IMG/VR virus record: IMGVR_UViG_3300001598_000040 | Span: 1 to 64,000 of that record | Strand: one strand, 5' to 3' | Length of the DNA stretch: 64,000 nucleotides | Source of the DNA: a virus | Lineage: Duplodnaviria > Caudoviricetes | In this document: in pieces, positions 1 to 64,000 of the stretch | Layout: every line of letters begins with the position of its first letter | Position numbering within the stretch: the stretch's first letter is position 1 | The notes under the pieces: model-generated | Databases searched by the model: none | Seen by the model: the letters and a program-made list of their open reading frames with translations, nothing else | Told to the model about the DNA's origin: nothing | Made by a program: the position numbers and the translations under genes

Positions 1-1
1 A

Positions 2-145
2 TATATGCATTTAATTGTGACAGAACAACCGAGTTACAATCCCGACACTCAATATCTTGTTACAAAGTACAGAGTGGTTGATGGTCACATTGAAACATTC
101 TATGAAGTGAAAGATATTCCAATCAATGAGGAAGAGGCTGAATAA
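2..145 (+). CDS. 3' end of a partial ORF, possibly a tail-fibre-associated protein
   Basis: Open frame YMHLIVTEQPSYNPDTQYLVTKYRVV...EEAE* ending at TAA 143-145, directly before the lysis genes. Confidence 0.45.
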   Translation, partial: YMHLIVTEQPSYNPDTQYLVTKYRVVDGHIETFYEVKDIPINEEEAE

Positions 146-160
146 TTCTCTTGCAAAGGA

Positions 161-832
161 GTGTTGAATATGAATGTTACAACTACCTGTAGAGATTTAA
201 AGGAACTAACTGATAACGCGCGAGCTGCATGTGAGATATTCTTATCTCACTGTGAAGCCCGCGGTTTAAAAGTATTAATAACAGAAACTTATCGTTCTCA
301 AGAACGACAAAATTATTTATATGAACAAGGAAGAAGTCGTTCAGGAGAAATAGTAACATGGACTAAGAATAGTCGTCATACATCAAGACGAGCTTGGGAT
401 ATATGTCAAAATATAAAAAATAAAGAATATTCTGACGACTCCTTTTTTAAAAAGTGTGGACAGGTAGCTAATGAATTAGGAATAATCTGGGGTGGAAACT
501 GGGATACCCCAGATACTCCGCACTTTGAAATTTCAGAAAATTGGCAATTAAAAATGAAAGAAGATGAACAAATGTCAACTGAAGAAAAAAATCAATTAAA
601 TAATTTAACTACAGAAGTGTATGAATTAAAAAAAACAATAGAAGAAATAAAAAATTCTTCAAATAAAATGATTTATAATTACATAGATTCAAATATGCCT
701 TCTTGGGCGCGCGATACTGTTCAAAACTTAGTAACTAAAGGATATTTAAAAGGAAATGAAAATGGTGAATTATCTTTATCTGAAGATATGTTAAGAATAT
801 TAGTATTATTAGATAGAGCAAATGTATTCTAA
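161..832 (+). CDS. Endolysin, M15 L-Ala-D-Glu peptidase family, with C-terminal cell-wall-binding segment
   Basis: TETYRSQERQ..LY.QGR, SRH...RAWD and WGGNW..D.PHFE motifs; C-terminal MPSWARDTVQNLVTKGYLKG segment; adjacent to holin-like genes. Confidence 0.88.
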   Translation: MLNMNVTTTCRDLKELTDNARAACEIFLSHCEARGLKVLITETYRSQERQNYLYEQGRSRSGEIVTWTKNSRHTSRRAWDICQNIKNKEYSDDSFFKKCGQVANELGIIWGGNWDTPDTPHFEISENWQLKMKEDEQMSTEEKNQLNNLTTEVYELKKTIEEIKNSSNKMIYNYIDSNMPSWARDTVQNLVTKGYLKGNENGELSLSEDMLRILVLLDRANVF

Positions 833-843
833 TGAGGTGAATA

Positions 844-1065
844 ATGAATTTTAGTAAGAAAATTATAACAGGAGTTATTATAGCTAATGTTTTATTTTCA
901 GTTGCGGTATTAGGATTATTCCTTAAGACACAAAAAGAACCTGTGACATTAATAGGAACTTGGTTTGGTTTTACTACAGTTGAAGTATGGAATTTAGCTA
1001 GTATTAAGAAAACTAAAATAAAAGGAGATAGCTGTAATGGAAATGATATTGACAATAGTAATTAA
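844..1065 (+). CDS. Small two-TM holin-like protein
   Basis: 73 aa, two hydrophobic helices, basic C-terminus, inside lysis cassette. Confidence 0.6.
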   Translation: MNFSKKIITGVIIANVLFSVAVLGLFLKTQKEPVTLIGTWFGFTTVEVWNLASIKKTKIKGDSCNGNDIDNSN

Positions 1066-1318
1066 ATGTATAGTAATTATTTTTTCAGCCCTTGCTACTT
1101 ACTATCTTATACCAACATTAAAAAAGAATAATTTATATAATATTGTTGTGACTTTAGTTCAAGCGGCTGAACAGATATATAAAGAATCAAATATGGGAGA
1201 GATTAAATATCAATATGTATTAAATATTCTTCAAAAAAAATTTAATATGAAAGAAGAAGATTTAAGATGTTTAATTGAGTCTGCGGTTTATGAGCTAAAT
1301 CAAAATTTTGAGCAATAA
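1037..1318 (+). CDS. Phage holin (LL-H-like)
   Basis: N-terminal TM helix, LVQAAEQIY...G..KYQYV...LIESAVYE pattern. Confidence 0.75.
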   Translation: MEMILTIVIKCIVIIFSALATYYLIPTLKKNNLYNIVVTLVQAAEQIYKESNMGEIKYQYVLNILQKKFNMKEEDLRCLIESAVYELNQNFEQ

Positions 1319-1325
1319 AAAAAAA

Positions 1326-1351
1326 GAGGAGTGATTATTTAATCACTCCTC
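1326..1351. terminator. Bidirectional intrinsic terminator between convergent blocks
   Basis: GAGGAGTGATT-ATTT-AATCACTCCTC perfect 11-bp stem preceded by an A-run. Confidence 0.8.
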
Positions 1352-1790
1352 AATTATTTGTTTCTACAACAGGTATTTGTCTTACTTTATGCATCCATTC
1401 ATCTGCATATCCATTTCCTCCAAGACTATGATATAATTCATATTCTCGTTCTAATAGTGTAAGTTGATCTATATCAATATTTTCTTTAGTTATATAGGTT
1501 TTACATTTTTCTAATATCGAATCTAATGTTTTACTCTTCAATGCTTGTTTAATTAAAATAACTTCATCTGTTATTTTATCTAATTTATCATTTAAATAAG
1601 CGTCTTTTTTATTTGAATTATTTTCAAATTCTGATAATTGTTGTTTAATATTCTCAACCTCTGCTTCTACATTTCCTCTGAAAATAAATTTAATTCCTTT
1701 GAATAAATAATCTCTAAAAATTATAGCCAAAGCTGTAACAATTAATCCTATTACCTCTTTCCACCATAGGGCTAAAAAATTCATTAACAT
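1350..1790 (-). CDS. Membrane-anchored phage protein of the Y..LGGNG family often found near lysis genes
   Basis: N-terminal TM, coiled coil, YHSLGGNGYADEW; probable start 1790 after AGGAGAG (ORF track starts at 1874). Confidence 0.6.
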   Translation of the reverse strand: MLMNFLALWWKEVIGLIVTALAIIFRDYLFKGIKFIFRGNVEAEVENIKQQLSEFENNSNKKDAYLNDKLDKITDEVILIKQALKSKTLDSILEKCKTYITKENIDIDQLTLLEREYELYHSLGGNGYADEWMHKVRQIPVVETNN

Positions 1791-1861
1791 CTCTCTCCTT
1801 TTGTAAAATAAAAAAAAATTCACTATCCAAATATAGTGAATTTTATTTATAAAAAATTTAA

Positions 1862-2350
1862 TTAAAATGACCAAATCAAATCATCAGTGTAATTATCAAT
1901 ATCTTTTAGATAAGTATATCCTATACAAATAGCATCCGATTCATCTTCAGTTACTGAAAGATTATAATTATCTTTAACGAATCGCTGCGCGGCTTTCTTT
2001 TCTTCGGCGCGTCTTGTCTTGCGAATTCCGCATCTGCTTTTCCAAGTATTTGATGATATAATTTCATATGGTATATTCATTTCAACTATAAGCTCTAATA
2101 ATACTCCATAAACCATTGCTAGTTTTTTAAAAGTAGTTACATTATCTTGTAATTGAATTTCTTCAAGGACAATTTCAGTTATATCATATTCTTTAATTAC
2201 ATTCTTTATTTTATTTCTAAACTGATTTAATCTAACCTCAATAAGAGGATCAATAAGAGTAAATTTATCTACTTTTATTAATTTATTGTTTTGAAATATT
2301 GCATATCCAGTAGTCCGAGTAGATTGATCTAAAGCTAATAAATTAGTCAT
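1862..2350 (-). CDS. RuvC-like Holliday junction resolvase
   Basis: LLALDQSTRTTGYAIF, IVLEE and EDESDAICIG acidic RNase H-fold motifs. Confidence 0.85.
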   Translation of the reverse strand: MTNLLALDQSTRTTGYAIFQNNKLIKVDKFTLIDPLIEVRLNQFRNKIKNVIKEYDITEIVLEEIQLQDNVTTFKKLAMVYGVLLELIVEMNIPYEIISSNTWKSRCGIRKTRRAEEKKAAQRFVKDNYNLSVTEDESDAICIGYTYLKDIDNYTDDLIWSF

Positions 2351-2822
2351 TAGTACTCCCCATTCCACCCATGCGTCTTTTCTTTATTTCATCTTCTTCC
2401 GCAATATCAAATCTAATAAAAATACCTTGCGCAAAACGGTCGCCTTTCGATAGTTTTATCATTTCATTACCTTCATTGCGAATTTTTATAAATATATGAC
2501 CTTCGTTAGTGGGATTATTATAATAATCGGGATCAATAACTCCAGTAGTATTAGCCAATCTCATAAAATATTTAAATCCAAGACTTGATCTAGGATAAAT
2601 TAATAATACTCTATCTTCATCTAATTGACATTTTATTCCTGTTGGTATTAATACTGAATCATTAGGATAAAGATCATAATCAATAGGACAGTAAAAATCA
2701 TAACCTGCGGAATTTGCAGTTGCACGTATAGGTAATGGAATATTATCTACACTTTCATATCCATTCATTTCTTTTAAAGAATTTTTGTATTCTTTTTCAC
2801 TTACTCTTTCAAAATTATTCAT
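2343..2822 (-). CDS. dut: dUTPase (trimeric)
   Basis: SAGYD, PRSS, GVIDPDY.N, GDRFAQGIF, RMGGMGST motifs. Confidence 0.95.
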   Translation of the reverse strand: MNNFERVSEKEYKNSLKEMNGYESVDNIPLPIRATANSAGYDFYCPIDYDLYPNDSVLIPTGIKCQLDEDRVLLIYPRSSLGFKYFMRLANTTGVIDPDYYNNPTNEGHIFIKIRNEGNEMIKLSKGDRFAQGIFIRFDIAEEDEIKKRRMGGMGSTND

Positions 2823-3087
2823 AATTTCCCTCCATAGCATCTGGCAGATTATAATAAGGAACATTTCTATTCTCTATCTGTTTTTCATTTGTATTAAATA
2901 CTTTTTTAACAGTCACTATAAAATATTCACAATCTAATCCTTTATCATATTTCTCTGTTACTTTATAATCAACAATATGATATGTTCCTTCGTCCTCTTT
3001 AAATTCATTTATCAACTGTGCAGCTTCATATTCGCTATCTACTTTATATTTTTCTGTTGTATTTATTAAATATCTAACTACTGCCAT
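2815..3087 (-). CDS. Hypothetical phage protein
   Basis: ORF overlapping both neighbours in an operon. Confidence 0.6.
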   Translation of the reverse strand: MAVVRYLINTTEKYKVDSEYEAAQLINEFKEDEGTYHIVDYKVTEKYDKGLDCEYFIVTVKKVFNTNEKQIENRNVPYYNLPDAMEGNYE

Positions 3088-3287
3088 AATACTTCTTCTA
3101 TCCTTTCTCCATACTTTTCTTTATAAATTTCTATTTGTTTTTCTATATCATCTGCTTTTACATATTCATATTCAATAACCTCATCGGGGTTTAATACCCC
3201 GACAAAGTTAGTGAGAGATGTTATAGAGTATTTTACTAATATAATCATTTTAAAGTCTCCTTTACACTGTAAAAACCGCGTTATCAT
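3078..3287 (-). CDS. Hypothetical phage protein (true start may be downstream)
   Basis: Operon-packed ORF. Confidence 0.5.
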   Translation of the reverse strand: MITRFLQCKGDFKMIILVKYSITSLTNFVGVLNPDEVIEYEYVKADDIEKQIEIYKEKYGERIEEVLWQ

Positions 3288-3672
3288 AAGGATATAAAAT
3301 AACTATTCTACCAACATCTAAATCTGTAACTCCCCATACCTCAATAGCTTGTTTATCTTCAGAAACATAATTAAAAGCCTTTAAGTTTTCAAATACACTA
3401 TCTAAAGTATCCATTATTTCTTTATGGAAGTTATTAATATCTTCACTCTCATATTTAAACACGCAACCAAAATCTGTATCTTCGATATTCATATAATAAT
3501 ATTTGTTTTTCGTGTTTTCAACTAATCCTTGTAAAATTTTTTTAGCATCTTTTCTTTCGTGTTTTGTCATATTCTGCATAGAAGGTATATACTTAATTTT
3601 ATTTAAGCTACCGTCTTCATTAAAACACTCTTGAGATGCATTAGTTATTAGAACTGGATTCATTTTAATCAC
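3262..3672 (-). CDS. Hypothetical phage protein
   Basis: RBS and sigmaA-type promoter upstream. Confidence 0.6.
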   Translation of the reverse strand: MIKMNPVLITNASQECFNEDGSLNKIKYIPSMQNMTKHERKDAKKILQGLVENTKNKYYYMNIEDTDFGCVFKYESEDINNFHKEIMDTLDSVFENLKAFNYVSEDKQAIEVWGVTDLDVGRIVILYPYDNAVFTV

Positions 3673-3714
3673 TCCTTTACAAATATTATATCAAAAATTT
3701 TCTAAAAAATCAAA

Positions 3715-4674
3715 TTATTTGTTTAATAATTCATTCATTTTAGCTACTCTTTCATCAACAGCTTTTAATACTCTGCTAACAACAGTAGCCATTTCTGCTC
3801 TTGTCATTGTTTCATTAGGTTCAAATTCAGTATCAGTTCTGCCTTGCATGATATTACTTAAATACGCATGCTTAATGGCGTTATAATACCAATCGTCTTC
3901 ATTAACATCTTCAAAAGGTAACTTAGTTTCTTCATTAATTAGCATATATGCTTCCTCCAAATCTGTTTTATATTTACTGCAATATCCATTATTTCCCCAG
4001 TCTGTTCCCCAAGAATTTTTAATTCTATAAGTATTTTTCTCATCATTCCATCCTACAATAAGAACGCAATGTCTTTCTCCAAATCCTTGTCCGTAAACAG
4101 CAACAACTGGTATTCTATATTCTGTAAGAATATATTTAATAGCTAAATCTCTATTTTTAAAGTCATTTGGTAATATTAAATAACTTTCAATAGCATACAA
4201 TCGAGCCATTTCATCTAATTCATAATGTTTATTTGCTATATCTTGAATTTCTGGCATTTCTTTTACTATATTAAAATATTGTTTAGGAACTGCGCCTATG
4301 GATTTTAATTTAGCAAAACATTCTTGCGGAATCATACCTAGATACTTAGAACCCGCGTCTCTACATTTACCATAAATATAAGACTCAGAAATTTCTTCAT
4401 ATCCAAAATTTTCTTTGTTCAATATTTCATCTTTGATCTCTTCGCCATCATTTTTACTTAACACATCTCTTAGTAGTAATGCTTCAATAACTTGGCTAGT
4501 CGCGCATCCAACGCATTCCGCAATTGCACCTTGATTTTTACTAAAACCTGTTTCTGCGGCGTTTAGTTGAAATTTAATAGGATATATTTTATCTTTATAA
4601 TCTGCTACTGCTTGATCAAATTGATAAGACTGAACATTGGTTATTCCTTTTGCTATGCCTGTAGCATTAGACAT
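3715..4674 (-). CDS. Papain-like (C1) cysteine peptidase with C-terminal SLH domain
   Basis: NQG....CVG (Gln/Cys), RHCVLIVGW (His), KNSWGTDWG..GY (Asn); FEDV..DDWYY.AI......IMQG.....F.P....TRAEMA is an SLH motif. Confidence 0.88.
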   Translation of the reverse strand: MSNATGIAKGITNVQSYQFDQAVADYKDKIYPIKFQLNAAETGFSKNQGAIAECVGCATSQVIEALLLRDVLSKNDGEEIKDEILNKENFGYEEISESYIYGKCRDAGSKYLGMIPQECFAKLKSIGAVPKQYFNIVKEMPEIQDIANKHYELDEMARLYAIESYLILPNDFKNRDLAIKYILTEYRIPVVAVYGQGFGERHCVLIVGWNDEKNTYRIKNSWGTDWGNNGYCSKYKTDLEEAYMLINEETKLPFEDVNEDDWYYNAIKHAYLSNIMQGRTDTEFEPNETMTRAEMATVVSRVLKAVDERVAKMNELLNK

Positions 4675-5170
4675 TTAGTAATTCCACCTTTCCACTTTGT
4701 AAACTTTTTTGAATATCTATAATTCTTTGGTTGCGGCTTCCTCTGAAAGGAAGAGTAATATCTCGTTGTTCTGCTATATATTTACCATCTACTAATACAT
4801 CACAATATTTTATAATTTCAAATCTATCTTTATCTTCTATAATTTCTTCCCAAGTATATCCACTATAAATCCAAATATCTTTTGTAGGAAATGCTCCTAT
4901 GATTGTTCCTACTAATTTTTTCATTTCTTTTAAATTCTTCTGATATAATGGATCTCCTCCTGAAAATGTAATACCTTTAATATATTCATTTTTTAACTCT
5001 TTAAATAAATCTGCCTGATTTTGTATATCAAATTTTTTACCACTTTTACAATCCCAAGTTTCAGGATTGTGACATCCTTCGCATTTATGAGAACAGCCAG
5101 AGAGCCAGAGAACTACTCTGACTCCTAGACCATTAACAACACTTGCTTTTGTTATTTTATGAAAATTCAT
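4667..5170 (-). CDS. nrdG: Anaerobic ribonucleotide reductase activase (radical SAM)
   Basis: GCSHKCEGCHNPETW CX3CX2C motif, SGGDPL, RGSRNQR. Confidence 0.96.
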   Translation of the reverse strand: MNFHKITKASVVNGLGVRVVLWLSGCSHKCEGCHNPETWDCKSGKKFDIQNQADLFKELKNEYIKGITFSGGDPLYQKNLKEMKKLVGTIIGAFPTKDIWIYSGYTWEEIIEDKDRFEIIKYCDVLVDGKYIAEQRDITLPFRGSRNQRIIDIQKSLQSGKVELLNV

Positions 5171-8100
5171 TCGTGTTTCACTCTCATTTCTGTTTCTTGA
5201 ATTTTACCTTTATTAAAAGCAGTTTTATAGTTTCCTGTAAGATATCCAGTAACTCGTCTTAATTGTTGAATATTTTCACTACCACAAATAGGACATTTAT
5301 TATTAAATTCTCCCGAATATCCGCAATCTAAACAATTATCATTAGGTACATTAATAGCAAAATATGGGATATCTTTTTCCATAGCATATTTTACTATTGT
5401 TTCTAATGCTTCTATGTTATGCATTACTCCGCCTTCAAGTTCAACATAAGTAATACAACCTGCGGAACTATATCCTGTTAATTGAGATTCAATATCTATC
5501 TTTTCAAATGGTGTCATTGATTTCCACACTGGCACGTGAATACTATTAGTGAAATATTCCTTATCACTAACATTTTCTATAATTCCCCATTTATCTTTAA
5601 ACTTTTTCATTGCTGTGTGACATAATGTTTCTGCGGGAGTGTAATATACACCAAAGTTAAGTTTGTATTTTTCTTTAAAATTCTTACATAGGTGTGCGAA
5701 TAGAGATTCGATGCGTTTCGCTACTTTCATTCCATCTTCTGTTGTATGATCTGTACCTATGAGAATTTGTAATGCTTCAGCTAATCCGAGTTGTCCCACC
5801 GCCAAAGTTCCATGCGATAGTGCACTTCTAATATCTTTACCATCATATCCTGCCATAGTATTATTCTCATACATAAACTTAGCTGAATTTGATGACTGCG
5901 CGCATATCCAATTAAATCTTTCTATTAACTGATCTTTAGCTTCGTGAATTTTAATATTTAATAAAGCTAAAAATGTATCTACTATATCTTCATTATTATT
6001 CGCATCTTCTTCATAAGTTTGTTTAGCTAACATAGCTAATTCTGGAAGAATAATAGTTACTGGACAAATATTACCTCTCCCATCTTTTCTTTGCTTTAAT
6101 CCGTTTATATCCCAACCATTCGCTGTGCGACACGTGTTATCCCATGTTCCCATGGGCACTGACTATATCTTCTATCTTTCGATAGTCTTCCGCTTCGAGT
6201 GAGTGCCTATCTCTCACCCTACTCCCTTACATTCATCAGGGATAGTCGATACACCTTATTCATTACAATATTCACATTATTATCTCCTTAATGCGAATAT
6301 TGTAATGAATCTTGGCACGGTCTCATCTGTTCTAGACCTAACCGTTAGCCTATTTTTTAAAATAGACACCTGAGGGCGCAGTTCAAAAGATTTTAAATGA
6401 GCTAAGTTACGAAGCTAAACCCATTGTTGACATATAAGTACAAGGATCATTTTTATCATATCCAGCATTTCCACTCCAATCTATATTAACATAATTAGGA
6501 TACAATCTTCTACTTGTACATTTCAATGCTAATTGAAATAAATCATAATTAGGATCTTCTGGTTCTAGATTAATACCTTTTCCTACTTGAAATATCACAC
6601 AAGGAAATACCGATGTTCTTCCCACTTTTCCTGTTCCTTTTAATAATCCATTTAGTAATGCTTCTGATACAAGCCTGCCTTCTAAAAGAGTACAAGTACC
6701 AAAGTTTACAGAAGTAAAAGGTAACTGATTTCCGCTCCTGCTTTGTAATGTATTACATTTATATTCACATAAAATCGCGAGTTTTATGCAGTTCTCTTAT
6801 GAACTTCTTTATGTTACCATAAAGATTAGACTATATCTTCACCCTCTTTCGAGGGGGCTATCATTTCGAGTCGCTTGACCCTACTCTCCGTTTTATGGAG
6901 ATAGTCGTTAGGCATTTATTGTATCATCATAATATTTTAAATGGTATCCTTTAAGAGTTTTACCTCTTCCTTTACATAATTTACTAATACTTGTAGAATG
7001 ATACAAATTTAGCACGGGATTGTCTTGATGCTTTCAAGAGTTTCCCCGTTTAGATAGCTATGTTCTTAATATTACTATTAAGTCGCCCTAATTATTTAAG
7101 GTTATGATACATTCCTTCAACCGCCTGATTCAATTCTTTAGTCGTCATATCCATAGCATATTTGTAAGCCTTAGAAGAGTATATCTTATAGTCTTCATCA
7201 TCAATAGATAACTCAGAATGGAAAGAATAATCAAATTCTAAAGCATCAATATATTTAACCCCATCTTTATAATGTTTATAAAAACTTTTTCTTACATACG
7301 GAATCATAGTCCAATCTAAATGTGTTGCGCTACATCCCACGCACTCTCATAACTTTCGTAACGAGCCTGACTATATCTTCATCTTCTTTTAAAGAAGAGC
7401 CTCCTTTTTCGCTTTCGCTACATAAATAGTCGATGAACATTACTCTTCATAATACCAATAACAATTTTTAAAAACTTCTTTTCTTTCAATTACTTGAGGA
7501 ATTTTTCTTCCATCTCTATATCCTAATACTTGTCTAGAAGCTTCAGATACAGATGAATAATGAATTTCTTCTTGAGTTACTATGTCAACACAATATACTT
7601 TTTTATTATTATGTCTAGCCTTTTTACAATTATCAATATGAGATACTAATTCTAAATTATTTAAATTATTATTACTTGGATCACTATCAATATGATTAAT
7701 TTTCATTGTATCGGGTATTGCTCCGTTAAAAGCTTCCCAAACTACTCGATGAACTTGAAAATGTTTATTTAATCCATAATGTAAAGATACTCTATAATAA
7801 TTCCCAGATTTCTCAAAACTTAATTCAATATTTTTATCTAAATTATAAATTTTTCCCTCTTTAGAGGCATAATAAGGTGAATTTCTAAATTGTTTTAAAT
7901 TTTCAATATCAATTTCTTCTTGATTAATCTTTATTAAATTAAAACACTTTATTTCTCTTTTGTGAATTTGACTATGTTCACTAGAAGATATCCATTCTAA
8001 ATTATACATATTGTTGTTTAATTTATTTTTATCTTTATGATGAACAATTTCAAAATTATTCTCATTTGGAATAAAATATTCTGCAACTAATCTATGAGTA

Positions 8101-9076
8101 TATAAAGTGTATTGTTTTCCTTTGAAGTATACATTATAGAAATGATATCCTTTATTTATTCCGCCTTTGAGCCAATTTTTAGTATTTTCATTTCTCATTC
8201 TACCATTAGAATCAATCCAATATGGAGTTTCTTTGTTATTTAATATTATTCTTTTTTCCATTTCATAATCTCTCCTTTCACTAAAGGATATTATGAAGAG
8301 TCTTTGCTGCTGATTACCCAATCTTTATAATTTTTAGAACTTTCACGCCTAGCTTGACACTTACGTTGTAGTTTATAAAGCTCTAAGGGCGTCCCAGCAA
8401 TTTAAGAGGTTTTAATTCGGCAGATATTTTAACCGAACTGTTGAAGAGACTGTAATTGAAAAATTACTGCTAACAATTGAAATGCTGTATTAATACTATT
8501 AGCAGGGCGCACATCAGTTTGCCGAGTATTAAATCCATTAGCTAACAAATCATCAAATGGAATAGATAGACAATTATGACTTCCTAAAGCATAACTATCT
8601 AAATCATGAGTATAGATTAAATTGTTTTCGTGATTTTCTTTAGCAATTTTACTCATTAAATAATTTAAAGCATAATTTTTTGTCATATAACTTGCGGCTT
8701 CGCCAAGTCTTCCACCAAAGCTATTTTCATCAACATTAGCATTTTGATTTTGTACATCTTTAGCTTCTAGTTTTGTTTTGATACCTTCTAAGAAATCCGC
8801 GCTCATACCTCTGGACACTTCTTTTTTATATCTGTATCTAATATACTCTTTAGCTAATTCATAGTCATAAGCACAAACAGTTTCTTCAACTAAATCTTGA
8901 ATATTCTCTACAGATATATCTTTATTGTACTTTTGTATAATTTCATGCACTTCATCTGCATAATCTGCAGCTTTTTCATCATTACCATAAGTATCAATCA
9001 TTGCTCTTGATATAGCAGAATATATTTTATCATAATTATAATCTACCATATCTCCATTTCGTTTAATTACCTTCAT
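5167..9076 (-). CDS. nrdD: Class III anaerobic ribonucleotide reductase, four exons: 9076-8432, 7337-7099, 6755-6419, 6132-5167 (728 aa spliced)
   Basis: ATP cone at N-terminus; junctions rebuild QQFG|GCSATH, YHNL|NTLQSRSGNQ and STMG|CRT; C-terminal CxxC...CxxC and RRVTGYL glycyl-radical motif; exon lengths sum to 2187 nt. Confidence 0.94.
6133..6418 (-). mobile_element. Group I intron 3 of nrdD (286 nt, no ORF)
   Basis: Exon AUGGGU pairs with intron GCUCAU (U.G at splice site); GUAUCGACUA and GAAGAUAUAGUC core elements; ends in G. Confidence 0.92.
6756..7098 (-). mobile_element. Group I intron 2 of nrdD (343 nt, no ORF)
   Basis: P1 CCU|U with AGGG; AAUCCCGUGC, CUAACGACUA and GAAGAUAUAGUC; terminal G precedes T-AAT-ACA, restoring L-N-T. 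Confidence 0.92.
7338..8431 (-). mobile_element. Group I intron 1 of nrdD (1094 nt) carrying a homing endonuclease
   Basis: P1 UUCGGU/GCCGAA; AAUUGCUGGGA, AAUCAGCAGC, UUCAUCGACUA and GAAGAUAUAGUC; terminal G at 7338. Confidence 0.93.
7440..8261 (-). CDS. Intron-encoded HNH homing endonuclease with two HNH modules
   Basis: HRLVA...HHKDKNKLNN...NLEW and HRVVW...NHIDSDPSNN..NNLE; C-terminal NUMOD1-like KKVYC...YSSVSEA; probable start 8261 after AAAGGAG. Confidence 0.88.
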   Translation of the reverse strand: MEKRIILNNKETPYWIDSNGRMRNENTKNWLKGGINKGYHFYNVYFKGKQYTLYTHRLVAEYFIPNENNFEIVHHKDKNKLNNNMYNLEWISSSEHSQIHKREIKCFNLIKINQEEIDIENLKQFRNSPYYASKEGKIYNLDKNIELSFEKSGNYYRVSLHYGLNKHFQVHRVVWEAFNGAIPDTMKINHIDSDPSNNNLNNLELVSHIDNCKKARHNNKKVYCVDIVTQEEIHYSSVSEASRQVLGYRDGRKIPQVIERKEVFKNCYWYYEE

Positions 9077-9153
9077 TAATTTTCCTCCTTAAAAAGTAAT
9101 ACTTCATTATATATATTTTTTCTAAAGTAAAAATTTAATTAAATTGTCCCACA

Positions 9154-9711
9154 TCATTCGAGACCTTCATTCTCAATGATATATCTTATACATCCTTCAA
9201 ATTCGTTATCATTATCGTTATGTAATTCAATAAAAGGAATATTTTCTAAATTCCAACTTGAAAAATCTTTATTATCAGTTCCGTAGCGCCTTATGATTTC
9301 TTCAATATTAGGATTATCTTCTCTACATAACTGTCTAAGTAATCTATTTTTATCAGAAGCTGTGATATAATATACAGTAACATCTAAATCCTGATCGTCT
9401 AATAGATAACCAATGCCCTCAGGATTAAATACTCCTATATTAGATATATCTTCTTTTAAATCTTTTTTTAAAGTTCCATATATCCAATCGTTAAATACAG
9501 TATATTCATAAAGCTCTTCATTTAAGATTTTCTCTTTCATTTCTTCATTTGTTAGAAAATGATAATGAATATTATTTATCTCATTTTCGCGGCGCGGGCG
9601 CGTAGTACATGAAATAATAAGATGAATATCATTCACCCTATTAATTATCTCTTTAACTATTGTATCTTTACCACTCGCACTTTTTCCCATTATTGCTATT
9701 AGTTTTTTCAT
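9154..9711 (-). CDS. gmk: Guanylate kinase-like protein
   Basis: GKSASGKDT P-loop, SCTTRPRR.NE....HYHF. Confidence 0.88.
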   Translation of the reverse strand: MKKLIAIMGKSASGKDTIVKEIINRVNDIHLIISCTTRPRRENEINNIHYHFLTNEEMKEKILNEELYEYTVFNDWIYGTLKKDLKEDISNIGVFNPEGIGYLLDDQDLDVTVYYITASDKNRLLRQLCREDNPNIEEIIRRYGTDNKDFSSWNLENIPFIELHNDNDNEFEGCIRYIIENEGLE

Positions 9712-9712
9712 A

Positions 9713-12700
9713 CTATTCTCTCTCTCCTATTACTTCAATTTCTCCATATTTATTTATTGATGTTATTTTATATAATTGATGACCTATTGTATGATTATAT
9801 TTCTTTACAACAAAATCATCTCCTCTTCTAATTCCTTTTATAATTAACATACTTCCTCTTGAGAACCAACTTTTATCTGTGACTTTCTTTTTTCCATCTA
9901 CTTTTTCTGAGAGCTGTTTATCAAATAATGAAAAGTGTTCTTTTCTAAATTTAACCGTAATAACACCATCCATCGTTAATAGATGTATAGTACTTTTTAC
10001 TTTATCTTTAGCTATACAAGTTCCCGCAATTGTATGTATATTATAAATTGGAATTGTAATTCCTTTTCTTTCTATAGTATAATCGACATCAGGGATCTCA
10101 TCTAAATCATTCCAATTATCTATTCCATATCTTTCTTTATCTAAATTCTTTAATTCGTGTTCATGATAATAGAAGCACAACGAGTCCATTTCCCATTTAG
10201 ATAAAGTACCTTCCGCATTCTTCTTCCAACTTTCTTGAAAAGCACCAAAGTTTAAATTAAATAATATCTCATCTTTATTTTCTTTAAGATATTCTCTTAC
10301 AGGATTCATTTCTGATTGATAAATTTTATCCCATACTTTAAATCCAATAGTCCAATTAGGCATTTGATAAATTAAATTATTCATATCATGATACTTTTGA
10401 TAAAATTCATAAGCTCTATTATCTAAAATATAATTTTCTTCTCCGTTAGGATTTTTACATTTAGATTTTAAATATCTATTAAATTCATAAATACTCTTTT
10501 CTCTTTGTAGTTCTCTTGGAACTAAATCATTTTTTATTAGAGTAGGAAAGTTAGTTAATGTTAATGACTTTTTTAAATCTGAAGATATATATAAATAATA
10601 TCCCATTATTTTTTTTCTATCTCCAAATCTATCAAATGCCCCACTTTTAATTAAAGATACCATAGCAGTCTTAGAGATATTAACTTTATTCATAAAATCC
10701 CAAAAACTATTATATGGACGATTTGCTATAATAGTATCTATAACATCATCCCCTACTTTAACCAATCCCTTAAGTCCATAAAATATTTTATTATTCTCAG
10801 GATCTGGAGAGAAGAGTCTTTCTGATTTATTGATATCAACAAGACTTATTTTAATACCATTACTATTAATAGCACCAATAGCTTTAGCGATCTTTGCATA
10901 ATCACTAGAAGATGTTTTCTTAATCTTTCCACTTCTATCTGGTAGATCTATGTAAGTGCAATCTTCGTCCTCCTCTTCATATATATCTACTAATTGTTCA
11001 TTTGAATAGTCAACCGCGGAGCCGCTATTTACTATCAAACAAGCTGTGTTCCAAAATATAGGATTAAAACTTGTAGCTAATTTTAAAGTTTGAATGGCAA
11101 CAAATGAATATGGAAGAGAATGATTAGTTGAGAACGCATATCCTAAACTTGGTCTAATAGCTATATCCCAAAAATATTGAGCAAATCTTTTATCATCCAT
11201 TTTATCAAATACAGAATTTTTTAATTCAGGGATTCTATTCATCTGTTTCTTAGCTACTATTTTTCTTGCATCATTAGCTTCAGCTAAAGTAAAATTAGCA
11301 ATATCCATTAACATTTCCATCATTTGTTCTTGAGTTGGAACACATCCAAATGTCTCGTCACAATAACTATGCATTTTCAATCTTTGTTTATCATTAAGTT
11401 TCTTTTTTATCATCTCTTGTTCAAATTCTAAAATACCATTATTTTGTATCCTATAATATCTATCTTGCATAGACTCTTGTCCTTTTTCAGACATAAGACG
11501 CATTATAGCATTACAAGATGTTAATTCCAAAGGAGAAGAAGGTTTTAATTTTTTTGCTATAGCTAATCCAACTCCTGAGTTAAATTGAAACACATCTAGT
11601 ACTTCTCCTTCTTGTATCGCTCTCCATATCTTCGGATCTTTAATATCAATATTCTGCGGATGGATATAAATATTATATAATTCTCTAATATTTTTCCCAT
11701 ATACTAATTTATGTCTTTTTAATTCTTCTAAACAAATTCGTAGTTTAGTTGTTGTTTCAGTTACAAGAAAATCATATTTAATATCTCCTGCCCATTCAGC
11801 ATCATGAAGATCATATTGAGTTACTAAAGTGCCACTTGGAGATCTCATAAGAGCTGCTGTTTCAAAAATATGATTATCATAAAGAATAACACCTGATGCG
11901 TGTTCTCCTCTTTTATTGATTAATCCTTCAATACCAGATATAATTGTCTCCAGCCCAGGATACTCTTTTAATTTCTTAACAAATTCTTTTACAGGTTTTC
12001 TATCTTTTTCAACATTACCGTTAATAATTTCATTTACTGTCCAAGTTATTCCTCTTTCAATAGGAACTAAAGAAGATAAATACTGAGCTTCATCTACATC
12101 TATTCCATCAGGATAATCTTCTGATCGATAAGCTCTACAAGCAGTTAAAATTGCGGACTTAGTTCCTTCAGTACCATATGTGCATACTTGAAGCAATCCT
12201 AATTCTCCTCTTTTTTCTCTTATCTTTTCAAATATCAGCGGACGGATCGTTGGATCAAGGTCTATGTCTACATCGGGCAATTCAAATCTTGACTTATTTA
12301 AAAATCTCCACGACTTTAAATTCCATTGAATAGGATCTAATTGAGTTATTCCTAAAAGATAATTAGATAAAAATCCTGTTGCTGAACCTCTACCTGGACC
12401 TACGATACTGCCGCATTCCCAAAATAAATCAATATAACTTTTAAGCGTATTAAAATAAGCGAATAATGATACATCTAATTTAATTTCTTCATCTATTGTA
12501 AGTATAATATCCGCTTCGTTATCTAATTGTTTCAAATATTCATCTGTAAGGAGTTTCTTTTCAACCAATCCTTTATATGTTTCATACGCCCAAGCGCGCT
12601 TTTGGTTATCTTTAGATTTAAATAATTGTGAGTAATGAGGATACTTTTCTTCATTAATTTTAATTTCTTCTTTATTAAAATAATTAGCTAATGGTGCAAT

Positions 12701-13615
12701 TGGAATCCTCTGTTTCTTATTTAAATTAAAGAAAGTTATTTTCTCATAAATCTCTTCAGAATTTTTTACTAAAATAGAATATAAATTTTCAAGTGATGTT
12801 TTTGATAAATTTTTCTTAATCTCGTCTTCAGTTTGAAGATAAGCATATTTATAAAAAGAATCAACTTCTCTTTCGTCTTCTTTAGATCTAAGATAAGTTT
12901 CGTGAATGAATCTATCTTCTTCATTCAAATAATGAGCATCAGTACCAATTACCATTTTGATGTCAAAACTTTTCGCTATAGATATCATTCTTTCATTAAC
13001 TCTAATCTGTTCATTTGATCTGCCAGGCGCGCACTCTATATAAAAATCATCTTTAAAAACATTTTTCATATCTGTGAGAAAAGTATAAATATCTTTCTTT
13101 ATTCTATTTATATTTTCTGTATCGTCTAATTCTTCTACTTTAGTTAAATTTAAAACCATAGTAGATAATTCTCCACCAAGACACGCACTAGTTGCTATTA
13201 GATGTCCAGGGTTCTTATTTACTATTGCAAATAATTCCTTTTTAAGAGTTGGAACTCTTGTTGCTCCTCTTTCTTTATAACTATAATACCAAGCGTTTGA
13301 GGATAATCTTTTAATTTGTTCATACCCTATTTCATCTTTTGCTATAAGGATAAAATGATAATATTTTCTATTATTTTCTCTTTCATCAACTAAATATATT
13401 TCATTTCCTAAAGCTAATTTAAACCCTTCTTCATTTAGATCTTTTGCAAGTTTATTTGCAATAATATGTCCGCCTAATATTTCATGGTCAGTTATCGCAA
13501 TTCCGCACAAGCCATTATCTTTAGCTTTTTGAATTAATTTAGGAATTTTATTGATACTATCAAGTGTTCGTATGTTACTATATTCTGTATGCGAATGTAC
13601 CTCAAATCTACTCAA
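9713..13615 (-). CDS. dnaE: DNA polymerase III alpha subunit (family C)
   Basis: PHP domain (HSHTEYS, AITDH, GTDAHY), GPGRGSA, PDVDID, HASGV, KYDFL, YAFSTNHS. Confidence 0.95.
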   Translation of the reverse strand: MSRFEVHSHTEYSNIRTLDSINKIPKLIQKAKDNGLCGIAITDHEILGGHIIANKLAKDLNEEGFKLALGNEIYLVDERENNRKYYHFILIAKDEIGYEQIKRLSSNAWYYSYKERGATRVPTLKKELFAIVNKNPGHLIATSACLGGELSTMVLNLTKVEELDDTENINRIKKDIYTFLTDMKNVFKDDFYIECAPGRSNEQIRVNERMISIAKSFDIKMVIGTDAHYLNEEDRFIHETYLRSKEDEREVDSFYKYAYLQTEDEIKKNLSKTSLENLYSILVKNSEEIYEKITFFNLNKKQRIPIAPLANYFNKEEIKINEEKYPHYSQLFKSKDNQKRAWAYETYKGLVEKKLLTDEYLKQLDNEADIILTIDEEIKLDVSLFAYFNTLKSYIDLFWECGSIVGPGRGSATGFLSNYLLGITQLDPIQWNLKSWRFLNKSRFELPDVDIDLDPTIRPLIFEKIREKRGELGLLQVCTYGTEGTKSAILTACRAYRSEDYPDGIDVDEAQYLSSLVPIERGITWTVNEIINGNVEKDRKPVKEFVKKLKEYPGLETIISGIEGLINKRGEHASGVILYDNHIFETAALMRSPSGTLVTQYDLHDAEWAGDIKYDFLVTETTTKLRICLEELKRHKLVYGKNIRELYNIYIHPQNIDIKDPKIWRAIQEGEVLDVFQFNSGVGLAIAKKLKPSSPLELTSCNAIMRLMSEKGQESMQDRYYRIQNNGILEFEQEMIKKKLNDKQRLKMHSYCDETFGCVPTQEQMMEMLMDIANFTLAEANDARKIVAKKQMNRIPELKNSVFDKMDDKRFAQYFWDIAIRPSLGYAFSTNHSLPYSFVAIQTLKLATSFNPIFWNTACLIVNSGSAVDYSNEQLVDIYEEEDEDCTYIDLPDRSGKIKKTSSSDYAKIAKAIGAINSNGIKISLVDINKSERLFSPDPENNKIFYGLKGLVKVGDDVIDTIIANRPYNSFWDFMNKVNISKTAMVSLIKSGAFDRFGDRKKIMGYYLYISSDLKKSLTLTNFPTLIKNDLVPRELQREKSIYEFNRYLKSKCKNPNGEENYILDNRAYEFYQKYHDMNNLIYQMPNWTIGFKVWDKIYQSEMNPVREYLKENKDEILFNLNFGAFQESWKKNAEGTLSKWEMDSLCFYYHEHELKNLDKERYGIDNWNDLDEIPDVDYTIERKGITIPIYNIHTIAGTCIAKDKVKSTIHLLTMDGVITVKFRKEHFSLFDKQLSEKVDGKKKVTDKSWFSRGSMLIIKGIRRGDDFVVKKYNHTIGHQLYKITSINKYGEIEVIGERE

Positions 13616-13675
13616 AATATCAATCCTTTCTTTACTTAGTTACTATATTAATTATATCATAATTTTTATTATAAG

Positions 13676-14002
13676 TCAAATTGTTATTGAGAATATAGAA
13701 TCTGTATCTTTATCATATGGAATACAAAATTCTTCATCTGAAGAAATCACATATTTATCTATGTCTAAATCTTTTTGAATATTATTCTTTACAATTTTCG
13801 CATTAAAAAATACTCTTTTTATAATTTCTCCATCTTCAATAATGCAATAGCCTCTAGGAGAAATACCTGTATTTTGTTTCATTCTTTTTGAATAAATAAT
13901 ACTCATATTTAATGATGGAATTTCATCAATTTCATAGCAAATAGGAGTTGTATTTATTTCATCAATTTCTTTTGGAGAATAATAAAAAACCATATTTGTC
14001 AT
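13676..14002 (-). CDS. Hypothetical phage protein
   Basis: RBS-preceded ORF in operon. Confidence 0.6.
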   Translation of the reverse strand: MTNMVFYYSPKEIDEINTTPICYEIDEIPSLNMSIIYSKRMKQNTGISPRGYCIIEDGEIIKRVFFNAKIVKNNIQKDLDIDKYVISSDEEFCIPYDKDTDSIFSITI

Positions 14003-14016
14003 TTATTTACACCTCT

Positions 14017-15186
14017 TTATTTCTTTATTATAACGCATTTATCAATAGCTCTAGTTACTGCTGTATATAACCATCTTTGATGTTCTTCTTTATTAAATGG
14101 AAACTTTTCTTCTACTACTAAGACTTTATCAAACTGAGAACCCTGAGCCTTATGTACTGTAATTGCATATCCATATAAAAAATCTAAAAATTCAATACTT
14201 AAATCTTTATTTCTTTTTAATTTGTCCATTTGTCTATCTGTTAAAGTGTGTTGTTCTTGTGCAATCATTTTAGGATCTATGATAAGACCTTGATATTCAT
14301 CATTTGTATCATTTAAAAATCCCATATAAGCACAAGGAACTCTACCTCCACATTCTATTGGAAGATTAAGAATATCTTTTTGATAATTGGTTATTGTTCC
14401 TATCATACCATTAATTAGAGGATTTTCAAAACTCCAGTAATTGTGGGCGCAAATTATCTTATCTCCAACTTCTGGACTAGAACCTCTTCCTGCGAGTTCA
14501 CGCATTCTATTATTAATAGTCATTCTTGTTTTATTAGTAGCTGTAAGTATTTGATCTGCCCATTGTAACATACCGTCAGATAGAAAATTTTTATCAAATA
14601 TCTGCACTTCTTTTCCTTTGAATGGATACAATTCCCTACCCTCTCTAATGTCCATACTTACTCTTATAATTTCAGATTCTTTTGCTTGTCTCATTATTTC
14701 ATCCAAAAATACATGAGGTTTATCTAGTAAATGATTATTACTATCTGCGGATATAGGTGGAAGCTGGAATGGATCTCCAAGAAAAATGATATAAGAATCA
14801 TAAGTCATCAAATCCTCAATAATCTTCTTCGGAACCATAGATACCTCATCGACTACAATAATTTTATAATCGGGTCTCATTCTTTTAGGTTTCACAGAAA
14901 AATGATATTTACCTTTTTTATCTTTATAGGCAAAATATAATAATTTATGTAAAGTTTGAGAATTTTTATTTCCGTTGTTTCTTAATACTAATGATGCCTT
15001 GCCTGTGAAAGTAGCAAATCCAACCTGACTCTCCCGCACATTAAGAGCATCTATGATAAACTTAACCAATGTACTTTTCCCAGATCCTGCATATCCAGAT
15101 ATTACAGTATACTTTTCTCCTCGTTTATATCTTTCAAGAGCTATTTTCAATCCTTCTTCTTGTTTCTTAGTTAATTCCATAACCAT
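14017..15186 (-). CDS. RecD/Dda-like SF1 helicase
   Basis: SGYAGSGKS, VVDEVSM, LGDPFQLPP, YAITVHKAQGSQF, YTAVTRA. Confidence 0.92.
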   Translation of the reverse strand: MVMELTKKQEEGLKIALERYKRGEKYTVISGYAGSGKSTLVKFIIDALNVRESQVGFATFTGKASLVLRNNGNKNSQTLHKLLYFAYKDKKGKYHFSVKPKRMRPDYKIIVVDEVSMVPKKIIEDLMTYDSYIIFLGDPFQLPPISADSNNHLLDKPHVFLDEIMRQAKESEIIRVSMDIREGRELYPFKGKEVQIFDKNFLSDGMLQWADQILTATNKTRMTINNRMRELAGRGSSPEVGDKIICAHNYWSFENPLINGMIGTITNYQKDILNLPIECGGRVPCAYMGFLNDTNDEYQGLIIDPKMIAQEQHTLTDRQMDKLKRNKDLSIEFLDFLYGYAITVHKAQGSQFDKVLVVEEKFPFNKEEHQRWLYTAVTRAIDKCVIIKK

Positions 15187-15241
15187 TTTCTCCTTAATTA
15201 TTTTATATAATTATTATATCATAAAAAATAAAATAAAACAA

Positions 15242-15269
15242 ATAGAGTATCTCAAAAGAGATACCCTAT
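15242..15269. terminator. Intrinsic terminator fused to a downstream sigmaA promoter
   Basis: ATAGAGTATCTC-AAAA-GAGATACCCTAT stem; minus-strand U-tract runs into the -35 region. Confidence 0.7.
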
Positions 15270-15273
15270 ATCA

Positions 15274-16092
15274 TTAATTAAATTTAGCCCATTTCTGCTG
15301 CATATGGTTTTTTACCATACCAGACCAATTTGTTCCATCTTGGCAATATTTTTTACCAATACTTTCAATAGTAGATCTATTGTATTTTACTATTAAACTA
15401 CCAAAATAATCAATAGATGCAGCTGTTGATTTAAAGGTCTTGCCAGGTCCTATACCAAATGGATTATTCTTTTTTCTTGCGGCGGAACTTTTACCATTGC
15501 CCGATTCATGACAAGCCACTCCAACGGCAAACATTGCATTTACGCCATACTTGTTTTCCATATCATAAAATGCCTGTCCTTGTCCTTCTAAAGTTCCTAA
15601 TCCAGATAAGATTTCATTTAATTGTTTTACTGAAAGATTTGATTTAGTAAAAGGATTGTATGAGAAGACAGGAAGGGGGGCTTTTTCATATTCCTCATAA
15701 GTATTACAATAAATACCATGAGCCATATATCCCTCTTTTTCTTCTGGAATTATTACTCGTGGACTTCCGTCTATTAAACTATATATAGTAATAGGTTGAT
15801 TCGGTGACCAACTGTATGTAATATATAATTCAACTTCACTTTTCATAATCTTCATTGTTCTTCCGTCTGCGGCATAGACTTGAACAGTATTATCAATAGC
15901 CTCTTGTTGAGTTTCAAACCATAATTCAGTATTTAAATACTCCTCTTTCTCTGATAGTAGTATAGTCTTAGGTTCTCCTTCTAATCCATATACTACTATT
16001 TCTTCTGCTTTACTTATAATCTCACTGCTAAAACCTGAGCAGCAAATCACTATCCCTGTGATAATCATAGTCATAATTACTTTCTTAAGCAT
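15274..16092 (-). CDS. Exported glucosaminidase (GH73-like) with N-terminal repeats
   Basis: Signal/TM N-terminus; YGVNAMFAVGVACHESG.G.S......NNPFGI catalytic region; three ~33-aa V.VY..DG.....I..SE.E.Y....W repeats. Confidence 0.82.
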   Translation of the reverse strand: MLKKVIMTMIITGIVICCSGFSSEIISKAEEIVVYGLEGEPKTILLSEKEEYLNTELWFETQQEAIDNTVQVYAADGRTMKIMKSEVELYITYSWSPNQPITIYSLIDGSPRVIIPEEKEGYMAHGIYCNTYEEYEKAPLPVFSYNPFTKSNLSVKQLNEILSGLGTLEGQGQAFYDMENKYGVNAMFAVGVACHESGNGKSSAARKKNNPFGIGPGKTFKSTAASIDYFGSLIVKYNRSTIESIGKKYCQDGTNWSGMVKNHMQQKWAKFN

Positions 16093-16145
16093 CTAATCGC
16101 GCTTCCTCTCTTATTATTATTAAATAATAAGCCGTTGTTGTGCTT

Positions 16146-17894
16146 TTAGAAATAATAAGATTGTTCTCCCACTATTTCATAACTGTCGATAATTATTTGA
16201 GCTGTTGTTTTGCCATAAAAAACGTTCCGATTACATTTTCCAACAACATTAATTTTTACACAACCTGTAGAGAGCAATGATTCATATTCCTCTCTTGACG
16301 ACTTAAATCGAATCAAGTTGCAACCACTCGGTAAAACAATTTTTAATGTTGGTTTTTTGTCTGGACTCATAAGTGTTAAATTGTCTTTAGTTACAGTAAT
16401 ATTCTCAATAGCTATATAAGACTCTTCTATGCCAGTGCCATATAAAGATTTTAATGTACTTATATCTAAAACAAGATCTTGCGGACAGTCCTTTTGTAAG
16501 ATGAAATCTACATTATAACAAGAGTCAAAAGTAGTATCTTGCAACTGTTGATTAGAATAGTCATTAAATTTTTCAAGATTACTTGGTTCAATTTCTATTC
16601 CAAATGCTTGAGCATGACCTTGAGCTAAAGAAAAATATCCAGAATCATTACAAAAACTTTTTAAATCGTTAAATTCTGATTGTCCTACTCCACGCGCGGA
16701 TCCGCTGTATTTAGTATTTCCCTCAGAATCTACACTTGCCCTAAATAATAATACAGGTTTTTTATATTTAGCCATTAATTGATTGGCTATCAATCCAGTC
16801 AGATTCTTATCCAAATCTTCTTCTGGCATAACTACTGTAAGTATTTTATTGTTATTTAAATTAGTTTCTTCAATCTTCTCCTCGATTCGTTTCAAGCTAG
16901 CATCTCTTGCACGGGCTTGTTTATTCTTAATATTTGTGCAATTTCTGCAAGCCTGCTCTACTAAAGGCTCTAGAGAATCAGATGTTCCTCTTTTATTAGA
17001 TTTTATTTCTGTATATGCTTTAAAATCTAACATAGCCTCAAATAGAGTTTGCTTTTCAGATTCTGAACCAATTCTAATCGTAGCATTTATATAAGGCGTA
17101 ATATAAAATGCAATTCCTAAAGGTGTCAATTGATCTCCTATAGAATAATTGTTTTGTTCTCGTATCTTTGAGATAAAGGGATTTCTTAAATGTGAAATTC
17201 CTTGTTCAATAAGAAAATGAGTTTCAAAATCTTTTAAGCTGACCATATCGCCAACCATTCCAACTGCCGCTAAATCTAAAAATAAATTAGCATTATTTAT
17301 TCCTAATTTTTTATCAAGAGCTTGACAGAATTTATACACCATACCCGCTCCTGATAGAGATTTAGTTGGATAATCACATAATTGATTATTAATGATACAA
17401 GCATCAGATGAAACATATTCAGCTTCGTGATGATCTATAATCAATACTTTTATTCCTTTTTCTTTAAGAATTTTATGTTGTTCATAATCATTACTTGCGG
17501 AATCAGGATATACAGCTAGATATATATCTTCAGGTACAGATTCAAGGATAATACCATGAGTCTTATCTGGATTGATACTATATCTTATGTGATTTAAAGC
17601 ATATTCTTTATTATACGTATAGATATAATTAATTAAGATGGCAGCAGAAGTAAAACCATCCGCGTCTACATCTGGTACAATAAACATATTCTTTTCGTTG
17701 ACAATACAATCTATTAATATATTAACTCCCTCTTCAATATTATTAATTAAAAAAGGATCTAATACATCTAACTCAGTAACATTTAAGTAATGATTTATTT
17801 CTTCTTCTGAGGTAAATCCTCTATTCTTCATTACTTTTACAATAGGATTATGATATTCCCAGTCTTCTACTGGATTCAATAATTTATATCTCAT
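16146..17894 (-). CDS. recJ: RecJ-like ssDNA exonuclease (DHH family)
   Basis: DVDADGFTS, IIDHH, LSGAG, GMVGDM, GSARG, GHAQAFG. Confidence 0.92.
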   Translation of the reverse strand: MRYKLLNPVEDWEYHNPIVKVMKNRGFTSEEEINHYLNVTELDVLDPFLINNIEEGVNILIDCIVNEKNMFIVPDVDADGFTSAAILINYIYTYNKEYALNHIRYSINPDKTHGIILESVPEDIYLAVYPDSASNDYEQHKILKEKGIKVLIIDHHEAEYVSSDACIINNQLCDYPTKSLSGAGMVYKFCQALDKKLGINNANLFLDLAAVGMVGDMVSLKDFETHFLIEQGISHLRNPFISKIREQNNYSIGDQLTPLGIAFYITPYINATIRIGSESEKQTLFEAMLDFKAYTEIKSNKRGTSDSLEPLVEQACRNCTNIKNKQARARDASLKRIEEKIEETNLNNNKILTVVMPEEDLDKNLTGLIANQLMAKYKKPVLLFRASVDSEGNTKYSGSARGVGQSEFNDLKSFCNDSGYFSLAQGHAQAFGIEIEPSNLEKFNDYSNQQLQDTTFDSCYNVDFILQKDCPQDLVLDISTLKSLYGTGIEESYIAIENITVTKDNLTLMSPDKKPTLKIVLPSGCNLIRFKSSREEYESLLSTGCVKINVVGKCNRNVFYGKTTAQIIIDSYEIVGEQSYYF

Positions 17895-18943
17895 ATACTC
17901 TTTATCCTTTCATCCAATAATTGTAAAAATATTTCTTTTCCACAATCAATTGGAGAGTCTTTATATTTAGTAATCATATTTTTATCAAAAATAAACGATA
18001 TTTTAAATTCCTTACTGTATCTATTATACAGTCTAATAATTTTTTCTTTAAGTCTTTTAAATTCTAAATCTCCTATTTCTTGAAATTGTCTATCAAAAGC
18101 AATAATAATTTCTTCAGCTCCACATTCTCTAAGAAGGGAAATTTGATAATCTGTTATCGAACTGCCGCAGCATGCGACAGATATATCATTCTCAAATAAA
18201 CTCTGCATTTTAAGAGTACTCTTTTCTCCTTCAAAAATAACTGCGGTTTTACATTTAGAAATATCTCTTTTAGAATTATTTAAATTATATAAATTCAATC
18301 CCAACGGATGATTATATAACTGTTTATTTATATACAATGGTCGATATTTACCATATAAATCACATTCATCAATAATTCTTCCCCTAATTCCAATCAATCT
18401 ATTATTCATATCATAATGAGGTATTGTGATTTGTCTATCTCCAAGATAAAAACCTATTTTATTTTTCTTTATTACATCTTTATCAATACCTTCATTTTCC
18501 CATAATGTTATTCTACTATATATAAATCTATCTAATATATCTTTACTATATACGGGAAGAATTATATTTTTATCTGTCTTTTCATATTCTTCTTTTTTCT
18601 TTTGAATATTTTCATAATTTTTAAATGGATTTGATGTTTTTATAGGATTTATATTTTCATTTACTTCTAAACCAAAATAGCTTGTAATATAATATAAACT
18701 TTCTATAAAATCATAATCAAAAATTTTTGAAATTAAAGTAAATATATCAAAGCTACCACATTCAGTATAGCAATGAAAAAGTTTATTATTATCATAATAA
18801 TATAATTTGTGACTTTCCCCTTCGTGACATATAGTTTTACAAATTATAGTATCATTTTTTAAACGAGGTTCTGCATTTATTTTTTCTAATAAATCATACA
18901 TTTCATTTAAAGCTATACTATTTTTAATTTCTTCTGCAGTCAT
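17891..18943 (-). CDS. DNA primase (Zn finger plus TOPRIM)
   Basis: CH...H.L.YY.....FHCYTECG Zn finger; IFEGEKS and AFDRQ TOPRIM motifs. Confidence 0.88.
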   Translation of the reverse strand: MTAEEIKNSIALNEMYDLLEKINAEPRLKNDTIICKTICHEGESHKLYYYDNNKLFHCYTECGSFDIFTLISKIFDYDFIESLYYITSYFGLEVNENINPIKTSNPFKNYENIQKKKEEYEKTDKNIILPVYSKDILDRFIYSRITLWENEGIDKDVIKKNKIGFYLGDRQITIPHYDMNNRLIGIRGRIIDECDLYGKYRPLYINKQLYNHPLGLNLYNLNNSKRDISKCKTAVIFEGEKSTLKMQSLFENDISVACCGSSITDYQISLLRECGAEEIIIAFDRQFQEIGDLEFKRLKEKIIRLYNRYSKEFKISFIFDKNMITKYKDSPIDCGKEIFLQLLDERIKSI

Positions 18944-18946
18944 ATA

Positions 18947-20458
18947 TTACTCCTTAACTTCAATTTTAACATTGTTAATTTTTATCATATCATAAGACCA
19001 ATCTGTTGCAAATATAGGATTTACTCTACAAGTACCTAAATCACTATAACACCATAAATATATTCCTTTATATTTACCTCTTCTATTTTTATAAACCGAT
19101 ATTTTTTGATTAGGTCTTTCTGCAAAATTATCTAAAACACCTTCAAGGGCTTTTAAGTCATCTTTAGTTACAGGAAGTGTTATAGCACCATAATCTATTT
19201 TATCTGCTATAGCTTTTGAACCTCTTAATAAATTTTGATCTGGAGTGTTACAATCTTTCCAATCGGCAGATAACTGTGTAGAAGACAATAAAAAAATACC
19301 ATAAAGATTACATAAATCTTTAAGTTTAGTTGATAACATAAATAATATATTATCTTCTCTTAATTTTACTCCTCCACTGCGTTTAGTAATTTCTTCTAAA
19401 ATTTTCATTGATGTATGAATATAATCGTGAACTACATATTGTACTTTATGTTCTCTAATTTCAGAACGAATAGTGTTCTCAATATCTCTAATGGAGAAAT
19501 CTGGAAGAGTTGTTATATATAATGGACTATCTGATATTATCTCTGCCGCCCGCGCAATTCTTTCTTCTTCTCCTTCTTCATATCTTCCGTTAAGAATATG
19601 TTCTTCATTTACATTAGATAGAAATGCTAACATCATTGTTTGCACTTCTTCTAGTTCTAATTCTGTTGATATGAATAATGTAGGGTTTTTTGTTCCATTT
19701 TTTATCCAACCAAACTGCGGATCGTAGATATGATCACAAGCAAAGAAACAGGCGTCCGCTATATTCGTTCTACTTTTACCATAACCAGAAGGAGCTGATC
19801 TAAGATAAAATTTCTTTAATCTAGCTCCTCTTGTTACTGTATTAATTAAATTGCCATACATTGGAATACCAACTTCTGGAGTGGCTTTAAACTTTTCAAT
19901 TAAATTAAATATATCACTACCAGCTTGATTTGTTTCACTAAAATCTTCTGATGTATATTTTTGTCGAATAGATAATATTTTATTATCTATTTCATCTGCA
20001 ATTTCTTCAAGAGTATGATTATCTAACCAATTTTCTTGACGCTCTTTTTTAGCTATATCCATAATATTATTTGGATCGTAGATAAAAGACATATCCATTC
20101 CTATTTTATCATATCCTCTTAATAATGTCATTTTCTTTAATCTATTATAATAAAAATTAAACGCATCGACTTGTGCGTTATCTTTAGCTTTTAAAAAGAA
20201 CTCTTCACCATTATTTTGTTGGAATATAGCTTCAGAACGAGGTCGAGCTTGAAGATAATCTTCAACTGCTTCTAATGTTATATTCTTAGTTCCACCTCCA
20301 AATAATCTATAAATTGTACCAAATACTATTTGATGAAATTCATTAGGAAAATCATCATCAATAAACCAATATTTATCTGTTTGATTCATTAATGAAGGAG
20401 TATTTATTAATGTTCCTATTATTTGAACAGTAGCATTTATATCAATATACTTTTCCAT
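18947..20458 (-). CDS. DnaB-like replicative helicase
   Basis: APSGYGKS Walker A, ISTEL, VHDYI, STQL, GSKAIADKID, KNRRG. Confidence 0.9.
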   Translation of the reverse strand: MEKYIDINATVQIIGTLINTPSLMNQTDKYWFIDDDFPNEFHQIVFGTIYRLFGGGTKNITLEAVEDYLQARPRSEAIFQQNNGEEFFLKAKDNAQVDAFNFYYNRLKKMTLLRGYDKIGMDMSFIYDPNNIMDIAKKERQENWLDNHTLEEIADEIDNKILSIRQKYTSEDFSETNQAGSDIFNLIEKFKATPEVGIPMYGNLINTVTRGARLKKFYLRSAPSGYGKSRTNIADACFFACDHIYDPQFGWIKNGTKNPTLFISTELELEEVQTMMLAFLSNVNEEHILNGRYEEGEEERIARAAEIISDSPLYITTLPDFSIRDIENTIRSEIREHKVQYVVHDYIHTSMKILEEITKRSGGVKLREDNILFMLSTKLKDLCNLYGIFLLSSTQLSADWKDCNTPDQNLLRGSKAIADKIDYGAITLPVTKDDLKALEGVLDNFAERPNQKISVYKNRRGKYKGIYLWCYSDLGTCRVNPIFATDWSYDMIKINNVKIEVKE

Positions 20459-20459
20459 T

Positions 20460-20969
20460 TCATCTCTCCTTATCTAATATACTAAATCTATTTGAATATT
20501 TAGGTTTTAATTTTGGTGGAGATATTGTAATTACTATTTCTTCTTGAGGTTCTATATCAAAATTAATTTGACTATGTCTTTCTTTTATTTCGCTAATATT
20601 TTTATAATAATTACAAGCATCTGTGTATATATATGGTACAATACCTATTCCTCCATAGGCTTTATCTGGAGAGTTCTCTTTAACTTCATACCAATATTTT
20701 AACGCATTTAAAATACCATTATAGGTATATCCATTCTCTTGAATAAAAGTTTTTATTTGCTTTTCAATTCTATTTTTAGAAAAACTTTCTTTTAAAATAG
20801 TTTGAGCGTACGAAAGAATAGCATTATATGATAGCTCATCTGTAACTATTTCTGGCTCTTTCTTTTGAACACATTTTTCGTGCGCCCATCGATTAGAACT
20901 AGTTTGAATACAGGGTTTTGTGTCTCTATCAAATTTGATGCCACAAACTGAACACTTCACATAATGCAT
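20460..20969 (-). CDS. Zn-finger protein, possible helicase loader
   Basis: CSVC...HEKC N-terminus; directly upstream of the helicase gene. Confidence 0.5.
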   Translation of the reverse strand: MHYVKCSVCGIKFDRDTKPCIQTSSNRWAHEKCVQKKEPEIVTDELSYNAILSYAQTILKESFSKNRIEKQIKTFIQENGYTYNGILNALKYWYEVKENSPDKAYGGIGIVPYIYTDACNYYKNISEIKERHSQINFDIEPQEEIVITISPPKLKPKYSNRFSILDKER

Positions 20970-21010
20970 ATTCTCACACTCCTTGTAAATTTTATTATAT
21001 CATAATTTTT

Positions 21011-22009
21011 TTAATTATTCAATCTTTCAATTATTGTTTCAAGTTCTATATTAATTAAATTAACTTGATCAACTTGTTGACTAGAACAATCCATTACTTT
21101 CTTTCCAACTCCAAGATATTTATTAACAATATTAGGAATTTCTTTTCCATAACTATCTGCGTCTATTGCCATCAATTTTGAAACAAGAATATTGAATTTA
21201 TCTAATTCATCTTGAAATGATAATTGAGTATCTTCAATCATATGATTTGTACTTCTCTTATCAGTAACAAATGCATTATCATATTCTGCGGCTTCCTTGT
21301 CGATGGCATCCGCAATTGCATTAACTAAAGCATCATAAGAAAAATCAATATAATCTGGTGTATATTTAAATCTTGATCCTGCCATAAATCTTGAATTATC
21401 TCTTAAAAATAATTTAGTTACGCTCTTTTTATCTTCAGTTTCTACTACCCTTGAATATCCAATAATATCACAAGTTCTTTCGCATACCAATCTTCCTCTT
21501 TTTTCAATTGTAGGAATGATTTTTGTGTATTCTTTACCTTCAGGATCGACAAATGTCTTTTCCGCAGAGTGACTAATTAAAATACATCCATATCCTAATT
21601 TTAAAATTTCTCTAATTGTTTCATCAAACTCTTTCATAATCATGCCATATCCTTGACCATATGGAATATCTCCAACTTTCATACATCCATTTTGATCGCA
21701 GATATATTTAGTAACACATTCATATGCTAAGTCCGCAGTATCAATAATAACATTATAAAACATTTCTTTTACTTGCGGATCTGCCAATTCTCGAAGTGTA
21801 TTTTTCATTTCTCTCCAAGATTTCATAGGCTTCGCCATAACTCCTGGCAGCGCGTTATAACCCATTTCAAAAGCTAAAATCAAAGATTTAGGAAAATGTG
21901 AAGCTGTTGTTGTTTTACCGCTTTTAGGAGCGCCATATAATAAAATACTATATCCTCTCAAATCTTTAGATACTATGTGTGGTTGTAAATCTAACAATGA
22001 ATTTCCCAT
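21011..22009 (-). CDS. AAA ATPase (Sak4/AAA_24-like)
   Basis: LLYGAPKSGKTT, IIDTAD, LISH, CDIIGY. Confidence 0.85.
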   Translation of the reverse strand: MGNSLLDLQPHIVSKDLRGYSILLYGAPKSGKTTTASHFPKSLILAFEMGYNALPGVMAKPMKSWREMKNTLRELADPQVKEMFYNVIIDTADLAYECVTKYICDQNGCMKVGDIPYGQGYGMIMKEFDETIREILKLGYGCILISHSAEKTFVDPEGKEYTKIIPTIEKRGRLVCERTCDIIGYSRVVETEDKKSVTKLFLRDNSRFMAGSRFKYTPDYIDFSYDALVNAIADAIDKEAAEYDNAFVTDKRSTNHMIEDTQLSFQDELDKFNILVSKLMAIDADSYGKEIPNIVNKYLGVGKKVMDCSSQQVDQVNLINIELETIIERLNN

Positions 22010-22043
22010 ATAAACTCTCCTTTTTTTTAATCATAATATAAAT

Positions 22044-22067
22044 GAGAGAATGATTGCTCATTCTCTC
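22044..22067. terminator. Intrinsic terminator
   Basis: GAGAGAATGA-TTGC-TCATTCTCTC stem. Confidence 0.75.
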
Positions 22068-22079
22068 TTAATTTATCTA

Positions 22080-23018
22080 TTAGAAATTAAAATCATCATT
22101 TGAAATATTCATAGTTGGTGCTGCTTTTGTTGTTGAAGCTGAAGCATTCTTCTTTGCTTCTCTATAAGCATCTCCATTAGCTTTAATTTCTGCAAGATAC
22201 AATTCTCTATTTTTTAATAATGTTTGGAACTCTGATACTAAAATTGTATCTGGGCTATCCCAAGCGCCTTCTTCAGGACTTCCGCCATTAATAATAAATT
22301 CTTTCTTATAACTTACTTTCTCTTCTACTAAATCTTCACCAAAAGCATTCTCAGTTATAATCTCTTGCTTAAATACTGTGTTAATAGATTTTCCCCAAAT
22401 ATCAATTAAAATAGGTGAATTAGGTGAAATATCTTTAGCCATCCAATAATCTTGAGCTTGTTTACCATAAGCTACAAACGATACAGGAATAAGAGCATTC
22501 TTATAGCCAAATACATATCCTTTAAATTCCGTCTTAGGAATTTGATCAACATCTGTAGGATATTCAAATACATTACCAATTATCATTGAAACTTTAAATG
22601 AATTTTTCTTTTCCTTTGGATTATCAAAATCGATAGGGTTCTTTAGCTTATTTACAAAACCACCCTCATATCTTAGAGTACTCTTTAATTGACCACTTTC
22701 ATCATAATACTCATTTACATTAAACATAACTCCGCTTGTTGATACATTATAGGCTTCATCAAAATTACTGCCCATAACTGTACAAGAAGGATTTTCTATA
22801 ATCTCTTCAAAGAATTGATATGTCTTATTAGGCTTTCCGCTAGCAAATTCCGCTGTAACATATCTATAATAAATATCTACAGTGTTATTACCTTCTTTTT
22901 CTGTCAAGATTGATATTCTTCCTGAAATATATTCAATTCCTTTTTGTGATACTTTCTTTTCTAAATTATGACTGTACAATTTACCTTTTACTGAAATTTC
23001 GTGTAACATATTTCTCAT
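22080..23018 (-). CDS. Probable single-stranded DNA-binding protein
   Basis: Beta-rich OB-like segments, acidic/aromatic C-terminal tail DDFNF, next to the AAA ATPase. Confidence 0.65.
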   Translation of the reverse strand: MRNMLHEISVKGKLYSHNLEKKVSQKGIEYISGRISILTEKEGNNTVDIYYRYVTAEFASGKPNKTYQFFEEIIENPSCTVMGSNFDEAYNVSTSGVMFNVNEYYDESGQLKSTLRYEGGFVNKLKNPIDFDNPKEKKNSFKVSMIIGNVFEYPTDVDQIPKTEFKGYVFGYKNALIPVSFVAYGKQAQDYWMAKDISPNSPILIDIWGKSINTVFKQEIITENAFGEDLVEEKVSYKKEFIINGGSPEEGAWDSPDTILVSEFQTLLKNRELYLAEIKANGDAYREAKKNASASTTKAAPTMNISNDDFNF

Positions 23019-23019
23019 A

Positions 23020-23394
23020 TTATTCTTCCTCCAATTTTTCTAACTCTTCAACTACATTTACTTTCATACCTGTTTCAGAAATTGTATATACTGCGGGATG
23101 CTCAGCTATTTTAACTAAATAACCGTCATTTTCAAGTTTTCTACACCATCCAGATGTAACTCTTGATGACACTTCAAATACCTCTCCCATTTCTTTAGCC
23201 TTAATTTCTGCTTTAGGATTCTGCTGGAATAAACCAATTACTTTCAAGCCGCCTTCAGTAAACTTAGCTTTCTTTGGTGGTTCTGCAGCTTTCTTAAAAT
23301 CCTCAAAATATTCTAATACAGATTGAGGAATTTCATCTTCATTTGCCTCAAAATAAGGCTCAACAATTTCTATAAATTGCTCTTTAAGTGACAT
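23020..23394 (-). CDS. Winged-helix DNA-binding protein
   Basis: KAKEMGEVFEVSSRVTSGWCRKLENDGYL..I...PAVYTIS. Confidence 0.65.
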   Translation of the reverse strand: MSLKEQFIEIVEPYFEANEDEIPQSVLEYFEDFKKAAEPPKKAKFTEGGLKVIGLFQQNPKAEIKAKEMGEVFEVSSRVTSGWCRKLENDGYLVKIAEHPAVYTISETGMKVNVVEELEKLEEE

Positions 23395-23426
23395 ATCAAT
23401 ACTCTCCTTATCTTTATTGTATAATT

Positions 23427-23455
23427 ATTATATCATAATTTTTTTATAAAATCAA
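23427..23455 (-). promoter_or_regulatory. sigmaA-type promoter (example of a motif repeated many times in this block)
   Basis: TTGATT-17 bp-TATAAT with TG extension; overlaps the last codons of thyX. Confidence 0.8.
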
Positions 23456-24116
23456 TTATAGGTTTTTTACAAGACATTGCACCTTCAGGACAGTGACCTG
23501 TTACACAACCTGCTCCTGCGTTTTCAAATAATTTAGGGGAAACTTCCTTGCATAATTTTAACATTTGAATTGCTAATTCTCTAATCTCCCATTGCGCTCT
23601 ATTGCAAGTTCTCAATTTAAAAAAGTTATATAAAGAGCGAACATTCATCGTACAAATTAATGATGTACTACAAGCATTTGGTAGTATATATCTTGCATCT
23701 TCTGCGGGAATACCATCTCTTATTAATTCACTATATACATCATTAATCTGTTGCATTAACTTATTATACTTTCCATAGCAATAATTTTCATTTTTAAGAA
23801 TACTATCTGGTACTATAAAATTAAATCCATTTTCATTACAATATCTTTGAGATTTTTGAGAATATGAAGCTATTCTATGTCTAACTAATTGATGAGAACA
23901 AGCTCTAGATATTCCTTCTATACCGAAGGTAAATGTTACGTGTTCAAATGGACTTTCATGACCGAGAGAAACTAATTTATCAATAAATTTATTTAAACTC
24001 TCTTCTGTGAAATTAACCATAATCTCAGATATTTCTTTATTACTATAGCATAGGCGTGCGGCTGCTGCTATTGCTTTTTCTGGTTCTGGAGTATGTGCTA
24101 ATAATATTACTTTCAT
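23433..24116 (-). CDS. thyX: Flavin-dependent thymidylate synthase
   Basis: GHESPFEH, RACSHQLVRHRIASYSQKSQRY, EDARYILP, AQWEIR. Confidence 0.97.
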   Translation of the reverse strand: MKVILLAHTPEPEKAIAAAARLCYSNKEISEIMVNFTEESLNKFIDKLVSLGHESPFEHVTFTFGIEGISRACSHQLVRHRIASYSQKSQRYCNENGFNFIVPDSILKNENYCYGKYNKLMQQINDVYSELIRDGIPAEDARYILPNACSTSLICTMNVRSLYNFFKLRTCNRAQWEIRELAIQMLKLCKEVSPKLFENAGAGCVTGHCPEGAMSCKKPIIDFIKKL

Positions 24117-24409
24117 TCTAAAATATGTCCTTTCTTAATTGAGTCTGAATATCCTTTTACTTTAGATGTTCTACTATAAATATAATCTTCAAGATTGTCA
24201 ATATATATATTTTGATTTACTTCATCTTCAAGACTATAGTCAAAGTAGTGAATAAATAACATCTTAGAAGTATCAATATTATATTTAGCTGCGCGTGTTC
24301 GCATCTTATTCGGATCTTTACAAACAATAATTGCAGGTTTGTTTTCAGACGCAGCTAATAATAATCTTTTAGTTTTACCCGTCCCTGGTTGTCCTATGTA
24401 CTTATTCAT
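24113..24409 (-). CDS. Small P-loop-like protein
   Basis: GQPGTGKT near the N-terminus. Confidence 0.5.
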   Translation of the reverse strand: MNKYIGQPGTGKTKRLLLAASENKPAIIVCKDPNKMRTRAAKYNIDTSKMLFIHYFDYSLEDEVNQNIYIDNLEDYIYSRTSKVKGYSDSIKKGHILE

Positions 24410-24413
24410 TTCA

Positions 24414-25172
24414 TTAACCTCCAGCTTTCATATTATAGCCATAGCTATTTGTTTGAAATAATTCTATATAAAATTTTTCTCTTGAAGATAATTGCTCTTT
24501 GGGACATTTTTCTAATACTTCAAAAGTAAAATTCCATACTCCATCCTTAATCATTGCGGAATATAATTTATTAGTTATATTCTTATCGAGTCCCAATCCT
24601 CTTTTTACATGGGTTCTCCATCTATCTTTAAAATTAACGCATTGTCCTATGTATTGTTTATTATCTAATGTATTAGTAATCTTATAAATACCACTCGCTT
24701 CTGAGTTAATACCAACAACTCTACCTAACAAATCATTTAGATTATGTTCAAAATAGGTTTTATATATTAATTTTAACAACACATCAGGAGCATTTAATGT
24801 AGATGAAAAATCTAAAAGTTTTTGAATATCTTCTAAATCTTTCTCCTCTATATTAATTTTATAAAATCGAGATTGTTTTTCAATTTCTTCTTTTCTTTTT
24901 TCATTTTCTATAAGAGCTTCTAAGATTTGTTTCTTTTGATCGATTTGCTCCTTTATATTATCTAATTTATAATTATATTCTACACATTGAAGATCTATTT
25001 GATTTTTTTCATTATATAAATTATCAATGCGATCATCAAGATCTTCTATAGTTTCTTTCTTTTGTTTAATTCTATCTTCAAATGTTTCTATAATTTCATT
25101 TTGCCTTTTTAGATTTGTCCCATCTAATAAAGAAATAATAAAACAACAAAATCGTCTAATTAACTTTTTCAT
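24414..25172 (-). CDS. Coiled-coil protein with C-terminal GIY-YIG nuclease domain
   Basis: GIYKITN.....YIGQ.....RW..H...E...YI......GYN. Confidence 0.8.
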   Translation of the reverse strand: MKKLIRRFCCFIISLLDGTNLKRQNEIIETFEDRIKQKKETIEDLDDRIDNLYNEKNQIDLQCVEYNYKLDNIKEQIDQKKQILEALIENEKRKEEIEKQSRFYKINIEEKDLEDIQKLLDFSSTLNAPDVLLKLIYKTYFEHNLNDLLGRVVGINSEASGIYKITNTLDNKQYIGQCVNFKDRWRTHVKRGLGLDKNITNKLYSAMIKDGVWNFTFEVLEKCPKEQLSSREKFYIELFQTNSYGYNMKAGG

Positions 25173-25374
25173 TCTTTTCCTCCAAGAGTTTAAGTGTGTT
25201 TATCATTTTATCTAATTCAAGCATCTTCTCACATCCATATTCATCGATAAAATCATTAACTAATTTATCTATAACTTGTTCATTCTCAGGATAATAATCT
25301 AAACTCTTTTCATAATACCATATTTGATTTGCGTATTCAGTTATTTTCATTTGAATATATCCTCCACTAAACAA
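25156..25374 (-). CDS. Hypothetical phage protein
   Basis: Operon-packed ORF. Confidence 0.5.
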   Translation of the reverse strand: MFSGGYIQMKITEYANQIWYYEKSLDYYPENEQVIDKLVNDFIDEYGCEKMLELDKMINTLKLLEEKNEKVN

Positions 25375-26402
25375 TCAAAATCATTTTTATCATCTCTAAA
25401 CCCCTTAAAGATTCCGTGTCTAATTGTATATTCTTTTGAATCTAGAGACATACAGTCAACTCTGCATACTTTATTTATATATTTATCAGGTTCATCCGCA
25501 AATGCTTGTCTTAAATCATCAGTTAATCCTGAAGCTATTGTGCCTATTGATTTTAATGTACCATCAGGCATATATGCTCCTATTTCTATCGCAGTTTTCC
25601 AACCATAAAAATAACCTTTAGTAACAGGTATATCATCTTCCCAAAACTCCCAAGTATCTAATTCTTTACCTGTATACTCTTTTGTTGCATCACAAAAACC
25701 TATACATATTACATCTGCAGTATCGTGTTGTTTCATTTTAATAGTTGACCAAGCAGGACGCTTTTCTGGTGTATATTTATAATCTTTCTTTTTAAGAACT
25801 ATACCTTCTTCTCCTGAGTTAAGAGTATTAATAGTTATTTCAGAGAGATTGTCAAGATATACTTCAGCCAATTCAATAAAATCATATTGGTCTAAATTAA
25901 AAGAATGATAAGTTTCTTTTAATATTTCATATCTTTCTAAAGCTCCTTTAGATGTCAAATCTTCTCCATTAAGTTCAATAATATCGTGAATATAATAATG
26001 TATTAATCCTTTTTCATTCTGTCTATCAATAGCTTTCTGCGGCAGACAGCCCATTATCGTAGTTACAGTTTTAGAAGTTCCATTAGGATAATAAACTTCT
26101 CCTACTATAATTGTATTAGTAGGTAAACAATTCAAAGCAGCCATAATATGCGGAACATTAGCAGATTTCTCAGTTAATACTCCTGTAGTTTTAGACTCCG
26201 TCTTTCCAAACAAATATGAATAATGTTCTGTTTTTTCAAATTCATACCAATATCCATCTTTTTTAATTTGACCAAAATATTCTCCACTTTCTGCTTTTTC
26301 TTCATACATATGCTCTTTTCCCTGTGGCAGTTTCCATACTTTCATTGCAGGTATCATTAATGCTTCTGGATAATATTCATCAATAGCTTCTCTAGTATAC
26401 AT
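25347..26402 (-). CDS. ATP-dependent DNA ligase
   Basis: KKDG adenylation motif, VGEVY, IHDI, EGIVLK, WSTIKMK, OB-fold GTIASG; probable start 26402. Confidence 0.92.
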   Translation of the reverse strand: MYTREAIDEYYPEALMIPAMKVWKLPQGKEHMYEEKAESGEYFGQIKKDGYWYEFEKTEHYSYLFGKTESKTTGVLTEKSANVPHIMAALNCLPTNTIIVGEVYYPNGTSKTVTTIMGCLPQKAIDRQNEKGLIHYYIHDIIELNGEDLTSKGALERYEILKETYHSFNLDQYDFIELAEVYLDNLSEITINTLNSGEEGIVLKKKDYKYTPEKRPAWSTIKMKQHDTADVICIGFCDATKEYTGKELDTWEFWEDDIPVTKGYFYGWKTAIEIGAYMPDGTLKSIGTIASGLTDDLRQAFADEPDKYINKVCRVDCMSLDSKEYTIRHGIFKGFRDDKNDFDCLVEDIFK

Positions 26403-26403
26403 A

Positions 26404-26967
26404 TTATTTCCACCTTTCAATTATCTGGTCTAAAGTTACAGGTTTCCATTCATAAAATCCGCACCAGCAATTATAGAACTGACATTTTGAACAACTATCT
26501 CCTCGCTCATCTTTTTCAAGAATTTGTTGTTTAAAATCTTGTATCATTTCTTCTTCCCAAGTATTATGCAAATGTCCATATAGATGATAAATATTCCTAT
26601 TCCAATCGGATTTATAAAAAATCATAGGATAATGTGACATAAGAATCTTTCGTCCATTGTCTGTAATTTCTTTATAATCTTTAATATCTGTAAAATACTT
26701 TTTTACCTTTGCGGTCATATGTCTTAAATCGTGATTGCCTAGTATCAAACATTTCGATCCATTTAGTCTATTAAGAATTTTAATCCATTCATCTTCTTTT
26801 GCCCAACAGAAATCTCCAAGAATATAGACTGTATCATTTTTGGAAACGACAGAGTTCCAATTATTAATTAGAATCTCTGTCATCTCCTCAATAGAATCGA
26901 AAGGTCTGTTATCAAATTTAATAACATTTGTATGTAGAAAATGCAAATCAGATATATAATAATTCAC
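26404..26967 (-). CDS. Calcineurin-like metallophosphoesterase
   Basis: SDLHF, LGDF, GNHD, SHYP, GHLH. Confidence 0.9.
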   Translation of the reverse strand: MNYYISDLHFLHTNVIKFDNRPFDSIEEMTEILINNWNSVVSKNDTVYILGDFCWAKEDEWIKILNRLNGSKCLILGNHDLRHMTAKVKKYFTDIKDYKEITDNGRKILMSHYPMIFYKSDWNRNIYHLYGHLHNTWEEEMIQDFKQQILEKDERGDSCSKCQFYNCWCGFYEWKPVTLDQIIERWK

Positions 26968-27036
26968 ATCATCACTCCTTTCAACTTTCTATATATATTA
27001 TATAATAAATTATTTAATAAAACAATTAATAGATTT

Positions 27037-29361
27037 TTAAATTTCATTAATTGTATTTGCTTTAGATGTTTTAATTAATATATTACCATTAGCAGTTCTT
27101 GTAGTTAAAGGAATATCTTTTATTTTAATGCATAAAGTATTATCTTCTCCTGAAATTAAAATATCTTTATTTTCATCTGTGATAATGCAAGTATCTGCTA
27201 CTGGATTTTTAGCAATAATAACACCTTTTCCGCTTCTTTTTTGTAAAGGTATATCTTCAATTTTTATTCTATTACCCGTTCCATTATATTTAAGTATTGC
27301 TAATTGTCCTGCGGCATAGTGTAATCTTTTTACTACATCTCCTTCTTCTAGATTAATAGCTTTAACTCCACAAGTTGCTCTTCCTGTTGGATTAACATCT
27401 TTTAAGCTAAATTTTATTGCATATCCGCATTCAGTAGTTACAACAACATTTGCATCTTCGCCTACTATAACATCTACCAAATTATCATCTTCTTTTAATT
27501 TCAAAGCTACAATACCATTTTTCTTTTTAACATTTTTAAATTCAGTTAAGAATGTTTTCTTTATTAATCCTTTTTCTGTTATAAAGGTTATAAATAATTC
27601 CTCTTTATCGCATTTACATACTGCTTTAACAGATTGAGATGATGGTAGATTAATAAGACTATATAATGATGTTCCCGCACTTGTATTCTTAGTTTCGGGG
27701 ATATCATTTACTAATAATTTATACGCTTTACCATCGGAAGTAAAAATTGAGATATTATCTAAAGTAGTTAAACTTTCAGTATAAAGAATTAAATCATCTT
27801 GTGACTTTGTTCCTTTTCTATTTCTAGATTGCGGTTTATATGTCTGTCTAGGTACTCGTTTAATATAACCTTTTTGAGTTACTACTACAACAACATCTTC
27901 TTTTTCTATTGCGGGTTTTTCTATTTTCTCTTTTTTAGTTTCAATATTAGTTATTTCAGTTCTTCTGTTGTCACCAAATCTATCTACAATATCTTTTAGT
28001 TTTAATCTTATAGTGTTTATTTGTAGATCTTTATTAGTCAATAGTAAAGATAATGATTCTATTTCTGATGATAATTGTTTCTGCTCTTCTTCAAGTTGGA
28101 TTCTTTCCAATCCTGCTAATTTACCTAGCTTCATATCTACAATAGCTTTAGCTTGAGCTTCTGAGAATTTATATTTCTCTTTTAAATTATCTTTTGCCTT
28201 TGCGGCACTTTCACTCTTCTTTATTAAAGTGATAATATTATCAATATCTTCTAAACACTTTAACAATCCATCTACTATTTCTTTTCTATCTTTAGCTTTA
28301 TCTAAATCAAATTGAGTTTCTCTCTTTAAGCAATCGATATTATGATTTAGATATATTTCAATACAATCTTTTAATCCTAATTCTGTAGGCACTTTATCTA
28401 CTAAAGCTACTTGATTGTAAGAGAATGAAGTTTCTAATGATGTTTCTTTAAACAAAGATACAACAATAGATTCTGGATTTATTCCTTTTTCACATTCAAT
28501 TACTATTCTTAAACCTTTTTTATTACTTTCATTGCGGATGTCCGCAATATTAATTAACTTTTCTTCTTCACAGAGTTTGCCTATATCATTAATCAATTCT
28601 TCTACTTTTATACCATATGGAACTTCATAGAATATAATATTTTGTTTCTCAATTTTATATTTACCTCTAATTTTTACAGAGCCTCTTCCTTTTGATATAA
28701 TTTGAGGTAAATCTTTACCATTGATGATTAATCCTCCTGTAGGAAAGTCTGGACCTGGAAGAGTAGGTTCTTTACCATCCATATAATCATAAATAGCATC
28801 TGCTACTTCTCTAAGATTATGACAAGCCCAATTCGCTGCCAAAGCAACTCCAATACCCATATTAGGATTACACAGTAGATTAGGAAAAATTGCGGGCAGA
28901 GTAATAGGTTCATTATCTGTTTCGTCATAATTAGGAATGAAATCTACATTATTTTTCTTTATTCCTTTTAACATTCCTTCTTCAGCTAATTTTGTAAGTC
29001 TTGCTTCTGTATAACGAGCTGCAGCCGCATCATCTCCATCTATATTACCAAAATTACCGTGACCATCTATAAGAGGATAACGCATTACCCAATTTTGAGA
29101 TAGTCTAACTAAAGCTCCATAGATTGAAGAATCTCCGTGAGGATGTAGCTTAGCCATAACTTCACCTACGATATTTGCACACTTTACATGAGGCTTTGAT
29201 GAAATTCTTCCTCCAGATAATGCTCCCCATAAAATTCTGCGGGCTACTGGTTTAAGTCCACTTTTTGCATCTGGAATAGCTCTATCTGAGTTTACAGCCG
29301 CACTGTACTCTATAAAATTATCACTTAATTCTTGTATAATATCAATCTGTTGCATTGTCAT
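27037..29361 (-). CDS. gyrA: Type II topoisomerase subunit A (gyrase A-like)
   Basis: RAIPD..SGLKPV.RR, HPHGDSS, AAARYTEARL catalytic Tyr, C-terminal beta-pinwheel repeats. Confidence 0.95.
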   Translation of the reverse strand: MTMQQIDIIQELSDNFIEYSAAVNSDRAIPDAKSGLKPVARRILWGALSGGRISSKPHVKCANIVGEVMAKLHPHGDSSIYGALVRLSQNWVMRYPLIDGHGNFGNIDGDDAAAARYTEARLTKLAEEGMLKGIKKNNVDFIPNYDETDNEPITLPAIFPNLLCNPNMGIGVALAANWACHNLREVADAIYDYMDGKEPTLPGPDFPTGGLIINGKDLPQIISKGRGSVKIRGKYKIEKQNIIFYEVPYGIKVEELINDIGKLCEEEKLINIADIRNESNKKGLRIVIECEKGINPESIVVSLFKETSLETSFSYNQVALVDKVPTELGLKDCIEIYLNHNIDCLKRETQFDLDKAKDRKEIVDGLLKCLEDIDNIITLIKKSESAAKAKDNLKEKYKFSEAQAKAIVDMKLGKLAGLERIQLEEEQKQLSSEIESLSLLLTNKDLQINTIRLKLKDIVDRFGDNRRTEITNIETKKEKIEKPAIEKEDVVVVVTQKGYIKRVPRQTYKPQSRNRKGTKSQDDLILYTESLTTLDNISIFTSDGKAYKLLVNDIPETKNTSAGTSLYSLINLPSSQSVKAVCKCDKEELFITFITEKGLIKKTFLTEFKNVKKKNGIVALKLKEDDNLVDVIVGEDANVVVTTECGYAIKFSLKDVNPTGRATCGVKAINLEEGDVVKRLHYAAGQLAILKYNGTGNRIKIEDIPLQKRSGKGVIIAKNPVADTCIITDENKDILISGEDNTLCIKIKDIPLTTRTANGNILIKTSKANTINEI

Positions 29362-29617
29362 CCTCCTTTAAAAAATCTTCTATATTATAATCTAAAATTG
29401 AACTTTTATTCTCATTAACTTGAGGTAGATATACATTAGTTATTTCTTCATTACAGTAAGGACAAGTAAAAGGATAAATAATTGTATTTCCCTCTCCTCC
29501 TAAATAAATATTATCTTCATATATTATATGTCTTTCAAAGTCATAGATATTTATTTTGTCTAATACTGAATGACAATTATTACATACTGGAACAAAACCT
29601 ATAGTAGTACTCATCAT
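29342..29617 (-). CDS. Small Zn-ribbon protein between gyrB and gyrA
   Basis: CNNC...CPYC. Confidence 0.6.
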   Translation of the reverse strand: MMSTTIGFVPVCNNCHSVLDKINIYDFERHIIYEDNIYLGGEGNTIIYPFTCPYCNEEITNVYLPQVNENKSSILDYNIEDFLKEDDNATD

Positions 29618-32567
29618 ATATCTCCTTTAGCTTCCGCACTATGATTTTTGATAAATGTTTTTCTTGCAGTAACCCCATCGCCCATTAAGTCTTCAAAAAT
29701 TTTATCTGTTTGTGCTATGTCTGAGATTGTAAGTTGCTTTAATATACGATTTTCAGGATTAGTTAAAGTTTCTTCTGTTTCATCTATCGACATTTCTCCT
29801 AGACCCTTCATACGACCAACCTGATATTTCTTATTAGCATTTTCTTTTCTATATTCTTCTAATGCTCCATCGTTCTTTAAATACTTATACCCTTTAGATG
29901 TTGTTATTTTATATAATGGCGGAACAGCCGCATACACATAACCTTTTTCTATAAGTTCTGGACAGAAGTTCCATATAAAAGTGTAGAATAATGACTTGAT
30001 ATGCGCTCCATCGCGTGTAATTCTTATGTTTCCATAAGCACTGACTATCTTTTACTCTCTTTATTGAGAGGAGACCTTTTCGGTTTGAAAGAGGCTTCAT
30101 TTCTTAAAACCTCGCAACGTATCAATAGTTGCCCTACTTCCCCGCCCAGAAGGCAAAGGGAATAGTCGATACGGCTTCAAATATTTATCCATTTCTTTTC
30201 TTTTTTCTTATAAATAGGAAGTGTTTTATAACTTCTTCTCCAAAGCATTGCCTGAAACGTTGGATAAGACACTCTGTCTTTATAATCTTCATATATTTGT
30301 TTAGCATTTTCTTTCACATATCTTTCTCTGATTTTAATCACTTCTTCATCAGAGAATTGCGCAGATGCTCCATTTTCGCCATTGCTATTTTTATAAATAT
30401 AATATTCTTTATTTTCTTTTGTAAACACTTCAGGCATTACGTGCGCCCAAGATCTGCCCTGCCATAAATTTTGGAAGTACTTAAAAGAAATAATGTCTTT
30501 ATATTTTTCATAAACATCTCTTTGCTTTAAGTGATTATTATATGCTTTTCGTATTTCAACAACATCTTCCTCTGTCAATTTTGCTTTTGGATTATTTTTT
30601 CCAACTACATCGGTAAGTCCACCATCAAATTTGTTTCCAGATTTTGTTGCTTGAAGTTTATCAGTCCAATACTTTTCTTTAATATTCAACTCTTCTATTG
30701 AACATTCTTCCAATACTTCATAAGTAAAAGCATCTTTACCCTTTTTATCAATATAATCATCAAAAGGTATTCTTGATTGAGAGTAAGACTTTTGAATATG
30801 TTTTTTAAATCTTCTCTCTATATCATTTGATTTTCCTATGTAAAACATTGTAGGATTATCTTTTTCAGTGATTTTATAAATTCCTATCATTTTTTATTCT
30901 TCTTTATTATTTATTAAAAGAGAATGGATAAATATAAGTTTGCCACGGGATTCCCATATCTTGTTTAAGGACTTAGAGTTCCCCGTTAGCATATATACTA
31001 TTTTTTCAATGTATATATACCCACCTGATTAGGCGAAAAGTCTTTCATACGCCGTATTACTGACGTCTGCATCACTTAATATAATAATTTTACCATATCT
31101 AAGACTATCTTCATTAAATGATAGCTTCATAGTTTTTGAATCCGCAGTCAATCCAAATGCTTCTATCATTGTCATAATTTCTGCATTCTTCATTATCTTA
31201 TCTAAAGTTGCTTTTTGAGTATTTAAGATCTTACCTCGTACAGGCATAACAGCTTGAAATTCATTATTTCTTGCTTGTTTAAGATTACCTGCGGCACTGT
31301 CTCCCTCAACTACCATTATTTCACATTTTAATCTATCTTTACTATAACAGTCCGCAAGTTTACTATCAAATTTTAACGCCTTCTTTTTCTTTTCTGTCTT
31401 TTTTCTAACAGTATCTCTAGCTTTTTTAGCAGCTTCTCTAGCTTTACGAGATGTTAATGCCTTATCAACAATTTTCTTTAGTTCTTTTTCATTCTTAGTC
31501 ATCCACAGATATAATTCATCTGCAAAAACTTTTATAAATTCTTTAGTATCAATATTAACTATTCTTGATTTAACTTGTGCATCATAACTTACTCCTGAAG
31601 TAGTTAAATTAAATATTAAATATATTCCCTCTTGAATATCATCACCTGATAAATTAGCATCACTATCTTTTAACCATTTCTTTTCTTTAAAGAATTTATT
31701 CATTTCTCTTGTGACTGCGGTTTTAAAGGCTGTAATGTGCGGTCCAGAGTCTGTCAATCCGGTATTTACATAAGGAATAATAGTTGATGAATAATTATCC
31801 GCATAAGTCATAATTAAATTCATCTTATTTTTCCCATTTTGATAGTTAATATTTAATCTATCATTTAAAATTTCGTTGTCTATATGATGATCTACATAAT
31901 CATCAAGTCCATTTGTAGATTTATAAGTAATCGGATCTTTATTATCTTCTGTTAGTACAATAGTTAATCCTTTACAAAGGCATACAATAGTCTCAAATAA
32001 AGATTTTATAGCTGACATATCTATATTTGAATTAGTAAAAAATTCTTCAGAAGGATTCCACGATACTGTAGTACCGTGAATATTATTATCACACTCTCCC
32101 ACTTCTCTATTTTCAAAAACACCTTCTTTAAACTTTACAGTTTCATATTTAGAATTTCTATAAGTACTTACAGTTAACCAGTGCGAAAGATAAGTAGTTA
32201 TCTTCGATCCTATACCAAAGTTTCCTAAACTAACGCCTTCATAAGTACCATCTTCTCTATATTTACCAGAAGTATTTAATACACTAAACGCTGCTTCTAG
32301 AATACTCTTTCCATCATCTCTAAAAGAATTTGGAATAAAACCTTGTCCCGAGTCTTTTACTGTGTATATTTTATTTTTATTATCACATATTATATTAATT
32401 GTATCACCGTGTCCAAGATTATATTCATCAACTGCATTTGATAATATTTCTACTAAAAGTTGAGTAGAATAAGTTGTATCTCCACAATATACACCAGGTT
32501 TTAGACGAGTAAATTCTAAAGGAGATAATGATTCAATTGATTTCTTATTATAAACTTTATTACTCAT
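29614..32567 (-). CDS. gyrB: Type II topoisomerase subunit B, two exons: 32567-31063 and 30013-29614 (634 aa spliced)
   Basis: GHKL motifs EILSNAVDE, DSGQG, GNFGIGS; VEGDSA, PVRGKILN; splicing restores SDADV|DGAHIK; GRMKGLGEM. Confidence 0.94.
30014..31062 (-). mobile_element. Group I intron in gyrB (1049 nt) with homing endonuclease
   Basis: P1 ACGU/GCGU with U.G; GCUAACGG, AAUCCCGUGGC, GUAUCGACUA and AAGAUAGUC; terminal G at 30014; GT|C rebuilds the Val codon. Confidence 0.92.
30177..30890 (-). CDS. Intron-encoded GIY-YIG homing endonuclease
   Basis: MIGIYKIT......FYIGKS..IERRF..H; two G.N...A.(L/F)S/T.E.V..IR DNA-binding repeats. Confidence 0.92.
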   Translation of the reverse strand: MIGIYKITEKDNPTMFYIGKSNDIERRFKKHIQKSYSQSRIPFDDYIDKKGKDAFTYEVLEECSIEELNIKEKYWTDKLQATKSGNKFDGGLTDVVGKNNPKAKLTEEDVVEIRKAYNNHLKQRDVYEKYKDIISFKYFQNLWQGRSWAHVMPEVFTKENKEYYIYKNSNGENGASAQFSDEEVIKIRERYVKENAKQIYEDYKDRVSYPTFQAMLWRRSYKTLPIYKKKEKKWINI

Positions 32568-33040
32568 AAATTCATTCCTTTCTTTTTAGTTTCTACTGCT
32601 AGTTTATCAACCTCTTCATTCCACTTATGACCAGAATGTCCTTTAACCTTAATAAAATTAAATTGCTTATTCTTAAAAAATGGAATTAATCCTAACCATA
32701 TCTCTTTATTAGCTACTGGCTGTTTTTTAGAGTTTTTCCAATCATTTTTTAACCAATTTTCATACCATTGATCACAATAGCAGTTAATTAAATAAGCACT
32801 ATCACTTATAATATTAATTATATCATCATTATTAAGATAACATTCAATTGCCTTGCAGGCTTTTTGTGCGGCTAGTAATTCACATATTTGATTGGTTGCA
32901 TTTATAACAACTCCACTGTTCTTTACTCCATATAAAAAATGGTTATCATCAGAAGTTGTTATAATATATGCCCAAGCTCCTATCGCCTCTTCTTTACCAT
33001 TCATAGATACTGCGCCGTCCGTATAAATATCATATATCAT
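32564..33040 (-). CDS. rnhA: Ribonuclease HI
   Basis: YTDGA, TNQICEL.A, SDSAY, VANKEIW, VKGH......NEEVDKLA. Confidence 0.94.
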   Translation of the reverse strand: MIYDIYTDGAVSMNGKEEAIGAWAYIITTSDDNHFLYGVKNSGVVINATNQICELLAAQKACKAIECYLNNDDIINIISDSAYLINCYCDQWYENWLKNDWKNSKKQPVANKEIWLGLIPFFKNKQFNFIKVKGHSGHKWNEEVDKLAVETKKKGMNL

Positions 33041-33236
33041 CTTCTTCAGACTCCTTTATAAAACAAATATGAAAACACGCTAAAGATATCCATAATATAG
33101 AAGCTGTTGTTTCGTCATTATCATCTTCGACTTGTTCTAATTCTATACAATATGGATATACTATTTTATTCAAGTCTATTCCAATTCCAATAGAGAATTT
33201 ATTACTAAAATAGAAATAAAGCCATTTTCCAAACAT
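33030..33236 (-). CDS. Hypothetical phage protein
   Basis: Own promoter and RBS. Confidence 0.5.
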   Translation of the reverse strand: MFGKWLYFYFSNKFSIGIGIDLNKIVYPYCIELEQVEDDNDETTASILWISLACFHICFIKESEEDDI

Positions 33237-33301
33237 TTTTTTTCATCACCTTTCTATTATATTATATCAAAAATTTTTTTTAAAATCAAAAGAACTCTGA
33301 T

Positions 33302-33814
33302 TTAATCAGAGTTCAATAAATCGCATTTAAACTTATATTCTTTTCCATTTTTTAAATTATCAATTATTTCTTTAGTTTTTTTCATATCGCTAAAGTATTC
33401 TTGTAACTGCTTTCTATAATCTTCTTTATTGGCTTTATATTCATTGCAGAGTTCTTGCTTTTGAGATATATAGGCTTCAAATCTTGATCTAGTAGCATTA
33501 ACTCCAAATCCTTGAATTTTATTTGGATAAACATATACTAAAGCATTAGTAAGTTGTTTAATCTCTTTTTTAAGTCTATTATATTTTTCTCTCCAATATT
33601 TTTCCATAGCTCTAATATAAGCTATTCGTTGTCCAATGCGTCTTGAATATAAATCATCTTCGTGACATCTTGAAATAGCCATTACACATACATCTGTTTT
33701 AGACTCAAACACAAAACATCTAGTTTCTTTTCCTTCTTCAGAGAAGGCTACATTTAAATTCTCCATTAAATTGTTTTTCTCCTTTAGTATTATTTTTTCC
33801 TTTATGCGTGACAT
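33302..33814 (-). CDS. Hypothetical phage protein
   Basis: A.SRCHEDD.Y....G..IA..RA motif followed by a coiled coil. Confidence 0.6.
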   Translation of the reverse strand: MSRIKEKIILKEKNNLMENLNVAFSEEGKETRCFVFESKTDVCVMAISRCHEDDLYSRRIGQRIAYIRAMEKYWREKYNRLKKEIKQLTNALVYVYPNKIQGFGVNATRSRFEAYISQKQELCNEYKANKEDYRKQLQEYFSDMKKTKEIIDNLKNGKEYKFKCDLLNSD

Positions 33815-34062
33815 TGTAATTTCGTATTGTTACTAGATGTTCGTTGTCCATTACGGAATACACCTTTGTTAAATTCTTCTAAGAAATCTTTATGAGTATA
33901 TGTATAATCATTACACTCTGCAAAATTTCTTTCTTGACGGCAAGTAACGCAATACATTTTCTTCAAATGACCTGTTTCTCTTTGTTTTCCGTGCCGTCTT
34001 GGAATACTCATCTTTTGTCCGCAACAGGTACAATAAAAATCATTAATAATCATCTTTGGCAT
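33802..34062 (-). CDS. Zn-ribbon protein resembling ribosomal protein bL33
   Basis: FYCTCCG......R.....R..GHLKKMYCVTC.....F.E spacing parallels bL33 C-x2-C...KKYC-x2-C. Confidence 0.5.
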   Translation of the reverse strand: MPKMIINDFYCTCCGQKMSIPRRHGKQRETGHLKKMYCVTCRQERNFAECNDYTYTHKDFLEEFNKGVFRNGQRTSSNNTKLQCHA

Positions 34063-34346
34063 AGTAAATTCTCCATTCTTTTATCACACTCTTTAGCAAA
34101 TCTTTCTGCATCTTTGACATTCTTAAAATCAAATATGATATAAACACTTTTCTTATCGCTTAAAGTTGCATTATATTCATCTCTTACCATTCTAAAGAAA
34201 TCTGGATAAGATAAACCAAAAATGCGGGCAAATAATATTGAATATGAACCTTTAATTCGTCCCGCAATTATATCCATAGTCTTTTCTGATAATCTCACGC
34301 AATGTCTACCTGTACTAACATAAGTATCAATAAAAAAATATTTCAT
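34050..34346 (-). CDS. Hypothetical phage protein
   Basis: Operon-packed ORF. Confidence 0.55.
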   Translation of the reverse strand: MKYFFIDTYVSTGRHCVRLSEKTMDIIAGRIKGSYSILFARIFGLSYPDFFRMVRDEYNATLSDKKSVYIIFDFKNVKDAERFAKECDKRMENLLCQR

Positions 34347-34636
34347 ATTTCAATCTCCCTAAATAATTCTTTCATTCCTTCTTTTTCTTCTTCTGTTAAA
34401 GATAAAATAGTCCACCAATCTGGATTAGTAAAATCAAACTCTATTCTATTTGGTTCATATTGTCCCCATCTTTTAATCTCACTAACATCTACTTTTTTAA
34501 AATTTGGAATTATATATTTCTTCACTGTTGAGGGAGAACATCCTATTTCTCGTGCTACACCTGCGTATGTTTTTATTGTTAGATATAACTCATTCATTTT
34601 TGCTATATCTGCCTGTGTTATTTGCATATTTATCAA
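34343..34636 (-). CDS. Helix-turn-helix protein
   Basis: TYAGVAREIGCSPSTVKKYI. Confidence 0.75.
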   Translation of the reverse strand: MINMQITQADIAKMNELYLTIKTYAGVAREIGCSPSTVKKYIIPNFKKVDVSEIKRWGQYEPNRIEFDFTNPDWWTILSLTEEEKEGMKELFREIEI

Positions 34637-34689
34637 TTCCTTTCTTAATTTCTATATATATTATATAATATTTTTTTATAAAAAACAAT

Positions 34690-34714
34690 AAAAGACACTA
34701 TAATAGTGTCTTTT
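34690..34714. terminator. Intrinsic terminator fused to a promoter
   Basis: AAAAGACACTA-TAA-TAGTGTCTTTT. Confidence 0.75.
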
Positions 34715-34720
34715 ATATCT

Positions 34721-35092
34721 TTAACCCATATACCAAGTCCATTTATCTTCTGTATCAGATTGTTCTAATAGAAAATTGATAATAATAATTAATTCTTTGT
34801 TTTGAGCAATTAGATCGTCATTTTCTTTAATAGAGCAAATTTCAGACCAAATACGCTCTTCATCAGAGATGCTTTTAATAAACTCTCTTGACATATCAGA
34901 TAATCTTTCATATCGTTTAATGCTATCTTTTAATTCTTCAATAGCATTATTCATCGCTATAATAGGATTAAACTCTTCTTCATTCTCAAATGGAATATAA
35001 TTTGAACCGTCAAAAGCCTCATACATAGGATGATTTCTTGACCATTCTCCAATTATAACTCCATTTTTTTTCATAGTTAAATAACAACTCAT
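34721..35092 (-). CDS. Hypothetical phage protein
   Basis: RBS-preceded ORF. Confidence 0.55.
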   Translation of the reverse strand: MSCYLTMKKNGVIIGEWSRNHPMYEAFDGSNYIPFENEEEFNPIIAMNNAIEELKDSIKRYERLSDMSREFIKSISDEERIWSEICSIKENDDLIAQNKELIIIINFLLEQSDTEDKWTWYMG

Positions 35093-35106
35093 ATTTTATA
35101 TCCTTT

Positions 35107-35409
35107 CTACGCATTTGTACATCCTGTTTTTTCTGTTATATAGCATTGACTATAGTTGCTACCGCATTTAACATTAACTAAAACCGCGTCACCAACTTCT
35201 AAAGACTGTCCTGTTCGATTATATATACTTTTAATAGTAGTATCTCCTAAATCAACATCATACTTTCCTGCCGTACTATTTGCAATAATCTTTCCTGATA
35301 CAGTTTGATATATATTATTTTCTTTCAATAATTGATTAAACTTTTTCTCTATCATATCATTAATCAATTCTTGAAACTCTTTCATTGACGCTTCATTCAT
35401 TACAATCAT
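35107..35409 (-). CDS. Hypothetical protein, possible OB/beta-barrel
   Basis: G.I......GKY.V.....SLEVGD.VLV pattern. Confidence 0.5.
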   Translation of the reverse strand: MIVMNEASMKEFQELINDMIEKKFNQLLKENNIYQTVSGKIIANSTAGKYDVDLGDTTIKSIYNRTGQSLEVGDAVLVNVKCGSNYSQCYITEKTGCTNA

Positions 35410-36067
35410 CCTTTAAATAACAAGGTATTTCATATATAAAATCTCTATATTTAGATAACAATTCTTTTTGATAGTTTGTTAAATCTTTTTTTCTGTAAAA
35501 AGTGTTATATCTAAACTCTTCTTGCATATCAGCTCTCATTGTTCTTGTAGGATTAATAATAAAGCCATCTGGTATCCATTCTTCCTCTTCTTCTTGAAGA
35601 TATTTCTTTCTTAATGTCTTAAGTTTAAGCAACACTTCTTCTCTGTCTTTAAAACCTTTCAATTCTAACTTTCCAGCTCTTACTCCATCAACATAAACTT
35701 CTGCTAATGTTTTATCGTCTTCCATAGTAATTTCATAGCTAGTTTCAAAGTCGCCATTATATTCTGTAAAACTATAGAAACAATAAGTGTTCTTTTCTTC
35801 TTTTTCCTTTTCTTCTTGTTGGTTTTCTATTTTTTCTAAATACTTAGAGTCAAATACATATGGACAATAATCTTCAAAATTTGGTATTGATACTTTATAC
35901 CCAATTCTGCCCTCTTCGTTCACAGGAACAATTTCATCCACTATTTTTCCAATTTTATTTATATATTTTGCCATCGCTGGAGCCCATCCTCCTATATAAT
36001 TATCATAACCATTTTCCTCTATCGGTCTAAGAATTTTTACATAATCTCCAATATTAAATCTATTCAT
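35393..36067 (-). CDS. Hypothetical protein with N-terminal SH3/KOW-like segment
   Basis: RFNIGDYVKI...M.KY..K.GKI. Confidence 0.55.
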   Translation of the reverse strand: MNRFNIGDYVKILRPIEENGYDNYIGGWAPAMAKYINKIGKIVDEIVPVNEEGRIGYKVSIPNFEDYCPYVFDSKYLEKIENQQEEKEKEEKNTYCFYSFTEYNGDFETSYEITMEDDKTLAEVYVDGVRAGKLELKGFKDREEVLLKLKTLRKKYLQEEEEEWIPDGFIINPTRTMRADMQEEFRYNTFYRKKDLTNYQKELLSKYRDFIYEIPCYLKDDCNE

Positions 36068-36163
36068 ATATCTTCCTCCTCTAAATCATACTCTTCCAAT
36101 ACTTCTTCTTCATCTTTACCTTGTCTAATTTCTTCTTTAGCATCTTCTACTCTAGAAAAATAA

Positions 36164-36313
36164 TCAGCAGCCATCATTTCTACTACATCCATCATCGTTT
36201 TCATCCTCTTCTAAAAAATTTTTTAAACATCGTGAACATAAATTTTCACCCTCTGGTATTTCGCGTCCGCACACATCACAGACATTACCATTAGTATAGT
36301 ATATATCACTCAT
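36164..36313 (-). pseudogene. Frameshifted small Zn-finger gene (CDVCG...CSRC)
   Basis: MSDIYYTNGNVCDVCGREIPEGE continues as LCSRCLKNF only if one A is added to the A4 run. Confidence 0.5.
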
Positions 36314-36379
36314 AAAATTTTTCTACCTTTCTTTATTTTCTATAATTATTATATCATAAAATTTAATATAAAACAAATA

Positions 36380-36643
36380 TTAAAGAATAGTCCACCAATA
36401 ATCAAAAATCCTACGGTAGAATTTACCATTTTTACACTCCTCCGCTCTTCTTACTCTATGATTTCCTACTTTTTTAAAATAAGTAGTTAAGTTATGATCC
36501 ATAGAATAGCGAATATATCTATTCTTTTTTGAGTCGTAATACGCGCCCGCGCCATAGTATGTTTTAGTTTTTTCATACAATTTTTTCAATCGTCTTTTGT
36601 CTTCTTGCTTTCTTCTATGACTCATAACACAAACCTCCTTCAA
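36380..36643 (-). CDS. Small basic hypothetical protein
   Basis: Lys/Arg-rich ORF with promoter and RBS. Confidence 0.6.
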   Translation of the reverse strand: MKEVCVMSHRRKQEDKRRLKKLYEKTKTYYGAGAYYDSKKNRYIRYSMDHNLTTYFKKVGNHRVRRAEECKNGKFYRRIFDYWWTIL

Positions 36644-36682
36644 TTTATATAATTATTATATAATAAATTATAATAAAAAACA

Positions 36683-36707
36683 AAAGAGAGGAATAAATCC
36701 TCTCTTT
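36683..36707. terminator. Terminator of the S-layer gene, fused to the next promoter
   Basis: AAAGAGAGGA-ATAAA-TCCTCTCTTT. Confidence 0.78.
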
Positions 36708-36713
36708 ATAAAA

Positions 36714-39257
36714 TTAATATCTAAATATTACAATGTCTTTAATTTCATCGTCATATTGATATACATAAACAAAGGATTCAGTTCCTTCTGTAAATAATGA
36801 CTTAGAACCTGTTTTAGATTTAATATTTACTTTGCCGCCAGACGAATAATCAACCAAAGTATAGGTTATATTAGATTTAATTGTAATACCATCTTCTGCA
36901 GGATAATTATCTATATCTTCTGCTAAATAGAATTTATTATATTTAGCATCAACTACTCTATTTCCAATCTGAATAGCTTCAGCAGATTTAAATAATACAT
37001 CAAAATCTTTAACAACATCCTCTTTGGAATTACCTAATAATAAAACATCACCTTTATCTAAAGATGGTAAATCTTTATAATCATTATAGAATGTAAATGA
37101 TACTGATTTTCCTTTTTGTAAACCAGATACTAATAAAGCATCATCATCTTGATATTCAATATTACTAATTGAAGTTACAATAAATACATTATTATCTTCA
37201 ACTACTCTATCAAAATTATATCCAATAACAATAGTAACTTCATCTTCATCTTTTTCTGTTAAAGCAATAAAATCTAAATCTTCATCTTTATCATTAAAGA
37301 AATTATCAACAGAACCAATTTCAATATCACTATCTGTAATAACAGTAGCATCATTACAGATTGAGAATACTAATGTTGATTCATTAAAATCAGAAGCGCC
37401 ATAACTCATATTCTCAGCATCATAAACTTTAGAATTAGATGAATCATATGTTTTAGTTGAACCTTCAAAAAGATTTAATTTAGTAATTTCATTACCTCTT
37501 AGAGTAATATCAAATAGTGCGGAATTCACATTGCTCTTTTGAAGTTTTGTTCCTCCGAGCGCAGTTTGTAAATATTCATATACCTCTTCGTCAGAATCCG
37601 CAATCAATGTTTTTCCATCATACAATTTAGCTTTTGAAGCTAAAGTATATTTGTTAGTACCTTTTGATGTAACAACTTTTACTGTATACTCTTCATCTGA
37701 TGTATAGCCTGTTGATAATACTAAACCATAGTTAGTTCCAATTGAACCTGAAGTTGTATCATTATATACAATCTTTCCGTCCACATTTAAGTAGAATGTT
37801 CCACTTTCTCCTAACAAATCTTCTGGAGATTCATTAAAGAATGGTGATAATTCATAAGATTCACCTGCGATTGTAACGGTATCTTCATCGATATCATATG
37901 AAGTAACTGAGCCTGTAATAGTTTTGTCAGAAATGTATAAAATTCTGAAAGTTTCCATTTCAATTTCTGTAACGGTGTCATTAATACTAATGTCATAAGG
38001 ATCAATCTCCTTTCCGTTTTTAAATACTTTTACAGTATCTTCAGTTAAATCGATCTCAGATAAAATACCTGCGCCCTTAGCATCAAAGGTAATATATTCA
38101 TCATCAATATCAATAGCTTTTACTACTGCTTCATTTGTATAAGAAGTACCTATAATATAATCAATTTTATTATCATCATTATTATCAATAAATTGAATAT
38201 TTCCATTCTCTACATATGATAATAAATCTAAAGTATTATAAATATTAACTTCTTTATAATTAATAAAACTAATTACATTTTCATCTAATTTCAAATATGA
38301 AGGCTTTGAAGAATTATTTTCATAATAATAAATTTTACCATTCTCATCCGCATATTTATAACCAGCTTCCGCAATATCAGATACTGATAAATATAAATTA
38401 GATGTCTTTGTATCTTCTGCAACTGAAATTAAATCATCATCTTCATTTACATAAGCAATTACAGTAGTACCAAGATATGCACTCAAATCTTCTTTTGTAT
38501 TGACAGTAATATTATCATAATCTTTTGCATAAACACCATCATTATAAGTGTCTTTATAACCGTCAATAGATAAAGTAAAATTTGTATTATCATATCCATC
38601 TAAAATAGGTGCATCATATACAACACCGTGCCACACATCTACATCAAATACTTTAGATAACAAAGTATCATCAGATTTGGTATAAGATGTTTCACCATTA
38701 GAATTCCAACTATCTGCTTTAAACAATTGACTATTTAATGCGTTATAAATCAATTGAGCTAAATCTTTTCTAAGAATTGGTTTTCCAATAGCTACTGATA
38801 CATTTTTGTTTATTTTTTCTGAAGCTACGATGTTTAAATATCCTGACGGATAACCGCCACTCTTTTCTGCTAATACATCATAACCAAGTGCGCAACAAAC
38901 TACCTTTGCTGCTTGTTCATAAGTAACATTTTCCTCAGGTCTAAAAGTTCCATCTTCAAAACCATTAATAAGACCTAACTGCGCGCAGGTTGCAATATAT
39001 CCTGACGCCCAGTGTGATTCATCTACATCACTAAAATTAGTAGTAGATTTCTCAGGAACTTCCGCATTTAAAGTTCTTGTTACAATAGCAGTAAATTCTG
39101 CTCTACTTAACTCTTTCTCTAACTGTAAATCACCATTTTCATCGCCTTGTAAAATACCTAATCCAATGAGTAAGTCATCTTTAGAATCGGCATTTACTGA
39201 AAGTAGTGGAGTACAAGCTATAGATAAAGAGATAAGCACTCCTAAAAGTTTCTTCAT
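36714..39257 (-). CDS. Secreted S-layer-type protein with three N-terminal SLH domains (847 aa)
   Basis: Signal peptide MKKLLGVLISLSIACTPLLSVNA; SRAEF, FSDV...HWASGYI......G.INGF.DGTFRP...VTYEQA, RKDLAQLIYNAL; long acidic beta-rich body; AAGGAGG RBS. Confidence 0.9.
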   Translation of the reverse strand: MKKLLGVLISLSIACTPLLSVNADSKDDLLIGLGILQGDENGDLQLEKELSRAEFTAIVTRTLNAEVPEKSTTNFSDVDESHWASGYIATCAQLGLINGFEDGTFRPEENVTYEQAAKVVCCALGYDVLAEKSGGYPSGYLNIVASEKINKNVSVAIGKPILRKDLAQLIYNALNSQLFKADSWNSNGETSYTKSDDTLLSKVFDVDVWHGVVYDAPILDGYDNTNFTLSIDGYKDTYNDGVYAKDYDNITVNTKEDLSAYLGTTVIAYVNEDDDLISVAEDTKTSNLYLSVSDIAEAGYKYADENGKIYYYENNSSKPSYLKLDENVISFINYKEVNIYNTLDLLSYVENGNIQFIDNNDDNKIDYIIGTSYTNEAVVKAIDIDDEYITFDAKGAGILSEIDLTEDTVKVFKNGKEIDPYDISINDTVTEIEMETFRILYISDKTITGSVTSYDIDEDTVTIAGESYELSPFFNESPEDLLGESGTFYLNVDGKIVYNDTTSGSIGTNYGLVLSTGYTSDEEYTVKVVTSKGTNKYTLASKAKLYDGKTLIADSDEEVYEYLQTALGGTKLQKSNVNSALFDITLRGNEITKLNLFEGSTKTYDSSNSKVYDAENMSYGASDFNESTLVFSICNDATVITDSDIEIGSVDNFFNDKDEDLDFIALTEKDEDEVTIVIGYNFDRVVEDNNVFIVTSISNIEYQDDDALLVSGLQKGKSVSFTFYNDYKDLPSLDKGDVLLLGNSKEDVVKDFDVLFKSAEAIQIGNRVVDAKYNKFYLAEDIDNYPAEDGITIKSNITYTLVDYSSGGKVNIKSKTGSKSLFTEGTESFVYVYQYDDEIKDIVIFRY

Positions 39258-39308
39258 CCGAAGTCCTCCTTAAATATATATATTTAAAAAGTAGTGCGGG
39301 TACACTAC

Positions 39309-39530
39309 TTAATTAACAATATATGATTGTATGATAGTATAAATAGGAACGGTTGATTCAACATACAATTCTTTCCATTCCGCAGTATACATAGCTCCAA
39401 GAACAGATTTAGCATTTATTCTAAACTTATCTCCGTCTGTTAAATATACTTCACCATTTACTAATGAAACTGCGGCAACAAATGCATATATTTCTTTCAT
39501 AGTGTTTAATGCAATTTTATACGAATTCAA
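39309..39530 (-). CDS. HPr-family phosphocarrier-like protein lacking His15
   Basis: 73 aa, HPr-like layout with INAKSVLG (Ser46-type motif); no His in the sequence. Confidence 0.7.
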   Translation of the reverse strand: MNSYKIALNTMKEIYAFVAAVSLVNGEVYLTDGDKFRINAKSVLGAMYTAEWKELYVESTVPIYTIIQSYIVN

Positions 39531-39705
39531 TCAAATCATCCTCCTTTAACGGTTCAACAACCTTATAAAATAAATTAATAATTTCAAATGTTCTACAAGA
39601 CTCTAATTTCTTTCCTGCTTCACTTTTTCTAACTCCTAAAGATTTAAGAACTTGTATCATTTTACCCTTTGTCATCATCATATTTCTTCATTCCTTTCTA
39701 AAATC

Positions 39706-40316
39706 ATAAAATGATTTTATTACGATTTTAAATTAGACCTTCGCCTTGCAATTAAATATTTTCTATTTTCTTCAGTCACAGTGTAGATATATGTGAACTT
39801 ATAGCCGCTAAACCATAAGCTATATATCTAATGAATATTTCGCAATCCAACTTCGCACTTGTTGGGATGTTTACCAACAACTTTCACCCGTCATTCACAT
39901 AATTTGATACATTTTATCATAATTGTTAATTTACTCAATGTTATCGCCAATTTGGGCTACTCGAACTTTAAACTCATCTTATACTCTACTTTCATAGTAT
40001 CAACAGCGAACCTTATTATTGGTATTTCTTGAGTTTGCTATAAACTACCAATTTATAACCTTATCAAGATTATTCTCCACAGGAGCGTCTATTATTAAGG
40101 CGATGAGAATAATACTTTAAATAGCAATATTCAATTGTACATTCTACCAGAACTCTTTGATTTATACTCAAGCAATAACTATATCACTATAATTATTTTC
40201 ATATATACCAAGTATCCTTAGTATAAAATCCTATCCCTCTTTAAGGTAGAACTCTCAGCCGCATAACATTGCGGTTTACACTGAGTTAATTTAAAACCAT
40301 AATAAAATCATCTTAT
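39706..40316 (-). ncRNA. Candidate large structured ncRNA (~611 nt), ROOL/GOLLD-like
   Basis: No ORF in the track; ends 40316-40287 and 39735-39706 form a contiguous 30-bp helix with three G.U pairs only on the minus strand; many internal helices and GNRA loops; next to tRNAs. Confidence 0.8.
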
Positions 40317-40320
40317 AGTT

Positions 40321-40364
40321 TGGGAATTTAAGGAGTTGCACCTTCTGTTTCACTGGTATTCCCA
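40321..40364 (-). ncRNA. Mini tRNA-like element (acceptor stem plus T-arm only)
   Basis: UGGGAAU...AUUCCCA 7-bp stem enclosing AAGG-UGCAACU-CCUU. Confidence 0.45.
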
Positions 40365-40480
40365 TATTCGGGGTGGTTAACCCCGATTAATTTATCTTAG
40401 AAAGGATGATAAATTTTTATGGAGTTTTAAAGTCAACTAACTGCACATCTGTTGTCATAGGAAGTTTTGCTATTCCTTTA

Positions 40481-40557
40481 TGGGTGCGAGAACAGGATTT
40501 GAACCTGTGACCTTCTGATAATGAGTCAGACGAGCTACCAAACTGCTCCATCTCGCT
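40481..40557 (-). tRNA. tRNA-Met(CAT), initiator-like body with atypical features
   Basis: Full cloverleaf, encoded CCA, unpaired 1:72, fMet-like D arm; anticodon arm UCUGA-CUCAUUA-UCAGA. Confidence 0.88.
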
Positions 40558-40639
40558 ATATGTAAAGATGTGATAACCTTAACTAAAAGGGAGGATGCAC
40601 TATGGAAAACACATTTTATTTTTATCACATCTTCATTAC
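40558..40639 (-). ncRNA. Candidate paired-termini antisense RNA (5' leader of tRNA-Met)
   Basis: 12-bp perfect stem (40633-40622 with 40576-40565) closing a 45-nt loop containing UUCCAU...CCUCCCUUUU. Confidence 0.5.
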
Positions 40640-40645
40640 ATATAT

Positions 40646-40674
40646 ATTATATCAAAAATTTTTTTTAAAATCAA
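40646..40674 (-). promoter_or_regulatory. sigmaA promoter for the tRNA-Met/ncRNA transcript
   Basis: TTGATT-17 bp-TATAAT. Confidence 0.8.
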
Positions 40675-40803
40675 ATTTTTATATAATATATTTTTAAACA
40701 TCTCTAATCCGCACGATAGTCCGATAACTTGATGTTTTGAGTTTGTCGAAAGACTTGAGAAAAAAAATTTTTTTTGAAAGGAGGCATTTAAACTAGAAGC
40801 CTC

Positions 40804-40879
40804 TGGAGCTAGTGATAAGAATCGAACTTACAACATCCTCATTACAAGTGAGGTACTCTGCCTATTGAGCTACACTAGC
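40804..40879 (-). tRNA. tRNA-Thr(TGT)
   Basis: GCTAGTG/CACTAGC acceptor, CCTCA-CTTGTAA-TGAGG anticodon arm, TTCGA, CCA. Confidence 0.95.
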
Positions 40880-40885
40880 ATAAAT

Positions 40886-40973
40886 TGGAGGAAAGTGTGA
40901 GATTTGAATTCACGGAGGTATTACCCTCTACACATTAGCAATGTGTTGGTTTAAGCCGCTCACCCAACTTTCC
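40886..40973 (-). tRNA. tRNA-Ser(GCT)
   Basis: GGAAAGT/ACTTTCC acceptor, ACACA-TTGCTAA-TGTGT, long variable arm, CCA. Confidence 0.93.
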
Positions 40974-40977
40974 ATAT

Positions 40978-41053
40978 TGGTGAGAATGGAGAGGCTTGAA
41001 CTCTCAACTCCAACATTAAAAGTGTTGTACTCTGCCTATTGAGTTACATTCTC
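40978..41053 (-). tRNA. tRNA-Lys(TTT)
   Basis: GAGAATG/CATTCTC acceptor, CAACA-CTTTTAA-TGTTG, TTCAA, CCA. Confidence 0.95.
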
Positions 41054-41283
41054 GTGTGGGCGGTTGTGTGTTATACACTAAAGACTAACCGCCTTAGCCT
41101 ATTAAATATCTGCCAAGCGTTTCAAGCACTCTTTAGTTTCTATTTAATCAATAGAAACAATCACGCATAATCCATTAGTGCTATGGATGTTTGGACTCAC
41201 TCTAAGTAACTACGCCGCATTTCAGCTTTGCGTTCTTAAAGGATGTTGTGTCATTTTTAAATCGCACACACATTTTGCGATAT

Positions 41284-41367
41284 TGGTGCGGAAGGAGAGA
41301 CTTGAACTCTCACGACCGAAGTCTGCGGATTTTAAGTCCGCTATGTCTGCCATTCCATCACATCCGC
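41284..41367 (-). tRNA. tRNA-Leu(TAA)
   Basis: GCGGATG/CTTCCGC acceptor (one mismatch), GCGGA-CTTAAAA-TCCGC, variable arm, CCA. Confidence 0.92.
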
Positions 41368-41480
41368 AGATTTATAAGTCAACCATAAAGGAAAGTCAGA
41401 GTCCTTTTACTTTTACAACTTATTTGGACGATTAGGATACTTATATTAAAGTGTAGTTTCCTAAACAAACACTGTGATTA

Positions 41481-41735
41481 TTAATCATCAATCGTTTTTA
41501 CAACGAATACATCCCATACTTCTGGACCTTTAAATTCTACATACTCCTGATCGTCATAATCAATAGTTGAATATGTAAAATCATTTGTCATCCAATATTC
41601 AGTAAATTCTTTTTGAACTAATTCATCTCTATATTCTCTTGCCTTATCAATATCATTAAAAATTTTATCGCAACAAGTATTTACCATATCATCTAAATCT
41701 GTGTAATAAATGTGTTGTACTAAATATCTTTTCAT
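41481..41735 (-). CDS. Hypothetical phage protein
   Basis: RBS-preceded ORF. Confidence 0.55.
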   Translation of the reverse strand: MKRYLVQHIYYTDLDDMVNTCCDKIFNDIDKAREYRDELVQKEFTEYWMTNDFTYSTIDYDDQEYVEFKGPEVWDVFVVKTIDD

Positions 41736-41774
41736 AAATTTATAATCCTTTCTTAAATTATATCAAAAATTTTT

Positions 41775-42023
41775 TTAAGAGTCAATTTTTTCAATTGGAC
41801 ACCAATAAGTTACTTCTTCTGCTGGTAATAGTCTATCATTCACAACGAATCCGCAGAATTGTTTACCATCATTAAAGAAATCTTCTTCATATTGAGTAAC
41901 ATAATAACTTCCGTCATATGCAATTAATATATCATCAGATATATTACATATAAAATCTTCAACAAAAGATTTCTTCAGTGGAGGAAGTTCATTTTTAACT
42001 AATTTCCATTCCATTTTTAACAC
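41775..42023 (-). CDS. Small phage protein, DUF551-like (W..V...LP...V.YW.PI)
   Basis: EWKLVKNELP and EVTYWCPI termini. Confidence 0.55.
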   Translation of the reverse strand: MLKMEWKLVKNELPPLKKSFVEDFICNISDDILIAYDGSYYVTQYEEDFFNDGKQFCGFVVNDRLLPAEEVTYWCPIEKIDS

Positions 42024-42078
42024 TCCTTTAACTTAATTACATATATATTATATCATATATTTTTAAAAAAATCAAATG

Positions 42079-42309
42079 TTAATTTTTACCATTTTCTTCT
42101 GTGTTCTCAATCATAATCCAATATATATGAGAACCATAATCACAGTATTCAATATTATTTTCTATCCATCCTCGATAATATAATGCTTCTCTGCCTGTAG
42201 TCTTAACTACATAATCATATATAAATTTATTAATCGTATCTCTATTATCAAAAGAATTAAGTAAATTTTTTTTATCTTCCATAATGGAATATAAATATAC
42301 ATTATACAT
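42079..42309 (-). CDS. Hypothetical phage protein
   Basis: RBS-preceded ORF. Confidence 0.55.
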   Translation of the reverse strand: MYNVYLYSIMEDKKNLLNSFDNRDTINKFIYDYVVKTTGREALYYRGWIENNIEYCDYGSHIYWIMIENTEENGKN

Positions 42310-42321
42310 ATCATATCTCCT

Positions 42322-42591
42322 TTAAGTATTCAATCCTAAAATATCTAAATACTGTTCAACTTTCTTTTCAATATCTTCTGCGGATTCACCTTGTTTACCA
42401 AAAGAATAACTATCATTAATCTCCATAGGAGTTTTGGGAGCTGTTAGTGAGAAACATAATTGAACAACTTCTTCGTCATCTAAATGATAATTTACATATA
42501 GTTTTTTATCTATTAGTGCGGATCTTCCTTCATACATATTTAAAATGTCATTAATAGCTATTTGTTTTGCAGCATCTGAACTTTTAGCCAT
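42322..42591 (-). CDS. Hypothetical phage protein
   Basis: Promoter and RBS upstream. Confidence 0.6.
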   Translation of the reverse strand: MAKSSDAAKQIAINDILNMYEGRSALIDKKLYVNYHLDDEEVVQLCFSLTAPKTPMEINDSYSFGKQGESAEDIEKKVEQYLDILGLNT

Positions 42592-42643
42592 TTTATCACC
42601 TCTTTAATTTCTATATATATTATATAATATATTTTATAAAAAA

Positions 42644-42880
42644 TCAATTTTTAATCTCTAATGAGGACTCTTCAATTTCTTTATATTTATCCGAGTCTAA
42701 AATAAAATGAGGTTCTGGTTTAAAGTTATCACAATAGTAACAAAAATCCGCAGAATATGGAATACCAAATATCTGCAGAAATAAAGATTGAATTTGTTGT
42801 TTTGTAATATTATCTTGAACTTGAACTAGTTGTTCTCCTCGTTGTCCATTTTCTGTAAATACTCCAAGTAATAAATTCAT
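42644..42880 (-). CDS. Hypothetical phage protein
   Basis: Start overlaps the upstream stop codon. Confidence 0.5.
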   Translation of the reverse strand: MNLLLGVFTENGQRGEQLVQVQDNITKQQIQSLFLQIFGIPYSADFCYYCDNFKPEPHFILDSDKYKEIEESSLEIKN

Positions 42881-43566
42881 TATATAGACTCCTTTTTATA
42901 ATCGCGGCTGTCCGCTCTCATATATTCAATAGTACATTCATCATCTTCTATTATCATATAAGCCATTCTATGCTTTCTTACGCAGCCTGCGTCTAAATCA
43001 ATATCATTATCTTTTATAGGTATTACTGTTGGTGTATGACCATGCACATATATCAAATCTTCGTTTTTATAAAAATAATCCCTATTCCAACTGTAGTCAT
43101 TACCAATATTTCTATTAAAGCTATTATAAAAATCTATACCATCTTTTGATGATAATAATTCTTCATCTTCATTCTGCGGATATAATGAGTGGCTAAATCT
43201 ATAGTTGTCAAATTTATATAACCATTGTGAGTTTTTAACTAGCCATTTACAGTCCTCCGTCATATCTTCAGAATGATAACTATCAATTGTCTGAAAACCG
43301 CCATTGTTATACCAACAAGATTTTGAAGTTATATCCCTAAATAAAACAGCTTCACACCACATTATATCGTGATTACCTCTAAGTATAATACAATCATCAT
43401 TATATTTATTTTTCATTTCCTTTAATAATTCAATAACTTTTTTAGTGTTTAAACCTCTATCGCAATAGTCACCAAGAAAAATAATTTTATCAAATATATC
43501 TAAATCTATAACTTTTTTAGCCGTGTAATAAAATCCGTGTATGTCAGTTAGCACTAAAGTTTTCAT
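42880..43566 (-). CDS. PPP-family Ser/Thr phosphatase-like metallophosphoesterase
   Basis: DIHG, GDYCDRG, RGNHD, NGG..T..SY, HGHTP, D.G. Confidence 0.9.
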   Translation of the reverse strand: MKTLVLTDIHGFYYTAKKVIDLDIFDKIIFLGDYCDRGLNTKKVIELLKEMKNKYNDDCIILRGNHDIMWCEAVLFRDITSKSCWYNNGGFQTIDSYHSEDMTEDCKWLVKNSQWLYKFDNYRFSHSLYPQNEDEELLSSKDGIDFYNSFNRNIGNDYSWNRDYFYKNEDLIYVHGHTPTVIPIKDNDIDLDAGCVRKHRMAYMIIEDDECTIEYMRADSRDYKKESI

Positions 43567-43660
43567 TTTTTTTCATCTCCTTAATTATTTTTATTAGCAA
43601 ATAAAGCAATTGTAGTTTAATTATTTAAAAAAATTTTTTAAATTATGTATTTTCTATCAT

Positions 43661-44170
43661 TCATATAATTTCAATTAAAGAATTTTTCATTAGTGATAAT
43701 GCTAGATTGTGATTATCTTTAGTTGAACCCGCACATAAATTAGCTTTAACTTTAATAGGAATATAAGGAAAAGCGTTTCTTAATATAATAGCATTATTTA
43801 AAACACAAATATCAGTACATACTCCAACAAGAGTAATAGATTCTATATTCTTATATTTCTGCAATTCTTTAACTAATTTTAAGCTACCAAAAGTTGATTT
43901 GCGGATAAATATAGTATCTTCATCTGTTGTTTTCATTAGTAAAGATGGAATTTCCCATCCCTGAGAAGAATGGTAACAATGTTTTGGAATATTCTTACCT
44001 TCTATTGTAAGTTTATATCTAATATCGTGAGTGTCTTGAGTAAATACTTTAAGACCATTAAAATTTTTACAGAGTTTAGCTATTTTTGGTACTAAATCTT
44101 TTGCGTGCGGATTCCGCAGTGTACCATCGATAAAATCATTTTGCATATCTACTATTACTAATACATCCAT
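43661..44170 (-). CDS. Isochorismatase-family cysteine hydrolase (nicotinamidase-like)
   Basis: VDMQNDF.DG, DTH, HC, KSTFG, GVCTDICV. Confidence 0.88.
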   Translation of the reverse strand: MDVLVIVDMQNDFIDGTLRNPHAKDLVPKIAKLCKNFNGLKVFTQDTHDIRYKLTIEGKNIPKHCYHSSQGWEIPSLLMKTTDEDTIFIRKSTFGSLKLVKELQKYKNIESITLVGVCTDICVLNNAIILRNAFPYIPIKVKANLCAGSTKDNHNLALSLMKNSLIEII

Positions 44171-44184
44171 ATTATTTCTCCTTC

Positions 44185-44412
44185 TTATGAATACCATTTT
44201 AGAGCTTTTTCAAATATTGTAACTCCTTCTTCATACCCTAAACTTTTTAATACTTTACACATTAAGTTATCCATATCTCTATGCATATCTTCTTTGTCAT
44301 ATTTATTATATAAATATTGATGAGACGATTCCGCATTTTCTTCTGTGTCGATATATACTTGCATTTTAAATGCAAATTCTTCAGGCGTTATAACATCTTT
44401 TCCATTTTTCAT
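44185..44412 (-). CDS. Hypothetical phage protein
   Basis: HRDMD.LMC.VL..LGY.EGV.IF motif. Confidence 0.6.
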   Translation of the reverse strand: MKNGKDVITPEEFAFKMQVYIDTEENAESSHQYLYNKYDKEDMHRDMDNLMCKVLKSLGYEEGVTIFEKALKWYS

Positions 44413-44427
44413 TTTAATATCTCCTAT

Positions 44428-44634
44428 TTAATCTTCAGTTATAAAAGCCAATTCAATACATTCATTATTACAATATTGAATATTAATATTATCTTCTGAA
44501 GATTCTATCTTTATAGTATAGTTATTAGTAATTAAAGTCTTTATTATATTATTAATATCATTAAAATAATCATTATTATCTTTATAATTGTATCTATACA
44601 ATTTTAAAGTGTCTATATACTCAGTTATTTTCAT
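44428..44634 (-). CDS. Hypothetical phage protein
   Basis: Operon-packed ORF. Confidence 0.5.
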   Translation of the reverse strand: MKITEYIDTLKLYRYNYKDNNDYFNDINNIIKTLITNNYTIKIESSEDNINIQYCNNECIELAFITED

Positions 44635-44834
44635 TATTTATTCTCCTTTTCTTTTACTTTATTAATTACAGCATCACAAAATGAAAATGTTTTTAAAGGT
44701 TTTCCTGTGAACTCTATAAACACATTAGCTAATTTATTATTTTCTTCAATAGCACAATAAAGATCATTCAACTTCTCCACAGGAAGTCCAGTTAGTTTAC
44801 TAATAGTTTTCATTAATTCAATTTCTTTATTCAT
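44634..44834 (-). CDS. Hypothetical phage protein
   Basis: Promoter and RBS upstream. Confidence 0.55.
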   Translation of the reverse strand: MNKEIELMKTISKLTGLPVEKLNDLYCAIEENNKLANVFIEFTGKPLKTFSFCDAVINKVKEKENK

Positions 44835-44956
44835 ATTTAATTCATTCCTTTCATATTTTCTATAATTATTATATAATATTTTTTTATTATAATCAACTTA
44901 GGAAAATTTTCTAATCCGCCGAGAAAATGTGAGATATTTATATTACTTTCCATTAA

Positions 44957-44985
44957 TTGATAATTAGAAAATTTTTTGGTATAAT
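44957..44985 (+). promoter_or_regulatory. sigmaA promoter for the plus-strand transporter gene
   Basis: TTGATA-17 bp-TATAAT with TG extension. Confidence 0.8.
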
Positions 44986-45016
44986 AATTATAGAGTAAAA
45001 ATAAAGGAGAATAGAT

Positions 45017-45586
45017 ATGTTCAAAACAATAGACAAGCATTTAAAGGAAAGTTTTATAGCGGGCTTTCTTATTGCAATAGCAACAATTTTATATTTAATA
45101 CTACTTCCTGTAAATAGTATATTAGCTGCATTTATGTTTTCCGCAGGGTTATATAGTGTATTTAGTTATAATGTTCCACTTTTTACAGGAGTATCAGGTA
45201 GATTTATAGAGGGACAAAAATCTTTAAGTAATATAGGTCTAATACTCATAGGTAATTTAGTAGGAGTGGCTTTTGTCGCTTTAGTGTTAGCTCCGAATAT
45301 GCTAGTTACGATTCCAACTTTAAGTATTAGTGGAATTGTCGCACGATCCTTTATCTGCGGAATTTTTATTGAAGCCGCAGTTCAAAGTAAATATAGCAAT
45401 ACTGCAATTCTTAGCACTATATTATATGTGATGGGATTCCTTTTAAGTGGCGGCGCGCATTGTATAGTATGGGCTTTCTATTTTATCTATGGTTGTAATA
45501 TAAATCCACTATATCTAATTGTTATAATTATAGGTAATTTCGTAGGTTGTAATTTTATAGGATTATTAAAAAAAGAGAAGAATTAA
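45017..45586 (+). CDS. Formate/nitrite transporter (FNT) family channel
   Basis: Six TM helices; AG..IAI, F..GL, LFTG loop, GN.VG, HC motif, GNFVG. Confidence 0.8.
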   Translation: MFKTIDKHLKESFIAGFLIAIATILYLILLPVNSILAAFMFSAGLYSVFSYNVPLFTGVSGRFIEGQKSLSNIGLILIGNLVGVAFVALVLAPNMLVTIPTLSISGIVARSFICGIFIEAAVQSKYSNTAILSTILYVMGFLLSGGAHCIVWAFYFIYGCNINPLYLIVIIIGNFVGCNFIGLLKKEKN

Positions 45587-45598
45587 TCTTCTCTTTTT
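45570..45598. terminator. Bidirectional terminator
   Basis: AAAAAGAGAAGA-ATTAA-TCTTCTCTTTTT. Confidence 0.8.
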
Positions 45599-45600
45599 AT

Positions 45601-45772
45601 CTATGAGATATATTCGTATTTAATAGGTAGAAATTTCCATTTTATTGTACTTTTATTTAAATACTGAAATTCAAGATCAGAAGTTAACCTATATAAAGTT
45701 TTAGTTAAATCTAAACATTTCATATGGTTTAACTCCTAATTCATTGAATATATTTTCAATTATTTTATTCAT
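45601..45772 (-). pseudogene. Frameshifted remnant (IFNELGVKPYEMF / LYRLTSDLEFQY)
   Basis: RBS and promoter upstream; early TAA with the reading continuing in the +1 frame; resembles the 49847-49515 frame. Confidence 0.45.
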
Positions 45773-45874
45773 ATTTCATTCCTCTTTCCTATTCATTTTC
45801 TATATATATATTATATAATAATTTTTTATATAAAACAAAAAGAGTGGTCAAAAGACCACTCCTCTTTATAAGAT

Positions 45875-46261
45875 TTAGGCAAGTGTATAAACTGTCTTAT
45901 TACCTTTTGATGTAGCAACCTTTTTCTTAGCAGCTTCACCAACAGTAACAAGTTGATTAAGTCTTGATTGAACAATACCGTGTGTAAGATCCTTATCACC
46001 AATCTCAGCAAGAATATCATCAGCAGACTTCTCTGTTTCAGCATCAAGATATGACTTAACTAATGCTCTTACCTCATCGCCAAGTTCCTTTCTCTTTGCA
46101 GCTCTCTCTTGATCTGAAGCGTGTCTCTTGTCGATTAGAGTAATCTCATTCTTTACGAACTCAACAAGCTCTTCCTTAACTTCCGCAGTATAAGTTGTAT
46201 CATTTGTACCTACTGCACTAAGAATCTCCACTAACTTTTCAAACTTTTCTCTCTTTGTCAT
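45875..46261 (-). CDS. Winged-helix protein, paralogue of 54350-54736
   Basis: EL.EF...EI.L..K N-terminus; SADDILA.......GIVQSRLNQLV..G...K......VY.L; probable start 46261. Confidence 0.7.
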   Translation of the reverse strand: MTKREKFEKLVEILSAVGTNDTTYTAEVKEELVEFVKNEITLIDKRHASDQERAAKRKELGDEVRALVKSYLDAETEKSADDILAEIGDKDLTHGIVQSRLNQLVTVGEAAKKKVATSKGNKTVYTLA

Positions 46262-46437
46262 AATTAAAATCTCCTTTAAAATATTATAGTTTATTATTTT
46301 TAGATGTCTATCCATCTCTATAATTATTATATCATAATTTTTTTATAAAGTCAAAACTTTTTAAAATTTTATGCTTTTTACAAGATGGATATTCAATCTT
46401 TATTACATATTTATTATATCATAATTTTTTGATAAAA

Positions 46438-46644
46438 TCAAATTTTTTCTTCAGGGTTTTCAAAATTTTCATATACTTCTTTAATTTCTAAAGCATCTTT
46501 TTCTACATCTTCTGATATTTCTTTCTTTGAAAAAACATCCAATAGAATATTATTTAAAGTATTCATTTGTCTGGTTAAAAGTATTAATTGTTTAATTATT
46601 AAATCATTTTGTGATATAATTAGCTTTTCATTTTCATTTTCCAT
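46438..46644 (-). CDS. Hypothetical protein
   Basis: RBS-preceded ORF. Confidence 0.5.
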   Translation of the reverse strand: MENENEKLIISQNDLIIKQLILLTRQMNTLNNILLDVFSKKEISEDVEKDALEIKEVYENFENPEEKI

Positions 46645-47091
46645 AACTATCCCTCCTTTACGACAGTAAAGTCATATTCTGTGACATCTCCAGAATCTAC
46701 TCTGTCAATAAGTTCTCTTAAAGCCAATTCCTTAGCATAAGACTCAACATCAACATACTCGTAATTAAGATCTTCGACATCAACATCCATTTCAAAAACA
46801 AATCTAACATTCATAAATTTTTCATCCTTTCGTATTTTCTATATATATTATATAATATTTTTTCATATAAATCAAATTTTTATTTTTGATATTTTTCTCT
46901 GACAAAAGACATTGCATCTTCTAAAGAACCTTTAAAAACTTGTTTATTATCTACAAATAGAATGTAGTCATCTTTATCTTTTGAAACGCGGATTTCGCAG
47001 TTATTCATTGTCTTTTCTCCTCCTTATCATCTCTATCCATTGAAGAATACCAACTATTAGAATTAGAAAACTAAAATTACCACTTAGCATT

Positions 47092-47355
47092 TCAGTTACT
47101 ATCGTAGTTATAAATTGCGTCATCGCCATTTTCCTCTCTGTCATAAAGACCTTTATATTTCTCGTTTGACATATAAATAAAACTACCTTCATCTTCAAAC
47201 GCATATTCTATTCCTATTTCAAAATCATTAGAGAAAATAGATATATTATATCCTTGTTTTAATAATATTTCAATAATTTTATTCATATCACTTAGCAACT
47301 CTGAAAAATGGTCATAATTATTTTTTATAAGGTATAAAACTGTAGTTTTAACCAT
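47092..47355 (-). CDS. Hypothetical phage protein
   Basis: RBS-preceded ORF. Confidence 0.5.
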   Translation of the reverse strand: MVKTTVLYLIKNNYDHFSELLSDMNKIIEILLKQGYNISIFSNDFEIGIEYAFEDEGSFIYMSNEKYKGLYDREENGDDAIYNYDSN

Positions 47356-47368
47356 TCTATCTCTCCTT

Positions 47369-47587
47369 TTAAATTTTATTATAAAGTTTTTGTAATACTC
47401 CCTGCGGAATATCTGTCCAGTCTAGACCGATGCCGCAGTGTTTACAAAAGTTATAACTATTATCTACAAAAGTAGAACAAATAGGACAAACATAGAATCG
47501 ACAATCATACGGCGCAGGCGCTGGTCTAATATTTGTCTTTCTATCATACCATTCATTAATTATATTTTCAGTAGTAGTTCTTTCCAT
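47369..47587 (-). CDS. Small Zn-ribbon protein
   Basis: CPIC......YNFCKHCG..LDW. Confidence 0.65.
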   Translation of the reverse strand: MERTTTENIINEWYDRKTNIRPAPAPYDCRFYVCPICSTFVDNSYNFCKHCGIGLDWTDIPQGVLQKLYNKI

Positions 47588-47590
47588 TTA

Positions 47591-48367
47591 TTATTCTCCT
47601 GTATTTACAATGTTTTGTATAACATTTCTCTTTTCCGCAAAATCCATTCCATAGCCAAACATACACTGTTTCTTTCCTAGATCTTCATTTTCAATAGTAT
47701 AAACAGTAAAACCTTTTTGATGTTCAGAATGGATAGATTCATAAGGATGTTCTGTTTCTCTCAGTAATTCACACACCTCGCCGCAGCTCTTTCCTTCAAT
47801 AGCTTTATTACCTATATAATATTGTCCCATAGATAAAATGCTATTTCTGACGCAATCCTGTTGACGCCAAATAAAATAATTGCATACCTCTTCTTTAGGT
47901 AAAACAAAAACTCTAGCATCAAAAATTGGATTTGACTCTACTTTTTTCATTAGTGTGTTATAATATCTCTCATCTTCAGGATGTTCCATTTTGTAAAATT
48001 TTACTTGCTCAGTAAACTTTTTATAAAATGTGATGGTAGTTAAACTTGCGGCAATGCTGACGAGCTTTTGAATGGTATTTTTAAACCACGGATCTGTGTT
48101 TAGATGCTCATAGTTAATTAGTAATAGTGATATTTCATCACTTTGAGTATAAGCTAAACGGCAGCCCGCAATTTGAGTAAGTAGTTCATATGCGGTCTCA
48201 TGCATTGCTGTTAAGAATAAGTCATCAAATGGTTTCTTTAAGTCGCGTGTAAAAGTGTGGAATGCTTTTCCATCAATTCTAATAATTACAGGTAATCTTT
48301 TAGTTAAATTGCTCTGTGATGCACGCTCATATTCTTTCATTCTATTTCCTAAACTTGTTCTATCCAT
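47591..48367 (-). CDS. tRNA(His) guanylyltransferase Thg1-like 3'-5' polymerase
   Basis: RMKEYE, RIDGKAFHTFT, YTQSDEISL, FDARVF, YFIWRQQDC.RNSI. Confidence 0.93.
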   Translation of the reverse strand: MDRTSLGNRMKEYERASQSNLTKRLPVIIRIDGKAFHTFTRDLKKPFDDLFLTAMHETAYELLTQIAGCRLAYTQSDEISLLLINYEHLNTDPWFKNTIQKLVSIAASLTTITFYKKFTEQVKFYKMEHPEDERYYNTLMKKVESNPIFDARVFVLPKEEVCNYFIWRQQDCVRNSILSMGQYYIGNKAIEGKSCGEVCELLRETEHPYESIHSEHQKGFTVYTIENEDLGKKQCMFGYGMDFAEKRNVIQNIVNTGE

Positions 48368-48432
48368 ATCAATACCATTCCTTTCATATTTTCTATATAT
48401 ATTATATACTATTTTTTTATAAAAAACAAAAA

Positions 48433-48453
48433 AGACTCTCGTAATGAGAGTCT
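48433..48453. terminator. Terminator fused to a promoter
   Basis: AGACTCTC-GTAAT-GAGAGTCT; minus-strand U-tract continues into TTGTTT-17 bp-TATAAT. Confidence 0.75.
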
Positions 48454-48458
48454 ACTAA

Positions 48459-48983
48459 TCACTTGTCCGCAATTCTTTCAGTCCAATAGTTTATTTTACA
48501 ATTCTTACAATTATTATCACATTGTTCTTCTAGTTCAGGAGTTAAAACGCAAGGAAGAATATTAATGATATTATTACTATCCATTTCAACTGTTGGATAT
48601 AATTTAAGAAATTCTTCTTGTCTTGTTGTACCGTGCGTGTTTAACCAGTCGAATACTATATTATACGCTTCTTTGTTGTCATTACATATCATTCTGCCGC
48701 ATTCCTCTATCTCAAAGTCATTCCGTAGTTCAAAGAATTCGCATTCATCACAACTTTTATGAGAATTGCAGAATTTTACATAATCCTTCAATGTAATCTT
48801 ATATTCTCCTCTTTTAGGCTCACCTAACCAATATTCTTTTTTACAATCAGAACATTCTTGATTGCAGACTGAACTATAGTGTCCATAATTTTTATCTATA
48901 TTACAAGGATCAATTTCTAATATTCCAGATCTATCAACATAAGCATCTGGATATTGTTCTAAAAATATTTGCTGTCTCGTCAT
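48459..48983 (-). CDS. Cys-rich protein with two TRQ..FL..YP...I.PC...C..C..YW repeats
   Basis: Internal duplication; a third copy lies in 59546-59899. Confidence 0.65.
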   Translation of the reverse strand: MTRQQIFLEQYPDAYVDRSGILEIDPCNIDKNYGHYSSVCNQECSDCKKEYWLGEPKRGEYKITLKDYVKFCNSHKSCDECEFFELRNDFEIEECGRMICNDNKEAYNIVFDWLNTHGTTRQEEFLKLYPTVEMDSNNIINILPCVLTPELEEQCDNNCKNCKINYWTERIADK

Positions 48984-49381
48984 TATTTTCCCCTCTTTTC
49001 TTTATATGTTATTGTTTCTTTTTTACCTTTCTCTACTTCAATGTTTAATACTGCGTCTCTAATCCATAGGTCTTTGTTATATAGAATATCCTCGAACCAT
49101 TTTTTAACTGCGGATATGTCACAGTAATCCCGCAGATCACCAAATATAGTAACTGTATATCTTATTAAATCACTTTTATCAGGATTGAGATAGATGAAAT
49201 AGTCTATTCCTCCCTCTGAACCTGTTGGTGTAAATCTTTCTGGGTATTCATCTTGTTCTTTCCATACTTTAACATCACTATCATTGTATAAAACTTTACC
49301 TATCTTTTCTTCAAGATCTATATCATCAGCTCCTGAATGATGTATTCTAATAACTCCTATAATATGTGTCCATTTACTCAT
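48983..49381 (-). CDS. Hypothetical phage protein
   Basis: MS.WTHI.G.IR and P.GSEG motifs. Confidence 0.6.
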   Translation of the reverse strand: MSKWTHIIGVIRIHHSGADDIDLEEKIGKVLYNDSDVKVWKEQDEYPERFTPTGSEGGIDYFIYLNPDKSDLIRYTVTIFGDLRDYCDISAVKKWFEDILYNKDLWIRDAVLNIEVEKGKKETITYKEKRGK

Positions 49382-49990
49382 CCTCTCGTACTCCTTCTTT
49401 TAATATATCTATTAATGCTATAGGTTTATCTGTTTGTTGAAGATGCGGCATGTCGCATATAACCTGAGAGGAAAGATGAGAATAAGAATCTTTCCAACAA
49501 TCTCTATAAAACTAATATCCATCTTTATATATAGGCTCTTGTTTAAAAACATAAATATTATTTTGGATATCTTTAGTCACATAATTAAAACCAATAGCAT
49601 AATAATACTCCGCCATTTTAATTTCGATATCATTCCATTTCATTATCTTGCGAATAAGTAATGGTTTACATAGTAGACTACCTAATGATAAAAGCGGTGA
49701 AACTTTCCATTCTCCATACTTTGATTGTCTATATAATATAAGATTTTTATCTATCTTATATTTAGGTGGATTATCATTAAGCCAATAAAATTCTTCTTCT
49801 GGTTGTACATTTAAAATACTAAATATATCTTGTACTATATTACCTTTTTTGTTAATACTTTGAAATAACCTTCATTGCCATTTATATCTCTTCCATACAT
49901 CGGCATAAGTTTCCATCCATCTTGCGTTTTCTTTTCGTAATCTTTATCACTTTTTGCTACTGTATATTGATTATATTCATAATATTCCAT
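49374..49990 (-). pseudogene. Interrupted gene: A-AAA-AAG slippery site at 49850-49844 and in-frame TAG at 49514-49512
   Basis: 51-aa 0-frame ORF; the -1 frame is open for 111 codons and continues after one TAG to 49374. Confidence 0.5.
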
Positions 49991-50169
49991 ATTTTTATTT
50001 TTCTTTCTATTTAAAATATTTTATTCCTATTATAACAATACCTGTTACTCCAGCAATAATTCCTACTATTGATACTCCAAATAACATTTTTATCATCCCT
50101 TTTCTTATATATATTATATAATAATTTTTTATATAAAACAAAAAACCTTCCTATACGGAAGGTTAAATC

Positions 50170-50568
50170 TTATAGAAACAAAGTCATAATTCTTAGAGTA
50201 AACAAAATTTGAATAATATGAAGACATTGGTCTTGAATTAAATTAATCTTATATTTATTACATTTCAAATCGTCAATGTATGCGTGGACGCCGCAGTTGA
50301 AGATAATAAGAATAATTGAATAGATAACTGCGGGTTGAGTGAGTGCTCCAAAGAAAAATAGATATATAAATACTGGAATATGTATCATAATGCTCCAAGA
50401 TAGACTATGACACAGCAGCGCCGCAATCCAGTCATTCTTGTATTTTTCATTATATTCTTTTTGTTCTCTCCACCACTGTTTTTGCTTAAGAGATGCTAAA
50501 ATTCCTTGTCTTCCATAGTCGTCCCAGATGTGAAAAAATAACATTGCGAGAAATAGCATATATATCAA
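50170..50568 (-). CDS. DUF3307-like membrane protein
   Basis: H..DDY..QG.LA..K, L.CH...W, H..ID..K, DQ.LH. Confidence 0.75.
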   Translation of the reverse strand: MIYMLFLAMLFFHIWDDYGRQGILASLKQKQWWREQKEYNEKYKNDWIAALLCHSLSWSIMIHIPVFIYLFFFGALTQPAVIYSIILIIFNCGVHAYIDDLKCNKYKINLIQDQCLHIIQILFTLRIMTLFL

Positions 50569-50621
50569 TCCTTTCTTATTTATATATATATTATATAATA
50601 ATTTTTTATATAAAACGATAT

Positions 50622-50870
50622 AAAAGGGTTAGGCAATCCTTTTAACTCATTCCGCTGCGCTCCATTCGTTAAAAGTCTTGTCTATAGGGTAGGGAAATTG
50701 CTGCGCAATTCCCCTACTATCTTTGAGAAAAAAGAACTAAGGGAAGAGGTAAGAGGGTGGATGAGTTAATCTGCTGCGGCTAGAGGGATACGCATGCGCG
50801 TCTCCCTCTGCCTACGCGTAGTAAATTGTGATAGGTTCTATATAAACTTCTCCTAGCGCTGTCGCGCTGT
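50622..50870. repeat. GC-rich cluster of palindromes
   Basis: Hairpins at 50640-50674, 50689-50717 and 50782-50809; recurring GCTGCG(C) in the loops. Confidence 0.7.
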
Positions 50871-50965
50871 CTTCTTAAATATAATCATTACCACCATATT
50901 TTTTCTTATAATATTCCTCAGTTTCTATAAAATCTGCTATAATTTTATCTACGTTAGGATATATA

Positions 50966-51058
50966 CTATTCCTTATCTTTTTTTAAAACCGATAAAGATA
51001 TTTTCAACCATTTACTTAATTCTTCATTAGACATATATCCCAACTTCAATTCTTGCAT
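50966..51058 (-). pseudogene. Truncated paralogue of the N-terminus of 51156-51896
   Basis: MQELKLGYMSNEELSKWLKISLSVLKKDKE* versus IKFSNLSKWFKVSECTFFKNKEKYL; RBS present. Confidence 0.55.
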
Positions 51059-51155
51059 TTTTTTATCCTTTCTTTTACCTCTAAGGCTCTATTAATTTAT
51101 TTCGGAATTATTATAATTTCCCGAAGGTTTTCCAATAAGAAAGAGAAGAAAAATA

Positions 51156-51896
51156 TTATAAAGTATATTCATTATTTTCTCTCTCCCAGTTATGCGCGAC
51201 GGGGATTCTTCCTACATCATCGCAGTTGCAATATTGTATCAATTTCTCTTTCAATTTATAATATAAATCTAAAAATATTTGTTTTGAACATTCTGCAAAT
51301 TCATCTTCATTAATATCCCCAGATTCATATTCTTCTATGGCATTTAACATTTCTTCGCTTTCATTATATAATTCAATCCATAATTTTTTCTTTTCTTTTT
51401 GTTCCTCTAGCGTTAAAAATTCCCATCTTATATGTTTATCATAAAATCCTTTGCACCATTCTTTTGTTACATATCCTTTTTCTCCTCCTTCTGCTTTTCT
51501 TTTTACAGTAGGATTATGACCAAATTCTTCCATTTTTTTCATATTAAAATAATTATGTACAGTAGAATATTTAATAGTTAATTCGTCTTTGTGATCTTCA
51601 TATAATCTTTTAGATAATAATGAACTGTTAAATGGCTGTTCTACATTGAAATAATCATAGAAATATTTATCTATAATTTTCTTATTACTATTTTTTACAG
51701 GCACATATTCCTCAATATACACTTTATCTATAAACAGTTTACTTTTTTTATTTTGTTTGATAATGTGATATTCACAATACTGTTTTAGTTCTTCTAAGTA
51801 TTTTTCTTTGTTTTTAAAAAATGTACATTCACTTACTTTGAACCATTTAGAAAGATTAGAGAATTTTATTTCTCCTTCTACTAGTTTATTATTCAT
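51156..51896 (-). CDS. Hypothetical DNA-binding protein next to the probable origin
   Basis: N-terminal HTH-like L.KWF.VS segment; divergent from the initiator-like gene. Confidence 0.55.
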   Translation of the reverse strand: MNNKLVEGEIKFSNLSKWFKVSECTFFKNKEKYLEELKQYCEYHIIKQNKKSKLFIDKVYIEEYVPVKNSNKKIIDKYFYDYFNVEQPFNSSLLSKRLYEDHKDELTIKYSTVHNYFNMKKMEEFGHNPTVKRKAEGGEKGYVTKEWCKGFYDKHIRWEFLTLEEQKEKKKLWIELYNESEEMLNAIEEYESGDINEDEFAECSKQIFLDLYYKLKEKLIQYCNCDDVGRIPVAHNWERENNEYTL

Positions 51897-52120
51897 TATA
51901 ACATTCTCCTATCGTCGCAATTATTCTCTCTATTTTGTTAGATATATATATTATATATCTCATAAAATAGAGAGGATTTTTAATTAATAGAGAGAAAAAG
52001 TTGATTTTCCCCTCTATTATAGATGTTTTTTATTTAATGAAAAATTAATTATTTTGACCAAATTTTCAATTTCAGGATAGAATATAGGAATAAATTGGGA
52101 TATGGATATGTATATAAAAT

Positions 52121-52245
52121 GAGAATATTGATAATGATTGAGAATAGTGAAAATAGTGAAAATATTGAGAGATATTGAAAATATTGAGAATAGTGAAAAT
52201 ATTGAAAATATTGAAAATATTGAAAATATTGAAAATATTGAGAGA
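52121..52245. repeat. Tandem 9-bp repeat array (GAAAATATT and variants, about 13 units)
   Basis: Directly visible in the intergenic gap between divergent genes. Confidence 0.9.
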
Positions 52246-52531
52246 TGGGGGTGCCCAGTCCAATCCTTTATATACCTCAACCTCCCCTTCTCCTCTTTTT
52301 TATACTCGATTCGTATAGATACTCACCATAGGAAAATCCATATTGTCTTATAATAAAAAATATGATATAATTAATATATACTAAAGGAGAATATTACTAT
52401 AAACTAGCAACTTTACTAGTCCAAAGAGAACAGAAAATGATTAAATCAAATGCCCTGGATACTATGTCTATTACTTCAATGATAATGAAGCTGTGCGAGC
52501 GATAATAGAAGAGTTCAAAAATAAATAATCT

Positions 52532-52864
52532 ATGGGAGAATTCAAAATGAAAACAGTAGCAAATCAAAAAATAATAAAAATAGTAAAAGAAAAATGCGGC
52601 GAGGGGAATTTATATACAGCTATTAATTTATACGCCCTGCAAGAGGCTATGCAAAACCTGAAAGGAGAAGCATTGAAACTATGGTTATATTTAGCTAAGA
52701 ATCAAAATAACTACTCTCTAGCTTTAAGCCAAAAGGATGCGGCTGAGTGGGGAATAGGTAAAGATAGTTATTATAGAAGTATATCTAAATTAGAAGAGCT
52801 AGGATATCTTCAAAAAATTGATAATAATAGTAATATATACACATTTTATGAATATAAAGAGTGA
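52532..52864 (+). CDS. Winged-helix replication-initiator-like protein
   Basis: ALKLWLYLAKNQ......LSQ....WGIGKDSYYRSISKLEELGYL; followed by iteron-like repeats. Confidence 0.65.
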   Translation: MGEFKMKTVANQKIIKIVKEKCGEGNLYTAINLYALQEAMQNLKGEALKLWLYLAKNQNNYSLALSQKDAAEWGIGKDSYYRSISKLEELGYLQKIDNNSNIYTFYEYKE

Positions 52865-52909
52865 TATTATCACATTTCGCATGAATTTTATACTGTCATC
52901 AATTGAAGT

Positions 52910-52993
52910 TTCTCAAATTGCGAAAAATTTTTCTCAAATTGCGAAAAATTTTTCTCAAATTGCGAAAAAAAATTCTCAAATTGAGAAAAATTT
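52910..52993. repeat. Four tandem 21-bp iteron-like repeats (TTCTCAAATTGCGAAAAATTT)
   Basis: Copies start at 52910, 52931, 52952 and 52973; each has a near 7-1-7 palindrome. Confidence 0.92.
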
Positions 52994-53347
52994 TTCGCAA
53001 AACCAGTAGAGAAATAATACAATATATTACAAATAATATATAAATATTAAAAAAATATTACAGGCGCCGCTCCCCCCCCATCTCCCCACAGAGTGATAGC
53101 CCCGCAGTTAAGAGTGCGGTTCAGTAAATAGTGGAGTCACTTGCCTGAGGCTACGAAGGCAAGTGAAACGTAACAGAGTACCTTCACACCCTGAACCCGC
53201 TCTTCTTTTTTTTTCTTTTTCTCTGGTCTTGAAAAATTGGCGTTAGCCAATTTTTCGCTGCTTTTCCATAATTTAGGAAAAATGGAAAAATATGGAAGCG
53301 GCTCTAATTGTTTGAAAAAATGCCATAAAGAGGGATATATGGAAGTT

Positions 53348-53382
53348 CGTTTATTGCCGCAAAATCCTGCGGCAACAAACCG
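53348..53382. repeat. Conserved intergenic hairpin element, copy 1
   Basis: GGAAGTT-CGTTTATTGCCGCA-AAATCC-TGCGGCAACAAACCG. Confidence 0.7.
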
Positions 53383-53513
53383 ATCGTTAGGTAGGGGATG
53401 AGAGGGAGTACTGATAAATGGCTTAGGTATGCGGGTTTATGGGAAACACGGGTTTTAGAGCAAAGGGACGAGAATGCGGAAAAAGTTTCTATATATGGAT
53501 AATTTTGGAAGTT

Positions 53514-53548
53514 CGGTTTGAGGCTAGCTTCGCGCCGCCCTCAAACCG
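53514..53548. repeat. Conserved intergenic hairpin element, copy 2
   Basis: GGAAGTT-CGGTTTGAGG...CCTCAAACCG-CT. Confidence 0.8.
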
Positions 53549-53610
53549 CTCAAGCCTTTTGTGCAATTTGCACAAAAAAAGATATGGGAATAATTCCCAT
53601 ATCAGTTACT

Positions 53611-53916
53611 TTATTCCCTTTTACTTATATCAATTATAAAATCATCGGGATTGACAAAAATTTGAGTAATTGTAATATTTTCATCATATTCAAATTCTTC
53701 TATTGTGAGTGCTTTGCTAAAATTCGTTATAGTATATATTATTTCTGCGTGTTGACCACCATTTGGAAAACAGATAATATAACCGTTCATTTCTTCTCTA
53801 TCACTCGATAGAAGATAAAAATTTCCCTCATCATCTATAAATCCACTACTTTCTAATAAATCAAATTTTTTGTTCAGTTTTATATCTGTCATATTAACTT
53901 TTATCATATATAACAA
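53611..53916 (-). CDS. Hypothetical early protein
   Basis: RBS GGAG; followed by terminator 53581-53603. Confidence 0.55.
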   Translation of the reverse strand: MLYMIKVNMTDIKLNKKFDLLESSGFIDDEGNFYLLSSDREEMNGYIICFPNGGQHAEIIYTITNFSKALTIEEFEYDENITITQIFVNPDDFIIDISKRE

Positions 53917-53955
53917 CTCCTTTTTTTCTCAAGGGGAGTATATACTCCCTTTCCG

Positions 53956-54366
53956 CTATTTACTATCATTCCGTCTAAACTTTAAATCTATTGAATACTT
54001 TTTACCTTTATATTCAAAATTTATCTGTTTCTGCGGGTTGATAATTTCAACATTGTCAGTATTCATTAAATCATTTTTTAGTGCGGTTGATATAAAATCA
54101 ATTAATTCAATTTTATTACTATCAATTTTTTGTGTGCGTGTTGCCTTTCGTCCGTACCCATTAACAACAGTTACAACCTTTGCACAATTCTTTAAGTTTT
54201 TAATAGCTTTTTTCTGCTCTGCGGTTAAATCGTCTTCAGCTTGCTTAGTAGTCATTTTATCAACTTTTTTATCATATTCAATGATGTCTAAAGCTTCTTG
54301 CTCTGTGCAACCTAATCTTTCAATTAGGTTGCACACTTGGTTGTTTTGATTATTCATCAACTTCAA
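53956..54366 (-). CDS. Hypothetical early protein
   Basis: LGCTEQEALDIIEYDKKVD; operon-packed. Confidence 0.65.
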   Translation of the reverse strand: MKLMNNQNNQVCNLIERLGCTEQEALDIIEYDKKVDKMTTKQAEDDLTAEQKKAIKNLKNCAKVVTVVNGYGRKATRTQKIDSNKIELIDFISTALKNDLMNTDNVEIINPQKQINFEYKGKKYSIDLKFRRNDSK

Positions 54367-54736
54367 CCTCTGTGGTATCTTCTACCACAAGGCTATAAAC
54401 CGATGACTTTTTGTCTTTAGTATTCTTTACTTTACCTTGTGCCACAAGCTCCGTCAATCTCGGTGTTAACTTTGATGTTGTATACTCATAACCTAAAGCT
54501 TTAACAATATCAGTAACTTTATAAAGCATATTTTCTTCCATAACCGATAGAATTTCATTCTCAATGCTGATAAACTCTTCATTCGTCTTTTTAGCTTTGC
54601 TACCTGACTTTTTAGTTAACAACTCAATTTCGTGATTTGCAAAATCAATAAGCTCTGTTGCAGAATTGTCTTCAACATTTTCTAATACTTCAATAATTGC
54701 CTTGTACATTTCTTTCTTTGTTCTTGAAAATTCCAT
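54350..54736 (-). CDS. Winged-helix protein, paralogue of 45875-46261
   Basis: ELIDFANHEIELL.KK; TDIVKAL....TSKLTPRLTELV.QG.V......SVYSL. Confidence 0.7.
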   Translation of the reverse strand: MEFSRTKKEMYKAIIEVLENVEDNSATELIDFANHEIELLTKKSGSKAKKTNEEFISIENEILSVMEENMLYKVTDIVKALGYEYTTSKLTPRLTELVAQGKVKNTKDKKSSVYSLVVEDTTEVEVDE

Positions 54737-54867
54737 AATTTTACCAAACCTTTCTTTTTTTAAAATATTGTTTATTAGTTTCTGTAGGTGTTTTACAAGG
54801 TTTTATTCCTACAACTTGCGGTACGGACACTTTAGTGAAATGAGGTTTTCTCTCATTCACTATAATC

Positions 54868-54896
54868 ATTATATCATACTTTTTTGCAAAAGTCAA
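54868..54896 (-). promoter_or_regulatory. Consensus sigmaA early promoter
   Basis: TTGACT-17 bp-TATAAT. Confidence 0.88.
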
Positions 54897-54905
54897 TATA
54901 CTTTT

Positions 54906-55682
54906 TTAATCTTTGTAGATATTGCCTAAAAGTTTAAACGGGAAAAAGATATTTTGTATATTTTTTATATTACCCTTTTTTTCTAATACTTTAGTTAAAA
55001 TTTGGGCTTCAATTTGAGCATCACTTAATGCGGTATGGTCTTCTATAAATTCATTATCTTTAAATAAGTATCTATATACAATTTCCGCCCCTGTTCTATA
55101 ATTACCAGCTTCTGAAACATACTCATTATCAACACAAAATTGTTTATATCTGTCATTGTTAATAAGATATTTACAACATAATCCCCACAAATCAATTATA
55201 TCATTTTTCATAGGTTTACCATTTTTCAGTTTATCACCAAAATTTACAGTAACATATGTAACTTTTTCATAATATCTATCTAAGGTATTATTATATAATG
55301 ACTTTATATATTCTGCGGTTTTCTTAATGGCTCGATTATCAAAAGCACTATTGTAAGCTACCATACATTCACACTCTTGCAAATCAGTTTGTATCATATT
55401 CATAATATTATTCCAACTGTCCGCAACTAATTTACCCTCTTGAATGGCTTTTAAATATCCGTCATATTTATCGCTAAAAAATGCTTTACTCATCATAGGT
55501 TTATTGTAAAATATTTCTTGTACAACTCTATTAACCTTTTTATATACCACTCCTTTTTTATCCACTATCACATATCCGATATCATATACCATAGGGAATA
55601 TCATACCATTAGTATCAACTCCCTCTATAAATGGTCTTGTTGTTTCTGTATCTAATACCATATACTTTTTAATTTTTCCCAA
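54906..55682 (-). CDS. DEDDh 3'-5' exonuclease
   Basis: VLDTET, AYNSAFD, DLW, HTALSDA. Confidence 0.9.
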   Translation of the reverse strand: MGKIKKYMVLDTETTRPFIEGVDTNGMIFPMVYDIGYVIVDKKGVVYKKVNRVVQEIFYNKPMMSKAFFSDKYDGYLKAIQEGKLVADSWNNIMNMIQTDLQECECMVAYNSAFDNRAIKKTAEYIKSLYNNTLDRYYEKVTYVTVNFGDKLKNGKPMKNDIIDLWGLCCKYLINNDRYKQFCVDNEYVSEAGNYRTGAEIVYRYLFKDNEFIEDHTALSDAQIEAQILTKVLEKKGNIKNIQNIFFPFKLLGNIYKD

Positions 55683-55683
55683 A

Positions 55684-56163
55684 TTATACCAACTCCATTC
55701 TATTTTCTGTAATTACATATTTTAATTTATAGCTTTTTAGTATCTCTTTAATTGCGGCTGTTTGGTCTTTAGTTTTGCAATATACAAAGAATACTTTGTT
55801 ATAACTATCAACTATTGATAATTCGCTATAGGATAATTTACTATTATGCAATAAGGCTCTAATATCATTTATGTTTTGCTTTGCGGTAAATTCAATTTTC
55901 CATAGTTTAGTTTTTTGTTTTTTTTCTTCAAATAACTTTACTATAAACACTCCTATAACATTACAAATGAATGTTATTAAACATTTTTCCCATAGGGGAA
56001 ATTCTGCTACAGTATAAATTAACATCACATTATAAAAAGCAAAATATCCACCACTCAATAAACTTGCTAAACCTTTTCCGCCTTTAACAGTTAAAATTGT
56101 TCTAACTGTAGAAAACACCACATTAACAATGCTTAAAGCGGTAAAAAATAATAAAAATTTCAT
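55684..56163 (-). CDS. Membrane protein, DUF5698/DUF2179 (UPF0316-like)
   Basis: Three TM helices, NV.FSTVRTIL.VKG....AS motif, soluble C-terminal domain. Confidence 0.7.
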   Translation of the reverse strand: MKFLLFFTALSIVNVVFSTVRTILTVKGGKGLASLLSGGYFAFYNVMLIYTVAEFPLWEKCLITFICNVIGVFIVKLFEEKKQKTKLWKIEFTAKQNINDIRALLHNSKLSYSELSIVDSYNKVFFVYCKTKDQTAAIKEILKSYKLKYVITENRMELV

Positions 56164-56275
56164 ATATCCAACTCCTATATTTATATTACAGATGTTTTAC
56201 AAGATTTAATTTCTGCAACTTGCTTGACTAACACATATTATATAGGTAACTCCTTTCCTTTACCTTACATATATT

Positions 56276-56304
56276 ATTATAGCACATAATAGGCAAAAAG
56301 TCAA
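56276..56304 (-). promoter_or_regulatory. Consensus sigmaA early promoter
   Basis: TTGACT-17 bp-TATAAT. Confidence 0.88.
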
Positions 56305-56570
56305 TACTTTTTTATAAAATTTTTAAAATTTAAACATTTTATCTAATAGAAATGAAATAAATATCATCTCTTTAGTATAAATTGCACAATAAATTAACTA
56401 CAATTGTAAATAAAGCAAAGAATTTATGCAATACAGAGAAATTTTAAGCGGTTTTCACAGTGGTATTGTGCATATTGCACAACACTTCCGCATTTTTGGG
56501 AGATATGTAAAAATATGGAAATGGTGTCAAAATATGGAAATTTTTCCTTATATAAGTAAAAATGTAAACT

Positions 56571-56606
56571 CGTTTCAAAGACTAAATCTCCGGCGTCTTT
56601 GAAACG
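56571..56606. repeat. Conserved intergenic hairpin element, copy 3
   Basis: AAACT-CGTTTCAAAGAC-12 nt-GTCTTTGAAACG-CT. Confidence 0.85.
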
Positions 56607-56646
56607 CTCAAATAAAAAGAGAGGTGGGGAATACTCCCCACACTCA

Positions 56647-57738
56647 TTATACACCGAAAGTTTTATATAAATGTTCTTGATATGCTTGTTGGAATTCATA
56701 ATATTCTTTATCTAATTCTGGGTATACTCTGCTATTATGTGCTTTTAAAAATTGAGCTATTAAACCATTATTATAAACTTCACAAGAGATTAAACTTTTA
56801 TCTATATCATTTTTCTTACGGATAAATACAATATTTGTATATTCAGCAATTATCGCATCTACAAATAATCTACCTATACAATTCTGTTGTTGTCTTCCCT
56901 CATTTATCATATCTTCTATTGTATGCGGTATAACTGTGATAAATTCATCTGTTTCAAAAAATAATTTATCTTCATTGCGAGTGGCTTTTTGTGTAAATCT
57001 TGTTGCTCTGTTCTTTCGCTTCCAATCTTGAGCTATTATAGCTAAATGGTAAAAATTAGTTTTATTATCTACAATTCCTGTTTCATTAAACATTTCTATA
57101 ATATCATCAATATAAGAAATTAAATCATTATATCTTATAATCTCAAAAATCCTATCACAATTTATCCATTTTTTTATTAGATTAAAATATGGTGATGTGT
57201 TATAATCTTGACGAAGAATATAACGCACTATTTCAATTGCAGAATAAGTCTGACTATCTTTTATTCCCCATTGCATACTATAATCTTCCATTTTCTTTGT
57301 TTGTATTTCTTGTAATATTTCAGTTAGATATGCATTTTCAATTTGAATATGTTTTTTTGTACAATACTTTAAAAATTTTTCAACAGTTTCAAATTGTTCT
57401 AACATATCCAATACTGCCCTTACATAATCTATGGTTACATTGACCGCACCTAATTTATCCGCTATTAATAAATAATTTTGGCGTCTTCCATCTTCTTTTT
57501 CAATTTCATTCAAAATTATAAGAATATTTAGTGTTGAGATATTACCAATTCTTGTATTCGGATATTTTCTACACCCTCTTACACAATAACAATCTGCCAT
57601 AAAACAAGGTGGGGTATTCATTTTTAATTTTTTTTGTGTTTTAGTATTTCTCCATATTCCGCTATTAATATCAAACGAATATTGATTACCTCTGTTGTTA
57701 GTATAAATAATATACTGTTTATCCTTTTTAATTTCCAT
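56647..57738 (-). CDS. PcfJ-like domain protein
   Basis: C-terminal P.T.EDM..EG.QQ.NCIG......IVFIR......SL.SCEV...QF; probable start 57738 (the longer ORF runs through a promoter and hairpin). Confidence 0.78.
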   Translation of the reverse strand: MEIKKDKQYIIYTNNRGNQYSFDINSGIWRNTKTQKKLKMNTPPCFMADCYCVRGCRKYPNTRIGNISTLNILIILNEIEKEDGRRQNYLLIADKLGAVNVTIDYVRAVLDMLEQFETVEKFLKYCTKKHIQIENAYLTEILQEIQTKKMEDYSMQWGIKDSQTYSAIEIVRYILRQDYNTSPYFNLIKKWINCDRIFEIIRYNDLISYIDDIIEMFNETGIVDNKTNFYHLAIIAQDWKRKNRATRFTQKATRNEDKLFFETDEFITVIPHTIEDMINEGRQQQNCIGRLFVDAIIAEYTNIVFIRKKNDIDKSLISCEVYNNGLIAQFLKAHNSRVYPELDKEYYEFQQAYQEHLYKTFGV

Positions 57739-57798
57739 AGTTAAATACCTCTCTCTTTTTTTTAATATATAATCTGTTCTCTTCTTGATTACATACTT

Positions 57799-57827
57799 AT
57801 TATACCACAGAAAAATAAAAAAGTCAA
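57799..57827 (-). promoter_or_regulatory. Consensus sigmaA early promoter
   Basis: TTGACT-17 bp-TATAAT. Confidence 0.88.
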
Positions 57828-57949
57828 GATATTTTGATACAAAATAGCAATATACATAAAAATAAATGCGGATTTCGGGATATATATGTACATTATGACG
57901 GAGCGTTAAGAATGTTAAAATTTTGCTTATATAGTAAAATGTGGAAATT

Positions 57950-57984
57950 CGTTTTGTTGGCGAAATGCCGCCGCCAACAAAACG
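57950..57984. repeat. Conserved intergenic hairpin element, copy 4
   Basis: GAAATT-CGTTTTGTTGGCG-9 nt-CGCCAACAAAACG-GCT. Confidence 0.85.
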
Positions 57985-58028
57985 GCTAATAAAATAGAGA
58001 TGAGTTTCCCCATCTCTACTACTTACTA

Positions 58029-58625
58029 TTACCACCGAATAGTTTGTTTGTCGCTCGATATTTCACATTCCCCTTTGGTTAATTCTTCTACTAATTGTAA
58101 AAAATGTTTATATTCTGAAGATTCATCATACTCGTATATATATTCTCCTAAACCTTGAACAATTGCTTTAGCAAGCTTTTCTAATTCTTCATTATCATCA
58201 TATAATCCAAACTTGATATTTTCCATTAAAACATCGTCATTATTTGTAATAAATTTAACTTTAGATTTATGCTTGTTAGACTTTTGTAAGCAATTTTTTG
58301 AACAACTACAACCAGCTTTAGAACAACATTGCGTTTTACAAAGAGAAGTCTTTTTTTCAAACATTGTTTGACCATTTCCACTATTCATATTCATATTATC
58401 CTCACTTTCGCTCTTTTCTGCTTCAAGTATTTTCATTCCATAAGTTACATCTTCTGCAGTTTCACCATAACCATATCCAACAAATGGAATTTTTTTATCA
58501 GTTAAAGCATTACATATATCTGTAAAACAGTTTCTATCTTTAGTTTCAATTACATTTTTGTTATCTTCCAACTGAACATTAAAACCATTTAATACCTTTG
58601 TTAATTCTTCTCTTGCGTTTACCAT
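58029..58625 (-). CDS. Hypothetical early protein; C-terminus paralogous to 58673-58933
   Basis: YDDNEELEKL...GEY...D...EYKH...GECE...W*. Confidence 0.65.
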   Translation of the reverse strand: MVNAREELTKVLNGFNVQLEDNKNVIETKDRNCFTDICNALTDKKIPFVGYGYGETAEDVTYGMKILEAEKSESEDNMNMNSGNGQTMFEKKTSLCKTQCCSKAGCSCSKNCLQKSNKHKSKVKFITNNDDVLMENIKFGLYDDNEELEKLAKAIVQGLGEYIYEYDESSEYKHFLQLVEELTKGECEISSDKQTIRW

Positions 58626-58967
58626 AATTCAACAACTCCTTAAATATTTTTTTAATTTTAAATTAATTTTTTTTACCATTCAAATGTAGTACAGCAATTA
58701 AATACCTCGCAATCACCATCAGCAACAGTATATATCATTTCAACAATATGTTGATACTCTTCATAAGTATCAAAATAACAAACATAATTGCCCTTACATT
58801 TAATAATATTTTTTATGAATTTTTCCAATTCTGGATTATCTTCATAAGTTTCGTCGATAAGTTCCTCTTTAAGTATCCTTACACAATGTGGTCTTACATT
58901 AAATTCCACTGAATGCTTTTTTTCTTCTGTCATAATTCAACAACTCCTTAAATATTTTTTTAATTTT
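58623..58967. repeat. Duplicated ~37-bp leader (58623-58660 and 58931-58967)
   Basis: CATAATTCAACAACTCCTTAAATATTTTTTTAATTTT present twice, containing RBS and start codon. Confidence 0.9.
58673..58933 (-). CDS. Hypothetical early protein, paralogue of the 58029 C-terminus
   Basis: YEDNPELEKF...GNY...D...EYQH...GDCE...W*. Confidence 0.65.
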   Translation of the reverse strand: MTEEKKHSVEFNVRPHCVRILKEELIDETYEDNPELEKFIKNIIKCKGNYVCYFDTYEEYQHIVEMIYTVADGDCEVFNCCTTFEW

Positions 58968-59054
58968 ACCATTTTACTGTATCATTACCGAACCCATCTG
59001 CCCAATCTAAACCGCAATCATTTTGTAACCCCCTTTCCTTTATCTTACATACTT

Positions 59055-59083
59055 ATTATAGCACATATTTAGTAAAAAGTCAA
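59055..59083 (-). promoter_or_regulatory. Consensus sigmaA early promoter
   Basis: TTGACT-17 bp-TATAAT with TG extension. Confidence 0.88.
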
Positions 59084-59206
59084 TACTTTTTTATTCAAAA
59101 TAGCAATATATATAAAATAAAACAGCGGATTTTGGGATATATTAGATATATTGCACAACGCCATTGCTATGTTAAATTTTTCCATTTATATAAGAAAATG
59201 GAAACT

Positions 59207-59240
59207 CGTTTTGCACGCAAAATTCTGCGCGTGCAAAACG
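59207..59240. repeat. Conserved intergenic hairpin element, copy 5
   Basis: GAAACT-CGTTTTGCACGC-10 nt-GCGTGCAAAACG-CT. Confidence 0.88.
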
Positions 59241-59282
59241 CTAAAAGTAAAGAGTGGAAATTTCTTCCACTCTGTCCATTAT

Positions 59283-59549
59283 TTAGATTTTGGTAGCTTT
59301 ACTACAAAAATCATCTTCAAATACTTCTTTGCATTTATCATTCCAATCAACAACATTAATATTACAATATCCACAGTTTTTATTTAATGCCGAGTCAAAA
59401 GCAGTGAAACTATAATGCATACAATCTTTGCACTTGATGACTTCGACAAAATCTGATTTATTTTTAAATCTACCACAAAAACTTGCGAAACATAATATTT
59501 CATCATCACAACTATTATAGTGTATACAATCTTCACAAGTATTCATCAT
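59283..59549 (-). CDS. Cys-rich hypothetical protein
   Basis: CEDC.HY..C...C..F....FVEV.KCKDC.HY...C...DDFCS. Confidence 0.65.
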   Translation of the reverse strand: MMNTCEDCIHYNSCDDEILCFASFCGRFKNKSDFVEVIKCKDCMHYSFTAFDSALNKNCGYCNINVVDWNDKCKEVFEDDFCSKATKI

Positions 59550-59899
59550 TCAATCTCCTCGAGCCAATATTTCTTTCTACAATCTTCACAATAATAAATA
59601 CTACATTGTGATTTATTACTTAAATTTGCATCTAAAGCACAAGGAGATATTTGAGAAAATCCATCTTCAGCTATTTTTGTGTTCGGAAACATTTTCAAAA
59701 ACTCACTTTGTCTTGTCTTTGGCTGGTGCTTATCAATCCAATCGAGAATTATTTTGTTTGCTTTGTTAATCTCGTCTAAAATGTTTGTTCTGCTATAAAG
59801 ACAACGAATGTTACAAATAGGTCTAATCGGGCATTCCGCACATTCTTTAGCTGTATCACATATTTTCAATGTATCATAAATCATAGCTTTTCTATCCAT
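59546..59899 (-). CDS. Cys-rich protein, paralogue of 48459-48983
   Basis: KTRQSEFLKMFP...I.PC.LD...C...CEDC...YWLEE. Confidence 0.65.
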   Translation of the reverse strand: MDRKAMIYDTLKICDTAKECAECPIRPICNIRCLYSRTNILDEINKANKIILDWIDKHQPKTRQSEFLKMFPNTKIAEDGFSQISPCALDANLSNKSQCSIYYCEDCRKKYWLEEIE

Positions 59900-60302
59900 T
59901 AGTTTAACTCCTCTTCATAGTAATTATTAATTTTAATTCTCAAATCTTTTAAACATTCATCACATAATTTAATATTTGCTTTTGGATATTCATTGAAACG
60001 AATTGTATTAATTTCATCAAATAATTGATTACATCCAACACACAAATGTTTTGTTTTTAAAATATTCACCATTCTATATCAACTCACTTTCTTGATAATA
60101 CCCCTACAATTACAGGAACAACTGTAACCATATAATAAGAAAATAACCTATCTTTTAAACTAACCGCCAAATTTTCCTTTCCATATTTCTTACAATCTTT
60201 ATGGTATGCAATTAATATGTATAACAGTATCATTCTTTACCAACTCCTTTAATTTCTTCCCGCTCTTATCATTATATTTTCCTCCTTTCGGAGGGCTGAT
60301 AT

Positions 60303-60656
60303 TCAGCCCTCCAGCTCTTCTATAAATCCTTTAAAATTTTGCCAACCTGTATGATAGAATAAAACCGCTTCCATAGTTTCTATATTATGTCCGCCTATCA
60401 TTACCGCACCTCTAATGAAATCCTCAGTGGCAATTCCCATTTCTACCAAATAATCCCACATCTCATCTGCACTTTGAAGAACATTTTCATTTACTTCATT
60501 CTCTAAAAATTCGTCTTCCATTTCATCAAGAAGGTTGTAGTAGTCATCTTCAATATCAATTCCATTTTCAAAATTTCTTGAAAATTCAAGTGATATTTCA
60601 TCTTCCATACCTCTTCTTGAAATAATATCGTTTACCATTTGTTCTTGTGTCATCAT
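60303..60656 (-). CDS. Hypothetical early protein, paralogue of 60986-61255
   Basis: EMWDYLVEMGIAT...G.NIETME.VLF..TGW..F..F. Confidence 0.65.
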   Translation of the reverse strand: MMTQEQMVNDIISRRGMEDEISLEFSRNFENGIDIEDDYYNLLDEMEDEFLENEVNENVLQSADEMWDYLVEMGIATEDFIRGAVMIGGHNIETMEAVLFYHTGWQNFKGFIEELEG

Positions 60657-60689
60657 ATCGACAACTCCTCTCTTTTATTTACTATAGTC

Positions 60690-60718
60690 ATTATACCATA
60701 TATATATACATTTGTCAA
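60690..60718 (-). promoter_or_regulatory. Consensus sigmaA early promoter
   Basis: TTGACA-17 bp-TATAAT with TG extension. Confidence 0.9.
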
Positions 60719-60897
60719 TACCTTTTTGAAAAATAATTTAAATTTTTTTTTGATTTGTGAAATATCACCAAACTTTTGCCGTAAAATGTGATAATGTTTG
60801 TATATAATGCACAAATCCGCATTTTGGGATTATTGGTAAAGACTGGAAGCGTTTCCAAAAGCTGGAAATTTTCCCTATATATGGAAAAAGTGAAACT

Positions 60898-60932
60898 CGT
60901 TTTGTGCGTTAAAATTCAGCGCGCACAAAACG
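60898..60932. repeat. Conserved intergenic hairpin element, copy 6
   Basis: GAAACT-CGTTTTGTGCG-13 nt-CGCACAAAACG-CT. Confidence 0.88.
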
Positions 60933-60985
60933 CTAAAGGTATGAGCCATTTCTTCTCATACCCTTAGCGTTATTTTGGTGAAGAT

Positions 60986-61255
60986 TTACTGTGCGTGTTT
61001 GTCCGCTATAAACTCTTCAAAAGTGTTATAGCCTGTACAGATGTACAAAATAAGCTCCATAGTTTCAATTATATTGCCGCACGCCTCAGTCATTCTATTA
61101 ATATCTCTCGCAGTAGTAAGACCAGTTTCTATAAGGTAATCCCTCATCTCTCCCAAAAGTCTTGAGATGGGAATAAAGTTATCCTCATTGTCATAGTATC
61201 CGTCTAAATAGATGATGTGCATAAAATTCATTTCAGTATGTGTCATAATAAACAA
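60986..61255 (-). CDS. Hypothetical early protein, paralogue of 60303-60656
   Basis: EMRDYLIETGLTT...GNIIETMELILY..TGY.TF..F. Confidence 0.65.
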   Translation of the reverse strand: MFIMTHTEMNFMHIIYLDGYYDNEDNFIPISRLLGEMRDYLIETGLTTARDINRMTEACGNIIETMELILYICTGYNTFEEFIADKHAQ

Positions 61256-61305
61256 TCTCTCTTTTATTAAATTAATGGTTCGTAGCTCTTCTTGACTACA
61301 CCTAT

Positions 61306-61334
61306 ATTATATCATAGAGAAAAATATTTGTCAA
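61306..61334 (-). promoter_or_regulatory. Consensus sigmaA early promoter
   Basis: TTGACA-17 bp-TATAAT with TG extension. Confidence 0.9.
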
Positions 61335-61492
61335 TAGATAAAATAAAAGTTTGTATAATCTATACAAGAATACGGCTCGAAATATCAATTAGTTTGTGCA
61401 ATATGCACAATCATAGAGGAAATTACCATAATATGGAAATGCTTCCAGAATGTGGCAAATTTTCCCTATATATCAAATTGGTAGAAAAGCCA

Positions 61493-61753
61493 TTAATTGG
61501 CTTTTCTTACCACTTCACTATCCACTATTTGCCATTCCCGCATATCATCTTTGGTATTACCAATTTTTACCTTTACTGTATCGCCTTTACCAACACTGCT
61601 ATTTTTGAATTGGTACAATTGGTCATATATGGAAATGGTAACTATTCCCTTTTCTACCTTTAACGCTTTTCTCGTGTACTTTGTTCTTGTTGCCTCATAT
61701 CCCACAACCGCAAAACTACCTATCACCAACAAAACCGCTATAACTTTTTTCAT
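61493..61753 (-). CDS. Small exported or membrane-anchored protein
   Basis: MKKVIAVLLVIGSFAVVG N-terminus followed by an OB-like segment. Confidence 0.6.
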   Translation of the reverse strand: MKKVIAVLLVIGSFAVVGYEATRTKYTRKALKVEKGIVTISIYDQLYQFKNSSVGKGDTVKVKIGNTKDDMREWQIVDSEVVRKAN

Positions 61754-61811
61754 ATCTATACACTCCTTAAAATTTAATTTGTTGAGCGGATTAGCTCCGC
61801 TCTTTGATTAC

Positions 61812-62102
61812 TTATACAATACTATCAAATATTATTGATTTATCTTGGCTATCAATCACAATATACATTAAACATCCGTCAATGATAATGTCTATATCAT
61901 TGTATCCGCTTGGCAATGCATAGTCATTAAATTTATAATATTCACACCAACACAGATTATCTTTTATTCGTTCAAGCTGGTTATTATTTAATCTAATTTC
62001 ACATTCTACAGAAGTGAAATTCTCAATGGATACATCACTAAACCTAATGCCTTTAAAAGCTAAATTGCTATTGAATACTTCCGATACTGTAAAAATACTC
62101 AT
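61812..62102 (-). CDS. Hypothetical early protein
   Basis: AAGAGG RBS, probable start 62102. Confidence 0.55.
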   Translation of the reverse strand: MSIFTVSEVFNSNLAFKGIRFSDVSIENFTSVECEIRLNNNQLERIKDNLCWCEYYKFNDYALPSGYNDIDIIIDGCLMYIVIDSQDKSIIFDSIV

Positions 62103-62158
62103 TTTTATACACCTCTTAAAATTTAATTTGTCGGGCGGATTTAATCCGCCCTTGATTT

Positions 62159-62455
62159 TTACCATATTAAATATATATAAGTATCATTCCATACTACCAT
62201 ATATTCCCTGTCTATCTGTTCAAATACTACAGTATCACGATGTAGATTAATTCCATTTTCTAACAAATAGATATCAAGTCCGTCATTAGATTTGTCCAAA
62301 ATGTGAAAATTAAATTTTTTCAAAATTTCATTTTTTATCGTTTGCGTGTTGTAGTCATAAGTTGCAAATATTAAAATGTGCGGCTGTTCCTCATCTGTTA
62401 AAACTGTGCGTGTGTTGTCTGTTAGATACCTAACTAAGTTTAATAATGTTGTCAT
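62159..62455 (-). CDS. Hypothetical early protein
   Basis: AAGGAG RBS, probable start 62455. Confidence 0.55.
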   Translation of the reverse strand: MTTLLNLVRYLTDNTRTVLTDEEQPHILIFATYDYNTQTIKNEILKKFNFHILDKSNDGLDIYLLENGINLHRDTVVFEQIDREYMVVWNDTYIYLIW

Positions 62456-62516
62456 TTTAGAAACACTCCTTAAAAAAATTTTTTTGTTTGTGTGGCTCTG
62501 TCCTAACCACAATTAA

Positions 62517-62545
62517 ATAATAACATACTTTTAAACATTTGTCAA
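62517..62545 (-). promoter_or_regulatory. First leftward early promoter
   Basis: TTGACA-17 bp-TATTAT with TG extension. Confidence 0.8.
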
Positions 62546-62710
62546 TACATTTTTAAAAAATAATTTTGAAATTTTAATACTTTATATACATTACACAAAA
62601 TAAAATATAAATATAATAATTCTTTTATGCATATTGCACAGGGGGGGTATAAAAAAGGATTTTTTTGGAAAAAATAGAATAGGCTGGCGGGTGGCTCCCA
62701 ATTCACGCAC

Positions 62711-62758
62711 CAAAATGATTCTCATTTCTATCAAAATGATTCTCATTTCTATCAAAAT
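62711..62758. repeat. Tandem 21-bp direct repeat (CAAAATGATTCTCATTTCTAT x2 plus a partial copy)
   Basis: Exact duplication abutting the -35 of the rightward promoter. Confidence 0.9.
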
Positions 62759-62787
62759 TTGACTTTTCTAAAAATTTTTGATAAAAT
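62759..62787 (+). promoter_or_regulatory. Rightward sigmaA-type promoter
   Basis: TTGACT-17 bp-TAAAAT with TG extension. Confidence 0.78.
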
Positions 62788-62810
62788 AACCATAAAGGAG
62801 GACAAAAACA

Positions 62811-63803
62811 ATGCAATTTTTAGATTATTCAATAACTTCTTTAGAAAAAAGAAAAGAAATAGTTAATTCAATTTTAAAAACAGAAAATTATAATTTAGAA
62901 TCTTTAGCTACTTATCTTATATCACCTAAATTAGAAAAACAAGAGAAATTAATTCTTACAGATAGCAGAGAAAGTACTATAAATAAACACGAAACGTCTT
63001 ATGAGGGTTTAGTTAGTAAATTAGAAGGTGGAGAAGACACACTCTATCACATGGAGGCGCATAACAAAAACATCATCCTTCATCCTAAAAAAGTATTAAA
63101 TAAAAAAGAAATAGAGTCAGATAAATTTACAAAACAGATTTATGAAAGTGCGCAGAGTCTGAAGGAATGGATAAAAGAGAGAGAAGTATCTGAGTTACAG
63201 AAGAGAATGCTGAAGAAGGCTGTAATAGAGTTGTATAAAGATATGTACACTGCATGGTCAAGCGCGCATCCAATAGTTAATATGACACAATGTTATCATA
63301 GTAATGCGGCTATATCACTAGAGGGGATATCATTTGCGGATCCGTCGGTTGTAGAAGCACTATTATGTAATTATAATGTACTGCGCGGGAGTAGGGGAAG
63401 AATTGCGGCAGACCTATGGTATATCTATATGGACTTTGCGGCGTTGCTGGATAGAGCGTTGATAGGGAGACCTATTTATAGGAAAATTGCGAATTTGAAA
63501 ATAGAGGGTCTATCTAATGAAGAAGTACAAGTAAGATTGCGGACGGAAGATAATGTTGGATACACAAAGGAATATATTTCTACTTTGTGGAGATCTAAAT
63601 TGCCGATTATTATTGCGGACACCGCGCGCAAAGAATATACAGAATGGTTGTTGACATATAAAGTAAAAGCTAAAGTTAAACAATGCACCTGTTGCGGAGA
63701 AATTAAATTAGCTACTACAGATTGTTTTTCTAAAGATAAAAGTAAAAAAGATGGACTTTATACAATTTGTAAAGAGTGCAGAAAGAAAAAGAATAAAAAA
63801 TAA
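62811..63803 (+). CDS. Hypothetical protein with HTH-like segment and C-terminal Zn finger; first gene of the rightward operon
   Basis: KIANLKIEGLSNEEV...EYISTLW; CTCC...F..D....DGL..ICKEC; AAAGGAGG RBS. Confidence 0.65.
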   Translation: MQFLDYSITSLEKRKEIVNSILKTENYNLESLATYLISPKLEKQEKLILTDSRESTINKHETSYEGLVSKLEGGEDTLYHMEAHNKNIILHPKKVLNKKEIESDKFTKQIYESAQSLKEWIKEREVSELQKRMLKKAVIELYKDMYTAWSSAHPIVNMTQCYHSNAAISLEGISFADPSVVEALLCNYNVLRGSRGRIAADLWYIYMDFAALLDRALIGRPIYRKIANLKIEGLSNEEVQVRLRTEDNVGYTKEYISTLWRSKLPIIIADTARKEYTEWLLTYKVKAKVKQCTCCGEIKLATTDCFSKDKSKKDGLYTICKECRKKKNKK

Positions 63804-63817
63804 GAGGAAGGAAAATA

Positions 63818-64000
63818 ATGGGAGTAGAGGGAAAGAAATATTGTGAGAAATGCGGGACACTGTTTGATCTTAAGAATTTCTATAGTTCTAATAATTTAGA
63901 GAGATTTCCTGATGGAAGAGTGAATAAATGTAAGAAATGCTGGACTATGCATGTAGATAATTGGGATCCAGATACATTTTTACCGCTATTAGAAGAAGTT
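63818..64000 (+). CDS. Partial Zn-finger protein (possibly terminase-associated)
   Basis: MGVEGKKYCEKC...FY.SNN..RFPDG....CKKC runs off the window. Confidence 0.55.
   Translation, partial: MGVEGKKYCEKCGTLFDLKNFYSSNNLERFPDGRVNKCKKCWTMHVDNWDPDTFLPLLEEV

Follow-up and report, generated by a model that had tools for sequence, protein, structure and literature searches.

The ORF-free tract examined here, in the genome of an uncultivated phage, is almost certainly a phage-encoded ROOL RNA (RF03087) and an ordinary, full-length member of that family. Our window is the whole stretch of 64,000 nt that was analysed, positions 1 to 64,000 of the IMG/VR virus record IMGVR_UViG_3300001598_000040, a contig of 84,216 bp that is about 54% complete and carries a single ROOL copy. 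The ROOL covariance model matches the minus strand of the window from 40309 to 39716 with 271.2 bits (E 6e-61), 2.7 times the family gathering score of 99.1, and model positions 1-574 of 574 are covered, so that the copy is not truncated. When the whole window was scanned against Rfam 15, ROOL was the single non-tRNA match, and permissive filters applied to 39500-40500 brought up no other Rfam family at E<=1, GOLLD and OLE included. The RNA measures 594 nt by the model and 613 nt with its full closing helix P1, compared with a family average of 581 nt (PMC5737381), and its score falls near the bottom of the range for the full-length ROOLs that we collected (263-363 bits). An earlier, sequence-only reading of this DNA had described a large ornate RNA of the ROOL or GOLLD type, adjacent to tRNAs in a phage genome, had named a new large RNA class as its fallback and had proposed a covariance-model search as a check. 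The search upholds the ROOL part of that description, and because the match is strong and full length the fallback is excluded: the feature stays and its novelty goes, leaving a real member of a family already described.

Family membership, strand, conservation of the fold and the setting among phage genes and a tRNA array are all shown here. In 39706-40316 neither strand has an ORF of more than 57 aa, in agreement with the original description of the tract as free of ORFs. The minus strand folds to -156.1 kcal/mol (z -5.6 relative to dinucleotide shuffles), and the plus strand folds more weakly, to -105.1 kcal/mol (z -2.9). Direct reading of the termini confirms the 30-bp closing helix that had been reported, with RNA positions 40316-40287 pairing to 39706-39735 through 30 contiguous pairs, 27 of them Watson-Crick and three G.U on the minus strand. 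These three read as A.C on the plus strand, and together with the asymmetry in folding energy they bear out the assignment to the minus strand. An inverted-repeat search reports the same arms. One extra U.G pair (40317/39705) brings P1 to 31 contiguous pairs, and three further A-U pairs are possible past one C.A mismatch (to 40321/39701).

Long closure of this kind is a trait of the ROOL family, typical rather than special to the window copy. Among viral homologues taken with 10-12 nt of flank, 10 of 14 have 16-31 contiguous terminal pairs (with 15 in L021, 12 in L008 and 8 in L019), and with single mismatches tolerated, 15 of 18 measured homologues have 27-36 terminal pairs (the exceptions including L019 with 21 and L030 with 15, the latter value being unreliable); the 30-bp closure in the window is therefore typical. 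In those 15 homologues P1 runs 6-14 nt (5') and 9-17 nt (3') past the end of the Rfam model, and the outer P1 pairs covary (alignment helix 1). The RF03087 model is thus shorter than the true closing helix.

To compare the interior of the RNA with the family fold, the Rfam consensus brackets from the cmscan alignment were projected onto the window copy. Residues stand on both sides of 152 of the 159 consensus pairs; the other seven all belong to one small hairpin, near model positions 443-466, that is unaligned. In the register of the model 118 of the 152 pairs are canonical, and 136 (89%) are canonical once register slips of 1-2 nt are allowed per helix, with every major helix present. Helix-by-helix inspection accounts for the difference: 18 of the 34 non-canonical pairs turn canonical on such slips, mostly in AU-rich helices, and the naive projection with its 34 non-canonical pairs was accordingly superseded as a measure of fit. 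The conserved motifs were all found, namely the GGAUAC loop, AAUAGACGC, GUAUAA, AGUAGCCC, the GAAUGACGGGUGAAAGUU core, the GGCGAAGG hairpin and the GUGA and GAAA tetraloops. Table 1 gives the positions of the elements of the RNA and of its surroundings.

Table 1. Elements of the window ROOL RNA and neighboring features on the same strand (window coordinates).
Feature	Position	Strand	Basis
ROOL as delimited by RF03087	39716..40309	-	covariance-model match
Full ROOL unit, including P1 extension past the Rfam model (613 nt)	39705..40317	-	31 contiguous pairs
P1 closing helix, 5' strand	40287..40317	-	repeat search, fold
P1 closing helix, 3' strand	39705..39735	-	repeat search, fold
5' hairpin, CUCAG/CUGAG with CCGCA/UGCGG and conserved GUG internal loop	40254..40285	-	10/10 consensus pairs canonical, covary
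Three-hairpin domain closed by GUUCUA/UAGAAU, with GGAUAC loop hairpin, GUGA-tetraloop hairpin (40173-40198) and short A-rich-loop hairpin	40141..40252	-	consensus fold
Short apical hairpin CUCC-UGU-GGAG, length variable across the family	40075..40085	-	alignment
Long hairpin, loop AUUGGUA (40052-40046) complementary to junction UACCAAU (40024-40018)	40027..40069	-	7 contiguous nt
GAAA-tetraloop hairpin	39985..39998	-	helix 7 covaries
Variable linker, 60 nt, enclosed by GCCC/GGGU	39892..39951	-	unalignable among homologues
Most conserved core motif GAAUGACGGGUGAAAGUU	39879..39896	-	invariant columns
Long 3' hairpin UAGAUAUAU...AUAUAUCUA	39784..39830	-	15/18 pairs canonical at +1 register; helices 10, 11 covary
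Conserved AGGC-GAAG-GUCU hairpin just inside P1	39735..39746	-	consensus fold
tRNA-like minihelix, 44 nt, abutting P1 (candidate processing handle)	40321..40364	-	inferred
tRNA-Met(cat), last full tRNA of the array	40481..40557	-	tRNA search
Promoter-like TTGATT-17-TATAAT with upstream TG, before tRNA-Met	40646..40674	-	consensus match alone
tRNA-Thr(tgt), Ser(gct), Lys(ttt), Leu(taa)	40804..41367	-	tRNA search

Six internal helices had been named by the sequence-only reading, and five of them belong to the family fold: CUCAG/CUGAG, CCGCA/UGCGG, UUCUACC/GGUAGAA, UUGUUGG/CCAACAA and UAGAUAUAU/AUAUAUCUA all match the consensus, either exactly or within a slip of 1-2 nt. Both of the GNRA loops it had pointed out, GUGA (40187-40184) and GAAA (39993-39990), are consensus tetraloops. 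The one helix that does not stand is AUUAUUCUC (40113-40105) with GAGAAUAAU (40077-40069), which contributes 0 of its 9 pairs to the consensus. In the homologue alignment 40.9% of its cells are paired, equal to shuffled or slid controls, and it shows no covariation. It also competes with a covarying long-range helix, UUAUUCUCAUC/GAUGAG (GAUGAG at about 39978-39973), in which its 5' arm falls. The AUUAUUCUC/GAGAAUAAU pairing is chance complementarity.

Homologues were gathered by scanning viral contigs with the core motif GAAUGACGGGUGAAAGUU, which yielded 21 loci; 17 of these are ROOL by Rfam, 14 of them at full length. A MAFFT alignment of the window copy and the 14 full-length viral ROOLs, not fitted to any structure, has a mean column identity of 54% over its 15 sequences, with 58 invariant and 39 near-invariant columns. 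These columns include the GAAUGA.GGGUGAAAGUU core, AGUAGC.C, the AAUA of the AAUAGACGC junction and the A-A of the GGAUAC loop. RNAalifold predicts 81 pairs from this alignment, and for 68 of them at least one sequence carries a compensatory double change. Cells are paired at 87.9%, compared with 38-52% after the 3' partners have been displaced by 1-3 columns; double-change cells number 316 vs 110 in shuffles, the covariation score is 0.710 vs 0.255, and none of 500 shuffles reached any observed value, a margin that is very large even though the tested structure was derived from the consensus of the same sequences, which favors the fit somewhat. The fold is thus supported by covariation among homologues, the second check that the sequence-only reading had proposed.

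Outside the viral contigs, the core motif matched genome contigs 37 times, where about 70 matches are expected by chance for 17 bases in 596 Gb, and 4 of the 12 loci run through Rfam were ROOL. All four of these bacterial copies come from MAGs of rumen or gut Clostridia, and three lie within tRNA arrays. In blastn (distant mode) the RNA had no match among 50,697 phage records, and there is therefore no close copy in cultured phage.

The surroundings of the RNA are those of a phage genome, as had been claimed, with two topoisomerase II subunits and a NinI-like metallophosphatase encoded nearby and all nearby genes on the minus strand. Upstream of ROOL lie five same-strand tRNAs, which in transcription order are Leu(taa), Lys(ttt), Ser(gct), Thr(tgt) and Met(cat); a spacer of 159 nt follows tRNA-Met, and then comes ROOL. 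The topoisomerase subunit is less than 40% identical to anything in the 50,697 phage records, and a search of metagenome contigs with the upstream phosphatase found no syntenic relatives. Within about 20 nt downstream of P1 there is a ribosome-binding site with an ATG (39681), which opens an ORF of 54 aa (39681-39517) with a sub-threshold match to DUF2639, followed by an ORF of 73 aa and then by an 847-aa SLH-domain protein. This last protein (36714-39257, minus strand) combines an S-layer homology domain (Pfam SLH, 68.9 bits) with a weak endolysin-family match, and no relatives of it were found in viral contigs. Together with the ROOLs of the Clostridia MAGs, the SLH protein and the G+C of about 30% suggest a clostridial host. 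In one of the homologous loci (L012:3430-3480, minus strand) we also saw a borderline 6A RNA (RF02925; 41.8 bits vs a threshold of 41.2) inside a phage tRNA array.

A single terminator-like site was found within 39300-42100, and it lies on the plus strand. The stretch that separates tRNA-Met from the minihelix listed in Table 1 contains a G+C-rich palindromic hairpin, CGGGG...CCCCG (40368-40386), which has a terminator score on the plus strand only and no U-run after it on the minus strand. Because no minus-strand terminator separates the tRNAs from ROOL, co-transcription is the simplest reading: a minus-strand transcript would carry ROOL together with the upstream tRNAs, and its most economical start would be the promoter-like site that precedes tRNA-Met.

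Of the 17 viral loci, 14 have same-strand tRNAs next to ROOL, as do three of the four Clostridia MAG loci. Measured from the real ends of P1 at seven junctions, the gap to the extended P1 is 0-1 nt for an upstream tRNA (L015, L018, L038) and 3-6 nt for a downstream one (L006, L008, L038, L054). The cleanest tRNA-ROOL-tRNA case is a yak-rumen Eubacterium MAG (L038:1063-1837), in which tRNAs abut P1 on both sides, 0 nt upstream and 3 nt downstream. We found no statement of this geometry in the ROOL papers that we consulted, though it may nevertheless be known.

In the window, the place next to P1 is taken by the 44-nt minihelix, which pairs a 7-bp acceptor-like stem (UGGGAAU/AUUCCCA) with a T-arm-like hairpin (AAGG-UGCAACU-CCUU) and is without a D or anticodon arm. 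In six of seven positions the hairpin agrees with the T-loop pattern, its closing G-C pair is retained, and the element ends 3-4 nt before P1, in the slot of the full tRNAs of L015, L018 and L038. ARAGORN and the Rfam tRNA model both fail to recognize it as a tRNA, and its fold energy is unremarkable (z -0.87). A pattern for its architecture, written after the element had been seen, had no other match on either strand of the window and none in 10 shuffles, and a minihelix abutting ROOL occurs in no homologue of our sample. Truncated tRNA-like elements of 42-60 nt are found on the ROOL strand at 2-3 kb from ROOL in three loci (L012:3823-3882, L021:574-615, L022:6287-6341); they have good T arms and acceptor stems and receive no ARAGORN call.

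Minihelices made of an acceptor stem and a T arm are classical minimal substrates of RNase P and RNase Z, and a role as a 5' handle is therefore plausible. The 5' end of ROOL would then probably be cut by tRNA-processing nucleases at the minihelix that abuts P1. The broader proposal, that the tRNA-processing machinery sets the termini of ROOL and that a degenerate 44-nt minihelix is kept here purely as a 5' processing handle, may be correct but is on balance unlikely. The geometry of tRNAs abutting P1 suggests a cheap and concrete biochemical test of how ROOL might be released from tRNA-array transcripts.

Among the other explanations for the tract, a decayed or non-assembling ROOL relic, which has drifted in an AT-rich phage genome and lost its cage, is very unlikely. 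The bit score at the low end of the set would suit such a relic, as would the several AU-rich helices that need a slip of 1 nt and the one small hairpin that is missing, but the copy retains all major helices, its core motifs and the two GNRA loops, as well as the 31-bp P1 and a 7-nt loop-junction complementarity, and drift would lose pairing, whereas 89% of the aligned consensus pairs are canonical with slips. Even less probable is that the tract acts in cis on the small ORFs downstream of it (39681-39517 onward), as a long, structured regulatory 5' leader instead of a free RNA. P1 does end about 20 nt before the RBS and ATG at 39681, with no terminator between it and that ORF, and the 3' strand of P1 can form an alternative hairpin of 13 bp with the sequence just downstream (39697-39732, minus strand), immediately before the RBS; this hairpin could couple ROOL folding to translation of the 39681 ORF or could be chance in AT-rich sequence. 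The downstream neighbor in homologues, however, is usually a tRNA or an unrelated gene rather than any conserved ORF, and the ROOL of L. salivarius exists as a free RNA that is stable (PMC5643018).

The remaining possibilities have next to no probability. A new large structured RNA class, distinct from ROOL and GOLLD, is contradicted by the full-length match at 2.7 times the gathering score and by the 58 invariant columns that the window copy shares with 14 other ROOLs. A DNA-level element built on inverted repeats, such as a replication origin or packaging site, could account for the long inverted repeat at the ends of a non-coding, AT-rich tract, but its mismatches are G.U on one strand only and the covariation passes through G.U intermediates and follows the RNA family model, so that the chance of this explanation is negligible. 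Size, tRNA adjacency and phage context would fit GOLLD too (PMC5737381), yet with no match to GOLLD or OLE at E<=1 in 39500-40500 under permissive filters, the probability that the RNA belongs to either is virtually nil.

As a ROOL, the window RNA can be set against the solved structures of the family. Cryo-EM has resolved ROOL cages (Kretsch et al. 2025; PMC12286853), and the cage studies of Wang and Ling are known to us as summarized in PMC12990946 and PMC12515178. An interaction between a loop and a junction, predicted as a pseudoknot from covariation, proved by cryo-EM to be a conserved intermolecular kissing loop (PMC12286853), and the corresponding junction and loop are described in PMC12990946. 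We infer that the complementary AUUGGUA and UACCAAU of the window copy represent this published contact. Matched variants of the complementarity occur in 11 of 14 homologues (GGUA/UACC, GGA/UCC, GGAGU/ACUCC, GAA/UUC), and since it is not significant in each sequence by itself relative to shuffles of such short AU-rich segments, its weight comes solely from this variation across sequences. A subclade of three (L018, L015 and L008; alignment columns 316-362) is without the UGG/CCA loop-junction complementarity and has GCAA-type (CGCAAG-type) loops, which suggests a different contact at that interface.

By analogy with the solved homologues, the window ROOL should assemble into the homo-oligomeric nanocage that has been published. 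Its monomer would fold flat, closed by the 31-bp P1, and six or eight copies (a D3 hexamer or D4 octamer) would assemble through loop-junction kissing and A-minor contacts. The predicted product is a hollow cage made of RNA only, with a diameter of about 28 nm, in which the 60-nt variable linker would point inward; in the solved structure (PMC12286853) the counterpart of this linker lies disordered within the cage. The short apical hairpin was considered as a predictor of hexamer versus octamer and was dropped, as most homologues are similarly short and the rule is not established.

In L. salivarius, ROOL is as abundant as rRNA, and its deletion has no clear phenotype (Cousin et al. 2017; PMC5643018); none of the papers searched, which run up to late 2026, reports a function for the family. 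Tentatively, ROOL may have a role in infection that is linked to translation, either holding or shielding tRNAs or ribosomal components or serving as a decoy for host RNA-targeting factors, a guess for which the constant association with phage tRNA arrays is the sole basis. One more phage ROOL adds little alone, and what this copy contributes is a low-GC example from an uncultivated phage without a close cultured relative.

Three families of large RNA invite comparison with the window RNA. OLE resembles ROOL as a large ornate bacterial non-coding RNA that multimerizes, but it belongs to extremophilic Firmicutes, is associated with protein and is dimeric, and its model has no match here. GOLLD is closer, being like ROOL a large ornate RNA of phages and prophages that adjoins tRNAs and forms RNA-only cages, but it is unrelated to the window RNA in sequence and secondary structure, is often longer than 800 nt and likewise has no model match. 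With ROOL as defined by RF03087 and described by Weinberg et al. 2017 (PMC5737381) and Cousin et al. 2017 (PMC5643018), the window RNA shares a full-length match, size, core motifs, multistem architecture, a long closing helix, the variable linker, the loop-junction complementarity, a phage location and a same-strand tRNA array. Nothing of substance sets it apart from the family, the differences being the one small hairpin of the 3' domain that is unaligned and several AU-rich helices that are one register off. Relative to its homologues, it is distinguished by a P1 that is abutted upstream by a 44-nt tRNA-like minihelix rather than by a full tRNA.

Follow-up and report, generated by a model that had tools for sequence, protein, structure and literature searches.

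The window, which is the whole 64,000-nt stretch analysed here, comprises the first 64 kb of an 84,216-bp IMG/VR virus record that is ~54% complete and has 29% G+C. Up to 62.7 kb, the minus strand carries almost all genes, among them a cluster of tRNA genes (Leu, Lys, Ser, Thr, and Met) around a leader hairpin of 82 to 84 nt (40558-40641, minus strand), which we delimited by an inverted repeat, by folding, and by predicted transcript ends. Directly after the hairpin comes an initiator-like tRNA-Met(CAU) (40481-40557, minus strand), whose 5' end sets the 3' end of the leader. Further downstream, in the same orientation, lies a full-length ROOL RNA (RF03087; 39716-40309, minus strand), which scores 271 bits against an Rfam threshold of 99.1 and covers model positions 1-574. 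ROOL is a large RNA of phages and prophages that forms a nanocage and is often encoded near tRNA islands, and its function is not known (PMC12286853, PMC5737381). Between the promoter at 40674-40646 and ROOL, the minus strand showed no terminator-like site, and ROOL probably is co-transcribed with tRNA-Met and the leader from that promoter. One related phage (G013) has its own copy of the consensus promoter immediately upstream of ROOL. The same sample has an independent Logan assembly, which matches the leader, tRNA-Met, and ROOL at 100% identity, and the leader region is thus not an assembly artefact; the Logan contig ends exactly at the repeated promoter.

Two further features of this cluster were recorded. 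The body of the tRNA-Met is of the initiator type (A11:U24, unpaired 1:72), but its anticodon stem has UGA/UCA instead of three G-C pairs, and U stands at position 37; related phages G002-G004, unlike this one, carry canonical initiators. The 230-nt spacer between tRNA-Leu and tRNA-Lys (41054-41283, minus strand) contains a GC-rich hairpin near its 3' end without an Rfam match and may hold another structured RNA.

The promoter that the sequence-only reading had placed upstream of the leader is well founded. It is a sigma-70-type consensus promoter (40646-40674, minus strand) with the -35 element at 40669-40674 and an extended -10 element at 40646-40654, that is, TTGATT, a 17-nt spacer, and TATAAT with an upstream TG, matching at 10 of 12 positions. 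It belongs to the main promoter family of the phage, with ~18 near-identical consensus copies in the contig, nearly all just upstream of genes, and it is identical to the copy at 33289-33261. The family spans positions 3685-61334, with ~16 minus-strand and 2 plus-strand sites, and follows the pattern TTGA.., A/T-rich spacer, TGnTATAAT; a conserved TATGTAA-like start region comes after several copies. A hairpin formed from this conserved start region also opens other long leaders of the phage, and dozens of look-alikes of the promoter are found in related phages. From the -10 spacing we infer that transcription of the leader starts at ~40641-40639.

The leader is built on a perfect inverted repeat of 12 bp (40565-40576 / 40622-40633), whose arms lie 45 nt apart. 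On its own (40641-40558, 84 nt) it folds at -18.2 kcal/mol into 6 outer base pairs, a 3-nt bulge, 11 inner base pairs, and a 4-bp inner helix. The outer stem pairs 40636-40641 with 40560-40565, and the inner stem (11-12 bp, 40622-40633 / 40565-40576) closes a loop of 45 nt (40577-40621). This fold has a z-score of -3.0, an equally good one arising in 1 of 200 shuffles, and perfect inverted repeats of at least 12 bp with loops of 3-60 nt number 16 in the 84-kb contig against 1.6 expected from Markov controls. The 3' arm stops 1-2 nt short of tRNA-Met, and the stem lies within ~4 nt of the transcript 5' end if the start is at 40641-40639, as the -10 spacing predicts. The stem with paired termini that had been proposed from the sequence is therefore real, with 6 plus 11-12 bp around the 45-nt loop; given ends predicted from the -10 spacing and the tRNA 5' end, the termini of the RNA are paired as in the paired-termini antisense design. 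Release of this RNA by RNase P had also been proposed. The leader ends in U at N(-1) and A at N(-2), a known preference of RNase P (PMC4919922), and to this extent the proposal fits, with the cut itself remaining a prediction. However, the RNase P protein binds N(-4) to N(-7) in single-stranded form (PMC4919922), and therefore the AU-rich outer stem must open for cleavage.

The loop mirrors a translation start. At 40585-40610 (minus strand) it carries an anti-Shine-Dalgarno (anti-SD) word, CAUCCUCC, together with an anti-AUG; the corresponding plus-strand SD and ATG (40585-40604) rank 11th in SD strength among 3045 ATGs genome-wide on both strands and first among the 667 of the antisense strand (1-62.7 kb), which bears out the claim of the sequence-only reading that the loop is the complement of a convincing start site. 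In the entire contig, the RNA-sense strand contains CAUCCUCC a single time; the word complements GGAGGAUG at the starts of gyrA, an HPr-like gene, and ORF 35974. When paired with 113 phage start regions, the loop reaches a median hybrid energy of -15.1, compared to -11.2 +/- 1.1 for shuffled loops, and among antisenses made from real start regions only the best 10-19% do as well. Given this rank and these energies, pure chance is a weak explanation of the mirror and an unlikely one, although a look-elsewhere effect remains. GGAGG occurs six times on the antisense strand of the 62.7 kb, close to what we estimate from base composition, and pyrimidine-rich words are expected to be commoner in non-coding RNA than in purine-rich coding strands. 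Trans-acting anti-SD sRNAs of the C-rich-loop type, from Firmicutes, expose a pyrimidine-rich seed in a loop. In the predicted fold of the leader, only the 5' half of the anti-SD is accessible: CCUC is unpaired (0.96-0.98), whereas CCUU of the core pairs with AAGG at 40577-40580 (probability unpaired 0.02-0.08). With its own structure counted, the loop binds phage start sites at a net -0 to -6 kcal/mol, where the background is -1.2 +/- 1.2. The loop contains no complement of any recurrent SD 8-mer, and neither ROOL nor the tRNA emerged as a notable pairing partner in a genome-wide duplex scan.

All the collections that we searched leave the element a singleton. Exact-pattern scans of IMG/VR with the loop, the tRNA anticodon arm, and the tRNA 3' part gave 0 matches. 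In JGI metagenomes, a pattern of both stem arms with a free gap of 35-55 nt returned 6 contigs without a relative of the hairpin; all of them carry one unrelated gut hairpin between T- and A-runs. Protein clusters of neighbouring genes and Logan contigs led back to the same sample only, with identical sequence, and searches with the SLH protein and the metallophosphatase found no close relatives (the best SLH homologues reach 38% identity, the named ones being proteins of Clostridia/Ruminococcaceae MAGs). GenBank phages gave tRNA matches only, none of 21 distant ROOL loci has a similar leader, and here Rfam yielded S774 alone, below threshold (28.6 bits against 48).

We gathered 24 related phages via GyrA (50-55% identical), and in these the layout of the locus recurs. 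Promoters of the same type precede hairpin leaders that end 2-12 nt before a tRNA, be it Gln, Phe, Thr, Met, Asp, Ala, Pro, or a CUA-anticodon tRNA. In three phages (G013, G015, and G016) the stretch from promoter to tRNA is 36-37 nt and essentially one hairpin, and in two others (G002 and G003) the same promoter type is followed by an unrelated structured leader of 113 nt and then by the canonical initiator tRNA. Moreover, phages G006-G016 share a stalk (AAGAC, CAGCAA, GUCUUG) 4-12 nt upstream of many tRNAs, as at L095:1980-2042 (minus strand) and L098:4436-4513 (plus strand) among the loci L092-L102, with compensatory changes in its inner pairs. The stalk encloses 40-100 nt of variable filler, which is AT-rich or in some cases a tRNA or tRNA-like element. 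No Rfam family appears at the stalk sites among the best 150 of 197 matches, and the stalk family is apparently undescribed. A covariance model (R1, from alignment A1), trained on 11 stalks from 7 of the relatives, recovers 15 sites in their arrays. Its own training sequences account for 11 of them, and it gives no match at 40558-40641 with E up to 10 and filters off. The leader hairpin as a member of this stalk family is thereby ruled out, and the comparative support is one of layout analogy, not homology. The loops of the relatives' leaders are likewise unrelated to the loop at 40558-40641. A closing stem beside the tRNA is thus a habit of the family while the content of the loop is not, and the leader is its analogue, not a member. 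As for the arrays themselves, those at L047-L049 and L098-L101 have a CUA-anticodon (amber-reading) tRNA beside ROOL, and the relatives' tRNA arrays also contain Rfam matches to RAGATH-33, OLE-like RNA, and tmRNA.

We tentatively favor a role in cis, in which the leader (40641-40558) could well be a structured 5' leader that protects the 5' end or serves as a processing stalk. The non-coding operon would then consist of the leader, the initiator-like tRNA-Met, two small hairpins, a tRNA-like minihelix proposed from the sequence, and ROOL RNA. Transcription would begin at ~40641-40639, and a predicted RNase P cut at 40558/40557 would free a hairpin of 82-84 nt bearing a 3' OH and a 5' triphosphate. 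Pairing at the 5' end would shield the primary transcript from 5'-end-dependent decay, form a processing stalk beside the tRNA, or both. Because such a task needs the stem and not the loop, the start-site mirror would be incidental or at most a secondary function. The membership of the promoter in the main family, a stem beyond chance expectation, the hairpins that open other long leaders of this phage, and the U(-1) A(-2) end all point to a role in cis. So do the relatives, where same-type promoters lead into hairpins ending near tRNAs, stalks show compensatory changes, and G002 and G003 have a leader before an initiator tRNA. A half-paired anti-SD core that binds near background, and a loop whose target was not found, fit as well. 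Nevertheless, a role in cis leaves unexplained a 45-nt loop with the best SD and ATG of the antisense strand in 62.7 kb, the single occurrence of CAUCCUCC on the RNA-sense strand, and two more anti-SD-like motifs within 400 nt in the same operon; the miss by model R1 and the need to open the outer stem for RNase P also count against it. If the leader is only this, it is an ordinary structured 5' leader, and the gains are a map of the operon and the conserved leader-stalk family of the relatives.

An antisense function in trans, possible though somewhat unlikely, would take the start-site mirror at face value. The hairpin released by RNase P would be stable, and its loop would pair with the SD and start codon of a specific mRNA, from the unsampled part of the phage or from the host, or more loosely with GGAGGAUG-type starts (gyrA, the HPr-like gene, and ORF 35974), blocking the 30S subunit; the looser form would be an RNA counterpart of early-gene shut-off. 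The quality of the mirror argues for this, as do the sense-strand uniqueness of CAUCCUCC with its three complementary gene starts, the hybrid energies relative to shuffled loops, a strong promoter, and a released RNA that would have both ends paired; in addition, no plus-strand promoter is present to give the mirror a meaning on the sense strand. What is missing is a target. The absence of a match from the window, already remarked in the sequence-only reading, extends to the whole 84-kb contig (~54% of the genome), which has no complement of the loop of at least 12 nt elsewhere, and local alignments of the loop in the contig do not rise above shuffled controls. Nor does a target occur in the 24 related phages when as many as 3 mismatches in 25 are allowed. 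The search of host genomes for a match spanning a ribosome-binding site, suggested at the outset, was run over 185,579 species genomes and produced a single 20-mer, which lies where a gene of a Terriglobia MAG begins; we rejected this gene as a target, since the match ends at 20 nt and ~1 is expected by chance, and this organism is an implausible host for a phage of 29% GC. Also against antisense action in trans are the lack of an orthologue in the collections searched, a loop without recurrent SD 8-mer complements, the pairing of CCUU with the resulting net binding of -0 to -6 kcal/mol, and the abundance of pyrimidine-rich words to be expected of non-coding RNA. With no target in the contig or its relatives, a core half paired, and binding near background, the antisense function originally suggested has some circumstantial support but was not borne out by these tests, and since no target was found, gene silencing is no likelier than the role of an ordinary leader. 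If the loop does pair, however, engineered paired-termini antisense RNAs would have a natural equivalent in the leader, phage tRNA operons would yield regulatory RNAs as by-products of tRNA processing beside the still function-less ROOL, and there would be a handle on translation timing in large uncultured phages.

The operon contains other anti-SD elements, which bear on the same question. A second hairpin (40389-40415, minus strand), 150 nt downstream of the leader, has an 8-bp stem and an 11-nt loop (40397-40407) that is fully unpaired in the fold and is the perfect complement of AGAAAGGAU, the commonest SD flavour of the phage. The core word GAAAGGAU occurs 9 times on the sense strand, 8 of them as gene SDs, several directly behind consensus promoters. 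This hairpin is predicted to bind AGAAAGGAU-type starts at a net -6 to -14 kcal/mol, where the background is -2.1 +/- 2.7, and by modelled accessibility it is a better anti-SD candidate than the leader, which suggests that the anti-SD theme is still alive. As a colinear antisense of the start of ORF 41481-41735 it was rejected (score 35, compared to 31.3 +/- 2.9 for shuffled sequences). A weak hairpin after tRNA-Thr (40776-40803, minus strand) ends with a 9-nt match to a 16S-type anti-SD (CCUCCUUUC). Taken over 760 nt of operon spacers, complements of recurrent SD 8-mers form 3 clusters against 0.23 expected (P = 0.002), an enrichment in favor of antisense action in trans that we estimate to be nearer P ~0.02, since one of the three clusters is a T-arm-like hairpin. 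The tRNA spacers of the relatives, by contrast, are not enriched in anti-SD (4 against 2.0, P = 0.13).

These elements allow a broader proposal, which we consider unlikely: the whole operon may be a factory of anti-ribosome-site RNAs. The tRNA-processing enzymes would excise the leader hairpin (an AAAGG(G)AGGAUG-type mirror) and the second hairpin (AGAAAGGAU), and the stable RNAs would build up, occupy SDs, and shut off promoter-proximal genes of the phage or messages of the host. If true, this would parallel the T4 RegB shut-off by means of RNA alone, and the RNAs would be expressed together with an altered initiator tRNA and the ROOL nanocage. As a separate observation on the strong SDs of this phage, those at 51472, 60272, and 59021 (minus strand) are very strong and are followed by start-stop or 4-7-codon mini-ORFs, the one at 59021 lying within the leader of the promoter at 59083-59055; such SDs with mini-ORFs may be ribosome-binding stabilisers.

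It is quite unlikely that the repeat has no function as RNA. It would then be neutral, left behind by an event such as an inverted duplication or a template switch that copied a start region beside the conserved promoter-proximal sequence, or it would act at the DNA level, with the mirror a fossil or chance. In favor of this, ~1.6 of the 16 repeats are expected by chance and large loops are over-represented among chance repeats, the element is a singleton, and the count of GGAGG on the antisense strand is near our expectation from base composition. Yet the repeat begins a few bases from the predicted transcription start and ends 1-2 nt before the tRNA, as the leaders of relatives do, its folding z-score is -3.0, and the contig has no matching donor start region.

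The last reading, which had been offered as an alternative from the sequence and which we regard as very improbable, makes the plus strand functional, with a 31-codon aromatic and hydrophobic peptide (ORF 40602-40697, plus strand) repressed in cis by the antisense leader as in type I toxin-antitoxin systems. The ORF has a strong SD with 7-nt spacing to the ATG, stays open over 31 codons, and is covered by a strongly promoted antisense leader over the SD and its first 13 codons; against this, it runs through the minus-strand promoter, whose sequence dictates two thirds of it, its composition is that expected of AT-rich DNA in any frame, it has 0 homologues among 1.84 billion representative proteins, and almost all genes in 1-62.7 kb lie on the other strand. 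No plus-strand promoter of the consensus family is nearby, and the nearest promoter-like sites, which are weak (40275-40319), are separated from the ORF by the tRNA gene read in antisense as well as by a terminator-like hairpin (40368-40386). Thus, of the features of a type I system, an ORF and an antisense RNA are present while a promoter of the ORF's own and homologues are absent, and the ORF is probably not a gene.

Several known systems resemble parts of this leader. In engineered paired-termini antisense RNAs, flanking inverted repeats pair the ends and hold the antisense in a large loop, and the pairing stabilises the RNA (PMC1635301); the leader also has pairing ends around a large loop. 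The engineered stems are GC-rich, non-endogenous, and 21-57 bp long, with inserts of ~147 nt against a known ribosome-binding site (PMC1635301). The leader, in contrast, has 17-18 AU-rich base pairs with a bulge, a 45-nt loop, no target found, and a 3' end that would be made by RNase P and not by a terminator. The c4 antisense RNA of phages P1 and P7 masks a ribosome-binding site, with its 5' end made by RNase P and its targets in the same operon. If the leader acts as a phage antisense RNA, it would share with c4 the masking of a ribosome-binding site and maturation by RNase P, with the differences that its 3' end would be the one cut by RNase P and that the searches turned up no target. The c4 RNA is a listed substrate of RNase P (PMC4919922). 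The Rfam C4 model gives no match to this region, even with E up to 5.

RNAs of the 3'ETS-leuZ type, from bacterial tRNA operons, and the species 1 and 2 RNAs of the T4 tRNA cluster are freed from tRNA precursors by tRNA-processing nucleases; 3'ETS-leuZ is a sponge for sRNAs, and the T4 RNAs are stable with no function known to us. These are 3' trailers or internal spacers, whereas the leader is a 5' leader with a start-site mirror. The stalks of the related phages share with it the promoter type, a stem that closes over variable filler (40-100 nt in the stalks) and stops shortly before a tRNA (4-12 nt in the stalks), and an AAG/CUU stem base; it differs from them in lacking the CAGCAA box, in a stem that extends past this base, and in having no match to model R1. 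Finally, among transcripts of Firmicutes and phages, leaders such as those of ermC, aprE, and SP82 have 5'-terminal hairpins with small loops that precede mRNAs and block 5'-end-dependent decay. While the leader differs from them in its 45-nt loop and in preceding a tRNA, it would be like them in placing a hairpin within a few nucleotides of the 5' end if transcription starts where predicted, as several long leaders of this phage do.

Follow-up and report, generated by a model that had tools for sequence, protein, structure and literature searches.

Covarying hairpins at the start of PeSL-like regulatory blocks in an early-gene array of a distantly SPbeta-like phage: a possible insulating element

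The closest described counterparts of the array reported here are the promoter-early stem-loops (PeSLs) of T4-type phages, cassettes that combine a terminator and a promoter (Arbiol et al. 2010, PMC2839356; Comeau et al. 2014, PMC4122927), for which terminator function and recombination (indels between close relatives, mini-circles) have both been shown (PMC2839356, PMC4122927). A second precedent is SPBRE, a 15-bp operator for the master repressor MrpR that recurs at about ten early promoters of the Bacillus phage SPbeta and through which early expression is timed (Kohm et al. 2023, PMC10516654).

We examined a stretch of 64 kb (the window) of an 84,216-bp phage record that is only about 54% complete, and the searches took in this window and the remaining 20 kb. 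The phage is best described as large, uncultured and distantly SPbeta-like, and its host is probably a Firmicute; it is related to SPbeta through its replication genes, with a polymerase about 38% identical. Distant relatives keep the synteny and have repeated promoter blocks of their own, with inverted TGTGAA boxes at the equivalent position. No sequences bearing the hairpin described below were found in IMG/VR, JGI metagenomes, GTDB genomes or GenBank phages as searched, and the hairpins had no match in Rfam, either at the gathering threshold or at E<=5. Next to the array lies a putative origin, where iterons (52137-52246), a DnaD/Rep-like wHTH ORF and 21-bp repeats are found.

A first, sequence-only reading of the window had reported six hairpins between the gene units, and a regex scan of the whole record recovered exactly these six elements, spanning 34-36 bp each; the sole further match, at 47163, was no hairpin. 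With a covariance model made from the six copies themselves, these reached 48.6-63.9 bits (E 1e-10 to 4e-15), and no credible seventh copy was retrieved in the window or the other 20 kb. All six hairpins are intergenic, share the same (minus-strand) orientation and are confined to the array. The most diverged copy, A1 (53348..53382; 48.6 bits), has a 14-bp stem with two G.U pairs on the minus strand, while in A2 (53514..53548; 53.4 bits), which comes after the terminator of the last gene in the array, a stem of 10 bp encloses a loop of 15 nt. Hairpin B (56571..56606; 60.5 bits) has a 12-bp stem, in which the lower part, CGTTTC/GAAACG, is a compensated change of the usual CGTTTT/AAAACG. Hairpins C (57950..57984; 60.0 bits), D (59207..59240; 63.9 bits) and E (60898..60932; 62.1 bits) have stems of 13-14 bp, 12-13 bp and 11 bp, respectively, the last with a 13-nt loop.

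The stems were perfect in five of the six copies. Sequence conservation was found in the lower stem (ends CGTTTTG and CAAAACG), in the loop (R-G-A-(A)-UUU(U) on the minus strand) and in the 3' flank (GARYTTCCA), and only the upper stem is free to vary. The inner arms do differ and stay complementary, as first read: compensatory changes, with both sides changed, occurred in 7 out of 12 stem pairs, paired cells amounted to 87.5% versus 32-46% after sliding the 3' arm by 1-3 columns, and none of 500 shuffles reached the observed covariation score. Every copy folded better than shuffled sequence, both as RNA (either strand) and as single-stranded DNA (-11.6 to -15.4 kcal/mol). Because of the compensated pairs, and because RNAalifold found the hairpin to be the only structure common to four whole blocks, we infer that the folding of the hairpin is under selection, and that the rest of the block is a linear motif. 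The G.U pairs cannot fix the strand, since the two in A1 favour the minus strand and one in E favours the plus strand. The acting form may be RNA or DNA, the latter being the level of action proposed at first.

Each hairpin stands at the start, on the gene (minus) strand, of a paralogous block of 170-480 bp. When aligned, the intergenic regions confirmed the element order that had been proposed for the minus strand: the terminator of the upstream unit, the hairpin, a TATATA palindrome, TTTCCATATT and TCCCAAAAT motifs, the promoter and then the genes. The homology between blocks (60-80% identity, with a weak signal of mosaicism) starts at the hairpin and extends through the promoter and leader, and each block begins right after the upstream unit's own, non-conserved terminator; five hairpin copies were preceded, 5-35 nt upstream, by terminator-like hairpins. 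Judging from these predicted terminators, the hairpins would lie outside the transcription units. The TATATA box is invariant in all seven blocks, as the centre of a palindrome (ATTTTnCY-TATATA-RGnAAAAT) that adjoins the hairpin at a fixed distance; the distance from hairpin to promoter is variable (about 150-300 bp). An operator-like palindrome, TGTGCA-N3-TGCACA, is present in some block copies only, and its four sites in the genome all fall within the array.

Seven near-consensus promoters, TTGAC(A/T)-17-TAT(A/T)AT, were identified, all seven with the upstream TG of the extended -10 sigma-A type, in agreement with the near-perfect sigmaA promoters of the sequence-only reading. Five of them (B, C, D, E and F) share the upstream block, which starts with the hairpin in four (B, C, D and E), and all block copies lie within 53.3-62.6 kb. 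Module B (56164..56646) comprises a terminator (56624-56641), the hairpin, the TATATA-centred palindrome box (56536-56569), two TTTCCATATT repeats (56512-56521 and 56531-56540), TCCCAAAAATGCGG (56489-56501), the operator-like palindrome (56467-56481) and a promoter (56276-56304) with a 112-nt leader, followed by the genes 55684-56163 and 54906-55682. Module C (57742..58028) has its terminator at 57995-58018, palindrome box at 57917-57948, TCCCGAAATCCGC at 57868-57880 and promoter at 57799-57827, and precedes a PcfJ-like gene (56647-57741). Module D (58934..59282) shows a terminator (59251-59273), a palindrome box of the form TTTCCATTT-N8-AAATGGAAA (59176-59205), TCCCAAAATCCGC (59125-59137) and a promoter (59055-59083) with a 121-nt leader, followed by the paralogous genes 58673-58933 and 58029-58625. 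Module E (60657..60985) starts with a terminator-like hairpin with a weak U tract (60938-60962), followed after the conserved hairpin by the palindrome box (60864-60896), TCCCAAAATGCGG (60817-60829), the promoter (60690-60718) and five small ORFs, from 60656 to 59283. All these modules are on the minus strand.

Module F (61256..61492, minus strand) is a whole block minus the hairpin: it has a stem-loop without a U tract (61490-61521), the TATATA box (61465-61489), TTTCCATATT (61430-61439), the operator-like palindrome (61395-61409) and a promoter (61306-61334), and precedes a gene (60986-61255) that is a paralogue of 60303-60656. At the end of the array, A1 and A2 are degenerate blocks with neither promoter nor gene; A2 retains the TATATA box and a degenerate TTCCCATAAACCCGC motif, and another operator-like palindrome, TGTGCAATTTGCACA (53560..53574), lies between the last terminator (53581-53603) and this hairpin. 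At the array head, a divergent control region on both strands (62513..62810) combines a minus-strand promoter (62517-62545), the operator-like palindrome (62626-62640) and a plus-strand promoter (62759-62787) serving a sigma-factor gene (62811-63803). Finally, an internal early promoter, H (54868-54896, minus strand; region 54737..54905), has a 131-nt leader and no terminator, hairpin or upstream block.

The units hold 1-5 ORFs, and not 1-4 as counted earlier. Most of the 17 array ORFs were without Pfam or PHROG match, and one array gene had zero homologues among 5.8 billion proteins. Paralogue pairs occupy adjacent positions, neighbouring units hold paralogous genes, and a 38-nt translation-start region was 100% identical before two genes that are themselves only 28% identical.

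The cassette-like character of the array and its likeness to PeSLs, both noted in the sequence-only reading, are borne out: a terminator/stem-loop and a near-consensus early promoter stand before orphan genes. In both systems, an intergenic block of stem-loop, AT-rich upstream region and near-consensus host-type early promoter is repeated among clustered small orphan genes, the stem has semi-conserved ends and a variable middle, no dedicated recombinase is apparent and the blocks are similar enough to recombine. The lineage and host differ, however: here the phage is distantly SPbeta-like and probably infects a Firmicute. Furthermore, a separate, non-conserved terminator is present besides the hairpin, which by its own features would terminate poorly; the hairpin and the promoter are 150-300 bp apart, with several operator-type repeats between them, and covariation in the upper stem goes together with a conserved loop and conserved flanks. 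What the array has in common with SPBRE is an element that recurs in front of many early operons, in their promoter regions, but SPBRE is a duplex-DNA operator for which a hairpin was not reported. Its counterpart here is likely to be found in the linear repeats, such as TGTGCA-N3-TGCACA and the TATATA palindrome; no MrpR-like (tyrosine-recombinase-fold) gene was detected in the 84-kb record.

Our preferred explanation, held tentatively and as a whole given slightly less than an even chance, is that the hairpins form the opening part of a PeSL-like regulatory block, present in paralogous copies, which divides early orphan-gene transcription units from one another. It is favoured by the six copies in one orientation and in the array only, the compensatory changes, the homology from the hairpin onwards, the terminator-like hairpins upstream, the near-consensus promoters, the orphan and paralogous genes, and the synteny and repeated promoter blocks of the distant relatives. 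The early genes would be of the host-takeover type, and the block may have spread by tandem duplication. Ordinary homologous recombination between blocks could then duplicate, delete or swap units, with no need of a dedicated recombinase, and the promoter-less A1 and A2 may be leftovers of such deletions. The linear repeats (the TATATA palindrome, TTTCCATATT and TGTGCA-N3-TGCACA) are putative regulator sites that may time early expression, on the model of SPBRE and MrpR (PMC10516654). The hairpin itself would work folded and not as a duplex operator. It is probably a nucleic-acid structure that insulates adjacent units, and most likely acts in gene-strand read-through RNA as a back-up stop, a 3'-end or a processing signal, whereby it would shield the control region of the next unit from transcription leaking past the first terminator. 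The conservation of loop and 3' flank suggests that it is also read by a protein.

Several observations count against this PeSL-like reading. The hairpin is poor as a canonical intrinsic terminator, which consists of a G+C-rich stem, a 3-8 nt loop and an immediate U tract: five copies have loops of 8-13 nt, a U run faces an A run in the lower stem, the tail (AGUUUCC, variants A-G/A-U/C-U-U-C/A-C) lacks an immediate U tract, and D was the only copy with a passing 3' tail in a simple terminator scan. Efficient upstream terminators would leave little RNA that includes the hairpin, and Module F functions without one although its preceding stem-loop has no U tract. The G.U evidence on the strand is contradictory, the signal of mosaicism is weak, and a protein recognising DNA would explain the conserved loop and 3' flank just as well. 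The hairpins also recall the RNase III hairpins between T7 early genes and the Bs-RNase III sites in the early RNA of the Bacillus phage SP82, where conserved hairpins likewise punctuate an early-gene array transcribed by the host polymerase. Those sites, however, lie within one long transcript, and an RNase III site takes roughly 20 bp of double-stranded RNA, or some two turns of helix, whereas the hairpins here lie beyond the terminator and upstream of the next promoter, with stems of 10-14 bp and no flanking pairing common to the blocks; in helix length they do not fit an RNase III processing site. A solitary CRISPR repeat (RNA anti-CRISPR) was rejected: in GTDB genomes the hairpin pattern turned up at 29 loci, with a single match per locus, all <=25 bits on the model and without arrays, and mimicry of one CRISPR repeat does not fit because the upper stem is variable.

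The rival that survives best, although we consider it unlikely, is a DNA-level platform, in which a cruciform or folded single strand, together with the abutting palindrome, serves as the binding site of a protein, from phage or host, by which all early units are switched off or on together. It would account for the sequence conservation of lower stem, loop and 3' flank beside a freely varying upper stem, for the fixed spacing to the palindrome and variable spacing to the promoter, and for the folding energies as single-stranded DNA; the blocks are rich in operator-type repeats, and the relatives have their inverted boxes at the same place. On the other hand, extruding a cruciform is costly with loops of 8-13 nt, the analysis turned up no candidate for a structure-specific binding protein, the variable promoter distance speaks against direct contact with RNA polymerase, and Module F drives a gene without a hairpin.

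A considerably less probable reading takes the hairpin as the 5' stem-loop of plus-strand antisense RNAs, which would start at the TATATA box and run over the 3' end of the upstream unit. On the plus strand, the invariant box lies about 20-25 nt upstream of the hairpin, with weak -35-like hexamers 16-18 nt ahead in some blocks (TTAAGA-18-TATAGT in C), and two plus-strand terminator-like hairpins occur inside the array (61784-61802 and 62133-62151). However, TATATA does not have the T that is critical at -7, the -35-like hexamers match poorly and went unflagged in most blocks, no plus-strand terminator follows the hairpins, and A1 pairs better on the minus strand.

Slightly more doubtful still is a recombination site, a folded strand of the attC, HUH or Xer kind that would be cut by a recombinase of the host or of the missing half of the genome and so move promoter-gene units. 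In its specific form, to which we give the same low credence, the hairpin and the TATATA palindrome would be a folded-DNA site for insertion, excision and exchange of self-expressing cassettes, an integron-like gene capture in an array of a virulent-type phage. The conserved ends, variable complementary core and constant 34-36-bp span point in this direction, as do the exact start of inter-block homology at the hairpin, the two 'empty' blocks at the array's end and the adjoining 9-6-9 palindrome, which resembles a recombinase core. Sites of attC are likewise imperfect inverted repeats at cassette boundaries with conserved ends and a variable centre, but the analogy drawn at first was not supported. 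The attC core sites read RYYYAAC (R'') and GTTRRRY (R'), while in the ends CGTTTTG/CAAAACG the GTTTTG has pyrimidines at required-purine positions; attC cassettes are promoter-less and expressed from Pc, and the folded bottom strand has extrahelical bases, whereas here the stems are perfect in all copies but one, extrahelical bases are lacking and each unit has its own promoter and terminator. No attI was found, and no IntI-type tyrosine recombinase (PF00589, Phage_integrase), serine recombinase (Resolvase) or Y1-HUH transposase (PF01797, Y1_Tnp) was detected in the 84 kb, as the sequence-only reading had noted of integrases in the window; this absence is weak evidence because the record is only about half complete. 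For HUH-recognised hairpins (IS200/IS605 ends, REP/RAYT) the search covered the Y1 family and, with the same limit of completeness, gave no support to the comparison. As for a Xer/dif site of 11-6-11 form, one block agreed with the XerD arm of B. subtilis at 9/11 positions (the dif sequence being that of PMC4578258), but the spacing differs, and dif-arm matches with up to 3 mismatches were at chance level (604 observed versus 602 expected). In addition, every site is in direct orientation, and plain homologous recombination between the blocks already explains duplication and loss.

The least likely reading, single-stranded DNA signals for lagging-strand priming or staged DNA-entry stops, could draw on the putative origin next to the array and the common orientation of all hairpins, but it is without known precedent at each promoter block, and the spacing tracks gene units and not a regular replication or entry interval.

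Early host-takeover regions are home to the fastest-changing anti-host genes of phages, and to our knowledge the gain, loss and co-regulation of early phage genes are poorly understood outside T4-type phages. On present evidence, the array is a well-documented variant, restricted to one lineage, of a regulatory cassette of known type, and the PeSL plan is now seen in an unrelated, Firmicute-type lineage. The novel addition is a hairpin whose fold is kept by compensatory change while loop and flanks are fixed, which points to something that reads it specifically, be it a protein or an RNase. Should the hairpin serve as a recombination site, it would represent a new gene-capture mechanism; if it insulates units, it would offer a compact part for building strong promoters that do not interfere with one another.

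We scanned the whole record by regular expression and recovered exactly the six elements described by the sequence-only reading, namely A1 (53348), A2 (53514), B (56571), C (57950), D (59207) and E (60898), each spanning 34–36 bp, together with one further match that was unrelated and formed no hairpin. The stem was drawn by hand on the six-copy alignment, and its pairing was tested against slid and shuffled controls. Both-sided changes were present in 7 of the 12 stem pairs; the paired cells amounted to 87.5%, versus 32–46% in the slid controls, and none of the shuffles reached the observed covariation. A covariance model built from the six copies scored them at 48.6–63.9 bits and found nothing else in the 84 kb. 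All six copies folded far better than shuffled sequence, both as RNA (either strand) and as single-stranded DNA. Sequence was conserved in three places: along the lower stem (CGTTTTG/CAAAACG), in the loop, where the minus strand reads R-G-A-(A)-TTT(T), and in the 3' flank (GARYTTCCA); the upper 4–7 pairs were different in each copy with complementarity kept, as had been claimed for the inner arms. The G.U pairs were contradictory regarding the strand (two in A1 favour minus, one in E favours plus), and strand assignment by this route was dropped. The hairpins matched no known RNA family, and a solitary CRISPR-repeat mimic was discarded, with no arrays found anywhere.

At the upstream edge of each regulatory block, the hairpin is a fold under selection. 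When the intergenic regions were aligned in gene-strand (minus) orientation, the similarity between blocks started at the hairpin and extended 170–480 bp through the promoter and leader. First comes a terminator-like hairpin that belongs to the upstream unit and differs in sequence from unit to unit; then the conserved hairpin, 5–35 nt after it; a directly adjoining palindrome, ATTTTnCY-TATATA-RGnAAAAT, with TATATA invariant in 7/7 blocks; one or two TTTCCATATT repeats; TCCCRAAAT followed by CCGC or GCGG; in some blocks only, the palindrome TGTGCA-N3-TGCACA; and a TTGAC(A/T)-17-TAT(A/T)AT promoter with an upstream TG. The units hold 1–5 ORFs. Block F (61256–61492) has the full element set minus the hairpin, and at the downstream end of the array hairpins A2 and A1 head degenerate blocks with neither promoter nor gene. 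Regulators probably bind the linear repeats. Four copies of TGTGCA-N3-TGCACA are present in the 84-kb record (53560–53574, 56467–56481, 61395–61409 and 62626–62640), all of them intergenic in the early array, and this palindrome is likely the operator of a dimeric regulator.

RNAalifold on the four complete blocks returned the hairpin as the sole common structure, which therefore stands alone as a fold beside linear, operator-type motifs. Pairing of its loop with the TCCCAAAAT(CCGC/GCGG) motif, which lies some 95 nt further downstream and by eye appeared to covary with it, was not upheld: the duplex energy was strong in block C alone (-13.4 kcal/mol), in D and E the cognate combinations did not outperform the non-cognate, and RNAalifold gave no second helix. 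The same calculation gave no consistent terminal inverted repeats of the transposon kind flanking the block. Sites for CodY, cre, parS, Noc, Ter, CsrA and sporulation sigma factors, matched by eye against consensus sequences, were inconsistent across copies and were also rejected.

The closest described system is the PeSL of T4-type phages, in which orphan genes are interspersed with copies of a unit made up of stem-loop, AT-rich region and near-consensus early promoter; PeSLs were shown to terminate transcription, and they recombine with each other, giving indels and mini-circles, with no dedicated recombinase (PMC2839356, PMC4122927). A precedent for a repeated operator at multiple early promoters is SPBRE of SPbeta, which is bound by MrpR (PMC10516654). 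On this likeness and this precedent, we read the blocks as probably PeSL-like composite regulatory cassettes, spread by duplication; the cassette-like plan and the likeness to PeSLs proposed from the sequence were borne out, with stem-loop and early-promoter blocks repeated among orphan genes.

Regarding the hairpin itself, the most economical role would be to insulate the units from one another on the gene strand. Such strong early promoters would leak past one terminator, and a second structure before the control region of the next unit could stop or pause the read-through RNA, or mark it for processing. An RNA insulator within a PeSL-like block is a tentative reading, and the combined account, PeSL-like block plus RNA-insulator hairpin, falls slightly short of an even balance. 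A simple terminator is argued against by the large loops, the U-run/A-run lower stem, the tail with no immediate U tract and the terminator scan, which only one copy passed. That the loop and flank are conserved suggests recognition by a specific reader, for which DNA could serve just as well; a DNA-level protein platform, favoured by this same conservation, is a possible but unlikely alternative to the RNA insulator. That the element is the 5' hairpin of antisense RNAs is improbable.

A dedicated recombination site, as the attC and HUH analogies had implied, is about as improbable. Of the attC hallmarks, neither the core sites nor the extrahelical bases, the promoter-less cassettes or the integrase were seen. 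Recombinases, serine enzymes and the Y1 transposase expected of an HUH system included, were sought in the 84 kb of the record, judged about 54% complete, and none was found there. These failures lower the attC or HUH claim, whereas recombination at the blocks stays compatible with them, since PeSLs recombine by homology alone and the same route is conceivable here. The dif-like look of one block was at chance level, so a dif/Xer site was set aside. Block B most resembled E in its upstream part (72%) and D around the promoter (77%), and these differences were too small for mosaicism to be taken as a sign of recombination. Priming or entry signals are the most improbable role of all.

Tandem duplication appears to have acted in the array, probably with gene conversion, as judged from two paralogue pairs, one in neighbouring units (60303–60656 and 60986–61255) and one side by side (58029–58625 and 58673–58933). 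The 38-nt translation-start regions before the latter pair (58623–58660 and 58931–58968) are 100% identical and the proteins only 28% identical, which suggests gene conversion or strong constraint. Most array ORFs had no match, and a 198-aa protein matched only itself among 5.8 billion proteins. The matched proteins were a 364-aa protein with a PcfJ-like domain (56647–57741; E 5e-13), a DEDD-type (DnaQ-like) exonuclease-like protein (54906–55682; phrog_20187, E 8e-33) and a MarR/winged-helix-like protein (54350–54736). Several small Cys-rich proteins at 59283–60072 look like zinc-binding host-takeover factors.

Two intercistronic repeats (61750–61804 and 62099–62153), 82% identical, carry a hairpin about 25 nt before the ribosome-binding site (GAGCGGA..TCCGCTC and GGGCGGA..TCCGCCC, with one compensated pair). 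On the plus strand these hairpins are followed by T runs and were listed as terminators; a sigma-A-like plus-strand promoter (11/12) lies at 61910–61939, and antisense transcripts are possible around these repeats. A G+C-rich stretch in an ORF-free gap (53060–53262, plus strand) folds at -69.1 kcal/mol (z -5.3; minus strand z -1.3) and is closed by a plus-strand terminator-like hairpin (53230–53257). It had no Rfam match and is a small-RNA candidate that would be transcribed in the direction of the early array. A putative replication origin (52137–53013) comprises about 12 tandem 9-bp iterons (ATTGAAAAT; 52137–52246), a 110-aa ORF on the plus strand (52532–52864) for a winged-helix protein (HTH_36 / DnaD-like / replication-initiator-like), and a set of four to five 21-bp repeats (TTTCTCAAATTGCGAAAAATT; 52909–53013) that also form long palindromes.

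The record (84,216 bp, of which the window is the first 64 kb) was judged about 54% complete; its G+C is 27–33%, and the minus strand carries nearly every gene. It encodes a PolC-like polymerase, a topoisomerase II, a RecJ-like nuclease, helicases and a sigma factor. Its RNA features include a full-length ROOL RNA (271 bits) beside five tRNA genes (Met, Thr, Ser, Lys, Leu), at 39716–40309 and 40481–41367. Gene content, a polymerase that shares about 38% identity with its counterparts in SPbeta-group Bacillus phages and gut phage Phass-1, and a sigma factor about 33% identical to those of 134–142-kb Enterococcus phages mark the phage, by sequence similarity, as an outlying member of the large SPbeta-like phages that infect Firmicutes.

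Megablast against GenBank phages returned nothing bearing the hairpin, and pattern scans of IMG/VR, JGI metagenomes and GTDB genomes gave chance matches only (≤25 bits on the covariance model). The model detected no hairpin in protein-anchored IMG/VR loci and no credible one in five whole relative records, where the best match (Enterococcus phage EF1, 23.8 bits) fell inside a large coding gene; GTDB genomes yielded no relatives' loci. The distant relatives reached via the sigma factor keep the synteny, an array of small leftward genes diverging from the sigma gene, and carry repeated promoter blocks of their own, marked by inverted TGTGAA boxes; their whole records lack the hairpin. TGTGAA...TTCACA boxes lie in the equivalent regions of two such loci, L016 (5880–5940) and L029 (2950–2967, 3311–3328 and 9611–9628). 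The repeated early-promoter blocks of L016 (2440–2580 and 5880–5990) and of a third locus, L014 (3334–3426 and 4927–4984), have a GC-rich centre between inverted TGTGAAG/CTTCACA pairs, directly upstream of TTGAC-17-TAAAAT promoters and sometimes between divergent ones, an arrangement that looks like a multi-site operator. Since the relatives share the synteny and promoter blocks yet not the hairpin, the general plan is common to the lineage, and the hairpin, within the searchable data, is specific to one uncultured phage.
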